Below, piece after piece: positions 1-64,000 of a stretch of 64,000 bases of DNA; position 1 is the stretch's first letter; each line of letters opens with the position of its first letter. The translations under genes and the position numbers were made by a program. The stretch comes from an uncultured Eubacteriales bacterium. GTDB lineage: Bacteria > Bacillota > Clostridia > Oscillospirales > Acutalibacteraceae. The notes under the pieces were generated by a model. It saw nothing but the letters and a program-made list of their open reading frames with translations, was not told the origin of the DNA and searched no databases. Where the stretch lies: contig CAKSOB010000001.1 in the NCBI GenBank assembly GCA_934476545.1, positions 96,986-160,985 on the forward strand, read 5' to 3'.

Positions 1-515
1 ATACCGCAAGCAATCAGAATGTACATTTCCCAGGTGCGTCCGATGCACAGCTTGAGCTGGGAAATCAAGATAACGATGGCAAAGCCGTTCACAAAACCGT
101 GCATAACGCTTTGCGGAATGAACTTTACCAACGAACCAACCCGGCAAACACCCAAGATAAACTGGATGATACCCGCCATAATAATGGTGGCAAATATGTA
201 TTCCGGATTGGAGATGCCGTACTGTTTAATCAGTCCGGCAAGAATCAGGGCAGTTGCGCCGGCACCGGCGGAAATCATTCCGGGACGTCCGCCGATAAAT
301 GCCAGAAGCACCGTCAGACAGATGCAGGTGAACAATCCCATGTAAGGATGCACACCTACAACGATCATGAAGCCGATTACTTCAGGGAGCAGCGCAAAAG
401 TGGTAACGGCGCCGCCCCACAGGTCGCCGACCACGTTGCCGAACCATTGGGATAATTCCCTTTGGAAGAAGCCCTGTTTTTTCTCAGGGGCAACGGCAGT
501 TTCAGTTGTTTTCAT
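1..515 (-). CDS. SulP-family inorganic anion permease, N-terminal part; the gene continues past the left edge of the window
   Basis: Absent from the ORF track because it runs off the window. My translation of the minus strand from ATG 515-513 gives MKTTETAVAPEKKQGFFQRELSQWFGNVVGDLWGGAVTTFALLPEVIGFMIVVGVHPYMGLFTCICLTVLLAFIGGRPGMISAGAGATALILAGLIKQYG..., a typical SulP N-terminus. AAGAGG lies 9 nt upstream. Confidence 0.7.
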   Translation of the reverse strand, partial: MKTTETAVAPEKKQGFFQRELSQWFGNVVGDLWGGAVTTFALLPEVIGFMIVVGVHPYMGLFTCICLTVLLAFIGGRPGMISAGAGATALILAGLIKQYGISNPEYIFATIIMAGIIQFILGVCRVGSLVKFIPQSVMHGFVNGFAIVILISQLKLCIGRTWEMYILIACG

Positions 516-622
516 TTTGAATCGCCTCTTTAATTTTTAAAAATAGCCGAATCAATTTATTCCACGATGCACAGGAGTTGTGCAAACGGAATCCTCAAAA
601 CTTGTGGGAAAACCACATCCGT

Positions 623-651
623 ATTATACTACAAAGTTCACAATTTCGCAA
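623..651 (-). promoter_or_regulatory. Sigma-A-type promoter for the SulP gene (TTGCGA-17 nt-TATAAT on the minus strand)
   Basis: -10 is at 623-628 and -35 at 646-651, read on the minus strand, with a 17-nt spacer. It lies about 110 nt upstream of the ATG. Confidence 0.5.
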
Positions 652-779
652 TAATTTTTTTGCTAAAAGAACGTTCCCTAAATTCTCACCTCGAACTACT
701 TGTTTTTTTGGCGAACATCTTGTCCCAATTCGGTTCCTGTGCTACAATAAAAAGACAATTCATGCTAGGAGGAACTGCC

Positions 780-1073
780 ATGTTATTGACACAACAGCTT
801 GAAAACGAATACACCGTAGACGGCAAAACCTACACTGTAAAAATTACCGCTATGCCGGCGGAAAACGGATTTTACCGCACCAATTACCGCTTCCATTACG
901 GAGATGACGAACGGGAAACCAACTTTTACTGCATGACCAGTGAAAACTTTGAAGTGGTATTCCGTTATCTTGTAGAAGCGAGAGAACTGTTCGGTGACGA
1001 GTGGCGCACCCGTTTGAAGTTTGACCACCGCACCAAAGCACTCTTTTTAGATGACCACCAGCTGTTGGTATAG
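780..1073 (+). CDS. Hypothetical small soluble protein (97 aa)
   Basis: Inner ATG of ORF 567..1073, preceded by AGGAGG at 767-772. TTGTCC-17-TACAAT lies upstream and an intrinsic terminator follows. No family recognised. Confidence 0.5.
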   Translation: MLLTQQLENEYTVDGKTYTVKITAMPAENGFYRTNYRFHYGDDERETNFYCMTSENFEVVFRYLVEARELFGDEWRTRLKFDHRTKALFLDDHQLLV

Positions 1074-1081
1074 TCCAAAAC

Positions 1082-1109
1082 AAAAAGACCCCATATGGGG
1101 TCTTTTTTT
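1082..1109. terminator. Bidirectional intrinsic terminator
   Basis: GACCCC-ATAT-GGGGTC hairpin flanked by an A-run and a T-run, placed between convergent genes. Confidence 0.7.
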
Positions 1110-2781
1110 ATTGTGCCGGAAAGAGAATGGTAATGGTAGTTCCCTTGCCCTCTGCGCTGTTTAAGGTTACTTCTGCATCATGGTATGCTGCGCCGTGCTT
1201 TACGATGGAAAGCCCCAGCCCGGTACCACCAATGCTCCGGGAATGGCTCTTGTCTACCCGATAGAACCGCTCAAACACACGATTTTGTTGGGCTTCCGGA
1301 ATGCCGATGCCCGTATCTTTTACCGATAAGAACGGATGTCCGGCACGTTTCCCGGTGGTGATTTCCACACTGCCGCCCTCACGGTTGTACTTCACTGCAT
1401 TGTCGCACAAGTTAAAGACCATCTCGCTGAGGATTTGCCGCACACCAAAAACGGTAGCCTCACCGCCCTCCACCGTGATAGCGATATGCCGCTTCTCTGC
1501 GGTGCTTTGCAGACAGTCTGCCGCCAACTCTGCCAACTCGTGAAGGTCGGTTTGCTCTCTGGGGAACTCTCCGGTGTTCTCATCCAGTCGAGAAACCTTG
1601 ATAATATCCTCCACCAATGTAATCAACCGCTGCGCCTCTTGATAGATATTTCCCGCAAAGGCAGGAACATCTTCCGGCTGCACCATGCCGTTTTTCATCA
1701 ACTCCGCGTAACCGGAAACCACATTGAGTGGTGTTTTTAACTCATGAGATACATTTGCAGAAAACTCTCTCCGCAGTTGATCCCGCTGCTGCTGCTCTGT
1801 CACATCCAGTAACAAAATGACAGCACCGGTTACGTTTCCGTTATCGGTCACCGGATTGGCAAGCAGTTGATACTGGCGACCGTCAATCTCCAGAATCCGG
1901 TCATCCCGCTCTCCGGCTAAAGCTGTGGCAACCGCTTGTTGGAACGCTTCTGTTCGGTTAAAGACCAAGAAGCTCTGGCTTTCTCCGTTAATATCCGCCA
2001 CATTTAAAATCCGAACAGCACTCTGGTTATAGGAAAGAATCTTCCCCTCCGTATCTACCAAAACCATGCCCTCGCTCATGTTTCCGGTGATGGCTTCAAA
2101 ATCTGCTTGCTTTCCTCGAATATCCTCCATCTGCTTTTGAATCAACCGATTTTGTTTTTCAATTCGAGTGAGCAGCGGGGATAATTCATCGTACACCTTA
2201 TTCTCTGTGGGCAATTCCAAATTCAATTCATTGATTGGTTTCACAATTCGCTTTGTTTGGAAATGTGCCAACAACAGAGAGATTCCAAACACAATCCCCA
2301 CAATGGCAAGCATGGTCGGAATTACCGATACCCACACTAGGAACACGCTATTCATAGTACTGGACACTCGCAAAACATTGCCGTCTTCCAGTTTTACTGC
2401 ATAATAATAGGTTTGCGCCGAAAAGGTTTTTGACATTCGGCTGTCCTCACCGGTTCCATTTGCCAGCGCTGCCTGCACCTCCGGACGGTCTTTGTGATTC
2501 TCCATGGCTTCATCGGTGCTGCTTTCATACAGCACTTCTCCGGAGGGTGCAATCAATGTGATTCGACTGCGGTTTTCTTTCAAAACATTTTGATCCAAAC
2601 GGGAAAAATAATTCTCTCCCGATGTTTCCATTCCGGCTTGCAGATATTCCGACTCTAATCGCACCTCTGTTTTCATAGCGTTGTAGGAGTCGTTATACAG
2701 GAGAATCGCAATCAATGTAGCCGTCAGCAACACCACCATTGCCGACAACAAACACATGCTGCGAAAAATTCGCTTTTTCAT
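1108..2781 (-). CDS. phoR: Phosphate-regulon sensor histidine kinase (PhoR-like; TM-PAS-HisKA-HATPase)
   Basis: H-box FSANVSHELKTPL and G-box GTGLGLSIV, with two N-terminal TM segments. It is the last gene of the pst-phoU-phoP operon. Confidence 0.85.
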   Translation of the reverse strand: MKKRIFRSMCLLSAMVVLLTATLIAILLYNDSYNAMKTEVRLESEYLQAGMETSGENYFSRLDQNVLKENRSRITLIAPSGEVLYESSTDEAMENHKDRPEVQAALANGTGEDSRMSKTFSAQTYYYAVKLEDGNVLRVSSTMNSVFLVWVSVIPTMLAIVGIVFGISLLLAHFQTKRIVKPINELNLELPTENKVYDELSPLLTRIEKQNRLIQKQMEDIRGKQADFEAITGNMSEGMVLVDTEGKILSYNQSAVRILNVADINGESQSFLVFNRTEAFQQAVATALAGERDDRILEIDGRQYQLLANPVTDNGNVTGAVILLLDVTEQQQRDQLRREFSANVSHELKTPLNVVSGYAELMKNGMVQPEDVPAFAGNIYQEAQRLITLVEDIIKVSRLDENTGEFPREQTDLHELAELAADCLQSTAEKRHIAITVEGGEATVFGVRQILSEMVFNLCDNAVKYNREGGSVEITTGKRAGHPFLSVKDTGIGIPEAQQNRVFERFYRVDKSHSRSIGGTGLGLSIVKHGAAYHDAEVTLNSAEGKGTTITILFPAQ

Positions 2782-2808
2782 GCAATTCCCCCTTTCTTTT
2801 CCCGCCGA

Positions 2809-3495
2809 TTAACCGGAATGCTTTTCATTCAGCGGTGGAATTTTATATCCCACCCCTCGAATGGTTTCGATGTAGCTGCCGCATTCTCCCAGTTTTTGCC
2901 GCAGGGTACGAATGTGAACGTCTACTGTGCGGGTTTCACCGTCAAATTCATATCCCCATACACGGTTCAGAATGGCATCTCTGGTAAGCACACAGCCTTC
3001 ATTTTCCATCAAGCAGCACAGCAAATCAAATTCCTTTAATGTTAAAGAAACCGGTACGCCACCTGCCTGCACTGTATGGTTGGTAGCATTCACATACAAA
3101 TCTCCATGACGATATTCCACCGTCTTGACCGGCTGTACTCGACGCAGCACCGCCTTAATGCGGGATACCAATTCCATCATACCGAAAGGCTTTGGAATAT
3201 AGTCGTCTGCACCACCGTCCAAGCCCACCACCTTGTCATATTCGCTGCCCTTGGCGGTCAGCATAATCACAGGGATCCGGCAGGTTTGCGGCGATGCCTT
3301 TAATTTTTTCAAAATGGTAAGTCCGTCCTCGCCCGGCAGCATAATATCCAACAGAATCAAATTGGGCAGTGATTGCTCTAAGGCGCACCACAACGCTTCT
3401 CCTCGTTCAAAGCCCACCGCCTCAAAGCCGGTGGCTTTTAAAGTATATAATACCAATTCCCGGTTGCTCTTGTCGTCCTCTACCAAATAGATCAT
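2809..3495 (-). CDS. phoP: OmpR-family response regulator (PhoP/PhoB-like)
   Basis: Receiver domain MIYLVEDD...LLDIMLPGEDG and winged helix TVDVHIRTLRQKL. The inner ATG at 3495 overlaps the phoU stop (ATGA-type coupling). Confidence 0.85.
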   Translation of the reverse strand: MIYLVEDDKSNRELVLYTLKATGFEAVGFERGEALWCALEQSLPNLILLDIMLPGEDGLTILKKLKASPQTCRIPVIMLTAKGSEYDKVVGLDGGADDYIPKPFGMMELVSRIKAVLRRVQPVKTVEYRHGDLYVNATNHTVQAGGVPVSLTLKEFDLLCCLMENEGCVLTRDAILNRVWGYEFDGETRTVDVHIRTLRQKLGECGSYIETIRGVGYKIPPLNEKHSG

Positions 3496-4139
3496 AATTT
3501 GTCCCCTTTGTACAGACCGGTGAGAGAATATTCCACCCACTCGGCAATATTGGTTGCATGATCTCCGATGCGCTCCAAATACTTGGCAATCATCAAAAGA
3601 TCAATGTATGCTTTCCCTTGTGCCAAATCTCGCTGAATCAGCTCTGCCAATTCTTCCTGAAACGACACAAAATAATTATCCACAATATCGTCATCCCGCA
3701 TAACCTTACGGGCTAACTCCAAATCATTCTTTACAAAGGCATCAATGCTTTCCGTTACCATGGTGATAGCAGCCTGCCCCATAGCGGGAATACAGGTTTG
3801 GGGCAGAGAAGCACCTGTCATATGATGGGCAATGTCGGCAATGTCCGAGGCTTGGTCGCCGATGCGCTCCATGTCGGACACCATCTTCAGCGCCGCAGAG
3901 GTCATCCGCAGATCACCCGCTACCGGCTGTTGGGTCAAGAGCAGATGCAAGCTCATCCGCTCTACCTCCCGCTCTTTTTTATCAATCTCTCGATCCACCG
4001 TAAACACATTGTCAATCAGGCTGCCGTCTTGATCCAACAGCCCTTTAAGCGCCATGGAAATGGCGGTTTCGCACAGATTGCCCATTTTAATCAATTCATC
4101 ATGGAGTGCTTCCAACTCCCGTTGAAACGTATTTCGCAT
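3492..4139 (-). CDS. phoU: Phosphate signalling complex protein PhoU
   Basis: Duplicated PhoU repeat (DxERIGD motif seen twice: DMERIGDQASD and YLERIGDHATN). Start is at MRNTFQRELE with GGGGAGG upstream. Confidence 0.9.
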   Translation of the reverse strand: MRNTFQRELEALHDELIKMGNLCETAISMALKGLLDQDGSLIDNVFTVDREIDKKEREVERMSLHLLLTQQPVAGDLRMTSAALKMVSDMERIGDQASDIADIAHHMTGASLPQTCIPAMGQAAITMVTESIDAFVKNDLELARKVMRDDDIVDNYFVSFQEELAELIQRDLAQGKAYIDLLMIAKYLERIGDHATNIAEWVEYSLTGLYKGDKL

Positions 4140-4140
4140 C

Positions 4141-4890
4141 TTAACCAAACCTCCCCGTAATGTAATCTTCGCACCGACGATCCTTTGGTGTAGAGAACAG
4201 TGTTTCGGTATCGTTGTACTCCACAACCTCTCCCATCAGGAAGAAAGCGGTTTTATCGGCAATTCGGGTGGCTTGCTGCATATTGTGGGTTACCATAACG
4301 ATAGTATACTCGTTTTTCAACTGCACTGCAAGGTCTTCAATTTTTGCCGTAGAAATTGGGTCCAAGGCAGAAGTAGGCTCGTCCATAAGCAGCACTTCCG
4401 GCTCAACCGCCAACGCTCTGGCAATGCAAAGCCGCTGCTGCTGTCCGCCGGAAAGCCCCAACGCGCTCTTTTTCAAGCGATCCTTGAGTTCATCCCAAAT
4501 AGCTGCATTCCGCAGAGATTTTTCCACAATCTCATCCAGCTTGGCTTTTTGCCGAATTCCGTGGGTTCTCGGCCCAAAGGCAATGTTATCATAAATGCTC
4601 ATTGGAAAGGGGTTCGGCTTTTGGAATACCATGCCTACCCGTTTCCGCAGGATATTCAAATCAATGCCGCCGTAAATATCCTTGTCATCCAACAGCACCT
4701 TGCCGGTAATTTTACACCCCTCTACTAAATCATTCATGCGATTGAGGGATTTCAACAGAGTGGATTTACCGCAGCCGGAGGGCCCGATAAACGCCGTTAC
4801 TTGGTTGCTTTCCAACTGCAGGTTGATATTTTTTAAGGCATGAAATTTGCCGTAATATAAATCTAAATTTTCAATGGTGAATTTATTCAT
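4141..4890 (-). CDS. pstB: Phosphate ABC transporter ATP-binding protein PstB
   Basis: Walker [10 protein letters not shown], signature LSGGQQQRL, Walker [12 protein letters not shown]. Confidence 0.95.
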
Positions 4891-4896
4891 CAGGAC

Positions 4897-5820
4897 TCAT
4901 CCTTTCGCTAACTTTTTTGCCACAAATCCGGACAACCCATTCATGCCAACTACAATGACCAACAGTACCAACGCTGTGGCATAGGATTTTCCGATGGCAA
5001 GCCCTTCACTGGACAGGGACCACATATGTACCGCTAATGTTCGAGTAGAATCCATAAGAGAACCCGCTACTTCCGGTACAGTACCGGCGGTGTAAATCAG
5101 CGCTGCGGATTCACCGACAATACGACCGATTGCTAAAATAACGCCGGACAAAATACCGGGGATGGCTGCCGGAAGAATAATGCTGAACACGGTACGCAGC
5201 CGTCCTGCGCCCAAACCGAAGCTGCCTTCTCGATAAGAATCCGGCACCGCACGGAGCGCTTCTTCGGTGGAACGAATAATCAGCGGCAAAATCATAATTG
5301 CCAGTGTGAGTGAACCGGATAACAAAGAGTATCCCCAATGGAATGTGGTTACAAAGCAAAGATAACCGAACAGGCCGTATACAATGGATGGAATCCCGGA
5401 AAGGGTTTCGGTAGTCAAGCGGATAATGTTCACCAGCTTATTGCCACGTCCGGTGTATTCTACTAAATAGATGGCTGCAAAAATTCCAATCGGCACTGCC
5501 AGAATCAAAGAGCAAGCCGTTACAATCAAGGTGTTAATCAAAGCCGGCATGAGGGAGCCGTTGGCTTTGGTGTAGGTCCAAGAGAATAAATCCAAGCTGA
5601 GGTTTGGTACACCCATCACTACAATGTAGCCAATGAGAAATGCCACAAAGGATGCGGTCACTAAAATTGCCAACAAGGTGAGAATCAATAAAACCATGGA
5701 AACAGGGTGATGACGATAGGTTGCCAACCGCTGCTTTAAGGTAACACGGTTAATCCCTGCTTTGGGCGGTAAATCTTCCGTAGGCGGCACGCAGCCGTTT
5801 GTTTTTTCTATGGTTGCCAT
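4897..5820 (-). CDS. pstA: Phosphate ABC transporter permease PstA
   Basis: Multi-pass permease with an EAA-type loop, located between pstC and pstB. Confidence 0.9.
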   Translation of the reverse strand: MATIEKTNGCVPPTEDLPPKAGINRVTLKQRLATYRHHPVSMVLLILTLLAILVTASFVAFLIGYIVVMGVPNLSLDLFSWTYTKANGSLMPALINTLIVTACSLILAVPIGIFAAIYLVEYTGRGNKLVNIIRLTTETLSGIPSIVYGLFGYLCFVTTFHWGYSLLSGSLTLAIMILPLIIRSTEEALRAVPDSYREGSFGLGAGRLRTVFSIILPAAIPGILSGVILAIGRIVGESAALIYTAGTVPEVAGSLMDSTRTLAVHMWSLSSEGLAIGKSYATALVLLVIVVGMNGLSGFVAKKLAKG

Positions 5821-6672
5821 TTAATTCGCCCTCCTTCTTTTTAACAGAGAGAATGAAAGGTTGATAATCAAAATAAAGACAAACAATACCACACCGGTCG
5901 CAATCAGTGCTTCTCGGTGCAAGCCGGAAGCGTAGCCCATCTCCGTTACAATGTTGGAGGTCATGGTACGCACACCGGAGAGAATGCTATCCGGCATTGC
6001 CACAGAGTTACCGGCAACCATGATCACTGCCATGGTTTCGCCGATGGCTCTGCCGATGCCCAGTACAACACCTGCCAAAATACCGGATTTTGCAGCAGGC
6101 AGGGTAGCGCAGAATACGCTGCGCTCGTGGGTAGCGCCCAATGCCAATGCGCCTTCATAGTAGCTGTTGGGAACGGCACGAATTGCAGATTCCGACAAGT
6201 TAATGATGGTTGGCAGAATCATCATGCCCAAGAGAATGGATGCGGTAAGGATATTGCTGCCTGTTCCGCCAAAAATACCACGGATTGCCGGAACGATGAT
6301 TACCATGCCGAAAAAGCCGTAAACAATGGAAGGGATACCTGCCATCAGGTTGATTGCCGGTTTTAATACCCGATACAGGGAGCGTGGACAGAACCGCGCC
6401 ATAAAGACTGCTGCCAGCACACCAATCGGTACGCCGATGATAATTGCACCGGCTGTTACATACAAGCTGCCTAAGATAAACGGTAGGATGCCGTACAAGC
6501 CGTTAGATGGCCGCCAAGTGGAGCCGAGAAGGAAATCGAAAATTCCGATTTTCCCGATTGCAGGAATGCCGTTGACAAATAAGAACAAGCAAATCAAAAT
6601 GACAGCGGCAATGGAAGCGCAGGCAGCAATAATAAATACCACCTTCATTCCGGTTTCTTTCAGTTGTTTCAT
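5821..6672 (-). CDS. pstC: Phosphate ABC transporter permease PstC
   Basis: Multi-pass permease. The inner ATG (MKQLKETG) has AGAGGTG upstream. Position is between pstS and pstA. Confidence 0.9.
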   Translation of the reverse strand: MKQLKETGMKVVFIIAACASIAAVILICLFLFVNGIPAIGKIGIFDFLLGSTWRPSNGLYGILPFILGSLYVTAGAIIIGVPIGVLAAVFMARFCPRSLYRVLKPAINLMAGIPSIVYGFFGMVIIVPAIRGIFGGTGSNILTASILLGMMILPTIINLSESAIRAVPNSYYEGALALGATHERSVFCATLPAAKSGILAGVVLGIGRAIGETMAVIMVAGNSVAMPDSILSGVRTMTSNIVTEMGYASGLHREALIATGVVLFVFILIINLSFSLLKRRRAN

Positions 6673-6825
6673 AATGTAGTCACCTCTTACAGTGTTGTGG
6701 GGGATTTTGCAAGCCGAACATAGGATCAAACAGAGGTCGTTCGTTTAGGATGGAATGGGGGATTGGGGATAGGGGAAACCGAACGAACTCTGGTTGCCCC
6801 TATGCTGTTGCACGGGGCAGGGGAA

Positions 6826-7719
6826 TTAGCCGTTCAGTTGACTCCAGTCTGTGGTTTCGCCTACATAGACGGATTTTACTTGATCCTTTGTCATGGTTTC
6901 GATTGGGTTGCTGTCGTTTACAATCACAGCAATCCCGTCAATCGCAATCACAGTGGCGGTCAAGCCTGCGGATTTCTCCTCATCCTTCAGTTCTCTGGAA
7001 GCCATACCGATATCGCAGATGCCTTCTTTTGCGGAGTTTACACCGGTGGTGGAATCACTGGTTTGAATCTCGATTTCTGCATTGGTGTTGACTGCCAGAT
7101 ATGCTTCCTTCAAGGCTTCCATTACCGGAGAAACGGAGGAAGAGCCTGCGATTACCAGCTTGCCGGTTGGCGCCTTTGTCTTAAATGCTTTTGCATTATC
7201 TACGGATGCAGTGTACTTGTTGTCCTCTACAATCTTTTGTCCGTCTGCGCTCAGGATAAAGTCAATGAAATCCTGTGCTACTTCGCTGACAGAATCCTTT
7301 GTTACAATGTTAAATGGACGGGATACTGCGTATGTACCGTTCTTTACATTGTCTGCTGTGGCATCTACATTATCAATTTTCACTGCCTTTACGCTGTCGT
7401 CCAGAGAACCGAGAGATAGGTAACCGATGGCGTTCGGGTCATTTGCCACGTTGGTCATCATAACGGCAGTGCTATTGGTTACGGAAGCGTCCGCCTTGGT
7501 GCGGTCGATTTTTTCACCGTTTGCATCCTTCTCCTCTACGCCGAACAGCTCTACGAATGCAGAGCGGGTACCGGAGCCGTCTTCTCTGGAAATAACATTG
7601 ATGGTGCCGGTGCCGCCCTCTGTGGAATCGGAAGTTCCGCCGCAGCCTACCAACACGCCCATGCTCAACATAGCTGCCAGCGCAAGTGCGCCAATGGATT
7701 TCAAACTTGGTTTTCTCAT
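6826..7719 (-). CDS. pstS: Phosphate-binding lipoprotein PstS
   Basis: Lipoprotein signal MRKPSLKSIGALALAAMLSMGVLVGCGG. SGTR, GSS and ASR motifs of PBP-type phosphate binders are present. Confidence 0.9.
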   Translation of the reverse strand: MRKPSLKSIGALALAAMLSMGVLVGCGGTSDSTEGGTGTINVISREDGSGTRSAFVELFGVEEKDANGEKIDRTKADASVTNSTAVMMTNVANDPNAIGYLSLGSLDDSVKAVKIDNVDATADNVKNGTYAVSRPFNIVTKDSVSEVAQDFIDFILSADGQKIVEDNKYTASVDNAKAFKTKAPTGKLVIAGSSSVSPVMEALKEAYLAVNTNAEIEIQTSDSTTGVNSAKEGICDIGMASRELKDEEKSAGLTATVIAIDGIAVIVNDSNPIETMTKDQVKSVYVGETTDWSQLNG

Positions 7720-7768
7720 AAATACAATCTCCTTTTTTCGATGGTTGTTTGGTTCGGTTTGACTTTAT

Positions 7769-7821
7769 TGTAAAATTGCAATGTAAAATACAAAATCGTT
7801 TCTTTGTAAAGGGAATGTAAA
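7769..7821 (-). promoter_or_regulatory. Four direct TTTACA repeats (Pho-box-like) upstream of pstS
   Basis: TGTAAA on the plus strand at 7769, 7782, 7805 and 7816. On the pstS strand these read TTTACA-5 nt-TTTACA, a 17-nt gap, then TTTACA-7 nt-TTTACA. Confidence 0.55.
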
Positions 7822-7910
7822 ATCTTCCAGCCGGTTGTTATTTCCTCCAAAATATGGTAAGATACCTTTCGCATCTTACTTATTTTTCTTTTTAGAAAGG
7901 AGCGACTGTT

Positions 7911-8627
7911 ATGGGGGATCTTGTCGCATCCCGTACACTCAATGAGTTGTATATTTATTTAGACATTGCATTTTTGGTGATTCTGGGCGCCTTCTTATGG
8001 ATTACCAAACGGCGGGTGGCCTTTTGGTTTGGCATTGCCGGCGGACTGCTGTACTTTGCCGTGGACTACGGTATTTTCTATCTGGCACTGCACACCCGCA
8101 CCGTTACCGGTGCAAATACCGAGCTGTTTCTTTTATGGCTCAGTATGAGCTATGGTTTTACCAACTTCGTGTGGATTTGGCTGATGCTCAATCGAGACAA
8201 GCACCGGGTAGAATGGTCGGTACTGATTGCCTCCGGTTGGATTTGTTCTGCGATGATGAGCAATAGCTTTGGCGGAAATTTCGGAGAAATTCAAATTGCA
8301 AGAGGAACCAATTCTTACCACGGCATTATGGCGCTGTGGCTGTTTGTAGGCTTCGCTTTGCTGTTTATCTACAACCTGCGGGTAAAAGAGAAAAGCAAGC
8401 GAGCACCGATTCTTTATTTGGTAGTCATCGGCGTTTCCGTACAGTTTGCATGGGAATTTATCCTGCTGATTACCGGAATCCGTGCTGTGGGCATTATGCC
8501 GCTGATTGTCAACTCTTTGGTAGAAACCACACTGGGTATGCCGGGCATCTATTTGATTCATCGTCTTGTTACCAAGCGTTGGAACGAAGATATGTCCCGC
8601 AAACTGCCAAACCCCACAGAAGCATAA
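7911..8627 (+). CDS. Hypothetical multi-pass membrane protein
   Basis: About 6-7 hydrophobic segments. TTGTTA-17-TAAGAT promoter at 7836-7864 and a terminator hairpin at 8640-8676. No family recognised. Confidence 0.6.
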   Translation: MGDLVASRTLNELYIYLDIAFLVILGAFLWITKRRVAFWFGIAGGLLYFAVDYGIFYLALHTRTVTGANTELFLLWLSMSYGFTNFVWIWLMLNRDKHRVEWSVLIASGWICSAMMSNSFGGNFGEIQIARGTNSYHGIMALWLFVGFALLFIYNLRVKEKSKRAPILYLVVIGVSVQFAWEFILLITGIRAVGIMPLIVNSLVETTLGMPGIYLIHRLVTKRWNEDMSRKLPNPTEA

Positions 8628-8639
8628 AAGACAAAAAAT

Positions 8640-8676
8640 GTACCCGATACAGATTTGCTGCGGCGGGTACATTTTT
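8640..8676 (+). terminator. Intrinsic terminator
   Basis: GTACCCG...CGGGTAC stem followed by ATTTTT. Confidence 0.55.
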
Positions 8677-8689
8677 CATCCTAAATTAC

Positions 8690-8718
8690 AAAAAGGACGG
8701 AAATCCCGTCCTTTTTTC
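8690..8718. terminator. Bidirectional hairpin terminator
   Basis: GGACGG-AAAT-CCCGTCC flanked by A5 and T6. Confidence 0.6.
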
Positions 8719-9112
8719 AATACTTCCTGTAATGCTGATCGCTGAGAATCCGCTCTTTGTAGCCTTCATTTCCCGGGGAAGATTCTCCCAGTCTTCCACT
8801 GCCGGAATCACCGCCGGGCGGTCGCCGTTTGCTTTTCACAACTATTACCGCAACCACACCGACCACCACCAAAAACCCTACCCATGCAAGAATCCCGATC
8901 AACACAATGCGGTTTTCCCCAGATTGCTCCGGGGAGGGATACTCTGTCTCCGAGGAGTCGGCAGCCGGTGCGGCAGGCTGCGAGGTTGTTTCTGTTGTCC
9001 CCTGCAAATCCGGCAGTTCCGGCACGGTGTCGATTGCAAAAACCGGCAAAGAAGCGGTCAGCCACAGGAAAAGCGCACAGAGCAGCGATACCGCATACCG
9101 TTTCCATGCCAT
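8717..9112 (-). CDS. Hypothetical small secreted/membrane-anchored protein
   Basis: MAWKRYAVSLLCALFLWLTASLPVFA signal peptide, an acidic S/T/P-rich segment, one TM (IVLIGILAWVGFLVVVGVVAVIVV) and a basic G/S tail. GAGGGA is upstream of ATG 9112. Confidence 0.5.
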   Translation of the reverse strand: MAWKRYAVSLLCALFLWLTASLPVFAIDTVPELPDLQGTTETTSQPAAPAADSSETEYPSPEQSGENRIVLIGILAWVGFLVVVGVVAVIVVKSKRRPPGGDSGSGRLGESSPGNEGYKERILSDQHYRKY

Positions 9113-9198
9113 GCTGTTTTCCCTCATTTCCCGATGTTCTTTCCTTATTTTATCACAAAACAAGACGGGAAACATGACAGGTTTATTACAATTTTTGG

Positions 9199-10338
9199 TT
9201 ATGCTTCTGTGCGAGCTAAAACCTCCGCCAAAACGTCACCGAATAATTCACCGGAATACAAGGCTTCATCCAAAGTATTTACCTCTGTGCCAAATTCCAC
9301 CAGTAGAGAATTATGGGTTAAGTTTTCATTATAAATATGTGGTCCGAACAGCAATGGGCGAGCAAAGTTGCTGTTTACCTCTGCGCTGGCTTTTTGAAGC
9401 TGCAAGGCAAGCCGTAAATTATATTCCCAATCCGGAAAGTTCAAAGTGCCATCATCATTGCACCCACTGATAATCATAATCTGCGCTGCTTTTTTGCCGT
9501 TGATTTCCACAGTAGGACGATACCGTGTGCCGTCCTCTGCTGTCATAGAATCTCTGTGAATATCAATCGTCACCTGAATGGTTGGATATTTTTCCAGATT
9601 TTTTCGAATGGTGTCTGCCGAACGGTCATAGGAACCGTTATAGCTTTCATCATGAATGGTCTTATCGTGAATTACACCGATTCCCGCAGCCTCTAAGCGC
9701 TTGGCGATCACTTCTCCCACTGCGACTACATTGCGGTCGCTATCCTTGGTGCGGGTATCCATGTCACTGTAATAGGTATCGGTATCCTCCTCCAGATACG
9801 CCTCCATGGTGTGGGTGTGATACAGTAATACTTGGGGTGTGCCATCCCGCTTAATTGCAAGATCCGGCTGTTTTTGCAATTCTTCCTCAATGTCAATGGC
9901 GGTATAGTCATTTTCATTTTTCACAAAGACATTCTCATACTGCACACCGCCGTTTTGTAGCGTTAATTCTTGAATCGGATAGGCTTTTCCGCTCCAATTT
10001 TTCTTTGGTTTTTTCTCCGTATCAGAAGAAACTGCCTCCGAACTGCTTTCAGAGGATGCCGCTTCCGAAACCACCGAAGATTCTTCTGTTAAAGATACCG
10101 GATCCTCCGAGAAAGATTTCTGTGAGGAAGTCGTATCTTCCGGATGTAGCAGGACCTCCGCCGCACCGTTAGGCAGTACCAGTCCTGCAGCAACCAATGC
10201 TGTGGCATCCAACTCTTTTGGAAGTTCCGGCAGCGCACGCACAACCACACAGGTTGTCCCTACAACAGCCACCAACGACGCCGCCCCAACAGCAAGATAT
10301 TTTTTCCATTTCTTTGGTTGGATCAATCCCGTAATCAT
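9199..10338 (-). CDS. spoIIP: Stage II sporulation protein P (SpoIIP amidase/peptidase family)
   Basis: LLYHTHTMEAY motif, an N-terminal TM, and position directly downstream of gpr as in Bacillus. Confidence 0.8.
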   Translation of the reverse strand: MITGLIQPKKWKKYLAVGAASLVAVVGTTCVVVRALPELPKELDATALVAAGLVLPNGAAEVLLHPEDTTSSQKSFSEDPVSLTEESSVVSEAASSESSSEAVSSDTEKKPKKNWSGKAYPIQELTLQNGGVQYENVFVKNENDYTAIDIEEELQKQPDLAIKRDGTPQVLLYHTHTMEAYLEEDTDTYYSDMDTRTKDSDRNVVAVGEVIAKRLEAAGIGVIHDKTIHDESYNGSYDRSADTIRKNLEKYPTIQVTIDIHRDSMTAEDGTRYRPTVEINGKKAAQIMIISGCNDDGTLNFPDWEYNLRLALQLQKASAEVNSNFARPLLFGPHIYNENLTHNSLLVEFGTEVNTLDEALYSGELFGDVLAEVLARTEA

Positions 10339-10430
10339 TGTCCCTCTCCTTTGCCTTTGAAGTTCCGTTCGGATAATTACTATGTGGCAAAGAAGCAGAA
10401 TATGATTCTAAAAAGAACTGCCCCCTGTAA

Positions 10431-11309
10431 TTAAATCAGTTCTGCAAAAATCTCTGCATCCAGTGTGGGATTTAAAGAAGTATTGATTGCCATAGAGACC
10501 AAAGAAGCCGCGCGGTCAATCAGCAAATCAATCTCTCGTGGGGTCACCACCATCTGCGCCCCTCTGGGGGATACCCGATGAGCAGTCGGCAGAGAAAACG
10601 GGATCCCGTTTTCCTCTAATAATTCCGATGCCAACGTGACAGCGTATACAACCGTAGGAACACCTATGGCAATGACCGGAACACCAAGAGTTTCTCGATT
10701 GATGGCAGGACGAGTATTCCCCACACCGGAACCGGGCGCAATGCCGCCATCGGAAAGCTGCACCGTACATCCCAACCGATGTAAGGAGCGAGATGCCAAG
10801 GCATCCACCACAATCACTGCCGACGGTTTTAGATGCTTGGTTAGACTGCTCAATAGTTCCGCCGCTTCCATTCCGGTGTTGCCCAACACATTTGGCGTTA
10901 CCGTTACCACCGGACGAAAATAGTCGTTTCCCGTTAATCGCTGCAACTCTCCGGCAATATGGCGTGTCGCTAACACCCTGTCTGCTGTTTTGGGTCCCAG
11001 TGCATCCGGTGTGATTTCTCGGTTTCCTAATCCCGCCACTAAAACAGTTCCTCTCATCGGCAGCAGCTTTTTCAGTTCTTCGGCAACGATTTTTCGGTAT
11101 CGGTTTTCTCTGTCCAAGTGGTCGCTAAACGGCTCCATTTCTACTGTAATATACGTTCCCTGTGGCTTTTGATAGCGAGATTCTTCCTGCTTCTCCACTA
11201 CCAAAGTCGTAACCCGACAGCCGTCCTGATCTCGTTGATGTAATCCTCGACTCCCCTCGGCCTCTCGATTCTCCAATGCCAAGTCTGTTCGCAAGATCAT
11301 CCGCTCCAT
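10431..11309 (-). CDS. gpr: Germination protease GPR (spore endopeptidase)
   Basis: RTDLALE near the N-terminus and [16 protein letters not shown]. Divergent from rpsT as in B. subtilis. Confidence 0.85.
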
Positions 11310-11431
11310 CTCCTCCCTATTTTCATCTACTATATATGGTGTGACAGATCCCTTGATTTATCAATCTGACACAACGGAAAGTTTTTACAGGAAATTTAGA
11401 CCAAAAACACCGTTCCTGTTGAAAAAAACAG

Positions 11432-11460
11432 TTGCATTTCTTTGCGATTCGTGCTATGAT
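11432..11460 (+). promoter_or_regulatory. Sigma-A-type promoter of rpsT (TTGCAT-17-TATGAT)
   Basis: Hexamers at 11432-11437 and 11455-11460. Confidence 0.55.
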
Positions 11461-11496
11461 TATGTTTGCATAATGAAAAAATCAGGAGGTGAAATC

Positions 11497-11754
11497 ATGC
11501 CAAACATTAAGTCTGCTAAGAAGCGTGTAAAGGTTATCGCTGCAAAGACAGAGCGCAACAAGGCAATCAACTCTGCACTTAAAACCGACATCAAAAAGGC
11601 AAACATTGCAATCGAGGCAAACGCTGAGAACAAGGCTGAAGCTGTTCGCGTTGCTCTCAGAGCAATCGACAAGGCTACTGCTAAGGGCATTCTTCACAAG
11701 AATACCGCTGCCAGAAAGAAGTCTTCTCTCGCCAGAAAGCTGAACGCTTGCTAA
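11497..11754 (+). CDS. rpsT: 30S ribosomal protein S20
   Basis: [13 protein letters not shown]... with GGAGGTG 7 nt upstream. 85 aa. Confidence 0.95.
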
Positions 11755-11776
11755 GGCAACGTTTTTCGGTGATAGT

Positions 11777-11803
11777 AACAGAGCCAATCGGCTCTGTTTT
11801 TCT
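11777..11803 (+). terminator. Intrinsic terminator of rpsT
   Basis: AACAGAGCC-AATC-GGCTCTGTT followed by a T-run. Confidence 0.75.
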
Positions 11804-11935
11804 TTACCCATTTTTCAGAATAAACAAGGGAATTTCCTACAATCTTTGCACAATGTCAGTTGACTTTTTACTGAAAATTCGGTATGATAAGCTTGTAAAC
11901 TTGTTGTGCATATGAAAAATCGGAGGTGCGTTCCC

Positions 11936-12088
11936 ATGAAAGCAAAAAAAGGTCTGAAGGGTATTTTTGGCATCGTAATGCTGGCAGGTGTTGTAGCAGC
12001 TGTCGTAGCAACTATAATCCTGTTCTTGGACAAAAAGAAAAAGGATGAGGAAGAATTGGAGCAATATCTGGACTGCTCCATTCAGTAA
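11936..12088 (+). CDS. Hypothetical small single-TM protein (50 aa)
   Basis: MKAKKGLKGIFGIVMLAGVVAAVVATIILFLDKKKKDEEELEQYLDCSIQ, with GGAGGTG 7 nt upstream and a terminator at 12095-12126. Confidence 0.5.
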   Translation: MKAKKGLKGIFGIVMLAGVVAAVVATIILFLDKKKKDEEELEQYLDCSIQ

Positions 12089-12094
12089 CACAAA

Positions 12095-12126
12095 TCCCCC
12101 GGAGAACTTTCCGGGGGACTTTTTTG
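12095..12126 (+). terminator. Intrinsic terminator
   Basis: TCCCCCGG-8 nt-CCGGGGGA followed by CTTTTTT. Confidence 0.7.
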
Positions 12127-12153
12127 CATCCATTTTTGCATCCATATAAAATA

Positions 12154-12510
12154 TTAGGCTTTATCGCCAGAGCGAGAAAGCATCGCCGCTAAATACCCAA
12201 AGAACACTGCTGCAGCAATTCCGGCAGCCGTTGCACTGATTCCTCCGAAAAAAGCGCCCAACAAACCGCTTTGCTCTACGGCTTCTTTCGTTCCCGTTGC
12301 CAATGTATATCCGAAACCGGTCAATGGTACCGTAGCGCCGGCGCCAGCAAAAGCAACCAAGGGTTCATATAAGCCCACGGCAGTTAAGGCAACGCCTGCC
12401 GTTACAAATAAAACTAAAATCCGAGCAGGGGTCAGTTTGGTAAAATCAATTAAAAGCTGTCCCACTACACAAATCAGACCGCCTACCCAAAATGTATTGA
12501 AAAATTCCAT
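12154..12510 (-). CDS. spoVAE: Stage V sporulation protein AE (SpoVAE/SpoVAEB family)
   Basis: FWVGGLICVVGQLLIDFTKLTPARILVLFVTAGVALTAVGLYEPLVAFAGAGATVPLTGFG matches the SpoVAE core. GGAGGTG is upstream of ATG 12510. Confidence 0.8.
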   Translation of the reverse strand: MEFFNTFWVGGLICVVGQLLIDFTKLTPARILVLFVTAGVALTAVGLYEPLVAFAGAGATVPLTGFGYTLATGTKEAVEQSGLLGAFFGGISATAAGIAAAVFFGYLAAMLSRSGDKA

Positions 12511-12585
12511 GTTCTTCACCTCCGAAATAGCATTTCCCAATTCCGGAAGATTATACCCATAAAAAAAGGACGCTGCTGCGTCCTT

Positions 12586-12987
12586 TTATTTTTTGGAAAA
12601 CTTATTAAATACCGAATTTTTATCCGGCACAAACAATTTGGTGCCAATGGTGCCACTGGGACATTCAAACTTCAGAAGGTCATCTCCCTCATACATCAAA
12701 TCGCCCCAATCATTTTCGCCGCACTTTCCACGCATTTTACTGGTAACAGGAAATGTTTTTGTGGTGCCGTCCTTAAATTGGAATGTCAGCTTCATTGCGG
12801 TCACACCCTTATGGGTCACCCCTTGCTGATCCACCACTTCGCCATACTCTCGCTCTGTTTTAATAAGCACTGCTTTTCGGAAATAGCGTTTTTTGCCGGA
12901 AAATCGCTTGGTTCGCACCAAAATACCGCCGACAATCAAAATTGCAATCAGTACACCGAAAATAATGTAGGATACAATCGGATTCAT
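12586..12987 (-). CDS. Hypothetical N-terminally membrane-anchored protein
   Basis: One N-terminal TM followed by a soluble beta-rich domain. GGGAGGAG SD and TTTACT-17-TACAAT promoter at about 13022-13050. Confidence 0.6.
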   Translation of the reverse strand: MNPIVSYIIFGVLIAILIVGGILVRTKRFSGKKRYFRKAVLIKTEREYGEVVDQQGVTHKGVTAMKLTFQFKDGTTKTFPVTSKMRGKCGENDWGDLMYEGDDLLKFECPSGTIGTKLFVPDKNSVFNKFSKK

Positions 12988-13280
12988 CGCTTCTCCTCCC
13001 TACTGATTAAGATAGGTCTATTGTAGCATAGTCTATCCTCAGAGTAAACTGTAAAATTACATCCCTGTTATTTGTGCATATTGTATAGTATGTGTGTAAA
13101 ATCTTGGGACAAACTTCCGTTATTGAGAAAAAGTATGCAACAACTCTCTATCCGGAAAATGAATATTTGAAAGTTAAAAATTTCATATCTGTAATCATTT
13201 TACAACTTAGTCGGGTGTTTCTTTTGGGATTTTACAAATAGTATAGAGCAGAATTTCTTTAAAAATCCGCAGTATTCCAA

Positions 13281-13347
13281 AGTTTTTTAAATTTTTTAAA
13301 CTTTTTTTAAATTTTCTATTGACATACATCAACATATCGTATATAAT
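13281..13347 (+). promoter_or_regulatory. Consensus sigma-A promoter (TTGACA-17-TATAAT) preceded by phased T/A tracts (UP-element-like)
   Basis: -35 TTGACA at 13319-13324, an exact 17-nt spacer, and -10 TATAAT at 13342-13347. Upstream are three T6-7A3 tracts with about 10-bp period at 13283-13311. Confidence 0.7.
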
Positions 13348-13353
13348 TATGAC

Positions 13354-13828
13354 ATCGCAACCGAGAAAACTTGCAAAACGGTTCTGCAAAACCTTCTAAG
13401 TTTTGCAAGTTACAAAGTTAAAATATTCATTTCGGGTTCTGTTTCCGCTGAATTTGATCGCCCAATAAGGATTTTAAGCGATCCGGTTGAGCGGAGACAG
13501 AAACAAGAGAAATAGCCACTCGGCTGTTTCTGCTCCATCCATTTCTGAAAGAAATCCCCCTTATCCCCTTTGGACTGGGTGTATTTCATTTCAAAACCTC
13601 TCGGAACGTTAGAATTGATTAGAACTACCTTCCGAAGTACAAACAGTTGACTGCAATCTTCTGTTTGAAAATTCTCTCCCGCCGCTTCTTCTCTCTTTGC
13701 GGTAGGGTAGCGAATTGCATTTGTGTCTTTCCATTCTGTGCAAAATTGGCACGGCTCCTATTTTCTTTTCGAAAATTTAAAGATTGGAAAGTGAAAATAG
13801 CCCGCCCACTGGCAGGGCTATTTTTCTT
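13354..13828 (+). ncRNA. Candidate large structured non-coding RNA of unknown family (about 470 nt; may read through to the second terminator at 13878)
   Basis: Bounded by a consensus promoter and a plus-strand-specific intrinsic terminator. There is no ATG on the plus strand between 13352 and 13880 and no credible ORF. Several helices of 6-13 bp are present (13368-79/13400-11; 13437-49/13490-502; 13498-505/13525-32; 13640-46/13661-67). All flanking genes are on the other strand. Confidence 0.5.
13796..13828 (+). terminator. Intrinsic terminator (plus-strand specific)
   Basis: TAGCCCGCC-CACT-GGCAGGGCTA followed by TTTTTCTTT. The flank on the other strand is T-poor. Confidence 0.7.
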
Positions 13829-13840
13829 TGCCTTTTTATC

Positions 13841-13878
13841 AAAAAAGACCGCTCTTAGTTGAGCGGTCTTTTTGTTTT
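13841..13878. terminator. Bidirectional intrinsic terminator (for ktrB/trkH on minus, backup for the plus-strand unit)
   Basis: A6-GACCGCTC-TTAGTT-GAGCGGTC-T5. Confidence 0.75.
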
Positions 13879-13879
13879 A

Positions 13880-15259
13880 TCAGCCTACCATCAATTTTCC
13901 GTCCGGTAAGATGGATTCGGAGTGGCGTGGTTTCCGGTTGGCAAATGCCAATCCCAACGATACCACACCGACACGTCCTACGAACATATTGATGATCAGT
14001 GCAATTTTTGGTGCTAATAAAAGATGCGGTGTAAAAGCAGCGTTAAATCCGGTTGTACTAAATCCGGATACCGATTCATACAGCGCATCAATTGCGCTGA
14101 CATCCGGCATACTGATTAAAATCACAATCGTTGTTGCCAACGACAATACCATTCCGCCTGCAAACAAGGTCAATGCCTCAAATACTGTTGTTGTATCAAT
14201 TCTGCGTTTCAGAAAAGATACCTCTGTTCTGCCACGGAATACACTGAAAATGGTTGCAACCAAAACCACAATGGTTGTGGTCTTGATACCACCCGCCGTA
14301 GAACCCGGAGAGCCGCCAATAAACATTAAACAAATGTCGATAAATTTCGTTACGGAATGTTCCGCAGCAGGATCTATCGCAGAAAAACCGGCTGTTCGGG
14401 AACTGGCAGACTGGAACAGACTGACCAACATCTTTTGAAAGAAATTATAGTCTTTCAAAGCGTGCCGATATTCTATCGTCATGATTGCTGCCGCACCCAC
14501 CACTAACAAAAATAAGGTGCTAATCAATACAACTTGGCTTTGGAATGACAAACGCTTTCGACTCTCTCGATGGAGCAGTGGGTTCAATTTCTTCAAATAA
14601 ATATCACTGACCACAATGAAGCCCAAACCGCCTACGACGATCAATCCGGTCATTGTCAGCGACACTAACGGGTCAGAAGATACAGCGGAGGCATTCAATC
14701 CAATGGAAGTGAAAATATCAAATCCGGCATTACAAAAAGAAGAAATCGCTGTAAAAACTGAAACCCACACACCATAAATACCACACATCGGGACAAAGCG
14801 AATCAACAGCAATGCTGTACCGATAAATTCTACGGAGAAGGTGAACAGAAACACGGTTTTCAGCAGATGCTTAATATCCACATTATCGGTGCCGCTGTTT
14901 TCTTTGGCAAGCGCCAAGTCCTTGATTCCCAGCTTTTGTCGAAACAGCAGCGTAAATCCTGTTGTGAAGGTTACCAATCCCAAGCCGCCTACCTGAATGA
15001 GCAACAATAAAATTACCTGCCCAATCGGCGACCAGTGCTGCCAAGTATCGTAAACATTCAGTCCGGTTACACAAGTAGCGGACGTTGCAGTAAACATTGC
15101 ATTCTCAATGGGTGTAAACGCTCCTGTCCGAGAAGAAAACGGTAACCACAGTAAACATCCACCAATTAAAATGATACCCAAAAAACTAAGTACAATAATT
15201 CGGACGGGCGCAATTCCTTTTGTTTTTTTACTACGTCGGCGTCCTAACAAGTCTTCCAT
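13880..15259 (-). CDS. TrkH/KtrB-family potassium uptake membrane protein
   Basis: About 10 TM segments with repeated pore-loop motifs (TGLNV, NAGFD, GGSPGSTAGGIKT, STTGFN). The ATG at 15259 is 8 nt after GGAAGGAG. Confidence 0.85.
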   Translation of the reverse strand: MEDLLGRRRSKKTKGIAPVRIIVLSFLGIILIGGCLLWLPFSSRTGAFTPIENAMFTATSATCVTGLNVYDTWQHWSPIGQVILLLLIQVGGLGLVTFTTGFTLLFRQKLGIKDLALAKENSGTDNVDIKHLLKTVFLFTFSVEFIGTALLLIRFVPMCGIYGVWVSVFTAISSFCNAGFDIFTSIGLNASAVSSDPLVSLTMTGLIVVGGLGFIVVSDIYLKKLNPLLHRESRKRLSFQSQVVLISTLFLLVVGAAAIMTIEYRHALKDYNFFQKMLVSLFQSASSRTAGFSAIDPAAEHSVTKFIDICLMFIGGSPGSTAGGIKTTTIVVLVATIFSVFRGRTEVSFLKRRIDTTTVFEALTLFAGGMVLSLATTIVILISMPDVSAIDALYESVSGFSTTGFNAAFTPHLLLAPKIALIINMFVGRVGVVSLGLAFANRKPRHSESILPDGKLMVG

Positions 15260-15381
15260 GAGACACACTCCTTCCCGGGAATCATTCTGTTTGTCCTATG
15301 ATACCGCAGCTTTGGGGAAAAAGCAAGAGGAGAAAAATAATGGATTTTCGAATCGATTTATAACAATTAAGAAACAAAAAT

Positions 15382-15411
15382 AAAAAAACCATGCACACTC
15401 GGTGCATGGTT
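15382..15411 (-). terminator. Intrinsic terminator downstream of tRNA-Arg
   Basis: AACCATGCAC-loop-GTGCATGGTT with a T7 run on the minus strand. Confidence 0.7.
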
Positions 15412-15416
15412 TCCTT

Positions 15417-15493
15417 TGGCGCGCTGCAAGGGACTCGAACCCCTGACCTACTGGTTCGTAGCCAGTTACTCTATCCAGCTGAGCTAGCAGCGC
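15417..15493 (-). tRNA. tRNA-Arg (anticodon ACG), CCA encoded
   Basis: The reverse complement folds as a cloverleaf: acceptor GCGCTGC/GCAGCGC, D-arm GCTC..GAGT, anticodon stem ACTGG/CCAGT with loop CTACGAA, T-arm AGGGG-TTCGAGT-CCCTT, discriminator G, CCA. Confidence 0.9.
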
Positions 15494-15569
15494 ACACTCG
15501 CTTTTCTCAAGCCAGCCTGTATATAATAACATACTGTCTCGCAAAAAGCAAGCCTTTTTTCAAATTTTT

Positions 15570-17459
15570 TTAATTTTTTTCAAATTCTTCTTGTATTTCC
15601 CGTTCTAAACGGAAAACACCGCAGCCATACCCCTCTAAAATTGCGGTTGCACCCACATCTTTGCCCAACAGCACCTCAGCAGACTGATATTCCAATGGAA
15701 GTTGAATGGTTTGCGGATACTCATTGCTGTTCAGCGCAATGAGGATTTCCTCGCTGTCGCAACGACGAATGTACGCCATCACACCATTGCACGCTGTAAC
15801 AGGGATAAATTCGCCCTCTTTGAATACAAGATGCGCAGTTCGCAGAGCACCCAGTTTTTCGTACCAAGCGAGCAGTTCTTTGTTTTCTCGTCCCCACGGA
15901 TAACCGGTGCGGTTAAATGGATCCTTATAGCCTTCTACCCCGGCTTCGTCGCCGTAATAGATACAAGGAACGCCCGGTAAAGTATACTGCATCAACGAAG
16001 CAAGGCGCATCTTTTTCAGTCCAACTTTCCACTGCTCCTTTGTCATCTTGCAGGAACATTGCCATTCTCTGCCACGATTACACATTGGTTCGCCTGCCAG
16101 TACGGTAATGGCACGCTCTGTGTCGTGGGTACCGATGTGATTCATCAGCAAACGAACAACCTGTGGCGGATAATTCTCCAAGACTGACAAAATCATTTCC
16201 ATCATATCTTCCGCTTTTGCACCGGTCAAAAAGCCCAGAACCGCATCACGGAACGGATAGTTCATAACGCTGTCCAGTTGCCCGCCCAAAAGGTAGCGAC
16301 GACGAATACCATAGGCAGTCTTGTTGGAAGCATCTTCCCATACCTCGCCCAGAACAATGGCATCGGGATCCTGCCGCTTGGCACTATCGGATAAGCTGTC
16401 AATAAAGGGATCGGGCAATTCGTCTGCCACATCCAAACGCCAACCGGAAGCGCCCAAGCTGAGCCACTTCTGCACAATGCCACCGTCCCCATTGATATAG
16501 GTATCATACTCCGGGTTGGTTTCATTTACATTCGGAAGCGTGTTAAACCCCCACCAACTCTCGTACACGTTCGGCCACTGTTGGAAGGTATACCAAGGAT
16601 AGTATGGGGACTCTTGGCTCTGATAAGCGCCTACGGCATCATAGCGCCCCTTTTTGTTGAAGTAAATACTATCGCTGCCAGTGTGGTTGAATACGCCGTC
16701 CAACAGAATTCGAATACCCAGTTTCTTCGCTTTAGCGCAAAGGGATTTAAACTCCTTTTCAGTACCGAGCATTGGGTCGATTTTACTGTAATCGGCAGTA
16801 TTGTAGCGGTGATTGGAATGGGCTTCAAAAATCGGATTTAAGTATAGGCAGGTTACCCCCAACTTTTGTAAGTAGGGTAATTTTTTCTCAATGCCTTTTA
16901 AGTCACCGCCAAAGTAATCGGAGTTTGTCACATCCCCGTTTTCATCGGGACGCCATTCCGGCTCATCAAACCAATCTTTATGATAGTGACGGTCTTCCGG
17001 AATATTACTCTTCTTTGTTTTCGAGTTAAAAAAGCGATCCGGAAAAATTTGATATAAGATTCCGCCTGCCAACCAGTCCGGCGTGGTAAATCCTTTTTTA
17101 TAGGCGGTTAACTGCCAACTGCCACGGTCACCGATGTTATCAATCACACCGACACCGCCACTGCCCCATTGCCGATCGATTCGACGGATTCCTCTGCTTG
17201 TTTGAATCTCAAAATAATAAAAATACAACCCGAAGGTTTCCGGTGTAAAATGACATTCCCACCACTCATCGTAGTCGCCTGCCATACCGCACCAAAACAT
17301 ATCGAAAATCTTTACCTGTTTGGTAGAATCTTCCTCCACACAAAGCCGGGCAGCGCTACATTTTAAATCTCGTGGAATCCGGATTTTAAAGTGAACCGGT
17401 GTTCCTTCTGCAACGGCACCCACCGGATTTCGGTAGATTGGATCTCTTGAATTAAACAT
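15570..17459 (-). CDS. GH13 alpha-glucan hydrolase (neopullulanase/cyclomaltodextrinase-like, with N-terminal Ig-like domain)
   Basis: GH13 conserved regions LLDGVFNHTG, GWRLDVADE, GEVWED and NHIGTHDTER. Confidence 0.85.
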   Translation of the reverse strand: MFNSRDPIYRNPVGAVAEGTPVHFKIRIPRDLKCSAARLCVEEDSTKQVKIFDMFWCGMAGDYDEWWECHFTPETFGLYFYYFEIQTSRGIRRIDRQWGSGGVGVIDNIGDRGSWQLTAYKKGFTTPDWLAGGILYQIFPDRFFNSKTKKSNIPEDRHYHKDWFDEPEWRPDENGDVTNSDYFGGDLKGIEKKLPYLQKLGVTCLYLNPIFEAHSNHRYNTADYSKIDPMLGTEKEFKSLCAKAKKLGIRILLDGVFNHTGSDSIYFNKKGRYDAVGAYQSQESPYYPWYTFQQWPNVYESWWGFNTLPNVNETNPEYDTYINGDGGIVQKWLSLGASGWRLDVADELPDPFIDSLSDSAKRQDPDAIVLGEVWEDASNKTAYGIRRRYLLGGQLDSVMNYPFRDAVLGFLTGAKAEDMMEMILSVLENYPPQVVRLLMNHIGTHDTERAITVLAGEPMCNRGREWQCSCKMTKEQWKVGLKKMRLASLMQYTLPGVPCIYYGDEAGVEGYKDPFNRTGYPWGRENKELLAWYEKLGALRTAHLVFKEGEFIPVTACNGVMAYIRRCDSEEILIALNSNEYPQTIQLPLEYQSAEVLLGKDVGATAILEGYGCGVFRLEREIQEEFEKN

Positions 17460-17696
17460 TGGTCTCTTACCTTTCTTCCCTTTTTCTCCGAATTATTATA
17501 ACATAAATTTGATTTTAGCACAAAATGAAAAACCAAACTTCCTGTAAAACAAAACCATGTTTCAACGTTCTTAGCATCTTAGCGTTATCAAAATCTTTTT
17601 GCACCTAAAAATTTATTGCAATAAAAAGAAAACAGCGCCAACCAAGCTCGGTTCGACGCTGTTTTTTATTTTTCTATCGGGAAATTCCCGAAGAAA

Positions 17697-20330
17697 TTAT
17701 TTCTTTGCAGTTGGCTTTTTTGCAGTAGTCGGTGCAGTTTTTGCAGCCGGCTTCGTTGCAGCGGCAGTGGTTGCCGGAGCCTCTGTTGTCTTTGCTGCTG
17801 CCTTTGCAGTGGTTGTTCTTGTGGTTTTTGCAGCAGTCTTTGCAGTGCTCTTTGTAGCAGGAGTTTTGGTTGTCTTTGTGGTGGAAGAGGTCTTCTTTGC
17901 AGGAGCCTTCTTCTCCTCAACAGGGTGTGGCAATGGCTTTGCATTCCAGATATTCTCTGCGTACTCTCTGATTGCTCTGTCCGCAGCAAAACGACCTGCC
18001 TGCGCAATGTTTACAGCACACATGCTGTTCCACTTCATTGGATCGTTATACAGCTTCTCTGCCTTCTCTCTTGCAGCACGATAAGCATCGAAATCTGCCA
18101 GAACCATGTATGGGTCCTTGGTGGTCAGATTGTCTGCAATATTCTCGAAGGTAGTACCGCTGATGCCGTGTTTCATTGCATCCAGTGCATTGCGAATCAC
18201 TTCGTTCTGGTTCACAATGTTCTGTGGGCAGTAACCCTCAGCAGCCAACTTGTTTACTTCCGGTGTAGTCAAACCGAAGAGGATGATGTTGTCATCACCT
18301 ACGGACTCATGGATCTCTACGTTTGCACCATCCAGAGTACCCATGGTTACCGCGCCGTTAATCATGAACTTCATGTTGCCGGTACCGGAGGCTTCCTTAC
18401 CTGCCTGAGAAATCTGCTGGCTGATATCGCCTGCAGGAATCAGCTTCTCTGCAACGGTTACACGGTAATCCTCAATGTAAACAACCTTCATCATCTTGTT
18501 TACGGAAGGATCGTTGTTGATCATCTCGCCCAGCTTGTAGATGAACTGCATCATCTGCTTTGCGAAGTAGTAACCCGGAGCAGCCTTTGCACCAAAGATG
18601 TAGGTTCTTGGTGTGATGGTCTTGCTTGGGTTTGCCTTGAGCCACTGGTAAGTTGCCAGAATGTTCAAGGCATTCAGGTGCTGACGCTTATACTCGTGCA
18701 TCCGCTTGATCTGTACGTCGAAAATGGAATCCGGATCAATGTCGATGTTGTTGTGCTTCTTTACATACTCGGCAAACTTCACCTTGTTTTCCTTTTTCAC
18801 CTGTGCCAGCTTCTTCAGGAATGCAGCGTCATCCTTGTAAGCCATCAGCTTTTGCAGCTCGGATGCCTCACGGATATAGCCCTCGCCGATGGTTTCGTTC
18901 AGCAAGTTTGCAAGACCCGGGTTGGACTGGTTCAACCAACGGCGGTGTGCAATACCGTTTGTAACGTTGGTGAACTTATCCGGCATTTCGGTGTAGAAAT
19001 CGTGGAATACATCGTCCTTCAGAATCTGGCTGTGCAGTGCAGCAACGCCGTTTACCTTGTGGCTTGCAACAACTGCCAGGTTTGCCATCTTTACATAGCC
19101 GTCGTTCAACGGAGCCATGCGGCCAACCTTGTAGCCGTCTACGCCGATATCGTGCATATCCTTGCAGAAACGACGGTTGATTTCCTCTACGATCTGATAG
19201 ATTCTAGGCAGCAGCATCTTAAACAAATCTACACCCCAACACTCCAGAGCCTCTGCCATAACGGTGTGGTTGGTGTAAGCGATGGTTCTGGTAACAATAT
19301 CCCATGCCTTCTCCCAACCATAGCCGCATTCGTCCATCATAATCCGCATCAGTTCCGGAACAGCCAGAACCGGGTGGGTATCGTTCAGGTGGATTGCAAC
19401 TACATCCGGCAGGTTATCCAGGGAGCTGTATACCTGCAGGTGACGGCGAACGATGTCCTGAACAGTTGCAGACACCAAGAAGTACTGCTGTGTCAAACGG
19501 AGGCTCTTGCCTTCCATGTGGTTATCTTCCGGATACAGAACCTTTGTGATGGACTCTGCCATAGCATTCTGCTCCAGCGCGTGGAGATAGTCACCGCTGT
19601 TGAATGCCTTCATGTCAAATTCCGGAGATTTGGAATCCCACAGTCTGAGCAGGCTGATGGTCTTACCATCCATACCGGAAACATACATATCGTATGGCAA
19701 TGCGGTGATTCTCTTGTAGTTCTTGTGGTCTACAATGTGGTAGCCGTCTTCCCAACGATCCTCTACCTGACCGCCGAAGTGTACCTCGATTTTCTTATCG
19801 GTTGCGGATTGCAGCCAAATTCTGCCGCCCGGCAGCCAAAAGTCCGGCAGCTCAGTCTGCCAACCGTCTACCAGCTTTTGACGGAAAATACCGTACTCAT
19901 ACAGCAAGGAATAACCGGTTGCCTGATAGCCGTCGGTTGCCAAGCCATCCAAGAAGCAAGCAGCCAAACGACCCAAACCGCCGTTGCCCAAGCCTGCATC
20001 CGGTTCTTCTTCGTAGATCTGATCCAAATCAATTCCCATGCCGTCCAAAGCCTTGCGGAAATCATGCTCAATGCCCAGATTGAACAGATTGTTTCTCAAG
20101 GAACGACCCATGAGGAACTCCATGCACAGGTAGTAAACCTGCTTGGAATTGGTTTCGGCAGTAAGCTTTTTATTCTCTGCTCTGCCCTTTGCCATCATGG
20201 CACGAACGATCATAACGACCGCTTTATAGATTTCCTGATTGGACGCTTGCTCCAGTTCAACGCCAAAGGTTTGTTCCAAATTGGCTTTGATCTGTGCCTG
20301 AATGTCTTCCACTGGTTGTTTATAATTCAT
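17697..20330 (-). CDS. glgP: Glycogen/maltodextrin phosphorylase (GT35) with a 77-aa K/T/A/P-rich C-terminal extension
   Basis: PLP-site motif EASGTGNMKFMINGA with full-length GT35 similarity. Start is MNYKQPVEDI with GGAGGAAG upstream. The tail is PHPVEEKKAPAKKTSSTTKTTKTPATKSTAKTAAKTT...AKKPTAKK. Confidence 0.9.
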   Translation of the reverse strand: MNYKQPVEDIQAQIKANLEQTFGVELEQASNQEIYKAVVMIVRAMMAKGRAENKKLTAETNSKQVYYLCMEFLMGRSLRNNLFNLGIEHDFRKALDGMGIDLDQIYEEEPDAGLGNGGLGRLAACFLDGLATDGYQATGYSLLYEYGIFRQKLVDGWQTELPDFWLPGGRIWLQSATDKKIEVHFGGQVEDRWEDGYHIVDHKNYKRITALPYDMYVSGMDGKTISLLRLWDSKSPEFDMKAFNSGDYLHALEQNAMAESITKVLYPEDNHMEGKSLRLTQQYFLVSATVQDIVRRHLQVYSSLDNLPDVVAIHLNDTHPVLAVPELMRIMMDECGYGWEKAWDIVTRTIAYTNHTVMAEALECWGVDLFKMLLPRIYQIVEEINRRFCKDMHDIGVDGYKVGRMAPLNDGYVKMANLAVVASHKVNGVAALHSQILKDDVFHDFYTEMPDKFTNVTNGIAHRRWLNQSNPGLANLLNETIGEGYIREASELQKLMAYKDDAAFLKKLAQVKKENKVKFAEYVKKHNNIDIDPDSIFDVQIKRMHEYKRQHLNALNILATYQWLKANPSKTITPRTYIFGAKAAPGYYFAKQMMQFIYKLGEMINNDPSVNKMMKVVYIEDYRVTVAEKLIPAGDISQQISQAGKEASGTGNMKFMINGAVTMGTLDGANVEIHESVGDDNIILFGLTTPEVNKLAAEGYCPQNIVNQNEVIRNALDAMKHGISGTTFENIADNLTTKDPYMVLADFDAYRAAREKAEKLYNDPMKWNSMCAVNIAQAGRFAADRAIREYAENIWNAKPLPHPVEEKKAPAKKTSSTTKTTKTPATKSTAKTAAKTTRTTTAKAAAKTTEAPATTAAATKPAAKTAPTTAKKPTAKK

Positions 20331-20837
20331 ATATAGACACTTCCTCCATAAATTTAATAACACTGTGCGCTCGATCACTTACAAAACATAGTGATCCCAG
20401 ATTGAAAGTATGGTCATTATACTACAAAAAATGGAACTTTTCAACCGCAATGCCAATATTTCAAAAAAATCGTGCAATACCCATAAAACCGTTGAAACTA
20501 CGTGGATTTCTCCATTTTCTATTTTAAAAAAATCCCTTTTTCATTACTCCGCAAAAAGCCCTGATTTTTGTGCGAAATATACAAAAAGCATTCTTTGCGA
20601 AAAAATATTTTATTACCAACTGTTACCCACACTTTCTCTCCCAGAGATTTGGATAAAATACACAAACCTATACACAATTCCATGTATAAGTATTACAAAC
20701 ACTTAGGGGGAATTCTTTTGCGCTACGGTGCAGGATATGGTAGAATAGAAGAAATCTCAATGTTTTGAGAATCCTTTCGCTTTGTCGTTTTTCAGATTCT
20801 CAACGCACCGTCTTTTTGTATCAAAGGAGGTTATACC

Positions 20838-22931
20838 ATGCGATCCCATCGGAACCAACTGGAAATCTTAGCACCTGCCGGCTCTATGGAATCTTTGCAG
20901 GCTGCCGTTCGCAGCGGCGCAAACGCCGTTTATCTGGGTGCAGAATCTTTTAGCGCACGGGGAAACGCCAAAAACTTTAGCCGAGAACAGCTGCGGGAAG
21001 CCGTGGAATACTGCCACTTGGCCGGTGTTGCGGTTCATCTTGCCATCAACACCGTTTTGTTTGATAAAGAATTGCCGGAAGCCTTGGAGTTGGCACAGTA
21101 CGCCTGCTCCCTACCGGTAGATGCCGTCATTGTCCAAGACTGGGGATTATTCCGTCTGCTGCGCCAAGCCGCACCGGAGTTGCCCATTCACTGCTCTACC
21201 CAAATGTCCATCCACACGCCTGCCGGTGCCAAGCTCATGGCAGACCAAGGCGCATCCCGTGTGGTGTTATCTCGTGAACTGTCTTTGCGGGAAATTCAAG
21301 AAATCTCCGCTGCTACACCGGTGGAACTGGAGCATTTCGTTCACGGCGCGCTGTGTATGTGCGTATCGGGACAATGTTACTTCAGTGCCGTCCTAGGCTC
21401 CCGCAGCGGAAACCGTGGACTGTGCGCACAGCCTTGCCGACTGCCCTTTTCCGCAAAGGGCGGTACCGGCTATGATTTGAGCTTGAAGGATTTATCCATG
21501 ATTTCCAGAATGGATGCGTTGCGAGAAGTCGGCGTAGACTCCTGTAAAATTGAAGGGCGAATGAAGCGCCCCGAATATGTTGCCGCTGCCACTGCCGCCG
21601 CACGATATGCCGCCGATGGACAACCCATTCCACCGGAACTGATGAAAAACTTAGAGTCGGTCTTTTCTCGTTCCGGCTTTACCAGCGGATACCCGGACGG
21701 TAAATTGGGCGTAGAAATGTTCGGTACCCGCACCTATGAGGATGTGACCGGCGCAACAAAATCTGTATTTTCCTCTTTGCAAGGATTGTATCAAAAAGAG
21801 CGACAGAGCGTTCCTCTAACGATGCGCTTCGCTGCAAAATTAAATATGCCCTGCACCTTGACGGTCAGTGACGGAACCCATTCCGTTACCGTTTCCGGAA
21901 CAGTGTGTGAGCTGGCACAAAATCGCCCTTTAGACCCGGAACGATGTCAAACACAACTGCAAAAAACAGGCGGCACGGTCTTTTTTATCGAAAAGTATAC
22001 TGCCGATATTGATAACAGCGTGGCACTTCCGATTTCCGCACTTAATGAATTGCGGCGAGAAGCATTGGAACAGCTTTCCGTTTTGCGAAAACAACGCTCA
22101 CCGATTCCGTTTACCATGCCAACTTTCAACAAGGAGCGTCATCTTTGTGGAAAACCTGCGCTGCGTGCCGTTTTTTCTCAGGTGAAATCCGCCTCGGATA
22201 TCCCGGACAGCGCCACTGTTTGTGAGCGTATTTTTGTCCCGCTCTCCACCAAGCAAGATGTTCTGGAAGCATTGTTATCCCGTGGATTGCCATTGGGCGT
22301 TACCGTTCCAAGAGGAATGTTCGGACAGGAACAACAAGCACGAAAAGCCTTACAGCGATGTAACGAACTGGGAATCAACCACGGTCTGGCAGGAACCATC
22401 GGTGGGATTGCTTTATTGAAAGAAACGGATATGACCATTCACGGCGGATTTTCTCTGAATATTACCAACAGCCAGTCTTTAGAATACTTCCGCTCTCTCG
22501 GTGTTTCCGACGCAGAATTATCCTGCGAGATTACGCTCTCCCAAGCGGCTGCCATGGGCGGAACCATGCCCCGTGGCTTAGTTGCCTATGGACGGCTTCC
22601 TTTGATGCTGACACGGAACTGTCCTGCCGCCAATCACCCTGACGGATGCCGTGGCTGTGAGAATCGTGGCGGTACACGCCCGGCGCAAATTGTAGACCGA
22701 AAGGGAATCGTTTTCCCGATTCAATGTGAAAACGGATGCAGCACCGTATTAAACAGCGTTCCTCTTGTATGGAGTGACCAACTAAGCGCCTTAAAGGGGG
22801 TTGATTTTCTCACTTTAAACGTAACTGTTGAAAACTCTGTTGAAACTGACGAAATCTTTTTTGTATACAAAAATGGTAAAAATTTAAAAATCCCCTTAAC
22901 TAGGGGACTTTATCGCCGTGGCGTAGTTTGA
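20838..22931 (+). CDS. Peptidase U32 family protein (PrtC/collagenase-like)
   Basis: U32 signature EHFVHGALCMCVSGQCYFS and N-terminal LEILAPAGS. AAAGGAGG SD. Confidence 0.85.
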   Translation: MRSHRNQLEILAPAGSMESLQAAVRSGANAVYLGAESFSARGNAKNFSREQLREAVEYCHLAGVAVHLAINTVLFDKELPEALELAQYACSLPVDAVIVQDWGLFRLLRQAAPELPIHCSTQMSIHTPAGAKLMADQGASRVVLSRELSLREIQEISAATPVELEHFVHGALCMCVSGQCYFSAVLGSRSGNRGLCAQPCRLPFSAKGGTGYDLSLKDLSMISRMDALREVGVDSCKIEGRMKRPEYVAAATAAARYAADGQPIPPELMKNLESVFSRSGFTSGYPDGKLGVEMFGTRTYEDVTGATKSVFSSLQGLYQKERQSVPLTMRFAAKLNMPCTLTVSDGTHSVTVSGTVCELAQNRPLDPERCQTQLQKTGGTVFFIEKYTADIDNSVALPISALNELRREALEQLSVLRKQRSPIPFTMPTFNKERHLCGKPALRAVFSQVKSASDIPDSATVCERIFVPLSTKQDVLEALLSRGLPLGVTVPRGMFGQEQQARKALQRCNELGINHGLAGTIGGIALLKETDMTIHGGFSLNITNSQSLEYFRSLGVSDAELSCEITLSQAAAMGGTMPRGLVAYGRLPLMLTRNCPAANHPDGCRGCENRGGTRPAQIVDRKGIVFPIQCENGCSTVLNSVPLVWSDQLSALKGVDFLTLNVTVENSVETDEIFFVYKNGKNLKIPLTRGLYRRGVV

Positions 22932-23286
22932 ACAGTCTTGTGGAAAAGGTTTCAACATTTCACAAAAAATGGATTTTCCCGCCATTTCCACGATAAGAAT
23001 ATGACACACAATCCCCAAAATAGGCTATTTTTTCCAAAACAACCCGACTTTTCGTCTACTTTCGGTTCCAATCTGTTTTTTCATGCCGCAAAATTGCCGG
23101 ATTTTCGCATCCCTTCGCCATATTTTTCACTTGTCAACACCCTGTCATCTATGGTATGATTACCATATCTTTAAGTTTATCGTTTAGCGATTGATTTCGC
23201 TTTCCAGTATCGTTTCAAAGGGTGGCGCCTCCACCCTGCAACGAACATCTACCTGTTTTGAAAAATCTCTTTGAGGTGATAACAAC

Positions 23287-25068
23287 ATGATTAACTGTAT
23301 CAACGACCATCAACTGACGGCGACGGTCGTTCGCATTGAGTGGGAACGCATCATCGTTTCCATTGATGTAAAATTATCTTTTGCGTCGGGGGTGGACAAA
23401 TCCGAGCCACTGCAATTTTATGCCGTGAATGGCCTGTTTTGCGCCAAGGCACTGTTTGAAGCAGAGCAAATCTCCGACGACCACTACCGGTTATCTATGA
23501 ACCTGACCAACCCCGGCGATGTTCGTTGTCTGCCGGTTGGCACCTATTCCATTGCTATTTGCCGTGGAGAGAACATTTTGGCAACTGCCGTTGTGGATCC
23601 GGAATACACTGCAAACTTGGAAGACCGATCCCGTAACTTTCTCTTTGGCGGACGAAGCAAAGTGTATACCGTTACCTTTATGGTGAGAGAAGGCGAAGAG
23701 GATCTTCCCTTTATCATGTATGTGCTTTGCTCCAAGCGTTCCGGTATGGACTTCCCTACTGATGGCAAAAAGAGCAACGGCGGCTTCAATATGGCAGCGT
23801 TTAAAAAGAAACACTCCCGTCCGTTCCTACGGAAAATTTATCGGATGCAGCGAAAGAAAAAGAACAATGAAAAACCTGTGGTGCTATTCCTTTCGGAACA
23901 AAGTGACCGCTTAGGCTCTAACTTAACTTCGGTACGGAACCGTATGAAAGAACGTGGATTGGACAAGCAGTTCACGATCATAGAATCTGCCCGCATGGCA
24001 ACTTCTCAGCCGCAATCCCAGAAAAGCTGGATGGCACTGATGAAAAAACTCGCCGTTGCCGATGTTATTTATCTGGATGACCACGCACCGGTTCTGGATT
24101 GGCTGAAATTGGAAGAATCCACCAAGGTCATTCAGCTTTGGCATGCAGGCGCAGGCTTTAAGTCCTCCGGTTACAGCCGTTGGGGACACATTGGCTGCCC
24201 CGGCCCTTCCAGCTGCCACCGTCAATACACCTACGGCATTGCAGGCTCCCGCCACATTGCACACTTCTTCTCCGAGGTTTGGGGTATCAACACGGAGAAC
24301 GTTCTGCCGACCGGTATGCCTCGTATCGACGAATACTTAGATCCGGTCTATCGAGAGAAGAAAACAGCAGAATTGTATCAACAATTCCCAATGTGCAAGG
24401 GAAAGAAGGTTATTCTGTTTGCACCGACCTATCGTGGTAAAAACAGAGCTGATGCTTATTACCCTTATGAACTGATTGACTTTGAAAAGCTGTATCAACT
24501 CTGCGGCGACGAATACGTTGTTCTGTTTAAGATGCACCCTTGGGTTAGTGCGCCGGTTCCCTTGGAGGAGCGGTTCCAAGATCGGTTTGTGGATGCCAAC
24601 ACTTATCCAAACATCAATGATCTGTTCTACATTACAGACCTGCTCATCACAGATTATTCCTCCAATATTTTTGAATATTCTTTGATGCGCCGCCCAATGT
24701 TGTTCTTCGCCTTTGATAAAATTCAGTACTCCTTCTCTCGTGGATTCCACAGAGATTATGAGCTGTCCGCTCCCGGTAAGGTGTGCTACAACTTTGAGGA
24801 GCTGTTGACCGCTCTGGAACAAAAAGACTTCGAGTACGAAAAGGTGGAGGAGTATGTAGCCCACCACTTCGACCACATCGACAGCAACAGCTCCGATCGT
24901 GTCATCGACTGGACCTTGTTGGATCAGATTCCGGAGGACTTGCGGCTTGCCATTGAGGCGAAAAAGAAGCAAGTGGAATCTCTGCCCTTCTTAGACTTTA
25001 CCGTTTTGGATGTTGTAGGAGAACAAGAAGAATCCGACGGCACCGAAGAGGAAGAAGAAACCACATGA
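23287..25068 (+). CDS. CDP-glycerol/CDP-ribitol polyol-phosphate transferase (TagF/TarL family) with a unique N-terminal domain and an acidic tail
   Basis: QLWHAGAGFKSSGY, ILFAPTYRG and LITDYSSNIFEY motifs of the TagF family. Confidence 0.8.
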   Translation: MINCINDHQLTATVVRIEWERIIVSIDVKLSFASGVDKSEPLQFYAVNGLFCAKALFEAEQISDDHYRLSMNLTNPGDVRCLPVGTYSIAICRGENILATAVVDPEYTANLEDRSRNFLFGGRSKVYTVTFMVREGEEDLPFIMYVLCSKRSGMDFPTDGKKSNGGFNMAAFKKKHSRPFLRKIYRMQRKKKNNEKPVVLFLSEQSDRLGSNLTSVRNRMKERGLDKQFTIIESARMATSQPQSQKSWMALMKKLAVADVIYLDDHAPVLDWLKLEESTKVIQLWHAGAGFKSSGYSRWGHIGCPGPSSCHRQYTYGIAGSRHIAHFFSEVWGINTENVLPTGMPRIDEYLDPVYREKKTAELYQQFPMCKGKKVILFAPTYRGKNRADAYYPYELIDFEKLYQLCGDEYVVLFKMHPWVSAPVPLEERFQDRFVDANTYPNINDLFYITDLLITDYSSNIFEYSLMRRPMLFFAFDKIQYSFSRGFHRDYELSAPGKVCYNFEELLTALEQKDFEYEKVEEYVAHHFDHIDSNSSDRVIDWTLLDQIPEDLRLAIEAKKKQVESLPFLDFTVLDVVGEQEESDGTEEEEETT

Positions 25069-25094
25069 TCTCTCTGGAAGGAGGAGGTTAACTT

Positions 25095-25883
25095 ATGAAT
25101 ATCGCAGCAATTTTTTCCGGCGGTTCCGGCGTTCGTATGGGTGCCGGCGTACCAAAACAATTTTTGCAGGTAAACGGCAAACCGATTTTGGTACATACCC
25201 TGGAGCTGTTTCAATATCACGATCAAATCGACAAAATTTACATTTCCGTTATTGAGGAGTACATCGACTACGTTTGGGACTTGGTGGAAGAATATCACCT
25301 GACTAAAGTTTGCGGTGTGATGGCAGGCGGAGAAACCGCTCAGGATTCCATCTACAATGCCCTCAAGACCATTGCGTCAGAAAACGAACCGGACTCCATT
25401 GTGCTGCTGCACGACGGCGTTCGCCCGTTTGTTTCATATGAAACAATTCAAAACAACATTGAGGGTGTAAAAGCAAACGGCAATGCGATTACTTGTACTT
25501 CCTGCTTTGAAACCATTCTGCTCAGCGAAGGCGGCGAAACCGTAGATTCCGTTCCGTTCCGAAAGGATACCTATGCAGCGCAAGCACCGCAGAGCTTCTA
25601 TCTGAAGGACATTATCGAAGCCCACGATACCATTCGTCAGCGTCCGAACCGCTACGAAAACATGGTAGACAACTGCACCATCATCAAAACACTGGGACAA
25701 ACTGCTCACATGGTGCCGGGCAATCGAGGAAACATCAAGGTAACCACTCCGGAGGATGTTTACATCATGCGGGCTTTGCTGCAATACCAAGAGAACGAGG
25801 AAGCCTTCGGTTTGGCAACCAACTTGGGTTCCAAAATCAACAGCGCCAAACGGCGTTCCAAAAGGGGGAACCACCATGCTTGA
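25095..25883 (+). CDS. IspD/TarI-family cytidylyltransferase (probable ribitol-5-phosphate cytidylyltransferase)
   Basis: AAIFSGGSGVRMGAGVPKQFL N-terminal nucleotide-binding motif, in a teichoic-acid gene context. Confidence 0.75.
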   Translation: MNIAAIFSGGSGVRMGAGVPKQFLQVNGKPILVHTLELFQYHDQIDKIYISVIEEYIDYVWDLVEEYHLTKVCGVMAGGETAQDSIYNALKTIASENEPDSIVLLHDGVRPFVSYETIQNNIEGVKANGNAITCTSCFETILLSEGGETVDSVPFRKDTYAAQAPQSFYLKDIIEAHDTIRQRPNRYENMVDNCTIIKTLGQTAHMVPGNRGNIKVTTPEDVYIMRALLQYQENEEAFGLATNLGSKINSAKRRSKRGNHHA

Positions 25884-26943
25884 GTGCGGAATTGATCACA
25901 TTATGCAAGCGGACTTGGAAGCGGTTGCACAGGATACCACTCTGGTGCAAGCACTTTCCGGCAAGACTGTTTTTGTCACCGGCGCAACCGGATTAATCGG
26001 TTCTCAGGTAGTTCGTGCGCTTTGCTGCATGAATCGTCTGCACAATGCAAAGCTCCATGTAATTGCATTGGTTCGCAGCGAAGAAAAAGCAACGGCTCTC
26101 TTTGGCTCTTTAATCGAACGTGGGGACGTTTCTCTTTGTCTTGGTGATGTTTCCACTCCGATTCAAGTAGACCAACCGGTGGATTATATCATCCACGGCG
26201 CAAGCCCGACCAGTTCTAAATTTTTCGTTACCAATCCGGTAGATACCATTCGTACTGCCATTGACGGTACCGCAAATGTTCTGGAGTTAGCAAGAGTAAA
26301 GCAAGTAGAAGGCTTCCTTTATCTTTCCTCTTTGGAGGTTTACGGCACCGTAGAGCCGGATGCAGGCTTTATTAAAGAGGATCATTATGGCTATATTGAC
26401 CCTCTGAACGTCCGGAGCAGCTACTCCGAGGGCAAGCGCATGGTGGAATGCCTGTGCGTTTCCTACGGCGCACAGTACGGCGTACCGGTAAAAATCGCTC
26501 GTCTGTCCCAAACCTTTGGTCCCGGCGTGCTGTATCATGATGGTCGTGTTTTTGCGGAATTTGCCCGCTGCGCCATGGAGGGACGAGATATTGTCCTCCA
26601 CACAAAAGGACGCACCGTACGCACCTACTGCTATACAAAAGACGCTGTCAGCGCGCTGCTGTATATTCTCACAAAGGGCGCAAAAAATGAAGCCTACAAC
26701 GTAACCAACATGGATACGGCTGTTTCCATTTGGGAGATGGCGCAGCTTGTTTGCGACACCTATCCGGAGCAGAAAATTCAAGTTACCTGCGACATGCCGG
26801 AGGACTTGAGCGCATTCGGCTACAATCCGGAAATGGTTATTAAGTTGGACAGCACAAAGCTGCAAGCCTTAGGTTGGAATGCCACTGTGGGATTGCAAGA
26901 GATGTACCAACGCATGATTGAGAGCATCCAAAGTACAAAATAA
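25876..26943 (+). CDS. NAD(P)-dependent SDR epimerase/dehydratase/reductase family protein
   Basis: VFVTGATGLIGSQ Rossmann motif and YSEGK catalytic YxxxK. The ATG overlaps the upstream stop by 8 nt. Confidence 0.8.
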   Translation: MLECGIDHIMQADLEAVAQDTTLVQALSGKTVFVTGATGLIGSQVVRALCCMNRLHNAKLHVIALVRSEEKATALFGSLIERGDVSLCLGDVSTPIQVDQPVDYIIHGASPTSSKFFVTNPVDTIRTAIDGTANVLELARVKQVEGFLYLSSLEVYGTVEPDAGFIKEDHYGYIDPLNVRSSYSEGKRMVECLCVSYGAQYGVPVKIARLSQTFGPGVLYHDGRVFAEFARCAMEGRDIVLHTKGRTVRTYCYTKDAVSALLYILTKGAKNEAYNVTNMDTAVSIWEMAQLVCDTYPEQKIQVTCDMPEDLSAFGYNPEMVIKLDSTKLQALGWNATVGLQEMYQRMIESIQSTK

Positions 26944-27023
26944 ATTCGGTTTGACTTCCGAACATTTCCCCGGAAAATCCATTAAATAATTTCCATCATA
27001 GAACACGAAAAGGAGGAGATTGT

Positions 27024-28118
27024 GTGTTTTTCAAAAAAGAGACCCCCGCACCCGCTCCAACGATTCCCAATGAACTATACGGCATTTTAAAATATTCTTC
27101 TCAAAATATCGGCGATGAAATTCAAAGTGTTGCCGCTATGCGGTTTTTGCCAAAAATCGACTATTACTGCCACAGAGAACGGTTGGATCAATTTCATCTT
27201 CCTGAAGAGCAGGCAGGGCAAAAACTGAAGCTGATTATGAACGCTTGGTGGATGTGGCAGCCAAAGCACTTTCCACCTTCCGAGGACATTGATCCGCTGT
27301 TGGTTTCCATGCACCTGCGTCGAGATTTGGCAGAGGATTTCAAGCGTCCTGAAATTTTGGAGTACCTCCGAAAGCACGGTCCGGTTGGCTGCAGAGATAT
27401 GCACACCAAGCGGTATCTGGACGAATTGGAGGTACCGGCATATTTCTCCGGCTGCCTGACTATGACACTGAAAGGCAACCCTGCGTATCGGAAAAAGAAG
27501 GGCAACGACTATGTGCTGTGCGTAGACCTGCCAAAGCACATTGAGGATGAAATCCGCACCCGCACCGATCGTCCGGTCTTTAATGTCAGTCGGATGCTGT
27601 CCGTTGCATTTACTGCAAAAAATCGCTTGGAGTTGGCAAAAATTATGCTGGCACTGTACCACAACGCTCACTGTATTGTTACCTCTCGCCTGCACGTTGC
27701 GCTACCAAGCACCGCATTCGGCACACCGGTTTGTTTGGTTATGCTGAATAAAGAGGATCGCCGTGGACGCTTTGAAGGCATGGAAGGCTTCTTCCACCAG
27801 TTCCCGGAAGACGATTTCATGGAGAACAAAAAGATTTATAACTTCGATAATCCGCCGCAGAACCCAAACAAGCACCTGAAAATGCGGGAAGATTTGGTAC
27901 AAACCGCTTCTGCTTTTACCGGCTATGACAGTCCTACTCCGCTGTTTGACGAAAACTACGAGCCACTTGTAGAACTGATAAAGTTGTTAGAGATGAAGTT
28001 AGATAAAAACAGAGATGTTCTGAAACGAATGTTGATTTTTGCTACTACCGATGAATTGATAGATGCGCTTTATCAAAAGAGAATTGAGAAAAAATCAAAA
28101 TACGATTTGGAATACTAA
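27024..28118 (+). CDS. Polysaccharide pyruvyl transferase family protein
   Basis: QNIGDEIQ near the N-terminus and IVTSRLHVALPSTAFGTPVCLV. GTG start 5-6 nt after AAGGAGGAG. Confidence 0.6.
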   Translation: MFFKKETPAPAPTIPNELYGILKYSSQNIGDEIQSVAAMRFLPKIDYYCHRERLDQFHLPEEQAGQKLKLIMNAWWMWQPKHFPPSEDIDPLLVSMHLRRDLAEDFKRPEILEYLRKHGPVGCRDMHTKRYLDELEVPAYFSGCLTMTLKGNPAYRKKKGNDYVLCVDLPKHIEDEIRTRTDRPVFNVSRMLSVAFTAKNRLELAKIMLALYHNAHCIVTSRLHVALPSTAFGTPVCLVMLNKEDRRGRFEGMEGFFHQFPEDDFMENKKIYNFDNPPQNPNKHLKMREDLVQTASAFTGYDSPTPLFDENYEPLVELIKLLEMKLDKNRDVLKRMLIFATTDELIDALYQKRIEKKSKYDLEY

Positions 28119-28137
28119 TTTATTTTGTATATTAAAT

Positions 28138-28172
28138 AAGAAACCCGAAGCAATCGCTTCGGGTTTCTTATT
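28138..28172. terminator. Bidirectional intrinsic terminator
   Basis: AAGAAACCCGAAGC-loop-GCTTCGGGTTTCTT between convergent genes. Confidence 0.75.
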
Positions 28173-29004
28173 TCCGGGAAATCAGCACATCTAGCATTGG
28201 CTTTACTCTTTCATAAATAGCATCTAAATCGGTGTGCGGCAAGGGATTTTCTCCTTTGCCCACTTCAATAGTAAATGCCGGACGATGAAATTCTTCCAAA
28301 AACCAATCCTTCATTCCTCCACCCACCGCCAACCCCTCCGGCTCCGCAACATGATACCCACTGACCGCCGCCATCGCATTGGCAATCTCTAAGCTATAAC
28401 GAGGCGTATGCTCCCCGTATTGCCAATAAATTTCTTCTCCCTGACTGTGCAGGACTGCCGCCATGGAAAACTGCTCCCGTCGGCAAAGCTGCGCCAATCC
28501 GTGACTTTCCGGTTCGCTCTCCGGATAATACCCTCCAAACCGTGTGGGAGCAAATTCTGTGATTCCGGCTGCGATTTCTCTTTGCCGCAAATCCCGCCAC
28601 CCTGCATCAAAATTATGGTTTAAATCAACCCCTCTGCCGTTGGCTTGCCAACAATGGGTATCCCCCTTGCTCACACGCCGAACCAACGGCGCAAACCGTC
28701 CCGCCTGCGCAATACCGCCTGTTTCAATCGCCACGCCGTCCGGATTCACCATCGGCACAATCGTTACCTGACATGGTAAAATTGGTTCTTTCAACAGCTC
28801 CTGCGTGTACCGCATCAACAAATCTGTCGTAAGGTGTTCCATCCCATGTACCGCTCCCGCCAACAGGACCGATTGCCTGCCGCTTCCCAAGTGCAATGCA
28901 TGAAGGGAGCGTCCAAGCCAACTGCATCCGAACACCTCTGTTTTTAACGATGGGTGACAGCGTTTCAGTTCTATCAATTCTCGCTGAAATTCGGAATAAT
29001 CCAA
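28168..29004 (-). CDS. M14-family zinc peptidase (gamma-D-glutamyl-meso-diaminopimelate peptidase-like)
   Basis: VHGMEH (HxxE), VPMVNPDG, DLNHNF and LHSQGEEIYW motifs. Confidence 0.8.
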   Translation of the reverse strand: MDYSEFQRELIELKRCHPSLKTEVFGCSWLGRSLHALHLGSGRQSVLLAGAVHGMEHLTTDLLMRYTQELLKEPILPCQVTIVPMVNPDGVAIETGGIAQAGRFAPLVRRVSKGDTHCWQANGRGVDLNHNFDAGWRDLRQREIAAGITEFAPTRFGGYYPESEPESHGLAQLCRREQFSMAAVLHSQGEEIYWQYGEHTPRYSLEIANAMAAVSGYHVAEPEGLAVGGGMKDWFLEEFHRPAFTIEVGKGENPLPHTDLDAIYERVKPMLDVLISRK

Positions 29005-29099
29005 AAAATCCCCTCCTCCTTCTGCTTGCTATCTCTAATCTTATGGAGTACAATAGGATTGTATTCCATAAGATTGCATTCCAGAAAGGTTGCGTTATC

Positions 29100-29651
29100 A
29101 TGTATGAGCATTTGATTGAACATTGTGTAGAGAAAAATGTGATTTATTCCGGACGAATTATTGAAGTGCGAAACGATACGGTACGGCTGCCAAACGGCAA
29201 TTTAGCAGGCAGAGAAGTGGTAGACCACTGCGGCGGCGTAACCATTGCCGCTCTCACCGAGGATAACTGCTTGCTGTTTGTGCGCCAGTACCGCTATCCT
29301 CACGATGAAGTTTTGTTGGAGTTGCCTGCCGGCAAGTTGGAAAAGGGCGAAGATCCCTTTGAAGCAGGCAAACGGGAATTGCTGGAGGAAACCGGTGCCC
29401 TGGGCAAGGATTACCGCTTTATGGGCATTGCTTATCCCAGTCCCGGCTGCTACAAAGAAGAACTGTACCTGTACGCTTGCCGTGTGGCCTCTCTGGGCGA
29501 GTATTGCCCCGATGAGGATGAATTTCTCGATGTAGAAAAAATCCCCTTAAACGAAGCCGTAGCCATGTGTATGCGCAATGAGATTCCCGACGCAAAAACA
29601 CAAATTCTCTTACTGAAGGTTGCACGACTGGTAGAGCAGGGCGAATTATAA
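29100..29651 (+). CDS. NUDIX hydrolase (ADP-ribose pyrophosphatase-like)
   Basis: Nudix box GKLEKGEDPFEAGKRELLEETG. The inner ATG at 29100 avoids overlap with the divergent M14 gene. Confidence 0.85.
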   Translation: MYEHLIEHCVEKNVIYSGRIIEVRNDTVRLPNGNLAGREVVDHCGGVTIAALTEDNCLLFVRQYRYPHDEVLLELPAGKLEKGEDPFEAGKRELLEETGALGKDYRFMGIAYPSPGCYKEELYLYACRVASLGEYCPDEDEFLDVEKIPLNEAVAMCMRNEIPDAKTQILLLKVARLVEQGEL

Positions 29652-29663
29652 AAAAAGCCAAAA

Positions 29664-29692
29664 GAAAAAGCTCCCGAAAGGGAGCTTTTTTG
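29664..29692. terminator. Bidirectional intrinsic terminator
   Basis: AGCTCCC-GAAA-GGGAGCT with A- and T-runs. Confidence 0.75.
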
Positions 29693-29700
29693 TTTCTAGT

Positions 29701-30300
29701 TTAATAAGGAGTATAGATATAATCATAGTCCGGGTCGCACTGGTAAAGCTGGCTGTACAACTCTTTGGCTTTATCCCGATACAAGTTTTTTACCCCCATA
29801 GCAGACTCCAGTGTTCCGTTGGTTCCGTCACCCGCCTCGGATTTGATTTTCGCAATGGCATCCTCCAAGCTGTCGTTCCATGCTTTTTGGTCTGCCTCTA
29901 TTTCTTGCTGACCGTTTCCACAGGTCTGCTTTTCCATCAGCAGTTGATAGGCATGGGAAATTTCAGACTTCCACAAGCCGGCGTAAGTACTTTCCAGTGC
30001 AATCATTTCCTGATTGGTGGTTACTTCCTCCGACTGCTGATTATAAGCTGCGTCAATCGGGTTTTCCTCAAACTTTTTTTCAAAAGCCTCTTCTAGTACC
30101 GGATCAGACGATTCCGACTCGGTGCTGCTTTGTGCAGCGGAAGATGTGGACTCCGAAGCGGTGCTTTCTGTCTGAGAAGAGGCAGAAGCTACCGGAGCGG
30201 TACTGCTCTCTGTGGTAGAAGATTCCCCGCAGCCGGTCAAACCGACGGCCGCTACCAACATTGCGCCGCAAATCAGGGCGATCCATTTCTGTTTCATCAA
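29701..30300 (-). CDS. Hypothetical lipoprotein
   Basis: Lipobox LTGCGESS after a signal peptide, an S/T-rich linker and a helical C-terminal domain. Confidence 0.6.
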   Translation of the reverse strand: MMKQKWIALICGAMLVAAVGLTGCGESSTTESSTAPVASASSQTESTASESTSSAAQSSTESESSDPVLEEAFEKKFEENPIDAAYNQQSEEVTTNQEMIALESTYAGLWKSEISHAYQLLMEKQTCGNGQQEIEADQKAWNDSLEDAIAKIKSEAGDGTNGTLESAMGVKNLYRDKAKELYSQLYQCDPDYDYIYTPY

Positions 30301-30316
30301 GATACCTCCTTACAAG

Positions 30317-32107
30317 TTACTCCTCGTCTTGGGGCAGGATGGCAATGCCCAACTCCTCCAGTTGCTTTTCGTCTACAACGCCCGGAGAATTGGTCATCAG
30401 CTCACCGGAGCTGGCAACCTTCGGGAAGGCAATGACATCACGAATGCTCTCGGAATCGGTCATCAACATGACCAAACGATCCAAACCGAATGCCATGCCA
30501 CCGTGTGGCGGTGCGCCATACTGGAATGCGTCAATCAGATAACCAAACTGTGCGTGTGCAGACTCTGGTGTAAAGCCCAGTGCCTCAAACATGGTTTCCT
30601 GCAGCTCCGGATCGTTAATACGGATGGAACCGCCGCCTACCTCGTTGCCATTCAGCACCATATCATATGCCTTTGCGCAAACCTTCTCCGGTGCAGTTTT
30701 CAGCATTGGAATATCCTCATCCCGTGGCATGGTGAATGGGTGGTGCTTTGCTACAAAACGATTTTCTTCCTCGTCAAACTCCAACAGTGGGAAATCTGTT
30801 ACCCACAGCAGATTTGGCTTGCTGGTGTCTGCCAGAGAGAAGCGCTTTGCCAACTCGCAGCGCAGCGCGCCAAGAGAATCAAACACAACCTGCTGCTTCG
30901 GGCTTGCAACCAACATGAGAATATCGCCGGTTTCTGCGTTCATTTTCTTCCGAACAGCTTCTACCTCTTCCTCTGCCAAGAATTTCTCAAAGCTGGAAGA
31001 CTCGCCTTTTTCGGTCAGACGTGTCCAAGCGATGCCCATAGCGCCGTAATCCTTAATCCACTCGGTCAGCTTGTCGATTTCCTTTCGGCTCAGTTGATCG
31101 GCATAGCCCTTCAGATTCAAGCCACGAACTGCACCGCCGTTCTGCAACGCATTGGCAAACACACGGAACTCTGTGTTCTTCAGAACATCGCTGACATCAA
31201 TCAGTTCCAGTCCAAAGCGCAGATCCGGCTTATCGGAACCAAACCGCTCCATTGCCTCTTGGTATGGCAGACGTGGAAATGGTGTTTCGATGTCCACATT
31301 CAGCACTTCTTTATAGACACGCTTCATGAAGCCTTCACCAATTGCCATAACGTCATCCGGTGTTACAAAGGACATCTCCAAGTCAATTTGGGTAAACTCC
31401 GGTTGACGGTCGGCACGCAGGTCTTCGTCACGGAAACAGCGGGCAATCTGCATATAGCGGTCAAAGCCGGACAGCATCAACAGCTGCTTATACTGCTGCG
31501 GAGACTGTGGCAACGCAAAGAAACGGCCCGGGAACACACGAGAAGGAACCAGGTAATCTCTTGCGCCTTCCGGTGTGGAAACAATCAGGTTTGGAGTTTC
31601 AATCTCCAGGAATCCGTTGTCATCAAAGTAATCTCGCGCTACCTTAGTAATCTTGTGGCGAGTGATGATTTTCTCCTGCATATCGCTGCGGCGCAAGTCC
31701 AAATAGCGATACTTCAGGCGCAAATCTTCCTTTACCTTAGAATGCTCTACAATTTCAAAAGGTGGTGTTTCACTCTTTGCCAAGATACGCAAATCGGTAA
31801 CAAACAGCTCTACGTCACCGGTTGGAATCTCGCTGTTTTTTGCGGAGCGCTCCCGCAAAGAGCCCTTGGCAGCCAACACGAACTCTGAGCGAATTGCGAA
31901 AGCTTTCTCAAAAATTTCTCGATTGGTACCATCATCAAAAGCCAACTGCAAAATACCGCTGCGATCCCGCAGGTCAATAAAAATCAGTTGTCCTAAATCT
32001 CTTTGACGCTGTACCCAACCGCAAACGGTAATCTCACTGCCTATATCTTCCATCCGAAGATCTCCGCAGTAATGGGTGCGTTTTAATCCTGTCATTGTAT
32101 CAGCCAT
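30317..32107 (-). CDS. aspS: Aspartate--tRNA ligase
   Basis: FRDEDLRADRQPEFTQID, QSPQQYKQLLM and GGGSIRI motifs. Start is MADTMTGLKRTHYCG with AGGAGA upstream. Confidence 0.95.
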   Translation of the reverse strand: MADTMTGLKRTHYCGDLRMEDIGSEITVCGWVQRQRDLGQLIFIDLRDRSGILQLAFDDGTNREIFEKAFAIRSEFVLAAKGSLRERSAKNSEIPTGDVELFVTDLRILAKSETPPFEIVEHSKVKEDLRLKYRYLDLRRSDMQEKIITRHKITKVARDYFDDNGFLEIETPNLIVSTPEGARDYLVPSRVFPGRFFALPQSPQQYKQLLMLSGFDRYMQIARCFRDEDLRADRQPEFTQIDLEMSFVTPDDVMAIGEGFMKRVYKEVLNVDIETPFPRLPYQEAMERFGSDKPDLRFGLELIDVSDVLKNTEFRVFANALQNGGAVRGLNLKGYADQLSRKEIDKLTEWIKDYGAMGIAWTRLTEKGESSSFEKFLAEEEVEAVRKKMNAETGDILMLVASPKQQVVFDSLGALRCELAKRFSLADTSKPNLLWVTDFPLLEFDEEENRFVAKHHPFTMPRDEDIPMLKTAPEKVCAKAYDMVLNGNEVGGGSIRINDPELQETMFEALGFTPESAHAQFGYLIDAFQYGAPPHGGMAFGLDRLVMLMTDSESIRDVIAFPKVASSGELMTNSPGVVDEKQLEELGIAILPQDEE

Positions 32108-32198
32108 GATTGTGTTCTCTCCTGCTTTTAAATGTATGTATAATCTATGGAATCCCATACAGGGATTCTAAAAAATTTATAATAACGATCGTTCTGTT

Positions 32199-33509
32199 TT
32201 AGAAGGTGAGGGTTTCCATCAGTTGGTTATCCTCATCCATGGTTACACGGGTAACAAAATCCTCAATGAATTTCTCATCCAGTACAATGTCGGAGGTTTC
32301 GCCGGTTGCCATGTTTTTCAGCTTTGCAACATTCTGCTCAATCTCCTGGTCACCGATGACCACACTGTATTTTGCGCCAATCTTGTTGGCGTACTTCATC
32401 TGTGCTTTCAGGCTTCTGCCGCAAACATCACAAGCGGCAAAAATGGAGCACTCCCGCAGCATGGTGGTGAGTGCAAAGGCTTTTGCCTCTGCCGCTGCAC
32501 CCATGGATGCCAGATAAACCTCACATTTTTCCGGCTCCGGAAGCTCAATGTCTTGCGCTTCCATAATCATCAGTAAGCGCTCCAAACCGATCGCATAACC
32601 CAATGCCGGTGTAGATGCGCCACCCATTTCTTCTACCAAACCATCATAGCGGCCACCACCACAAACGGTGCTTTGTGCGCCCAAATCGGTAGAAACAAAC
32701 TCAAATACCGTGCGAGTATAGTAGTCCAAGCCGCGCACGATCATCGGATTAACTGTGAACTCTATGCCCGCCTCGGTAAGATACTGCTGTACCTTTGTAA
32801 AGTGGTCGCTGCACTCATCACAAAGGTAATCCTTCATCATTGGGGCACTGGAAGCAATCTCACTGCAAACAGGACTTTTACAGTCCAGAATTCGCATCGG
32901 GTTGCGCTCCAAACGATCCAAGCAAGTTTCACACAGTTCTTCCTTATGCTCATAGAAGTAAGCCTTCAGTGCTTCATAATACTTTGCACGACATTCCGGA
33001 CAGCCGATGGAGTTCAACTCCAACTTAATATTTCGCAGACCCAATCGGTCAAAAATGCTGCTGACCATCGTAATCAGCTCTGCATCCGCCACGGGGGACG
33101 GTGCGCCGAATACCTCTGCGCCAAACTGGTGAAACTCCCGCAGACGACCCTTTTGGGTATTTTCGTAGCGGTAACAAGAGGTCAGGTAATACAGCTTTAC
33201 CGGAAAGCCCTCGTTATACAAAGCGTGCTCCAGCATTGCCCGTACTGCACCGGAAGTGCCCTCCGGACGCAAGGTTACAGAACGGTTTCCTTTATCCAAA
33301 AAGGTATACATTTCTTTTTGTACTACGTCTGTGGTTTCTCCAACAGAACGCTGAAACAACTCGGTGTGTTCAAATACCGGTGTGCGAACCTCCTGAAATC
33401 CGTTCACCGTTGCTTCGCTGCGCAGAATATCCTCTACAAGCTGCCAAGTTTCGCTTTCACCCGGGAGAATATCCTGGGTGCCTTTTGGTGCTTTTGTCAA
33501 TAATGCCAT
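32199..33509 (-). CDS. hisS: Histidine--tRNA ligase
   Basis: Class II motifs including GGGRYDGLVEEMGG, in hisS-aspS order as in Bacillus. Confidence 0.95.
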   Translation of the reverse strand: MALLTKAPKGTQDILPGESETWQLVEDILRSEATVNGFQEVRTPVFEHTELFQRSVGETTDVVQKEMYTFLDKGNRSVTLRPEGTSGAVRAMLEHALYNEGFPVKLYYLTSCYRYENTQKGRLREFHQFGAEVFGAPSPVADAELITMVSSIFDRLGLRNIKLELNSIGCPECRAKYYEALKAYFYEHKEELCETCLDRLERNPMRILDCKSPVCSEIASSAPMMKDYLCDECSDHFTKVQQYLTEAGIEFTVNPMIVRGLDYYTRTVFEFVSTDLGAQSTVCGGGRYDGLVEEMGGASTPALGYAIGLERLLMIMEAQDIELPEPEKCEVYLASMGAAAEAKAFALTTMLRECSIFAACDVCGRSLKAQMKYANKIGAKYSVVIGDQEIEQNVAKLKNMATGETSDIVLDEKFIEDFVTRVTMDEDNQLMETLTF

Positions 33510-33552
33510 GATGTTCCTCCAAAATTTCTTCCTGTTTTACTGCAATGATAAC

Positions 33553-33584
33553 ATGAAAACGCCCCCGTCGCAGACGAGGGGGGA
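33553..33584 (-). terminator. Probable intrinsic terminator after mgsA
   Basis: G/C-rich bulged hairpin CCCCCCTCGTC..GACGGGGG followed by CGTTTT on the minus strand. Confidence 0.5.
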
Positions 33585-33588
33585 TCAT

Positions 33589-33987
33589 TTAATTTCTAAC
33601 AATATCTCTCCAATCCAGGTCGCCCCGCTCCAAACCGTGGATCAGGATCTCTGCCGAAGCAATATTCGTTGCAAACGGAATATTGTGCATATCGCACAGA
33701 CGCAGAAGATTCATATCGTTTGGCTCGTGTGCCTTGGGAGAAAGGGAGTCACGGAAAAATAACAACATATCAATTTCATTGCAGGAGATACGAGAGGCGA
33801 TCTGCTGTGCGCCGCCTTGTGATCCGGCTAAATACCGCTGAATCCGTAAACCGGTAGCCTCGGCAATCATTTTGCCGGTGGTACTGGTTGCGCAAAGATT
33901 TTGCCGGCTTAAAATGCCGCAATATGCAATGCAAAACTGCACCATGAGCTCTTTTTTGGAATCATGGGCGATCAATGCGATGTTCAT
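33589..33987 (-). CDS. mgsA: Methylglyoxal synthase
   Basis: MNIALIAHDSKKELMV... with full-length similarity to MgsA. Confidence 0.9.
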   Translation of the reverse strand: MNIALIAHDSKKELMVQFCIAYCGILSRQNLCATSTTGKMIAEATGLRIQRYLAGSQGGAQQIASRISCNEIDMLLFFRDSLSPKAHEPNDMNLLRLCDMHNIPFATNIASAEILIHGLERGDLDWRDIVRN

Positions 33988-34030
33988 TTTGAAGTGTGCC
34001 TCCTTATTATGGTTGAATCCATTTTAAATT

Positions 34031-34807
34031 TTATAGTCCCTCCAACCGCCGCAAAGGAATGCGCTCCCCTTGCAGTCGATGCGCAAGACAGTGGATTGCC
34101 ACCGCTCCCGCTTTCCCCTTTTGTCGGAAGGGTGTTTTTTCATAGTGGGTTGTTTCCGCCAGAGCCTCTGTCATTTCGTGTGCGAGGAACGGATCCTCCG
34201 GAACCACTGCCCGCAAGGGAATTCCACAGCGATCAATGACTTCATCCAGGTCGGAAAACGCCCCCTCTTTCCAGAATTGCTTTCGGTGGAACCGATTGAT
34301 CACCAAACCGGAATGCGCCATTTGCTGTCCCAGCGAGGATGTTCGCAATCGGTCGCAGCAAGCAACGCTTCTCTGCTCCGGTGTGACCACCAATAAGGTT
34401 TCGCCTGCTTGTTGTGTGAGTATCCCAAAGCAAGGGCTCCAAAAAGGAACATCTGCGATCACACGGTCATATTCACCGGAAAGCTGAGAAATCCATTCCG
34501 CAAGCATGGATTCCCCGGGAAATTCCGCAGAAGTTACAGGGGGGCGGGTTAGAAAAAGGGTAGAAACAGATTGTGCGGGAAAAATTGCATCCGCAAGTGT
34601 GCAACGCCCCACAGAAACATCCCCTAAATGATAGGGTGTTTCCTCCCCTGTTTCCAACCATTCTGCCGGACCGCCGCAAAGCAGGTTCCAGTCCAGCAGA
34701 AGCGTTTTTTCTTTTAGTAGGGCAAAGGCACAGCCCAGTCCGGCTGCCACCGTCGATTTTCCTGCGCCGCCTGTTGCAGACGACACCACAGTGAGATTGT
34801 GTATCAT
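34031..34807 (-). CDS. Divergent MinD/ParA-family P-loop protein (degenerate deviant Walker A, no membrane-targeting helix)
   Basis: Collinear with MinD (DVSVGRCTLADAIF, VINRFHRK, AVVPEDP, RLQGERIPL). However, the P-loop is SATGGAGKST instead of SGKGGVGKTT, and the protein ends about 12 aa short of the MinD amphipathic helix. Confidence 0.65.
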   Translation of the reverse strand: MIHNLTVVSSATGGAGKSTVAAGLGCAFALLKEKTLLLDWNLLCGGPAEWLETGEETPYHLGDVSVGRCTLADAIFPAQSVSTLFLTRPPVTSAEFPGESMLAEWISQLSGEYDRVIADVPFWSPCFGILTQQAGETLLVVTPEQRSVACCDRLRTSSLGQQMAHSGLVINRFHRKQFWKEGAFSDLDEVIDRCGIPLRAVVPEDPFLAHEMTEALAETTHYEKTPFRQKGKAGAVAIHCLAHRLQGERIPLRRLEGL

Positions 34808-35056
34808 AAAAAATCTACCCTCAAAAATAAAATAAATCGAGTAATTCGATAGCTTTATGCAGTATCATAATACCATAGTTCCCCGAATAATTTCAATAGT
34901 TTTTCGTGAAAAATCCCAATTATTCAGGAGATTTCCATAAACTATTCACAATTCATAGACAACTTTCACAGGTTTTTCTTTTGTTTTTTGGTACACTGCT
35001 AAAGGAATCCCACACCTGTTTCCATTCTTGCCCAAATTGGCAGAACTTCTTCTCGC

Positions 35057-37165
35057 TTATAGCGCGTCTGCTCCCGTTGCAATTCCTTCGGTAGAACCGG
35101 CAACACCCGGTGTTACCAAGTTGCCATCCTCGTCCAAAACCTTTCCATAAAAATAAGCGTCAAAAATATCCTTTGCTACACCGGTGGAATACACACCGCT
35201 GGCACCGTACTCCAAAACGACTGCCACGGCAATCTCCGGATTGTCATAGGGTGCATACCCAATGAAAACCGTGTTATCGGAATGACCTACATTTTCCGCC
35301 GTACCGGTCTTTCCGGCAACAGCAATCCCATAGCTGCCAAAGGTAGTAGAAGCCGTACCGGTCTTGCAAACCTCTCGCATACCCTCTTGTACAATTTTTA
35401 AGTTACTTTTGGAAACACCCACTGTTTCCACTGTTTCCGATTTTGTTTCAGATACTACCTCTTTGCGGGTGTAATCGGTAATTTTATCCACAATATGGGT
35501 CTTTAACCGTGTGCCGTCATTGGCGATTGTTGCGCAATAGGCAGCTAATTGCAACGGTGTAAAGGCATTGTCCGATTCACCGATGGCTGCCTGAATGGTA
35601 TCACCGGGCTGCCATGTGCCGCCGTTTGTAACTCGATAGGTGGGACTTGCCAAGATTCCTTCACTTTCCCCCAGTTCTACGCCGGTTGTGGTTCCCAAAC
35701 CATAGCTCTTGGCATACAAATCAATGCTGTCAATGCCCAGTCGTCGTCCTACATCATAGAAAAAAATATTACAGGAGTGACTCAACGCCGAAACCACATT
35801 TAAAGAGCCATGATAGCCCATACAGGTTGGCGTATAGCTAGGGGCGTAGTAATTGTACACATGATTACAGGTCACGCGACTTTTCTCGGTAATGATGCCT
35901 TCTTCCAATGCTGCGGATGCCACACAAGGCTTAAAGACAGAACCGGGCTTAAAGGCTCCGTTAAATGCCCGATTGAACAGCGGATTCGTTTCATCTTGCA
36001 GTAGCTTCGTGTAATAATTCGGGTTCTCTACATATTTTCCTAAATCATATGTTGGATAGGTGGCTGCTGCTAAAATAGAGAAATCCTCTATCTTCAGCAC
36101 CACAACGCCACCGGCAACACAATCCTCGCCAACGTGTTTTTCCTTCATTTCTTTTCCGTTGGCGGAGGCTGCTTTCACATTCTTCGCCAGAGAAGCCGCA
36201 GCTACTTTTTGCAGGTTGGAATCTAGTGTGGTATAAACGGTATTCCCCTGCACCGGTTCTTTGGTTACGGTGGAATTCTTCACCGTACCGTCGCTGTTCA
36301 GCTCTAAGGAACGAATACCGTCCTCCCCTCGCAGATTTGACTCAAAGGCATACTCAATGCCGTTCTTTCCCACCACATCATCATAGGAGTACCCCTTTTC
36401 TTCTAAGGTTTCAAACTCATCCTTGGTCAGCTTTCCAATCGTTCCTAAAAGATGCGGCGCAATGGTCCCATCCTCATACTGTCGTGTGGTTGTTACCTTT
36501 ACCGTCACACCGGGCAAGGACTTGGAGTTTTCCTCAATGATAGAAACCGTATCCTTGCTGATGCTATCGGCAAATGTATAGGGCATGGTGGTAGAAAAGG
36601 TTTCCATGGTCATGTTATACCGAACGGAAAGCAATCGCAACAGTTCTTCCTTAGAATATTGCTCCTGCTCCACATTGTAAAGGTCACAAAGCTGCTTCAC
36701 ACAAAGCTCTGCGGAGGTATACTCATTCACATTCAAAAAGGATTTGCCCTTCAAAAAAGCAATGGCATCTTCTTTATTTTCTTCAAATTCATAATTGCCA
36801 TTTTTATCTAATTGAATGGGCAACTCATCATTCCAGGTTTCCTTCCGCTCTTCCATCAATTCCACTAATGTGTGAATGGTAGCATTGGCGTTTTTATCTG
36901 TCATATACGGCTTTTCAAAAACGACTTTATAGGCAGTTTTATTGGATGCCAAGGCATTGCCGTCCCGATCTAAAATTTCTCCACGGGCAGCGTCAATGGA
37001 TACGGTAGATAAAGACGTAGCGTTTGCGATTTCCAAATAGGTATCGCTATCCTTTACCTGCCATTGAAACAAACGCAAGGCGAACACGCCAAATGCCGCA
37101 GTCAATAAGGCACCGCAAATCCAATAAGGGGCAGTCCTTCGCCATTTGGATGGTTTCTTTTCCAT
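35057..37165 (-). CDS. mrdA: Penicillin-binding protein 2 (class B transpeptidase, elongasome-type)
   Basis: SVFK (SxxK), SCN (SxN) and KTGTA motifs, an N-terminal TM, and position after mreBCD. Confidence 0.85.
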   Translation of the reverse strand: MEKKPSKWRRTAPYWICGALLTAAFGVFALRLFQWQVKDSDTYLEIANATSLSTVSIDAARGEILDRDGNALASNKTAYKVVFEKPYMTDKNANATIHTLVELMEERKETWNDELPIQLDKNGNYEFEENKEDAIAFLKGKSFLNVNEYTSAELCVKQLCDLYNVEQEQYSKEELLRLLSVRYNMTMETFSTTMPYTFADSISKDTVSIIEENSKSLPGVTVKVTTTRQYEDGTIAPHLLGTIGKLTKDEFETLEEKGYSYDDVVGKNGIEYAFESNLRGEDGIRSLELNSDGTVKNSTVTKEPVQGNTVYTTLDSNLQKVAAASLAKNVKAASANGKEMKEKHVGEDCVAGGVVVLKIEDFSILAAATYPTYDLGKYVENPNYYTKLLQDETNPLFNRAFNGAFKPGSVFKPCVASAALEEGIITEKSRVTCNHVYNYYAPSYTPTCMGYHGSLNVVSALSHSCNIFFYDVGRRLGIDSIDLYAKSYGLGTTTGVELGESEGILASPTYRVTNGGTWQPGDTIQAAIGESDNAFTPLQLAAYCATIANDGTRLKTHIVDKITDYTRKEVVSETKSETVETVGVSKSNLKIVQEGMREVCKTGTASTTFGSYGIAVAGKTGTAENVGHSDNTVFIGYAPYDNPEIAVAVVLEYGASGVYSTGVAKDIFDAYFYGKVLDEDGNLVTPGVAGSTEGIATGADAL

Positions 37166-37286
37166 AAAATGCTCCTTTCGTTGAGAAATAGTTCTAAGCT
37201 ATCGTATCAATCTTGTGTGACAATCCTGTGAAAAATTGCGCCAAACAAAAAAGTTTTCCACAAACACAATTTTTTCTGTTAAAAAC

Positions 37287-37805
37287 TCAATCGATTCTTC
37301 CTACCGCACTCAATCCTCTGGTGAGAAAGTAGATTGGAATAGCGCACACAAACGTATAAATCGCCATTGGAACATAGTGGTGCAGCAGCACATAGCCAAT
37401 GGTTCCGTACCCCCACACCACATAGAAAAACAGCCAGTGCAGGGAAAATACCAGAAGAATCGTCAGCACCGTCATCATCAGTGCCGATAACAAATTTTTT
37501 TGAAATAATTTTCGTACCAGTGCAGCAATCGTATAGCAGGATGCAGCCAAAATCATAGCATGAAATCCGTAGGGTCCTCCTTGGCTGAAATCCATCAGCA
37601 ATCCGCAAAAGATGCCATAGGTCATCGCAGTCAGTTCTTTCACACCGGTCAAGGCAATCGACACCGCAACACAGACCATCAGCGCAGGCTTTGCACCACC
37701 GATAATCGGCAAAACCGCAGCCGTATCTCCGATGAGAAACAGTACAAAAATCTCTAATACAAATACAATTCCAAGGAGAAGCTTCCGGCGTGTTCCTTGC
37801 TTCAT
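37287..37805 (-). CDS. mreD: Rod shape-determining protein MreD
   Basis: Small polytopic membrane protein whose start overlaps the mreC stop. Confidence 0.8.
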   Translation of the reverse strand: MKQGTRRKLLLGIVFVLEIFVLFLIGDTAAVLPIIGGAKPALMVCVAVSIALTGVKELTAMTYGIFCGLLMDFSQGGPYGFHAMILAASCYTIAALVRKLFQKNLLSALMMTVLTILLVFSLHWLFFYVVWGYGTIGYVLLHHYVPMAIYTFVCAIPIYFLTRGLSAVGRID

Positions 37806-38683
37806 GAGCCGGTTCCCTCCCCGTTGCTGTCAGAATCAGGAAGGGTATCCCCCTGTCCTGCAAAGTCGGTGATAATCAGCACATCCTTCACATTTTTCAC
37901 ATCCACATAGGGTTCTACCGTTGCATAGAGGGAAACGTCTGTTTGACTGGATTGCACCTCTACTGCTTTTCCAATCAGCAGATTTTTCGGAAAAATTCCA
38001 CCAATGCCACTGGTTACAATCATATCGCCTTTTTTTACCGTGTTGTCATTTTCCAAATAAGACAGTCGCACCAACCCTTGATCCGCAAGGGCTGCATCAC
38101 TGGTCAGCACACCGGTATCTCGATTTACTTTGTCGATGGCAGAAATATTGGTGCTTGGCGATAAAATCGTTGTCACGCTGCATTGCATGGCACTGACGGA
38201 GGATACCCAACCGACCAAACCGCCTTCTGTAACCACCGGGTCGTTCACCGCAACACCGTCTAAGGTGCCTTTGTCTACCCGAAAGCTGTAATAGGACGCC
38301 GCGCCATCCCGCGCAATAACGGAACCGTAGGCAAATTTATAATCCGGATTGGCACTTTTTAACTCCAGAAAATTTTTAAGCTGCTCATTTTCTTGCTTGT
38401 ACTGATAGTAGTCGGATAGTTGTTTTTGCAACGCTTCCACCTGCGCCCGAAGCTGCTCGTTTTCGGCAGCAAGATCCTCATAGGAGGTTGTCACTCGTTC
38501 TGCCACGCCCGACACCGATTCGGCTGCGGCTGCACTGACCTTTTGCATTGGTGTGGTTACTGCGCCAAACAGGTTGGACAGTAAAAAACTGCCGTTATAT
38601 GCCGTATGTGCCAAAAGCAGCAACAGTGCAATCAGCACCGCTATCAATACTTTAAAACTTTTTGTCTTAAAAAAACGACGCAT
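37802..38683 (-). CDS. mreC: Rod shape-determining protein MreC
   Basis: N-terminal TM, a coiled-coil (AAENEQLRAQVEALQKQL) and a beta-rich C-terminal domain. Start is MRRFFKTKSF. Confidence 0.85.
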   Translation of the reverse strand: MRRFFKTKSFKVLIAVLIALLLLLAHTAYNGSFLLSNLFGAVTTPMQKVSAAAAESVSGVAERVTTSYEDLAAENEQLRAQVEALQKQLSDYYQYKQENEQLKNFLELKSANPDYKFAYGSVIARDGAASYYSFRVDKGTLDGVAVNDPVVTEGGLVGWVSSVSAMQCSVTTILSPSTNISAIDKVNRDTGVLTSDAALADQGLVRLSYLENDNTVKKGDMIVTSGIGGIFPKNLLIGKAVEVQSSQTDVSLYATVEPYVDVKNVKDVLIITDFAGQGDTLPDSDSNGEGTGS

Positions 38684-38779
38684 CCAATCCCCTCGTTTCC
38701 TTCCGATTTTGATGATTCTCCTCTCCGAAAGAGGAAGTCTGCCGATAAAAAAAGAGAGCAACCGCTCTCCCTTGATTTC

Positions 38780-39796
38780 TTATGATCGTTTCCGCCATTT
38801 GGAGGAAATGTCCTTTGGCAGCGTCAGCTCCAACCGTTTGCCGGTACCGATCGCAACGCAGTCCAACGGCTCGTCCGCCACCTGTACCGGAATGCTGGTC
38901 CGCTGGGAGATCAGCTTGTCCAAGCCCCGCAGCATTGCGCCGCCGCCGGTGAGGGTAATGCCGTAATCAATAATATCCGCAGAAAGCTCCGGCGGTGTTT
39001 TTTCCAGTGTAGTCAAGATTGCATCTACAATGGCCTCCACCGGCTCAATCAGCGCTTCTCTTACATCGGTGCCGGAAATAATTGCTTCTCCCGGCAAACC
39101 GTCTGCCAAATTGCGTCCCTTGATTTGCATATCGGAGTTTTCGATGTCCTCCAATGGAAATGCCGAGCCCAGCGCAATCTTAATATTTTCTGCGGTACGT
39201 TCACCAATCAGCAAATTAAAGCGACGCTTCACATAATTGATGATGGCTTCATCAAAGGTATCACCTGCCACACGCACGGAACAAGAAGATACGATATCGC
39301 CTAAGGAAATAACCGCTACTTCTGTGGTACCGCCACCGATATCTACCACCATGCAGCCTACCGGTTCCCCAACCGGAAGATCTGCACCGATTGCAGCAGC
39401 CATCGGCTCCTCCAACAGCTCTACATGGTTTGCGCCGGCGGAACGGGCAGCGTCCTCTACGGCACGACGTTCTACTTCGGTAACACCGGAAGGAATACAA
39501 ACCACGATATGTGGTCGTCCAAAGGCGCTGCTCTTTGTGGTTTGACGAATAAAATGCTTCAGCATAGTCGCTGTAATATCAAAGTCTGCAATGACGCCGT
39601 CTTTCAAAGGGCGAACCGCCACAATGGAACCGGGGGTACGACCAATCATTTTTTTCGCCTCGGCACCAACTGCCAAAACGGTATCGGTACGGGTATCTAC
39701 CGCCACAACGGAGGGTTCCCGCATAACGATCCCCTTTCCCTTCATATAAACCAAGGTATTGGCAGTACCCAAGTCAATTCCCAAATCTCTAGACAA
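38780..39796 (-). CDS. mreB: Rod shape-determining actin homologue MreB
   Basis: [27 protein letters not shown] and [12 protein letters not shown] motifs. Confidence 0.95.
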
Positions 39797-39954
39797 TCTG
39801 TCCTCTCCTTTCCTCTTTCAAAAAAAACGATGCTGTTCTCTATCTCAAAGTGATTTTTTTGCACGATAGTTTTCCATTGTTATTATAACATAAAAATTTG
39901 CATTGGGAATGGGAAACATAAAAAATTTACAACTTTCCCATACTTCTCCCATTG

Positions 39955-39982
39955 AAACAAAAAGAGTGGCAAACGCCACTCT
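39955..39982 (-). terminator. Intrinsic terminator
   Basis: AGAGTGGC-GTTT-GCCACTCT followed by a T-run on the minus strand. Confidence 0.65.
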
Positions 39983-39985
39983 TTC

Positions 39986-40315
39986 TTATAAATATCGCTT
40001 GTGAATCGGATACCCCATACCGCAACCCACAAAGGCGGCAGCCGTGTAAAAAATACAGTAATACATATATGGAAGCCCGTAGTACAGCAGTGCAGACAGC
40101 AAAAACAAAATGCCTAAGGTAACAGGCAAATACACCTGCATTCCAAACTTTACCGTGTACAACATACAGGATACAATGTTGTAAATCGGATTGATAAACA
40201 ACAGAAGTCCCATAGTTAAAACGGCAGAATTAAAGATGGGCGGAAATACAAAATAAATGATAAATCCCAACCCAATGATTAAGCTATAATACATCCACCG
40301 TTTTCGCTCTCTCAT
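39986..40315 (-). CDS. Hypothetical small membrane protein (3-4 TM)
   Basis: Hydrophobic 109-aa ORF directly downstream of gyrA. No family recognised. Confidence 0.5.
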   Translation of the reverse strand: MRERKRWMYYSLIIGLGFIIYFVFPPIFNSAVLTMGLLLFINPIYNIVSCMLYTVKFGMQVYLPVTLGILFLLSALLYYGLPYMYYCIFYTAAAFVGCGMGYPIHKRYL

Positions 40316-40325
40316 GCCTGTTTTC

Positions 40326-42866
40326 CTACTCCTGTTCCGGGGTTTCCGCTACTTCTTCCGCATCTTCTGCATCTTGTTCCGGTACGTCGGTGACTTCTTC
40401 CTCCTCGTGAGGAACACGTGCCAAGGTGACCACCTTGTTTTCTTCTCCATCCACTCGCATAACCAGAACGCCCTTACTTGGACGAGCGCACTCTCGAATC
40501 GAACTGGACTCAATGCGAATGATCGTACCGTCTGTAGAAATTAAGATAACATCCTCTTCCTTATCTACTGCCAGAATAGATGCTACATCACCATACTTTT
40601 CGGTATGGTAGTTTACCAGACCCTTACCGCCTCTGGACTGAATCCGGTAGTCACTGATTGGCGAGAGTCTGCCAAATCCGGTTTCCGATACGGTCAGTAC
40701 CAAATGATCCTCGTCCAAGCGACACATTCCGGCAATATAGTCGTCCTCATTCAGTGCCATTGCTTTTACACCACGAGCGGTTCTGCCCATTGCACGAACA
40801 TCGGTTTCTTTAAAGCGGATTGCCATACCCTTCTTGGTTGCAACCAACAAATCATCGTTGCCGGAGGTCATGGAAACCCAACTCAACTCGTCTCCCTCAT
40901 CCAAATCAATGGCGATGATGCCGCCCTTTCTGGCAGTGTTGTAATCATTCAGCTTAGTACGCTTAATGATACCGTTGCGGGTAATCATAACCAGGTACTT
41001 GTCCTCTTCAAATTCGGAAACACGAATCAAACTGGTAACCTTCTCGTCAGAGGTAATCGGCAGCAGATTGGCCACATTCATACCCTTACTGGTTCGAGAA
41101 CCTTCCGGAATTTCGTAGCACTTGAGCCGATACACTCTGCCCAAATTGGTGAAGAAGAGTACATAGTCGTGGCTGTTGAGAACGAACATTTCTCTTACCA
41201 CGTCCTCTTCTCTCCGTTTCATACTGGACACACCTCTGCCGCCACGGCGCTGGGTATGGTAAGCGTCCATTTTCTGCCGCTTCAAATAACCAAAGTTGGT
41301 CATGGTCAGAACACATTCCTCTCTTGGAATCAAGTCCTCAATGTCCACTTCTCCGGTTACCGCAGCAATTTCGGTGCGACGCTCGTCGCTGTACTTGGCT
41401 TTTACTGCTTGAGCTTCATCCTTAATGATTGCCAGAACACGGCTTTCGTTTGCCAAAATATTCTTAAAGTCTGCAATTTTCAAGCCCAACTCTCGCAGCT
41501 CGTCCTCAATTTTCTGCCGCTCTAAACCGGTCAACCGACCGAGCTGCATCTGCACAATTGCTTGTGCCTGAACTTCATCCAAGCCAAATCGTTCCATCAA
41601 GGACTGCTTGCCTTCACCGATGGACTTGGAAGAACGAAGAATGGCAATGACCTCATCAATGAAATCCAACGCGATCTTCAGACCCTCCAAGATATGCGCC
41701 CGCTCCTCTGCCTTGCGTAAATCAAAGGCAACACGACGGGTAACAACCCCTTGTTGGAACTTGATATATTCCTGGAGAATCTCAATGAGTGTCAAGGTTT
41801 TTGGCTGACCGTCTACGATTGCCAGCATGATCACGCCAAAGGTGGTCTGCATTTGGGTGTAGGAGAACAGTTGGTTCAACACCACTTGCGGAGAAGCATC
41901 CCGCTTGACATCCACAACCATATACATACCGTCACGGTCAGAGTGATCCTCTACATTAGAGATCCCCTCAATGCGCTTGTCCTTCACCAAATCCGCAATA
42001 CTCTCGTGGAGTCTTGCCTTGTTTACCTGATATGGTAATTCGGTAATTACGATCTTAAATCGACCGTTTTTCTCCTCCACAATTTCGGTTCTGGCACGAA
42101 CGGTAATCCGTCCACGTCCGGTTGCATAGGCCGCGCGGATTCCGCTTCTGCCCATGATAATACCGGCAGTTGGAAAGTCCGGACCCTTGATATGCTCCAT
42201 GATTTCCTCCAATGTGGCATCGGGGTTATCAATCAAAGCACACATACCGTCGATGACCTCGCCCATGTTATGGGGCGGAATATTGGTTGCCATACCAACG
42301 GCAATACCGGTGGAGCCGTTTACCAACAGGTTTGGAAAATGAGATGGCAAAACGGTAGGCTGCATCAAACGGTCATCGTAGTTTGGCTCAAAATCTACGG
42401 TTTCTTTTTCAATGTCGGAGAGCAATACCTCGGTGAGCTTGCTCATTCTTGCTTCTGTATAACGATAAGCAGCCGGCGGGTCACCGTCTACGGAACCGAA
42501 GTTACCGTGACCGTCCACCAGTGGATACCGCATGGAGAAATCCTGTGCCAGACGAACAAGGGCGTCATACACAGAGGCATCACCGTGGGGGTGATACCGT
42601 CCCAACACGGCACCTACCGTATCGGCACATTTGCGGTATGCCTTGTCGGAATGAAGTCCGTTTTCAAACATGGTATACAGAATACGGCGATGCACCGGCT
42701 TCAAACCATCCCGCACATCCGGTAGCGCGCGGGACACAATGACCGACATGGAGTAGCTGAGGAAGGATTTTTGCATTTCCTTCTCAATATCCACAGGAAT
42801 CAGCCGGTGATCGGAGAATCCCTCCGCCGTAACCTGCTGTTCTAAATTTTGTTCGTGTTCTTGCAT
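40326..42866 (-). CDS. gyrA: DNA gyrase subunit A
   Basis: [11 protein letters not shown] active-site Tyr region, [17 protein letters not shown], beta-pinwheel repeats and an acidic tail. Confidence 0.97.
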
Positions 42867-42897
42867 AGTTGTTCACCCTTTGCGTTCGATGACGCGG

Positions 42898-43440
42898 TTA
42901 TTTTACAAATGGCTTTGTTGCTTGCAGGAGTCTGCCATGAACCAAATCCCGTTTTCCCTCTGCGATAGAGGAAAGCGGCAAAAGCAGCCACTCCTTCGGT
43001 CCGGTATGCAGCACGAGAAGATCATTTTTCTCCTCACACACCACAGAACCATCCAGCGGAAAGGTCCATGGTTCCGATAAGCCGCTCCGTACCGTAGCGG
43101 TGTTCGTTCCTAGCGTCATGGTAATGGAATCACCGGTTACAAGCCGATTGCAGGTATTTCGTACTGAAAACAGCACGGCTGCCCAAACCAATCCAATCAA
43201 GCAGGCGCAAGCAATGCAGAAAATCATAGCATTGCCGTCGTCCCAAACGATCCACCAAACACCAAAAAGAATCACCAGTCCGGCAAGCACACCGGATTCG
43301 ATGATTGCCTTAATAAAATTTTTCCGGTAAATCCGAGAAGTTTTTAAGGCACGATAAATGTTGTCTGCTGTCAATGTATAAGAGAACTCCAGCTCGTCGG
43401 CAGACCCGACGGCGGAGGAAGTTGATTCGTTCTGATTCAT
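42898..43440 (-). CDS. Hypothetical membrane protein (YcxB-like architecture: two TM plus a C-terminal PH-like domain)
   Basis: Inner ATG (MNQNESTS) just downstream of the gyrB stop. Two adjacent TM segments. Family assignment is tentative. Confidence 0.5.
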   Translation of the reverse strand: MNQNESTSSAVGSADELEFSYTLTADNIYRALKTSRIYRKNFIKAIIESGVLAGLVILFGVWWIVWDDGNAMIFCIACACLIGLVWAAVLFSVRNTCNRLVTGDSITMTLGTNTATVRSGLSEPWTFPLDGSVVCEEKNDLLVLHTGPKEWLLLPLSSIAEGKRDLVHGRLLQATKPFVK

Positions 43441-43501
43441 ACGATCCCTTTCATCCTCTACAACTGATCTTGTATCTGTTCCGCAAAAATCAGATGGTCG
43501 A

Positions 43502-45484
<1,983 letters not shown>

Positions 45485-45493
45485 TTATCCGCA

Positions 45494-45934
45494 TTATTTC
45501 TTCTTCGGCGGTTGGAATTGGGTGGTTTTCTCCCGCTCCAGGGAAAATTGATTGGTCGATGACTGCGGTGGTTTCTGCTGTGTGGAATGTTTTTGCCCCA
45601 CCAGCTTGGTTGGCGTCAGCCGCACAAAAAAGGGCGACAGCACTGTAAAGATAAAAAACGGCACCAACATTACCGGCAAAAAAGCCAAGTGCACACTGCC
45701 CATAAACATAAAGATTAGCAGTAAAATTGCGGCAATGATGGCAGAAAACAGTCCCATCCAAAGAATCGGTCTTGCTAACTTTACATCGGAAAATCCACCG
45801 CAGCTATCACAGCGAAATTCCCCTTTGGATTTAATGCTCCAAGCATAAAAAGGATTGATTCGTTTTCCGCAATGAGGACATTGCGGCAGGGCGAATCCGC
45901 CTTGTTGCGTCGATTTAGTAGTTTGTTGTTCCAT
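45494..45934 (-). CDS. Hypothetical zinc-ribbon membrane protein
   Basis: CPHCGKRINPF...FRCDSCGG followed by two TM segments and a Q/P/K-rich tail. Confidence 0.5.
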   Translation of the reverse strand: MEQQTTKSTQQGGFALPQCPHCGKRINPFYAWSIKSKGEFRCDSCGGFSDVKLARPILWMGLFSAIIAAILLLIFMFMGSVHLAFLPVMLVPFFIFTVLSPFFVRLTPTKLVGQKHSTQQKPPQSSTNQFSLEREKTTQFQPPKKK

Positions 45935-45989
45935 ACGATCGCTCCTTTCCGGTTTATCTTAAAACCACATATCTAAAAATACGTCTTTA

Positions 45990-46286
45990 TCATAATGCAA
46001 TCCCGCGGAAAAAATTTGTCCTTTTTCGTAAGGTGGATGCGGAAATTTGAGAAATATAGACGGTTACTCCGTCTTTTTTTCTTCGTTTAGAGGGGGGTTC
46101 ACTGCACACAACAAACGTTTTGGGCAGTTCCATAGAAACATTCACGACCCGCCCCTGTTTTTCCGCCTGAGTAAGATAATTTCGTGTAAATTTTGAAATG
46201 GTGCAATTATCCAAATCAAAAATACCCAAAACCGTATCGGTTCGGACAACGGTATCCTGTCCCAAATGAAGATACATTGTGTACAC
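45990..46286 (-). CDS. remB: DUF370/RemB (YaaB)-family protein
   Basis: About 95 aa, at the conserved position between recF and gyrB as in B. subtilis yaaB/remB. Confidence 0.7.
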   Translation of the reverse strand: MYTMYLHLGQDTVVRTDTVLGIFDLDNCTISKFTRNYLTQAEKQGRVVNVSMELPKTFVVCSEPPSKRRKKDGVTVYISQISASTLRKRTNFFRGIAL

Positions 46287-46296
46287 CTCCCTCCCA

Positions 46297-47403
46297 TTAT
46301 TTTGCGATTTTCGATTCTTGTGTAACCGTTCCGTCTGCTACAAAATAGACACTGCCGTTTTGCAAAATTCGCACCACTTCCGGATTGCAGCAGGTTAAGA
46401 AAATCTGTTGATCTTGAATGCGATGCAGCAGGTAATCCTGTCGATCAGTGTCCAATTCGCTCATGACATCGTCTAACAGAATGACCGGTTTTTCTCCCGT
46501 TAATTCTTCCAAAACGGCAGCTTCCGCCAACTTAAGAGAGAGCACCACAGACCGCTGTTGTCCTTGAGAGCCGTACAATCTTGCCGAGATACCATTGATA
46601 GAAATCTCCAAGTCATCTCGATGGGGTCCCACGGAAGTATGTCCCAGTAGCAAATCATTCCCTTGGCAGCGTTCCAATTTTTCCAGGAATACAGATTCTG
46701 TGATCGGTTCTTCATCCGGAACAATCGTGCTGTAAGACATCGTTAAAACCTCGGTATCTTGGGATAATCCGCTATAAATCTCTTTTGATCGGGACTCTAA
46801 AAACTGAGTCATTTCTCGACGTTGCCGGATCAGCGCCACTCCTCGCTCTGCAAGCGCCTGATCCCAAATTTCCAATGTGGATTGTAAAGAAGGTTGCTTG
46901 GAAACCTCTTTCAGCAAGGTATTCCGCTGTTGAAGTGTCCTCTGGTAACGGACAAAATCCTTTGCATAAGAAGGGCGACTCTGGCATAACACCGTATCCA
47001 AAAAGCTGCGGCGCAATGCCGGTCCGTTCTTCACCAAGCCGAGATGCTCCGGCGAAAAAATCACACTGCAAAATTTTCCAATCAAATCTGCGCCGGTGCG
47101 TTTTTCTACACCGTTAACAAAAAATTGCCGTTTTTTTCCCGTAATTGTCAGGTCAATCGTTTGCTCTCGCCCTTCGCTGAAAAATTGCAGCGATAATTTA
47201 CACGTTGCTTCTCCAAAACAAATCAGCTCCGGATCTTTGACTCCTCGAAAGGAATGTCCTCCGGTAAACAACCACAACGCTTCCAATAAATTAGTTTTCC
47301 CTTGTGCGTTTTTGCCATAAATCACATTAACATTTGGAGAAAATTCTATGGTCTGGTGGGACAAATTACGAAAATTTTCCACAGTTACCGCTAAAACATT
47401 CAA
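46297..47403 (-). CDS. recF: DNA replication and repair protein RecF
   Basis: Walker [14 protein letters not shown], signature [16 protein letters not shown] and Walker [13 protein letters not shown]. Confidence 0.95.
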
Positions 47404-47630
47404 AGTGCCGCAACCTCATAAGTTACATTTTCGTATTCGGCAAAATCGCCCGGGCGCATTTTTTTACCTCGCATTGCGCAAGGTTCACCGTTGACTTTTA
47501 CCAACCCGTCTTGAATTACCAGCTTAGCTTGTCCGCCGGTATCCACAGCGCCTGCAAATTTCAACAATGCGTCCAGTCGAATAAATTCCGTGTCAATGGA
47601 GATGGTTCGTTTTTCCATAACTTTTGCCAC
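47400..47630 (-). CDS. yaaA: S4-domain RNA-binding protein (YaaA-like)
   Basis: 76 aa ([11 protein letters not shown]...[15 protein letters not shown]) between dnaN and recF. Its stop overlaps the recF start. Confidence 0.8.
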
Positions 47631-47638
47631 CTTTTTTG

Positions 47639-48748
47639 TTAATAATCTGCTTTTAATCGCACCGGAAGTACCAAGAACAAGAATTCTTCACTGTCTTTCG
47701 GCGTAATTAACATTGGGCTGATTGCCCCACTCAGAGAAATTTTAACTTCGTCGCACTCACTGTTCCGCAAGGCGTCTAATAAATAGCGATTGTTGAAACC
47801 CATTTCCAGGGATTGTCCCTGAATGTGCGCCGGGAATCGGTCATTTGCCCGACCGATTGGAGTGGAGCAAAACAGTCGAATTTCATCGTTCTCAAAAATA
47901 CAACGAATCGGACTTTTCAGCCGATCGGTGATCAGCAGAGAAACACGTTCTACACTTTCCACAAAATCCCGAACTTTTACGGTAATTTCTGTTGTTTTTT
48001 GCTTTGGAAGCGCAGAATGATAATCGAGAAATTCGCCTTCCAGTAAGCGAGATACTAAGGTGTAATTGTCTAAAGTAAAGACGATATGTCTGGTTGCGAT
48101 GTGGAGGGTAACGGTTTCATCTCCGTCATCTTTCAACAATCGCAGCAATTCGGAAAGGGTTTTGCCCGGCACTACGAAGTTGGTGTTTTTTGAACAGTTC
48201 ATTTTTTCCTCTCGAACGGCTAATCGGTAACCGTCAACGGAGACCAGTCGAAAACAATCAGGACAAAGTTCAAAAAGTGTGCCGGTGTGAATCGGTTTTG
48301 CGTCATTTTCGGCTACGGCAAAAATAGTTTGACGGATCATATTTTTTAACATTCCCTGGGGAACAGTGATGGCATCTTCATCGTGAACAGTGGGAAGATC
48401 CGGATATTCTTCCGCAGGAATACCGGTAATTGTGAACGTGCTTTCTCCGCTAACAATGGTCATGCGGTTGTTGTCATCCACAGAAATGGTTACTTGGTCG
48501 TTCGGTAATCGACGTACAATATCTCCGAAAAGTTTTGCGCTGATAACAATTTTTCCTGGTTCTTCAACATGGCTTTGCAAAACAGTTGTCATACCCAGTT
48601 CTAAATTGTAACCGCAAAGGGTAACTGTTTCTTCCGATGTTTTTAACAGAATACCCTCTAAGGACGGAATTGTGGATTTTACGGAAACAGCTCTTTGCAC
48701 ATTGGTAACAGTTTCCACTAATTGATGTTTATCGCAAGAAAATTTCAT
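47639..48748 (-). CDS. dnaN: DNA polymerase III beta sliding clamp
   Basis: The inner start [14 protein letters not shown] gives 369 aa. Ends in LVLPVRL. Confidence 0.95.
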
Positions 48749-49043
48749 TGTGGAAAAATCACGCCTTTCGTAAATGGAGTTGGCTTTCTCCCTGCACAAA
48801 ATATAGGGTAGAAAGTATATGTTTAATTTAGCAGTCTTAGTAGGGGGCGATGAAATGTTGAAAACTTTAAATTTTGGGAGAACCATGGGAATTTTCAACA
48901 TTTTTATTTCAAAACCGGAGTGTTGAGAATTTGTGGAAGAAAAATTAAAAGTATTTTCTTTCAACAAGTCCGTTTAAAAAGGGATGTTGAAAGTTTAAAA
49001 CTTGTTGATTGTTTCCCGCAAAAAATTCCACAATTTGTCAACA
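48749..49043. other. oriC part 1: DnaA-box-like 9-mer cluster and AT-rich stretch between dnaA and dnaN
   Basis: CCACA-type boxes: TGTGGAAAA 48749, TGTGGAAGA 48932, AATTCCACA 49024. CAACA-type boxes: TGTTGAAAA 48856, TTTTCAACA 48892, TGTTGAGAA 48921, CTTTCAACA 48958, TGTTGAAAG 48985, TGTTGATTG 49003, TTGTCAACA 49035. Confidence 0.7.
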
Positions 49044-49125
49044 AAAAAGCAGCCCAAAATCCCGTAACTGCAAGATGAACTGGATATGGAACCGAAAAAA
49101 TGATTTGCTGTTTGTTCCATTCAGA

Positions 49126-49167
49126 GAACGAAACTCCCCTTGTTTGATAAAACTATCGAAAGGGGAG
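49126..49167 (-). terminator. Probable intrinsic terminator after dnaA
   Basis: CTCCCCTT...AAGGGGAG stem, followed on the minus strand by TTTCGTTC. Confidence 0.45.
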
Positions 49168-49214
49168 AACGTTGTTCTGGTGTGAGATTGCCGGGGATCA
49201 TATCTCGAAAGGAG

Positions 49215-50531
49215 TTAACGATTTCGGATATTTTTAATGATATCACTCACGGTATTTTTTGTTTTTGGATCTTTTTCCATCAGTTCTTCCGCTTGCTGAA
49301 CGGAGTAAACCATGGTGGAGTGGTTGCGGTTTCCGAATTCTTTTCCGATGTACTCCAAAGGTTGTTGGGTAATTTCCCGCACAACATAAATTGCAATTTG
49401 TCTTGCTCTGGAAATATTTGCCTGCCGCTTGGAGGAACGAATATCTTCGGTGGTGGTGCCGTATGTGCGGGCAACCTCATCAATGATTTTTTCAATGGTA
49501 ACCGGTGCCGGCTGATCATTATTGATAATATCGCTGATCGCTGCTTGTGCCGATTGAATGCTCGGCGGAACGCCGGTCAGTTTTTGTTGTGCTTGAATTT
49601 TCTTTACGGCACCTTCCAACTGACGAATGTTGTTTTTGAGTTTTTTTGCAATATGATCTGCAACTTCATCCGGCAAATCAATATGCAGCAGTTCCGCCTT
49701 TCGGCGAATGATCGCAATTCTTGTTTCAAAATCCGGTGGCTGAATATCAGCGGTCAAGCCCCACTCAAATCGACTTTGCAAACGCTCTTCCAAGGTTGCA
49801 ATGTCTTTTGGCGGACGGTCGGATGTGAGTACAATTTGCTTTTTGGTTTCATACAATGTATTGAATGTATGGAAGAATTCTTCCTGAGTAGATTCTTTAC
49901 CGCCGATAAACTGTACGTCATCCACCAGAAGCACGTCGGCTTTCCGATATTTCTCTCGGAATACCGGTGTGGTACCTTGACGGATGGATTCGATCATTTC
50001 GTTGGTAAAATCGTCACCTTTTACATAAACAATCTTTGCATTGGGGTTGTTATCTCCAACCGCCTTTGCAATTGCATACAAAAGGTGGGTTTTTCCTAAA
50101 CCCGGATTTCCGTAAATAAAGAGAGGATTATATAGCATAGCAGGCTTTTCTGCTACGGCAATGGCTGCCGCATGGGCAAATTTGTTGGAGGAACCCACAA
50201 TAAAGGTGTCAAAGGTAAATTCGTAATCATCCTTTTGAACCGGTGGGAGCAGCTCCGACTTTTTCAGCTGCTGTTGATCGGTAATGTATTCGATAGTAAA
50301 GGTGGAACCGAGAATCGCCATAAAGGCTTCGTTGAATAATTCGTTATAAGACTTAATCAACAGGTTCCGATGAAAGTCCGTAGGAACCTGCAGGGTGATT
50401 ACACCGGTGCCAAAATCCAATGATACCGGTTTGATGCACTCAACCCAAGTGCTGTATGCAATGTCACTCAAATTGCCGGTTTCTCTGCAATATTGACAGA
50501 CGGAATCCCATACTTGTGAAAATGATTCCAT
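49215..50531 (-). CDS. dnaA: Chromosomal replication initiator protein DnaA
   Basis: Walker A GNPGLGKTHLL, LLVDDVQF, and the domain IV helix-turn-helix (IAIYVVREIT...IGKEFGNRNHSTMVYS). Confidence 0.97.
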   Translation of the reverse strand: MESFSQVWDSVCQYCRETGNLSDIAYSTWVECIKPVSLDFGTGVITLQVPTDFHRNLLIKSYNELFNEAFMAILGSTFTIEYITDQQQLKKSELLPPVQKDDYEFTFDTFIVGSSNKFAHAAAIAVAEKPAMLYNPLFIYGNPGLGKTHLLYAIAKAVGDNNPNAKIVYVKGDDFTNEMIESIRQGTTPVFREKYRKADVLLVDDVQFIGGKESTQEEFFHTFNTLYETKKQIVLTSDRPPKDIATLEERLQSRFEWGLTADIQPPDFETRIAIIRRKAELLHIDLPDEVADHIAKKLKNNIRQLEGAVKKIQAQQKLTGVPPSIQSAQAAISDIINNDQPAPVTIEKIIDEVARTYGTTTEDIRSSKRQANISRARQIAIYVVREITQQPLEYIGKEFGNRNHSTMVYSVQQAEELMEKDPKTKNTVSDIIKNIRNR

Positions 50532-50717
50532 AAAGGCTTCGTTCTCCTTCCTTGTAAGTATTAATTTTAAAAATCCTTATAAAAGGTTGCTCCGCTTATT
50601 CATAAGCGTGTTTACTTGAATCCTGTTTTTCCGGAGAATTTTCCCGTAAATCAAGAAAATGGTACGGTAAAAAACAAGATTCCATACCAAGTGTTATTTT
50701 AGCACAAACCTTTTGAC

Positions 50718-50825
50718 TTTTCAACGATTTTTCAACAATGGTCGAAAGGGGAATTTTTCCGCCACCTTCGACTGTTTCGACACGGAAAACCCAATAAATT
50801 GTGGTTTTGAAATTACAAACCACAA
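50718..50825. other. oriC part 2: DnaA-box-like and Spo0A-box-like motifs upstream of dnaA
   Basis: DnaA-box-like: TTTTCAACG 50718, TTTTCAACA 50729, TGTGGTTTT 50800, CAAACCACA 50816. Spo0A-box-like: GGTCGAA 50740, TTCGACT 50767, TTCGACA 50776. Confidence 0.6.
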
Positions 50826-51067
50826 TCATGGTTTAAAACCTTAGAGAACCTGACAAAAAATGCAGCAAAAGCACCAAAAAAATTTATAAAACAATCAGAA
50901 ATTTTCTCTTTTCTTTTTTTTGATTGTGTGGTATACTCAATGAGTGTAAATTGATAAGTGTGACTTTGCAGCGCAGTTTCCGCAAACCTGTTTTTTGACC
51001 GACACCGCCGGAAACGCTGCGGCATCATGCGAAATTGCAAGGTTTTACCCGAAAGGAGGGTTATTCT

Positions 51068-51202
51068 ATGCTGAGAACATACCAGCCAAAGAAGCTCCAC
51101 AGAAAAAAGGAGCACGGTTTCAGAAAAAGAATGGCAGACCGCAACGGCCGTAAAGTTTTGGCTCGTCGCAGAGCAAAGGGCAGAAAGCGCTTGAGCCACT
51201 AA
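51068..51202 (+). CDS. rpmH: 50S ribosomal protein L34
   Basis: Below the ORF-track size cutoff. My translation is [44 protein letters not shown], with GGAGGG upstream. Confidence 0.95.
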
Positions 51203-51308
51203 ATGAGCGAAAGAAGGCCACAACTGTTCGTGGCCTTTTTCTTTACTCCAAAGTTTCAGATTGAGAAGTTCGTATGCTGCCCAACAGGGCGGAAATGGAT
51301 GGTTGACC

Positions 51309-51692
51309 ATGGAATTGCAAGCAAAATCCGTTGCCGGCAGACCGGCAAAGCGGTATAAGATTGTTGCCGTTAATGAAAATAGGGATTTTAAGAGAGCCTA
51401 TGCAAAGGGGAAATCTTCGGTTTCTCCCATGTTGGTGACTTATCATTCTAAAAATAGAGGCAAGCATTTGCGGGTGGGGATTACTGCCAGCAAAAAAATC
51501 GGCAATGCCGTGCAGCGCAATCGTAGCCGTCGTGTAATTCGGGCAGCGTTTCAATCGTTGTTGCCGAGAATGGACAAGAACCGAAATCTCGATCTGATTT
51601 TTGTGGCACGGGGAAAAACACCCTTTGTCAAAAGCACTGCGGTACAAAAGGTAATGGAAAAACATCTGAAGGAGGCGGGAATTCTGCGATGA
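51309..51692 (+). CDS. rnpA: Ribonuclease P protein component
   Basis: RNR motif region [17 protein letters not shown]. Position is after rpmH. The start codon choice (51309) is uncertain. Confidence 0.85.
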
Positions 51693-51907
51693 AAAAGTTA
51701 CTCATCCAGTTTGTCCGATTCTATCAGGTCGCCATTTCGGCCAAGCGTCCGCCTTGCTGCAAATATATGCCTACTTGCTCCGCATATGCCATTGAGGCAT
51801 TGGAGCGGTTTGGTGCTTTCAAGGGTTCGGCGTTGGCAATTTGGCGGATTTTGCGGTGTAATCCCCTTAGCCGAGGTGGCTATGACCCTGTCCCTGAAAA
51901 AAAGTGA
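51689..51907 (+). CDS. yidD: Membrane protein insertion efficiency factor YidD
   Basis: [20 protein letters not shown] motif. The start overlaps the rnpA stop. Confidence 0.9.
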
Positions 51908-51972
51908 AAAAGAACGATTCTGGGAAAGTGGTAGGATTTACCGCTTTCCGCTAGGATTTAAGGAGTGCGCCA

Positions 51973-52971
51973 ATGGATATTTTTAACTTTTTAGGCAGCA
52001 TTTTCGGTTATGTTCTGTATTTCTTCTACTCCATCGTACAAAACTACGGTTTGGCGATCATCGTCTTTACGATTTTGGTCAGAGCCGCCATGTTCCCACT
52101 GAATATCAGACAGCAAAAATCTACGGCAGCGTCCGGTCGGATTGCGGAAAAGCAAAAAGAGCTGCGGGAAAAATATGGCAACGATAAGGACAAGTATCAA
52201 GAAGAGGTGCAGAAGCTGTACGCCCAAGAAGGCGCCAGCCCCGGAGGCGGATGCGTTACCATGCTCATTCCCTTCCCGATTATGCTTGGCTTGTACTATG
52301 CAATCGTTTACCCATTGTCCAATGCGCTGCATCTGACGGCTTCTTCTATCAATGCAGCCACCACCATGCTCAGTCAGATCCCGGGTATCAGCTCTTCCTT
52401 CTCCAGCCGGTTTGTACAGATGGAGATCGTTAAGAACTTTGACACCCTGAAGCCATACCTCAATCAGGTTTGGACCAACGATGAAATTGCCAGTGTGGAC
52501 AAGTTTGCAAACAGCTGTAACTTCCTTGGTTTGGACCTGCTCCAAACACCTTGGGGCGGCCCGGCTGTTCTGTGGATTATTCCGATCCTGTGCTTGCTCA
52601 TTTCGGTAGGTACACAGGTTTACTCTTTGTTTACCAACGAGGCAATGCGGAATCAGCAGGGCTGCATGAAGGTTTCCCTGTTGCTCATGCCGCTGTTGAC
52701 CGCTTATCTGGCATTGACCATGCCGGGTGCAATCGGTTTCTACTGGGTAATTTCTAACATCGCTACTTTTGCACAGGTATTTGTTACCAACAAATTCTTC
52801 AGCAGAGAGCACGTTTCTGCCAACAAAGAAGCCCGAAGAATCGCCAGACGAGAACTGGAAGAAGCCAATGTGCCGGAAATTCCGTTGTCTGAGCGAAGAA
52901 CGATTACCGCCGAGAATGTGCGGAATCAGGGAACGGCAAACAACAGCCAAAAGAAAAAGAAGAAAAAATAA
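51973..52971 (+). CDS. yidC: YidC/Oxa1-family membrane protein insertase (SpoIIIJ-like)
   Basis: A polytopic 60-kDa-IMP core and a basic C-terminal tail (KKKKKK), in the rnpA-yidD-yidC-jag context. Confidence 0.9.
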   Translation: MDIFNFLGSIFGYVLYFFYSIVQNYGLAIIVFTILVRAAMFPLNIRQQKSTAASGRIAEKQKELREKYGNDKDKYQEEVQKLYAQEGASPGGGCVTMLIPFPIMLGLYYAIVYPLSNALHLTASSINAATTMLSQIPGISSSFSSRFVQMEIVKNFDTLKPYLNQVWTNDEIASVDKFANSCNFLGLDLLQTPWGGPAVLWIIPILCLLISVGTQVYSLFTNEAMRNQQGCMKVSLLLMPLLTAYLALTMPGAIGFYWVISNIATFAQVFVTNKFFSREHVSANKEARRIARRELEEANVPEIPLSERRTITAENVRNQGTANNSQKKKKKK

Positions 52972-52998
52972 GATGTTGTATAAAGGAGCGTTTGACCG

Positions 52999-53670
52999 TT
53001 GAGGAGAGAAGCAGTAGCAACGGGTGATACCGTCGAAAAGGCATTTGCCAATGCGTGTGAAATGCTGGGTGTCGCAGAAACAGAAGCGGAGTGTGAACTT
53101 CTCGAAAAACCAACGAAGAAAACTTTCGGATTATTCGGCGGAAACCCGGCAAAGGTTCGGGCTATTGCACGAGAAAAGAGTCCGTCAGAACGGGCAGCGG
53201 ATTATATGTGTGACGTAATTACCGCAATGGGCGTTACAGAAGCAACCGTGACCGTTCGGGAGGAACGAGAGGAAGATTCGGAGCTGGAAATTAACGGCAA
53301 CAATGTACGAATGATCATCGGACACCGTGGAGAAACACTGGATGCGCTGCAATATTTGGCGTGTTTGGTGGCGAACACCGAGAAGGATGGGTACCACAGA
53401 GTAACATTAGATGTGGGAAACTATCGGGAAAAGCGGAAGGAAACATTGGAGCAGCTGGGCCGCAAAATGGCACAGAAAGCATTGCGTACAGGTCGTCCCT
53501 GTGCGCTGGAACCAATGAATCCGTATGAACGGCGAATCATTCATGCAGTGGTGCAAGAGATTGACGGCGTTGTTTCCTGGTCAGACGGCCAGGACCAAAA
53601 GCGACATATTGTGGTAGGTCCGGAGGGTTCCGAGCGAATCCGTCGGACAGCTCGCAAGCAGAAAAGTTAA
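52999..53670 (+). CDS. jag: Jag/KhpB RNA-binding protein (Jag_N-KH-R3H)
   Basis: R3H motif EPMNPYERRIIH. TTG start 10 nt after AAAGGAG. Confidence 0.85.
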   Translation: MRREAVATGDTVEKAFANACEMLGVAETEAECELLEKPTKKTFGLFGGNPAKVRAIAREKSPSERAADYMCDVITAMGVTEATVTVREEREEDSELEINGNNVRMIIGHRGETLDALQYLACLVANTEKDGYHRVTLDVGNYREKRKETLEQLGRKMAQKALRTGRPCALEPMNPYERRIIHAVVQEIDGVVSWSDGQDQKRHIVVGPEGSERIRRTARKQKS

Positions 53671-53701
53671 AAAACCGTGGCTTTAAGCCACGGTTTTTTT
53701 C
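53671..53701 (+). terminator. Intrinsic terminator after jag
   Basis: CCGTGGCT-TTA-AGCCACGG followed by T8. Confidence 0.8.
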
Positions 53702-53815
53702 TTTGCCCTAAAATTCCGATTTCAACCATTTTTTAAAAGCGTGTGGAAAATTACAAAATCGCCTAATTTTATTTTTACCACAGATAGAAAAGAAGAAAAC
53801 AGGATAGATTTTCTA

Positions 53816-53844
53816 TTGACAATACAGCTGTTTTTGGATATATT
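53816..53844 (+). promoter_or_regulatory. Sigma-A-type promoter of surface-protein cassette A (TTGACA-17-TATATT)
   Basis: Hexamers at 53816-53821 and 53839-53844. The partial palindrome ATAGATTTTCTAT abuts the -35. Confidence 0.6.
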
Positions 53845-53850
53845 ATACAT

Positions 53851-54002
53851 AATAGGGAGTTCTTGGAAATTTACAGAAAGGAGGAACAGTAAGCCAAGAA
53901 CCCACTCGAATTATGAATACGGAAAACATCTCGAACGAATATGGAAAGAAGAATGACAAGAAAAATTGCAGCAAACCAATCTTATGGAAGAGGAGATGTA
54001 CC
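53851..54002 (+). promoter_or_regulatory. Conserved 5-prime leader A (hairpin 53855-53903 with an AAAGGAGG-containing loop; ATGAATACGGAA element)
   Basis: Near-identical blocks are shared with leader B: TTCTTGGAAATTYACAGAAAGGAGRAAC...CCAAGAACCC...AATTATGAATACRGAA...GGAGATGTAC. Confidence 0.5.
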
Positions 54003-55751
54003 ATGAAAAAACAGATGATTCTCAAGCGCATTGCGCCTATTTTGGTGGTGTTTTGTATTTTTGCTACCGTTTTACCCACCACGGTATTTGCGGCGGATAC
54101 CCCTAAGATTACCCTAAAAAGCGGTGAGGAGGCACCTTCTACAATTTATACAGAGCACAGATATACCTTAACGGTAAAAGGGGAAAGGGTAAAGTTTTAC
54201 ACCTCTAATAAAAAGATTGCCACCATTGGTGTGACTACCGGAAAAATGAGCGTAACCGCACCCGGAACCGTGACCATTACAGCAAAAAATGTAAAGACAA
54301 AGAAAACGATTGCAACGAAAACCTTTACGGTAAATCAGCGAGCAAAGAGTATTTCCACCAACAAGCGTGAAGTTTATCTTTCGGAATACAACGAAAAGGA
54401 AGTGATTCAAGCGGCACTCACTCCCACCACTTCTACTGATGTCGTACGGTTTTTCAGTACCAATAAAACTGTTGCAGCAGTTGGTTTGACCAACGGAATA
54501 ATTCGGGCAAGGGAAAAAGGACACGGCCAGATTAAAGTGTATGCTAAAGCAACTAGGGGAACAGCAAACAGCAGTGAATATAATAAGATCGCAGTGGTGG
54601 ATGTGTATGTAGGGGCTTATATGAAAAAAGTGGAGCAGGACGGAAAATATCTTGCAGTCAGCTTTAAGAGTGCTTCTGTTCCCAAAACAACTCCGGAGGA
54701 TTATCGTCTTGTAAACAAAGCAACCAAACAAGAAATCCCTGTAAAAAATGTAAGTATTCGGGATGGAAAAGCCGTATTGGAAATGACAGAAGAACTTCAG
54801 ATTGGCGAGGAGTACATGCTGCATTGTGGAGAAACTTCCCTTCCAATTACCTTTGCCCCATACGGAGTTGGAGATTTGCGGCTGAAGTATGGAAAAATTA
54901 TAGGTGGTCCGATGTCCCTTACAGTGCAGACTTTTGCCTCTGAAAATAGCGTGATGCCATTGGACGAGTACGATTTGAATGATCTTCCAAGGAATATCAA
55001 AGCGTCGATTCAAACGGAAAACGGTTATGTAACAAGCGATAACAAGCTGGTACTCCGTCAGTTTGGTGATACCGCAACGGTAACAGCCACCTACCACACC
55101 AACCGGTGGAACGCAAAGGGAGAAGAAGAGGGGAATATCACCAAGGAATTTACCATTACTGCCGATGAAAATGCATTTATAAACTATAAAATAGAGCGGG
55201 TGGAGTATACCTACACCGGTACCTCAGAAGATTATATTACAGTTCAACTAAATTATCCACTCAACCAAGATTATAGAGTTATGATGGGGTGGCCGAAGTA
55301 TTTTCAATTACAAATACACCCTCCATATCCTCCCTCTGATAGCAATTGGTCTAGGAACTATATAGTTTATAGTACCAAGAGAGTTGGGGAAGGTAATCGT
55401 ATTGTAATAAGCTTCCCATCAGACCTATTATATGATGGCGGAACCTATGTATTTCGGGTGTTTCGTTTTGGAACAGCCCTGAGTCATCAGTCGGAACCCT
55501 TCACCATTCACAAGCGAACCTACTACCCATCGGCACCGACTCCAACCCCAACACCGGATGGACCTACCACCGATACGGATGGCTCCGATAAAGATGATAC
55601 AGGGGATACGATGCCTCCAACAGACGGAGATGACGACAATAACGGTGATACACCTCCAACAGATAGAGATGACGACAATAACGGTGATACACCTCCAACA
55701 GATAGAGATGACGACAATAACGACAATACCCCTGCAACGGACAAGAAATAA
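54003..55751 (+). CDS. Secreted multi-domain surface protein A (signal peptide, two Big_2-like Ig domains, further beta-sandwich modules, acidic repeat tail)
   Basis: MKKQMILKRIAPILVVFCIFATVLPTTVFA signal peptide. Big_2-like modules (YTLTVKG..VKFYTSNKKIATIG..TGKMSVTAPGTVTITAK). No LPXTG, SLH or CW-binding motif seen. Confidence 0.75.
   Translation: MKKQMILKRIAPILVVFCIFATVLPTTVFAADTPKITLKSGEEAPSTIYTEHRYTLTVKGERVKFYTSNKKIATIGVTTGKMSVTAPGTVTITAKNVKTKKTIATKTFTVNQRAKSISTNKREVYLSEYNEKEVIQAALTPTTSTDVVRFFSTNKTVAAVGLTNGIIRAREKGHGQIKVYAKATRGTANSSEYNKIAVVDVYVGAYMKKVEQDGKYLAVSFKSASVPKTTPEDYRLVNKATKQEIPVKNVSIRDGKAVLEMTEELQIGEEYMLHCGETSLPITFAPYGVGDLRLKYGKIIGGPMSLTVQTFASENSVMPLDEYDLNDLPRNIKASIQTENGYVTSDNKLVLRQFGDTATVTATYHTNRWNAKGEEEGNITKEFTITADENAFINYKIERVEYTYTGTSEDYITVQLNYPLNQDYRVMMGWPKYFQLQIHPPYPPSDSNWSRNYIVYSTKRVGEGNRIVISFPSDLLYDGGTYVFRVFRFGTALSHQSEPFTIHKRTYYPSAPTPTPTPDGPTTDTDGSDKDDTGDTMPPTDGDDDNNGDTPPTDRDDDNNGDTPPTDRDDDNNDNTPATDKK
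55614..55730 (+). repeat. Three tandem 39-bp repeats encoding PPTD(G/R)DDDNNGDT
   Basis: Units at 55614-55652, 55653-55691 and 55692-55730. Units 2 and 3 are nearly identical. Confidence 0.85.
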
Positions 55752-55761
55752 ATTCTGCAAG

Positions 55762-55784
55762 CCACCCTTCGGGGTGGTTTTTTC
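55762..55784 (+). terminator. Intrinsic terminator of cassette A
   Basis: CCACCC-TTCG-GGGTGG followed by T6. Confidence 0.8.
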
Positions 55785-55899
55785 AACAGTCTTTGAAAGT
55801 TCTGTGGAAAAAATAGAATCTTTTTTCATAAAATACATCACAAACAGAATGATCTGTATCTCATATTTAAAAAAAATAAAATACGGGATAGAATTTTTA

Positions 55900-55928
55900 T
55901 TGACAATGCAGTTTATTTTGGATATGTT
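55900..55928 (+). promoter_or_regulatory. Sigma-A-type promoter of surface-protein cassette B (TTGACA-17-TATGTT)
   Basis: Hexamers at 55900-55905 and 55923-55928. Paralogous to 53816-53844. Confidence 0.6.
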
Positions 55929-55934
55929 ATACAT

Positions 55935-56050
55935 AGGAGAAGATTCTTGGAAATTCACAGAAAGGAGAAACGATAGGCCAAGAACCCCCAAAATTATGAA
56001 TACAGAAGGAAAAACAATCTCAATCATCTAATCACAAAGGGAGATGTACT
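55935..56050 (+). promoter_or_regulatory. Conserved 5-prime leader B (hairpin 55944-55984; 11-codon MNTEGKTISII element)
   Basis: Paralogous to leader A, with the same stem TTCTTGG/CCAAGAA and the same loop motif ACAGAAAGGAG. Confidence 0.5.
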
Positions 56051-58552
56051 ATGAAAAAGCGAATATTTTTAAAGCGCATTGCGCCTATCTTGGTGGTGTT
56101 TTGTATTTTTGCCACCGTTTTGCCGGCGACAACGGCAATGGCAGCCTCGAAAATCACCCTGAAAAGCGGTGCGGCGGCACCTTCTACGGTTTATGCAGGG
56201 CATAGCTATACCTTAACGGTAAAAGGGCAAAATGTAAAGTTTTATTCCTCCAATAAAAAGGTTGCCACGATTGGTGTGAGTACCGGTAAAATGAAAGTAT
56301 TGTCACCGGGAACGGTGAAGATTACCGCTAAGAGTACCAAAACAGGCAAAGCAGTTGCCGTCAAAACCTTTAAGGTGAATCAGAGAGCGACAAGCATTAC
56401 CACAAACAAAAGTGAACTTTATCTATCAAAAGGCAGTACCGACACCCTTGTTGCTACAATAAAGCCGACGACCTCCACCGATGTGATTCGTTTTTACACC
56501 GATGATAAAAATATTGCAACGGTTGGTGCTACTTCCGGAAAAGTTACTGCGAAGAACAATGGTAAGGCTACCATCAAGGTGTATTCCAAAGCAACTAAGG
56601 CAACAGCAAACAGCAGTAAATATAATAAAGTTGCCACGGTAACGGTCTATGTAGGCGATTATATCGAGTCTGCCGATTCTGATAACGACTATGTATTTTT
56701 GAAATTTAAGGGCAACAATGTACCGGATACCAAGGCAAGCGATTACAGCATTGTGCATAAGGAAACAAAGGCAACTTTCTCTGTGAAGTCTGTGTCTAAG
56801 CAAAACGGTCAAGTTGTTTTGCAATTGAATACAAAATTGCAAGATGGAAAAGAGTATACTGTAACGTATGGAGACTACTCCTCTGCGGATTTTACCGCTT
56901 GTGACGGCAGCGTAAAGGATGTTCTCATTACTCCGTTGGAAATTGTCCCCGGAAAAGCAACACCGATCCGTGTGCAAACCATGACGGCAAAAGGCTTGGC
57001 GCCGATCAATACCTATTTCCTAGGGGAACTGGCAGGCAAAGGATTAGAATATCGGTTAGAATCGATCAGCAGCGGCGGATATGTCAGCGGAAATAAATTA
57101 TATCTGAGTAAAGAAGGCGACAACGCAAGATTTAAAGTAACCTATCATACTTACCGCTATGAGGGCGGCAAAGAAGTGGGTGTGATTGAAAAAACCTTTA
57201 TCGTTACTGCAAAGAAGGACGCCACAGAGCCGGAGCCGGAACCCATTACCTATGAAGTAAAGCAGCTTTACTACACCTATACCGGCGGCGCCGATGACTA
57301 TGTGAGTGTCATTTTCAATGAGGATTTGCCACAAGACCTCAAGCTGAAAGCAACCGATTTTTACGCATTTAAGGCGCCGACCATTGTAAGAGCAACCGAT
57401 GTGGTTGTCAGCGGAAACCGTATGGTGATTACCATGCCGAGCAGCAGTTTGGTGAACGGAACCACCTATACACTGGCTTGGAGAAATAGCCCGATTTTCC
57501 CAAATCAACCCTTGGGAACCTTTATCGTTTCTAAATATGTATATTACCCGCCGGCACCGATTCCATACAAGGCAGAGCTTTCTTGCATCGCTGAGAATAA
57601 AGAAAGCGTGAACGGTATCAGAATCACACTGAACAAACCGTTGCCGAGCGACCGTACATTAGATACAAGTGACTTTACCATTCAAAAGAAAGTGTCTGAA
57701 TCAGAGGGAGTTTCTTCCGAAAGTACCTCATCAGAAGTTCCTGCGGAACAAGTAACGATAACAAAAGTATCCAAAGGCGCAGATGGAAAAACCATTGACT
57801 TGACAGTAGATGGCAAGCTGGAAGTTGGTGCTAACTACACAGTATCTTGGAAAAACAGCACCGTTTTGGATAAAGAGGTTGTAGGCGATATTACCATAAA
57901 GCGGTATACAGCACAAATTACCAGTAAGGTTCAGGATAACGGTTATACTTGGGTTGCAGCAATATTTGATGAACCGGCACCGGATTCTTTTGAGGCTGCT
58001 GACTTTGTAGTAAAAGATCGTTCCGGAAATATGATTGAAATCGCTTCAAGGGGAAAAATGACCAAAGGCGTAAATTTACATATTAAATCTGATAATCTGA
58101 CAGATGGAACTTATTCAGTATTTTGGAAAGGACAGTATTTAGGTGAGTTTACCCATCAGACGTTGACGGTAACCAATGTTAGTTATGAGAATGCGATATT
58201 TTCTTTTGGTGAGCATAGTTTTCCGGAACCAGGAAACTATATTGTAATCTCCTTTAAGGAAATCCTGCCTGACGGATTCTCTCCGAGCAGTAGTAAATTT
58301 ACTGTTGAAAAAAGCGACGGAATTTTGATAAAACTGAATAATTCTGTACTAGTAGATCGTGACAACAACAGGATTGGACTACTGCTAAGCGGTGAAACAT
58401 TGGAGGACGATACTTATACCGTAACATGGAGCAACACTTCGGGAATTATCCCTGGGTCAAAAAAATTTACCGTGGAGAACGGTAAAGGAGTTTCTCTAAC
58501 CTCTCTTGAAAATCACAATGAATCCAGTGTGGATGACACCGTTTCGGAATAA
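56051..58552 (+). CDS. Secreted multi-domain surface protein B (paralogue of A; signal peptide, two Big_2-like domains, at least six further Ig-like modules)
   Basis: MKKRIFLKRIAPILVVFCIFATVLPATTAMA signal peptide. About 60 percent identity to A, by eye, over the first ~230 aa. Repeated modules of the form (D/S)DF(T/V)V...DG.TYTV.W. No anchor motif seen. Confidence 0.75.
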   Translation: MKKRIFLKRIAPILVVFCIFATVLPATTAMAASKITLKSGAAAPSTVYAGHSYTLTVKGQNVKFYSSNKKVATIGVSTGKMKVLSPGTVKITAKSTKTGKAVAVKTFKVNQRATSITTNKSELYLSKGSTDTLVATIKPTTSTDVIRFYTDDKNIATVGATSGKVTAKNNGKATIKVYSKATKATANSSKYNKVATVTVYVGDYIESADSDNDYVFLKFKGNNVPDTKASDYSIVHKETKATFSVKSVSKQNGQVVLQLNTKLQDGKEYTVTYGDYSSADFTACDGSVKDVLITPLEIVPGKATPIRVQTMTAKGLAPINTYFLGELAGKGLEYRLESISSGGYVSGNKLYLSKEGDNARFKVTYHTYRYEGGKEVGVIEKTFIVTAKKDATEPEPEPITYEVKQLYYTYTGGADDYVSVIFNEDLPQDLKLKATDFYAFKAPTIVRATDVVVSGNRMVITMPSSSLVNGTTYTLAWRNSPIFPNQPLGTFIVSKYVYYPPAPIPYKAELSCIAENKESVNGIRITLNKPLPSDRTLDTSDFTIQKKVSESEGVSSESTSSEVPAEQVTITKVSKGADGKTIDLTVDGKLEVGANYTVSWKNSTVLDKEVVGDITIKRYTAQITSKVQDNGYTWVAAIFDEPAPDSFEAADFVVKDRSGNMIEIASRGKMTKGVNLHIKSDNLTDGTYSVFWKGQYLGEFTHQTLTVTNVSYENAIFSFGEHSFPEPGNYIVISFKEILPDGFSPSSSKFTVEKSDGILIKLNNSVLVDRDNNRIGLLLSGETLEDDTYTVTWSNTSGIIPGSKKFTVENGKGVSLTSLENHNESSVDDTVSE

Positions 58553-58572
58553 AATCAAAATTTAAGCATAAC

Positions 58573-58601
58573 AAAAGACCACCCTTTCGGGTGGTCTTTT
58601 T
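58573..58601. terminator. Bidirectional intrinsic terminator
   Basis: A4-GACCACCC-TTTC-GGGTGGTC-T5 between convergent genes. Confidence 0.8.
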
Positions 58602-58611
58602 CAACAGGATT

Positions 58612-60333
58612 TTAAATTTTTGTCAAATACTGTCCGGCAACATAATAATACTTGCCGTCCTTTTTAATTTTGAACCATTCCATTCCGTTGGCAGAGCGGT
58701 TTGCGCCCTTTACCACATAAACGGTTTCGCCGTCATAAAGGGTGCCTTTTACGGTGCCGGCATAGCCGGGAGCAGCACGGTACTTTATATCGTCGGTTGC
58801 TTGGTATTTTACCAAGGTTTCATTAGATGCGTTGTTGTTATTGTTGTTGCTTGTGGACTTATTTTCGTAGGATGGAATTTCATAAGTTACCTTTGCCAGT
58901 GGGGTACCCATCTTCTTGGAAGCAACCGGGTCGGTTGGGTCCCAAGTCATGCCGTTGCCGTATTGCAGATCCGGAATCTTTGGCTTGGAAAGGTAGCTGA
59001 TAGTGGACTGGGAATCGGTGTTGGTGATGGTGGTTTTAATGCCATTTCCGCCTGCGTGATCATAGACCCATTTTTCATCCCGAACCAACAGACGGATGCA
59101 GCCGTGAGAAGCAGGAGAGCCAAGGGTGTAGTAGTCGTATTCCGGTACGTTATACTCGTTGGCTTGGGCGCATGGAATGGAGTGGAAGAAAATTCCCTCA
59201 TACACATGAACGCCGTATTGACCCCAGGACGGACCCATCAGTTCCTGCCACTTAGTTGTTTTGTTAGAGTAGTAAACGCCGGTAGGGGTAGGGGTGCTTG
59301 CTTTACCCGGAGAGCAAATGAATTTTACGGCAGCGATGTTGGTTACGCCGTCTTTGCCGGTAGCCAGAACGGTAACGGTGCATTCTTTGAGGCTAACCAC
59401 CAGTTCATAAGGACCGGTGACATCGGAGCGATTGCGAACATCTTCGGACAGAACGCCCTTACTGCTGAAGTAGTAGCGATATTTTCCGAGCTTTTTCCAA
59501 CCGGTAGCGGCAGCGCCGTTGGACTGGAGATAATACCGATTGCTGCCTCTCCGTGTCCAAACGCTGCTTTCCATTGCGCCGTTGGTATCGAAGTGATAAA
59601 TTTTGTTGCTGATGGTTTTCCAACCGGTGCGCATTTCGCCGCTCTTGCCGAAATAATAGGTTTTGTTATTGATAGTTTTCCAGTTTTGCTGTACGGTGTA
59701 GCTGCCGGTAAAGTAGTATGTTTTTTGGTTGATGGTTTGGAACCCTTTTTTGCGGAGTTGTGCGCCGGAATTCTGGAAGTAATATTTTTTACCGTCAATG
59801 GTTCTCCAGCCGGTGCGCATCTCACCGCTGTTGCCAAAATAATACCGCTTGCCGTCGATGGTGCGCCACATGGTACGCATTTCGCCACTATTGCCAAAGT
59901 AGTATTTTTTACCGTTAATGGTTCTCCAACCGGTGCGCATCTCACCGCTGTTGCCAAAATAATACTTCTTACCGTCAATGGTGCGCCACATGGTTTCCAT
60001 AACACCGTCTTCGTCAAAGTAATATTTTTTGCCATCGATGGTTTTCCAACCGGTAACAGGATTTCCTTCGCTGTCTGCATAGTAGCGGCTGCCGTTTCGG
60101 GTGTTCCAGCCCGGTTTCAGCGGTTCAGCAGGCTCACTGGGTGTTTCCGATGAATCGGAAGAATCCGGTGTATCCGATGTGGTTCCATCGGAGGTGGTGG
60201 AATCGGTGGTATCAGTAGAAGAGGTTGTTTCGTTTGTTGTTTCCGCTGCGGAAGCAACCGTAGCACAACCCAAGGAGGCGCTGGCACACAGCGCAAGGAG
60301 TAAGGCGAGCAGTTGTTTCTTTTTGTTTTTCAT
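58612..60333 (-). CDS. Cell-wall-binding-repeat protein with an L,D-transpeptidase (YkuD) catalytic domain and a C-terminal SH3-like domain
   Basis: Signal peptide MKNKKKQLLALLLALCASASLGC, a T/S/D-rich linker, about 10 CW_binding_1-type repeats (GW.TI.GK.YYF...G.M), the YkuD active site SPASHGCIRL, and an SH3b-like end (YRAAPGYAGTVKGTLYDGETVYVV...WFKIKKDGKYYYVAGQYL). Confidence 0.8.
   Translation of the reverse strand: MKNKKKQLLALLLALCASASLGCATVASAAETTNETTSSTDTTDSTTSDGTTSDTPDSSDSSETPSEPAEPLKPGWNTRNGSRYYADSEGNPVTGWKTIDGKKYYFDEDGVMETMWRTIDGKKYYFGNSGEMRTGWRTINGKKYYFGNSGEMRTMWRTIDGKRYYFGNSGEMRTGWRTIDGKKYYFQNSGAQLRKKGFQTINQKTYYFTGSYTVQQNWKTINNKTYYFGKSGEMRTGWKTISNKIYHFDTNGAMESSVWTRRGSNRYYLQSNGAAATGWKKLGKYRYYFSSKGVLSEDVRNRSDVTGPYELVVSLKECTVTVLATGKDGVTNIAAVKFICSPGKASTPTPTGVYYSNKTTKWQELMGPSWGQYGVHVYEGIFFHSIPCAQANEYNVPEYDYYTLGSPASHGCIRLLVRDEKWVYDHAGGNGIKTTITNTDSQSTISYLSKPKIPDLQYGNGMTWDPTDPVASKKMGTPLAKVTYEIPSYENKSTSNNNNNNASNETLVKYQATDDIKYRAAPGYAGTVKGTLYDGETVYVVKGANRSANGMEWFKIKKDGKYYYVAGQYLTKI
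59449..60111 (-). repeat. Coding array of imperfect repeats of about 60 bp (20-aa cell-wall-binding repeats)
   Basis: Repeated TGGCGCACCATTGACGGCAAG..TATTATTTTGGCAACAGCGGTGAGATGCGCACC-like units on the coding strand. Confidence 0.8.
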
Positions 60334-60385
60334 AAGGCATTTCCCATTCCTTAACATAAAAATCAACCCAATGTTGTGTAATTTC

Positions 60386-60414
60386 ATTATAGCGGAAACC
60401 TACTGGGAAATCAA
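60386..60414 (-). promoter_or_regulatory. Sigma-A-type promoter of the L,D-transpeptidase gene (TTGATT-17-TATAAT on the minus strand)
   Basis: -10 at 60386-60391 and -35 at 60409-60414. This places the first ATG of the track ORF (60387) upstream of the likely transcription start, which supports the ATG at 60333. Confidence 0.55.
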
Positions 60415-60567
60415 TGAAAATCAGTGGGAAATTCCGGGGATTTTTATGAATAAAAGATAACAGGAAAAAAGGCAGCGACCCCTGTGATTTTTAATGCAAT
60501 TTTTCCCTTGATATGGTACAATAACAAAGAAAAAGAAAGAGAAACGTCACGAAAGGAGAATTGAATC

Positions 60568-61947
60568 ATGAGTAAAACCTCAGAGGAAAAAACGATTGCC
60601 GCCATTGCCACAGGACAATCGCCGGGCGGAATCGGCATTATCCGTATTTCCGGCAGCAATGCACGGCAAGTGGCGCAGAAGGTATTTCGCTCCAAGAGTG
60701 GACGATCCCTGTTGGATGCAAAGGGATATACGGCGCAATACGGTCATGTGTTTGAGGGTGATATCCTGTTGGATGAAGCAGTGGCATTGGTATTTGCCGA
60801 GCCTGCCAGTTTTACAGGAGAAGATGTGGTAGAGCTTTCTTGCCATGGGGGCATGGTCATCTTGAAAAATGTGCTGCGGGCAGTATTGTCTGCCGGTGCT
60901 GCGGCAGCCGGACCGGGTGAATTTACCAAGCGAGCTTTTCTGAACGGCAAGCTGGGCTTGACCGAAGCAGAATCGGTAATGCAGCTGATTAGCGCCAGTG
61001 GTAATCAATCCGCAAGAGTTGCCTTGGCAGGACATGACGGCGCACTGGAAAAACGAATCAATCAAATGAAAGAACGGCTGCTTCATGCAGCGGCGCACTT
61101 ATCGGCGTGGGCGGACTATCCGGAGGATGATATTCCGGAGTTAGACCCGACGGTGCTGCGTGGAGATTTGCAATCTGCCAAGGAAGATTTGGAAAAGCTC
61201 ATTGGGCAGTTTGATGCGGGCAGAGCCATTCGAGAGGGTGTGGACACGGTCATTGCAGGACGACCAAACGTAGGAAAGTCCACGCTGATGAACTTGCTCA
61301 GCGGCTGCGAACGTTCCATTGTAACCCAATATGCCGGAACGACTCGAGATGTGGTAGAAGAAACCGTATTGTTGGGCGATGTAACCTTGCGCCTTGCAGA
61401 CACCGCCGGTATCCGTATTACCGATGACCCGGTAGAGCAAATCGGCGTAACCAAAGCCAAAGACCGCATTGCGGCAGCGCAGTTGGTGTTGGCGGTGTTT
61501 GATTCCACGCGTCCTTTGACGGAAGAGGATCGAGAGCTGATGGAAGCCACCAAAGAGGTTCCGGTGGTTGCCATTGTGAATAAAAGCGATTTGGAGCAGA
61601 CCGCAGAAATGGCGGAGATTGCGGAACACTTTGACCATGTGGTATTTCTTTCTGCCAAAGAGGGACATGGCTTGGAAAAATTAGAGCAAGCGGTGGCAGA
61701 AGTGCTGCACACTGCTGCCATTGACCCTTCGGAGGGCATTTTGTTTACCGAGCGGCAGCGGGATGTTTCCCAACGGGCATTGGCAGGGGTAGAGGAAGCC
61801 TTGTTTGCCTTAGAGAGCGGTATGACCTTGGATGCCGTTACCGTTTCCTTAGAGGGTGCTATCAGTGATTTGTTAGAGCTGACCGGAGAGCGGGCAACGG
61901 AAGCGGTTGTGGATTCGGTATTTGCACAATTTTGCGTGGGAAAATAA
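60568..61947 (+). CDS. mnmE: tRNA modification GTPase MnmE (TrmE)
   Basis: G1 GRPNVGKSTLMN, G3 DTAGIR, G4 NKSD and the C-terminal FCVGK motif. Confidence 0.95.
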   Translation: MSKTSEEKTIAAIATGQSPGGIGIIRISGSNARQVAQKVFRSKSGRSLLDAKGYTAQYGHVFEGDILLDEAVALVFAEPASFTGEDVVELSCHGGMVILKNVLRAVLSAGAAAAGPGEFTKRAFLNGKLGLTEAESVMQLISASGNQSARVALAGHDGALEKRINQMKERLLHAAAHLSAWADYPEDDIPELDPTVLRGDLQSAKEDLEKLIGQFDAGRAIREGVDTVIAGRPNVGKSTLMNLLSGCERSIVTQYAGTTRDVVEETVLLGDVTLRLADTAGIRITDDPVEQIGVTKAKDRIAAAQLVLAVFDSTRPLTEEDRELMEATKEVPVVAIVNKSDLEQTAEMAEIAEHFDHVVFLSAKEGHGLEKLEQAVAEVLHTAAIDPSEGILFTERQRDVSQRALAGVEEALFALESGMTLDAVTVSLEGAISDLLELTGERATEAVVDSVFAQFCVGK

Positions 61948-62140
61948 AAGAGCGATTTCCGGTAAGATTACATTTTTATTTTGCGTTAGCGATAAAAGTA
62001 TGCTAAAATAATTAGTTAAGACAATCGTGCCGACCGGCGGAATATTTTCAACGGTTTGCAAGGAATTTGTTGAAAATAAAGGTTGTCTGGATACCGACCA
62101 AGGGGAGCCTTGGGAAGTTAACAGGAGCGAGGTTTTTTAT

Positions 62141-64000
62141 TTGAAATATGATGCAGGTTATTATGATGTTGTGGTAATCGGTGCCGGTCATGCGGGAATT
62201 GAAGCAGCCTTGGCAGCCGCACGGTTGGGCTGCACAACGGCAGTGTTTACCATCAACATGGATGCAGTGGGAAATTGCCCCTGTAATCCATCCATCGGCG
62301 GAACCGCCAAAGGACATTTGGTTCGGGAAATTGACGCGCTGGGCGGCGAAATGGGTCGCACAGCAGACGCAAGTTTTATTCAGAGCCGAATGCTGAACTT
62401 GGGCAAAGGTCCGGCGGTACACTCTTTGCGGGCACAAATTGACCGGAGAGAGTACAGCAAAATCATGAAACACAAATTGGAGCAGACAGAGGGACTGCAC
62501 CTCCGGCAAGCAGAGATTACAGAGCTTTATCCGGAGGGAGATCTGTGGAAGGTGGTCACACGGCTTCACGGAGAATTTACTGCGAAAGCGGTTATTTTGG
62601 CGACCGGCACGTTCTTGGGCGGTCGAATCTATGTAGGCGATGTAAACTATGAGAGCGGTCCCGATGGAATGTTCCCATCTGCGTTTTTGGGGGATTCCTT
62701 GCGGAAGCTGAATCTTTCTTTGCGACGGTTTAAAACAGGAACACCGGCTCGTGTATTGCGTTCTTCTATTGATTTCTCTAAGTTGGAGGAACAACACGGT
62801 GATGACCCGGTGGTGCCGTTTTCTTATGATACCGATGAGCCGGGCGAGAACCGTGCCATTTGCCATATTGCATGGACAAACAGTGAAACAAAGCGGATCA
62901 TCTTAGAGAACATTCATCGTTCTCCGCTGTATAGCGGTGACATTGAGGGTGTCGGTCCTCGGTACTGCCCAAGTATTGAGGATAAGATCGTTCGCTTCTC
63001 CGGAAAAGAGCGGCACCAAGTGTTTGTAGAGCCTTGCGGCTTGGATACCGAGGAGCTGTATTTGCAGGGGATGTCCTCCTCTTTGCCGGAGGATGTGCAG
63101 TTGGCATTTTATCATTCCATCGAGGGAATGGAGCAAATGCAAATTATGCGTCCGGCATATGCCATTGAGTATGACTGCGTAGATCCGCTGCAACTGGAGG
63201 CAACATTGGAGTTTCGAGAGCATCCGGGACTTTACGGCGCAGGGCAGTTTAACGGCAGCTCCGGTTATGAGGAAGCGGCGGCACAGGGATTGATTGCCGG
63301 TATCAATGCAGCACGAAAAATCCAAGGGAAAGCACCACTGACCTTGGATCGTGCCAGCTCTTATATCGGCACCCTGATTGATGATCTCATCACAAAAGGC
63401 TGTACCGATCCTTACCGGATGATGACCTCTCGCTCCGAGTATCGACTGGTTCTGCGACAGGACAACGCAGATGAACGACTGACACCCATCGGTCGGGAAA
63501 TCGGGTTGGTTCCGGATCGTCGTTGGGAGCGGTTCTGCGAAAAGCAGGCGCAAAAACAAGCAGAGCGGAAGCGTGTGGAAAAGCTGGTGCTTTCTCCAAG
63601 TGATGCGCTGAATCAACTGCTGACCGAAGTCGGCACCAGTCCCATTACCACAGGGGTACGAATGGTAGAGCTGCTGCGTCGTCCGCAGTTGACCTATCGG
63701 ATTTTAGCACCCTTTGACCCCGACCGACCCGACTTGCCCGACAGTGTATTCGAGAATGTAGAGATTGAAATTAAATATGAAGGCTATATCAAACGGCAGA
63801 AAAGCGACATTGAAGAAATGCGTCGCTTAGAACAAAAACTTCTGCCTAAAGATGTAGATTACACCACACTTGTTGGATTGAGAACGGAAGCACAGGAAAA
63901 ATTACAATCCGTTCGTCCTGCAAATATCGGTCAGGCATCCCGTATTTCCGGAGTTAGTCCGGCGGATGTGTCGGTTTTGCTGATTTGGCTGAGCAAACGG
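62141..64000 (+). CDS. mnmG: tRNA uridine 5-carboxymethylaminomethyl modification enzyme MnmG (GidA); 3-prime end beyond the window
   Basis: Not in the ORF track (no stop within the window). My translation from TTG 62141 is MKYDAGYYDVVVIGAGHAGIEAALAAARLGCTTAVFTINMDAVGNCPCNPSIGGTAKGHLVREIDALGGEMGR... The frame stays open to 64000. Confidence 0.9.
   Translation, partial: MKYDAGYYDVVVIGAGHAGIEAALAAARLGCTTAVFTINMDAVGNCPCNPSIGGTAKGHLVREIDALGGEMGRTADASFIQSRMLNLGKGPAVHSLRAQIDRREYSKIMKHKLEQTEGLHLRQAEITELYPEGDLWKVVTRLHGEFTAKAVILATGTFLGGRIYVGDVNYESGPDGMFPSAFLGDSLRKLNLSLRRFKTGTPARVLRSSIDFSKLEEQHGDDPVVPFSYDTDEPGENRAICHIAWTNSETKRIILENIHRSPLYSGDIEGVGPRYCPSIEDKIVRFSGKERHQVFVEPCGLDTEELYLQGMSSSLPEDVQLAFYHSIEGMEQMQIMRPAYAIEYDCVDPLQLEATLEFREHPGLYGAGQFNGSSGYEEAAAQGLIAGINAARKIQGKAPLTLDRASSYIGTLIDDLITKGCTDPYRMMTSRSEYRLVLRQDNADERLTPIGREIGLVPDRRWERFCEKQAQKQAERKRVEKLVLSPSDALNQLLTEVGTSPITTGVRMVELLRRPQLTYRILAPFDPDRPDLPDSVFENVEIEIKYEGYIKRQKSDIEEMRRLEQKLLPKDVDYTTLVGLRTEAQEKLQSVRPANIGQASRISGVSPADVSVLLIWLSKR

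Follow-up and report, generated by a model that had tools for sequence, protein, structure and literature searches.

A candidate large structured RNA of a new family, encoded divergently from a DUF2500 gene in uncultured Clostridia

Introduction

Bacterial RNAs of more than about 400 nt that combine many covarying helices with invariant loops are rare. Those that are understood (rRNA, RNase P, tmRNA and the group I/II introns) mostly carry out sophisticated biochemistry, and the orphan classes OLE, ROOL, GOLLD and raiA are under active study. The Staphylococcus aureus regulator RNAIII, about 500 nt long, is made up of many hairpins, several of them with pyrimidine-rich loops; it encodes delta-haemolysin, uses UCCC loops and has known targets. 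OLE RNA (RF01071) is described in two papers as a large and intricately folded stand-alone ncRNA of anaerobic Bacillota that has a membrane partner, OapA (PMC3413148, PMC12265935). ROOL and GOLLD are presented in another study as orphan large structured bacterial RNAs that assemble through RNA-RNA contacts (PMC12286853). Finally, the raiA motif RNA, or ModT, is, according to two further papers, a structured RNA of spore-forming Bacillota that has its own promoter and terminator and is connected with sporulation phenotypes (PMC10861870, PMC11706538).

Here we analyse a locus in a 64,000-nt stretch of DNA (the window) from an uncultured Eubacteriales bacterium. An earlier note, made from the letters of this DNA, had proposed that it contains an independent plus-strand unit for a large structured ncRNA of unrecognised class. 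Conservation, covariation, strand bias and the lack of an Rfam family all support this proposal. Judging from sequence comparison, we consider it quite likely that positions 13354-13829 of the plus strand encode a genuine trans-acting structured ncRNA of about 475 nt, which belongs to a new, uncatalogued family.

Results

A plus-strand unit with its own promoter and terminator

The predicted RNA gene and its control elements are arranged as follows:

13283..13316, plus strand: three T6-7A3 tracts (TTTTTTAAATTTTTTAAACTTTTTTTAAATTTTC) that abut the -35 element and resemble an UP element or bent DNA
13319..13347, plus strand: sigma-70-type promoter TTGACA-17-TATAAT, a 12/12 match, with a predicted start near 13354
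13354..13829, plus strand: predicted ncRNA transcript of about 475 nt, from promoter to terminator, filled by conserved islands and covarying helices
13794..13829, plus strand: intrinsic terminator of the RNA, 97% paired, with 5/14 pairs doubly changed; conservation stops here
13841..13878, both strands: second terminator, outside the conserved RNA, lacking in L014 and of different sequence elsewhere

The promoter that the earlier note had called textbook is the sole 12/12 match within 11000-16000, a stretch in which promoter-like sites otherwise occur at chance level (9 found, 9.4 expected). The T/A tracts reported upstream of it are present in the window, but they make a weaker argument than the note implied, since they are not fixed: their number varies within the species, one strain (L002) being without 20 nt. 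Across lineages, an A/T-rich region upstream of the -35 element is found in every case, with a variable number of tracts. Indels distinguish strains of the species both within the T/A tracts and within the 5' leader.

Both terminators behave as had been read from the letters. The first, a hairpin followed by a U-run, has a folding energy of -17.3 kcal/mol (z -4.2) and is suited to the plus strand only, where its tail is TTTTTCTTT, as opposed to a mere TATTTTC on the minus strand. The second is bidirectional, with -21.2 kcal/mol on the plus and -20.1 kcal/mol on the minus strand, and most probably terminates trkH or acts as a back-up.

The neighbouring genes are indeed all on the minus strand: DUF2500 at 12586..12987, TrkH at 13880..15268 and tRNA-Arg(ACG) at 15417-15493. 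The first of these encodes a DUF2500 (PF10694) membrane protein and is divergent from the RNA unit. No gene has the predicted RNA unit as its leader. The sporulation genes spoVAC, gpr and spoIIP lie around the locus, and the Pfam labels of the called neighbours are limited to TrkH, DUF2500, SpoVAC, S20, Gpr and SpoIIP.

The unit is conserved in related lineages

Contigs of relatives were gathered via the adjacent DUF2500 protein, for which the index of the assembly collection has 854 blocks, and via its homologs. Within the species, ten contigs share 95-100% identity over the intergenic region. In a further seven lineages (L011, L014, L015, L025, L029, L035 and L019) the DUF2500 protein is 53-74% identical. 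Among them, L015 is an uncultured Clostridium sp., and L019, an Oscillospiraceae bacterium, was found independently of DUF2500 by an RNA pattern scan of GTDB genomes. Conservation in relatives, on which the earlier proposal depended, is clear: in all eight lineages, whose DUF2500 is 53-98% identical, the promoter and the terminator are retained and delimit a predicted RNA of 437-513 nt. The intergenic gap measures about 900-1000 nt in all close lineages and, in these eight, no other part of this roughly 900-nt region is as well conserved as the block from the -35 element to the first terminator; the flanks are far more diverged. Invariant islands in its 5' part are TTGACA, TATAAT, GUUUUGCAAGUU, UUCAUUU, CUGUUUCCGCUGA...UGAGCGGAGRCAG and CCCC...GGGUG, and those in its 3' part are AACCUCGCGGA, GACUGCAAUC, UCUCUCU, GCAUUUGUG, UUCGAAAAUUU and the terminator.

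Searching with a profile of ten DUF2500 proteins recovered three more distant loci (L037, L038 and L039), in which the RNA is diverged or shortened and the promoter and terminator are present. The promoter reads TTGACA-17-TATA(A/G)T in 8/8 close lineages as well as in L037 and L039, and L038 has TTGACT. In 11/11 lineages with enough upstream DNA the RNA gene is divergent from DUF2500, although this link is built in to some extent, as DUF2500 homologs were the route to most loci. The far-side gene is variable, being TrkH, HTH or PGM. On one low-coverage contig (L030) the RNA gene is instead joined to tRNA-Gln, and homology to the window stops exactly at 13283.

The pattern scan of GTDB genomes gave nine matches, of which two, from two species, are true and the rest lie inside high-GC coding sequence. 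An analogous scan of JGI metagenomes returned the window species and one chance match only. The outgroups found later show that the scan patterns were too strict for diverged members, and these counts represent a lower bound. Thus, the family is broader and more plastic than strict patterns could reach. Its known distribution is narrow, and the best reading of the locus is a stand-alone large structured ncRNA.

No reading frame is conserved

The ATG-free run that the earlier note had pointed out is real. On the plus strand the last ATG is at 13349 and the next at 13911, and neither strand of the window has a longer gap than the resulting 562 nt (8.6 ATG expected; 0/5000 shuffles without ATG). 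As a supporting argument, the depletion holds in the window species but does not extend to its relatives: homologous RNAs carry 3-8 ATG in close lineages and up to 13 in outgroups. This rules out ATG depletion as a trait of the family and makes the ATG-free run a feature of the window species.

Alternatively, the interval could code for small proteins, one or several, that begin at non-ATG codons, for instance the TTG-start ORF at 13647..13862 or a 110-aa minus-strand gene called in two strains (L002 and L006). The TTG-start ORF does exist (71 aa), ORFs of 47-71 aa occur on both strands, and it was a gene caller that annotated the 110-aa product. However, the called ORF is missing from most same-species strains, and a Pfam search of the ORFs in the interval, including the 71-aa one, gave no match. 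Moreover, a conserved reading frame sought across lineages was not found: stop-free segments shift in frame and position, and indel lengths do not follow multiples of three. Between lineages, similar peptides are short and dispersed over all six frames, as is expected when nucleotide islands are conserved. We regard a small-protein gene as extremely improbable, and the RNA unit is predicted not to be translated.

A conserved fold with compensatory changes

The helices that had been noticed in the interval correspond to a plus-strand minimum free energy of -157 kcal/mol (z -6.5), compared to a z of -5.2 for the minus strand; the predicted transcript 13354..13829 scores z -6.5 to -7.1. With the terminator removed, z ranges from -4.3 to -10 on the promoter strand in 8/8 lineages, and the opposite strand is always weaker. 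Frequent U-G pairs, which become A-C mismatches on the other strand, fit the plus strand only. When the lineages are folded separately, the same order of elements appears with unrelated stem sequences: a variable 5' leader, block A, P2, P3, P4, P5, E-block/P6, P7, P8, GCAUUUGUG, P9 and the terminator. In the window these elements are:

13400..13411, plus strand: block A, GUUUUGCAAGUU, near-invariant columns, mostly single-stranded, with a UGCAA core
13425-13433, plus strand: B-block UUCAUUU, 3' of block A
13437..13502, plus strand: P2, a long hairpin whose base is conserved (CUGUUUCCGCU / AGCGGAGACAG) and whose distal stem covaries
13506..13534, plus strand: P3 hairpin, from per-lineage folds, its sequence unlike in each lineage
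13541..13592, plus strand: P4 and P5, then the UUUCAUUU block; P5 is CCCC...GGGUG with an outer helix
13595..13636, plus strand: E-block AACCUC(G/U)CGGAA and P6, whose loop has the conserved AGAAC.GAUU..AACUAC; helices 52-68% paired
13640..13667, plus strand: P7 hairpin with the invariant GACUGCAAUC, hexaloop CUGCAA, at 13649-13658
13670..13716, plus strand: P8, a long irregular hairpin with a 13-nt CU-repeat loop, UUCUUCUCUCUUU, at 13686-13698
13717..13791, plus strand: G-block GCAUUUGUG, then P9, in which CUUUCCA / UUGGAAAG encloses a variable insert and the UUCGAAAAUUU block

The eight lineages were aligned by means of covariance models, one for each RNA half. For the 3' half, covariation is evident: 27/55 pairs are doubly changed, compared to 13.4 +/- 2.5 in shuffles (reached in 0/500), extra pair types number 60 versus 50.6 (0/500), and 78% of cells are paired, versus 35-50% when the partners are slid. 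The double changes include nine inner P8 pairs, five P7 pairs and five terminator pairs. For the 5' half, the covariation score was reached in 0/500 shuffles. With 8-11 lineages in the sample, all these statistics rest on few independent changes. The poor formal counts for P3 and P4 reflect an alignment that is out of register there, since the hairpins themselves are present, and covariance-model re-alignment of the MAFFT/CM alignment left their register unrepaired. Out-of-register alignment also leaves parts of P6 poorly supported in the formal counts.

P2 is a particularly stable element (-33.5 kcal/mol, z -8), with 95% of cells paired, 7/20 pairs doubly changed and many U-G pairs. P4 is a hairpin of 5-8 bp whose sequence is unrelated from lineage to lineage, and P5 is 71% paired with four pairs doubly changed. 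The CCGAGA of the 5' leader (13361-13366) can pair with the E-block in several lineages, in competition with P6. One double change, between the window and L035 and L015, favours the leader/E-block helix, and the two pairings could represent alternative folds.

The P7 loop is invariant in the eight lineages, on a stem that is 84% paired with five pairs doubly changed. A pairing between this loop and block A, which would form a pseudoknot, is proposed by RNAalifold; both partners are otherwise invariant, and an A-to-G change in L025 improves the pairing. In P8 the UCUCU is invariant, and 9/9 inner and 5/8 outer pairs are doubly changed. P9 is kept in L019 through two double changes, and its insert is missing in L029.

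The distant lineages retain different parts of this architecture. L038 and L039, whose DUF2500 proteins are about 40% identical, combine a consensus-type promoter and a terminator with two or three UUGCAA motifs, P2 and P3 of different sequence and a CU-rich loop on a helix, and have UUGCAA without the P7 loop (GACUGCAAUC). L037 (DUF2500 54% identical) has only a diverged 3' half, in which the P7 loop occurs without block A, as an ACUGCAAU loop on a new stem.

Homodimerisation via palindromes (UUGCAA, UUUUCGAAAA) was considered and found to be weak, as the palindromes are not retained in every lineage. A CsrB-style array of a repeated protein-binding motif was rejected as well: UGCAA is found just 1-5 times per RNA, mostly as two conserved copies.

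Conserved DNA in the divergent promoter region

Conservation across lineages extends to a few short blocks that lie upstream of the RNA promoter:

13120..13187, unstranded: conserved DNA blocks TTATTGAGAAAAAGT (also written TTATTGAGAA) and ATGAA-N17-TTTCA, candidate regulator sites

In L038 and L039 the first of these motifs occurs inverted and in duplicate, a pattern that speaks for recognition at the level of DNA. Such conserved motifs of flipped orientation just upstream raise the question whether the interval itself is an extended regulatory or insulating zone between DUF2500 and trkH, made up of promoters, operators and terminators, with any RNA as a by-product. Some internal blocks are partly palindromic (UUGCAA, UUCGAA), and two terminators face trkH. 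However, trkH is not always the far-side gene, and a promoter aimed at 475 geneless nt is kept in 11 lineages. Moreover, the double compensatory changes and the U-G pairs seen here would be expected of an RNA but not of DNA sites. We, therefore, judge conservation at the DNA level to be a very unlikely explanation of the interval.

No match to known RNA families

The earlier note had recognised no known RNA class by eye. A scan of the whole window with Rfam 15 at gathering thresholds yielded a tRNA only, which agrees with that reading. The 4227 models of this release include OLE, ROOL, GOLLD, raiA, 6S, tmRNA, RNase P, SRP and riboswitches. In permissive mode (E <= 10), positions 12950-13950 matched only amino-acid-leader and sRNA models on the two terminators, all far below threshold; the best match there, Thr_leader, scored 33.6 bits against a threshold of 55. 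The IS605-orfB-II model reached 18.8 bits versus the 88 needed.

The RNA might still be a highly diverged member of a known family (6S, OLE, ROOL, raiA, T-box or a riboswitch) that the covariance models missed, since the Clostridia host and the large size recall OLE and raiA and GGGUGGU, present in some lineages, resembles the T-box core. We think this highly improbable: the permissive search gave terminator look-alikes only, and size and architecture are unfit for 6S or raiA. The 6S model (RF00013) gave no match, and a length of 437-513 nt with a multi-hairpin build contrasts with a rod of about 180-200 nt that has a central bubble like an open promoter. The T-box reading of the GGGUGGU string was rejected: the string is one strand of the covarying helix P5, GGGUG lies about 240 nt from the terminator, the T-box model (RF00230) has no match at E <= 10, and there is no plus-strand gene downstream.

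Phage and plasmid records contained no relative of the interval DNA, and the motif pattern was not found in viral contigs. Hallmarks of a mobile-element or phage RNA, such as the omega RNA of IS605/IscB, namely a transposase or phage association and a variable location, were not seen, and the position of the gene beside DUF2500 is fixed in 11 lineages. UUGCAA(A/G) and CUGCAA(U) look like a tRNA-Cys anticodon loop, a lead that we did not adopt. A full-text literature search, which covered the invariant motifs as well as 200 out of 408 supplementary files that accompany PMC8040213, returned no description of the RNA.

Proposed role of the RNA

The conserved promoter and terminator of its own, the lack of a conserved frame and the compensatory changes together describe a stand-alone ncRNA gene. 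A set of short sequences is held fixed in the predicted RNA: the UGCAA-containing block A, the P7 CUGCAA hexaloop, the P8 CU-repeat loop and GCAUUUGUG. The RNA may, as a folded molecule, act in trans by showing these fixed loops to one or more partners, and would then be a ribonucleoprotein scaffold or a regulator. The best candidate for a partner would be the product of the divergent neighbour, the membrane-anchored DUF2500 protein with its OB-like barrel, in a relation that would resemble the tie between OLE and OapA.

In its structural model, the DUF2500 protein combines a TM helix and a beta-barrel with a linker that is very basic. The best structural matches of the barrel are DUF2500 crystal structures, followed, with weak scores, by OB-fold domains. 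DUF2500 proteins occur also in Klebsiella and Salmonella, and we know of no RNA of this family there, which counts against a partnership. By analogy, the DUF2500 protein is a tentative choice of partner that will more probably prove wrong than right. The RNA might, more specifically, be a subunit of a new membrane-associated RNP in which the DUF2500 protein, with its OB-like barrel in the cytoplasm, binds the invariant loops, or else a catalytic or self-assembling RNA, a proposal that we see as speculative and rather unlikely.

The RNA could also be a base-pairing regulator in the style of RNAIII, in which the P8 UCUCUCU and other fixed loops would seed on purine-rich ribosome-binding regions of distant mRNAs. 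Its size of about 475 nt, the multi-hairpin build, the strong promoter and terminator of its own and the invariant CU-repeat apical loop on a covarying stem, which recurs in L038 and L039, would all suit such a regulator. However, no target was found, L037 is without the CU-repeat loop, and base-pairing sRNAs seldom require at least eight conserved helices. As the CU repeat would pair with any generic purine run, tests of complementarity carry no information. We consider base pairing with distant mRNAs possible, yet doubtful. It is a sub-case of the best explanation, a trans-acting structured ncRNA, and not its opposite.

Discussion

This analysis adds a well-delimited candidate to the large structured RNAs of bacteria, with clear promoter and terminator bounds and a first structural model, from an uncultured but prevalent lineage of gut Clostridia whose members are represented solely by metagenome assemblies. 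Moreover, it offers a specific partner that can be tested, the DUF2500 protein. If an RNP bound by this protein exists, it would provide the first function for the widespread and uncharacterised DUF2500 family and would be the second OLE-like membrane RNP in bacteria.

Compared to the known systems, the candidate RNA differs from RNAIII in that it has no ORF and in that its loop is a CU repeat. Its partly self-complementary invariant motifs (UUGCAA, UGCA) could, speculatively, support contacts of the kind known for ROOL and GOLLD; however, it matches neither model, is smaller and lacks an association with phages or plasmids. Like the raiA motif RNA, it has its own promoter and terminator, and it sits among sporulation genes; raiA, by contrast, is about 200 nt long, occurs in thousands of species and is represented by a curated model without a match here. 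OLE RNA differs in sequence and structure, to which there is no match, in length (about 600 nt versus about 475 nt) and in a distribution that is far wider than the known range of the RNA described here. OLE is also in an operon with oapA, whereas the present predicted RNA is divergent from the DUF2500 gene. The two nevertheless share patches of invariant nucleotides, linkage to the gene of a small membrane protein and a function that cannot be read from the sequence. As predicted from these comparisons, the RNA forms a new family among the large orphan structured RNAs of bacteria, a category that is itself known.

Conserved blocks and strain variation in the divergent promoter region

The interval between the promoter of the DUF2500 gene and that of the divergently transcribed RNA gene contains two conserved DNA blocks:

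13120-13134, conserved DNA block
13159-13185, conserved DNA block

The TTATTGAGAAAAAGT block is present in two copies, in inverted orientation, in each of the distant lineages L038 and L039, and the ATGAA-N17-TTTCA block, whose half-sites are inverted, is found in eight of the 11 lineages. Both blocks look like candidate transcription-factor sites that would serve one or both of the divergent promoters.

Compared to the window over 13283-13395, one strain of the same species (L002) has T/A tracts shortened by a 20-nt deletion and a leader with a 6-nt insertion. In another (L003), one half of the 5' leader hairpin specific to the window is lost through a 19-nt deletion. This hairpin and the number of T/A tracts are therefore dispensable. 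The T/A tracts also mark a junction in L030, a metagenome contig of low coverage. Its positions 1-1576 carry the RNA gene of the window species and the end of trkH with 97.7% identity. The breakpoint corresponds to position 13283 of the window, and upstream of the tracts tRNA-Gln(CTG) and an unrelated ORF stand in place of the DUF2500 gene. Either the promoter boundary has been the site of an insertion or rearrangement, or the contig is a chimeric assembly.

Remodelled RNAs in distant relatives

Three distant lineages encode remodelled versions of the RNA:

L037, 1602-1960, minus strand, remodelled RNA
L038, 2580-3120, minus strand, remodelled RNA
L039, 2868-3360, minus strand, remodelled RNA

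The first has lost hairpins P2-P5 and retains an ACUGCAAU loop; the other two retain P2, P3 and a CU-rich loop, but not the GACUGCAAUC loop. An Abi_alpha gene separates the DUF2500 gene from the RNA gene in L038.

When the window was searched with the covariance model of the RNA's 3' half, a weak full-length match was detected at 53670-53870 on the minus strand (19 bits, rough E 0.007). The site is an A/T-rich intergenic region with plus-strand ORFs on either side, and the match is probably noise.

Neighbouring proteins

An ORF of approximately 50 aa (about 11906-12088, plus strand) lies between spoVAC and rpsT, and nearly all related loci have it called as a gene of 48-50 aa. It likely encodes a membrane peptide (MKAKKGLKGIFGIVMLAGVVAAVV...).

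In the model of the DUF2500 protein (12586-12987, minus strand; pLDDT 78), an N-terminal transmembrane helix (residues 3-28) is followed by a basic stretch (RTKRFSGKKRYFRK) and then by a beta-barrel. Structural matches to this barrel are the DUF2500 structures 3rd4, 3q6c and 2l0c, with OB-fold domains as weak matches.
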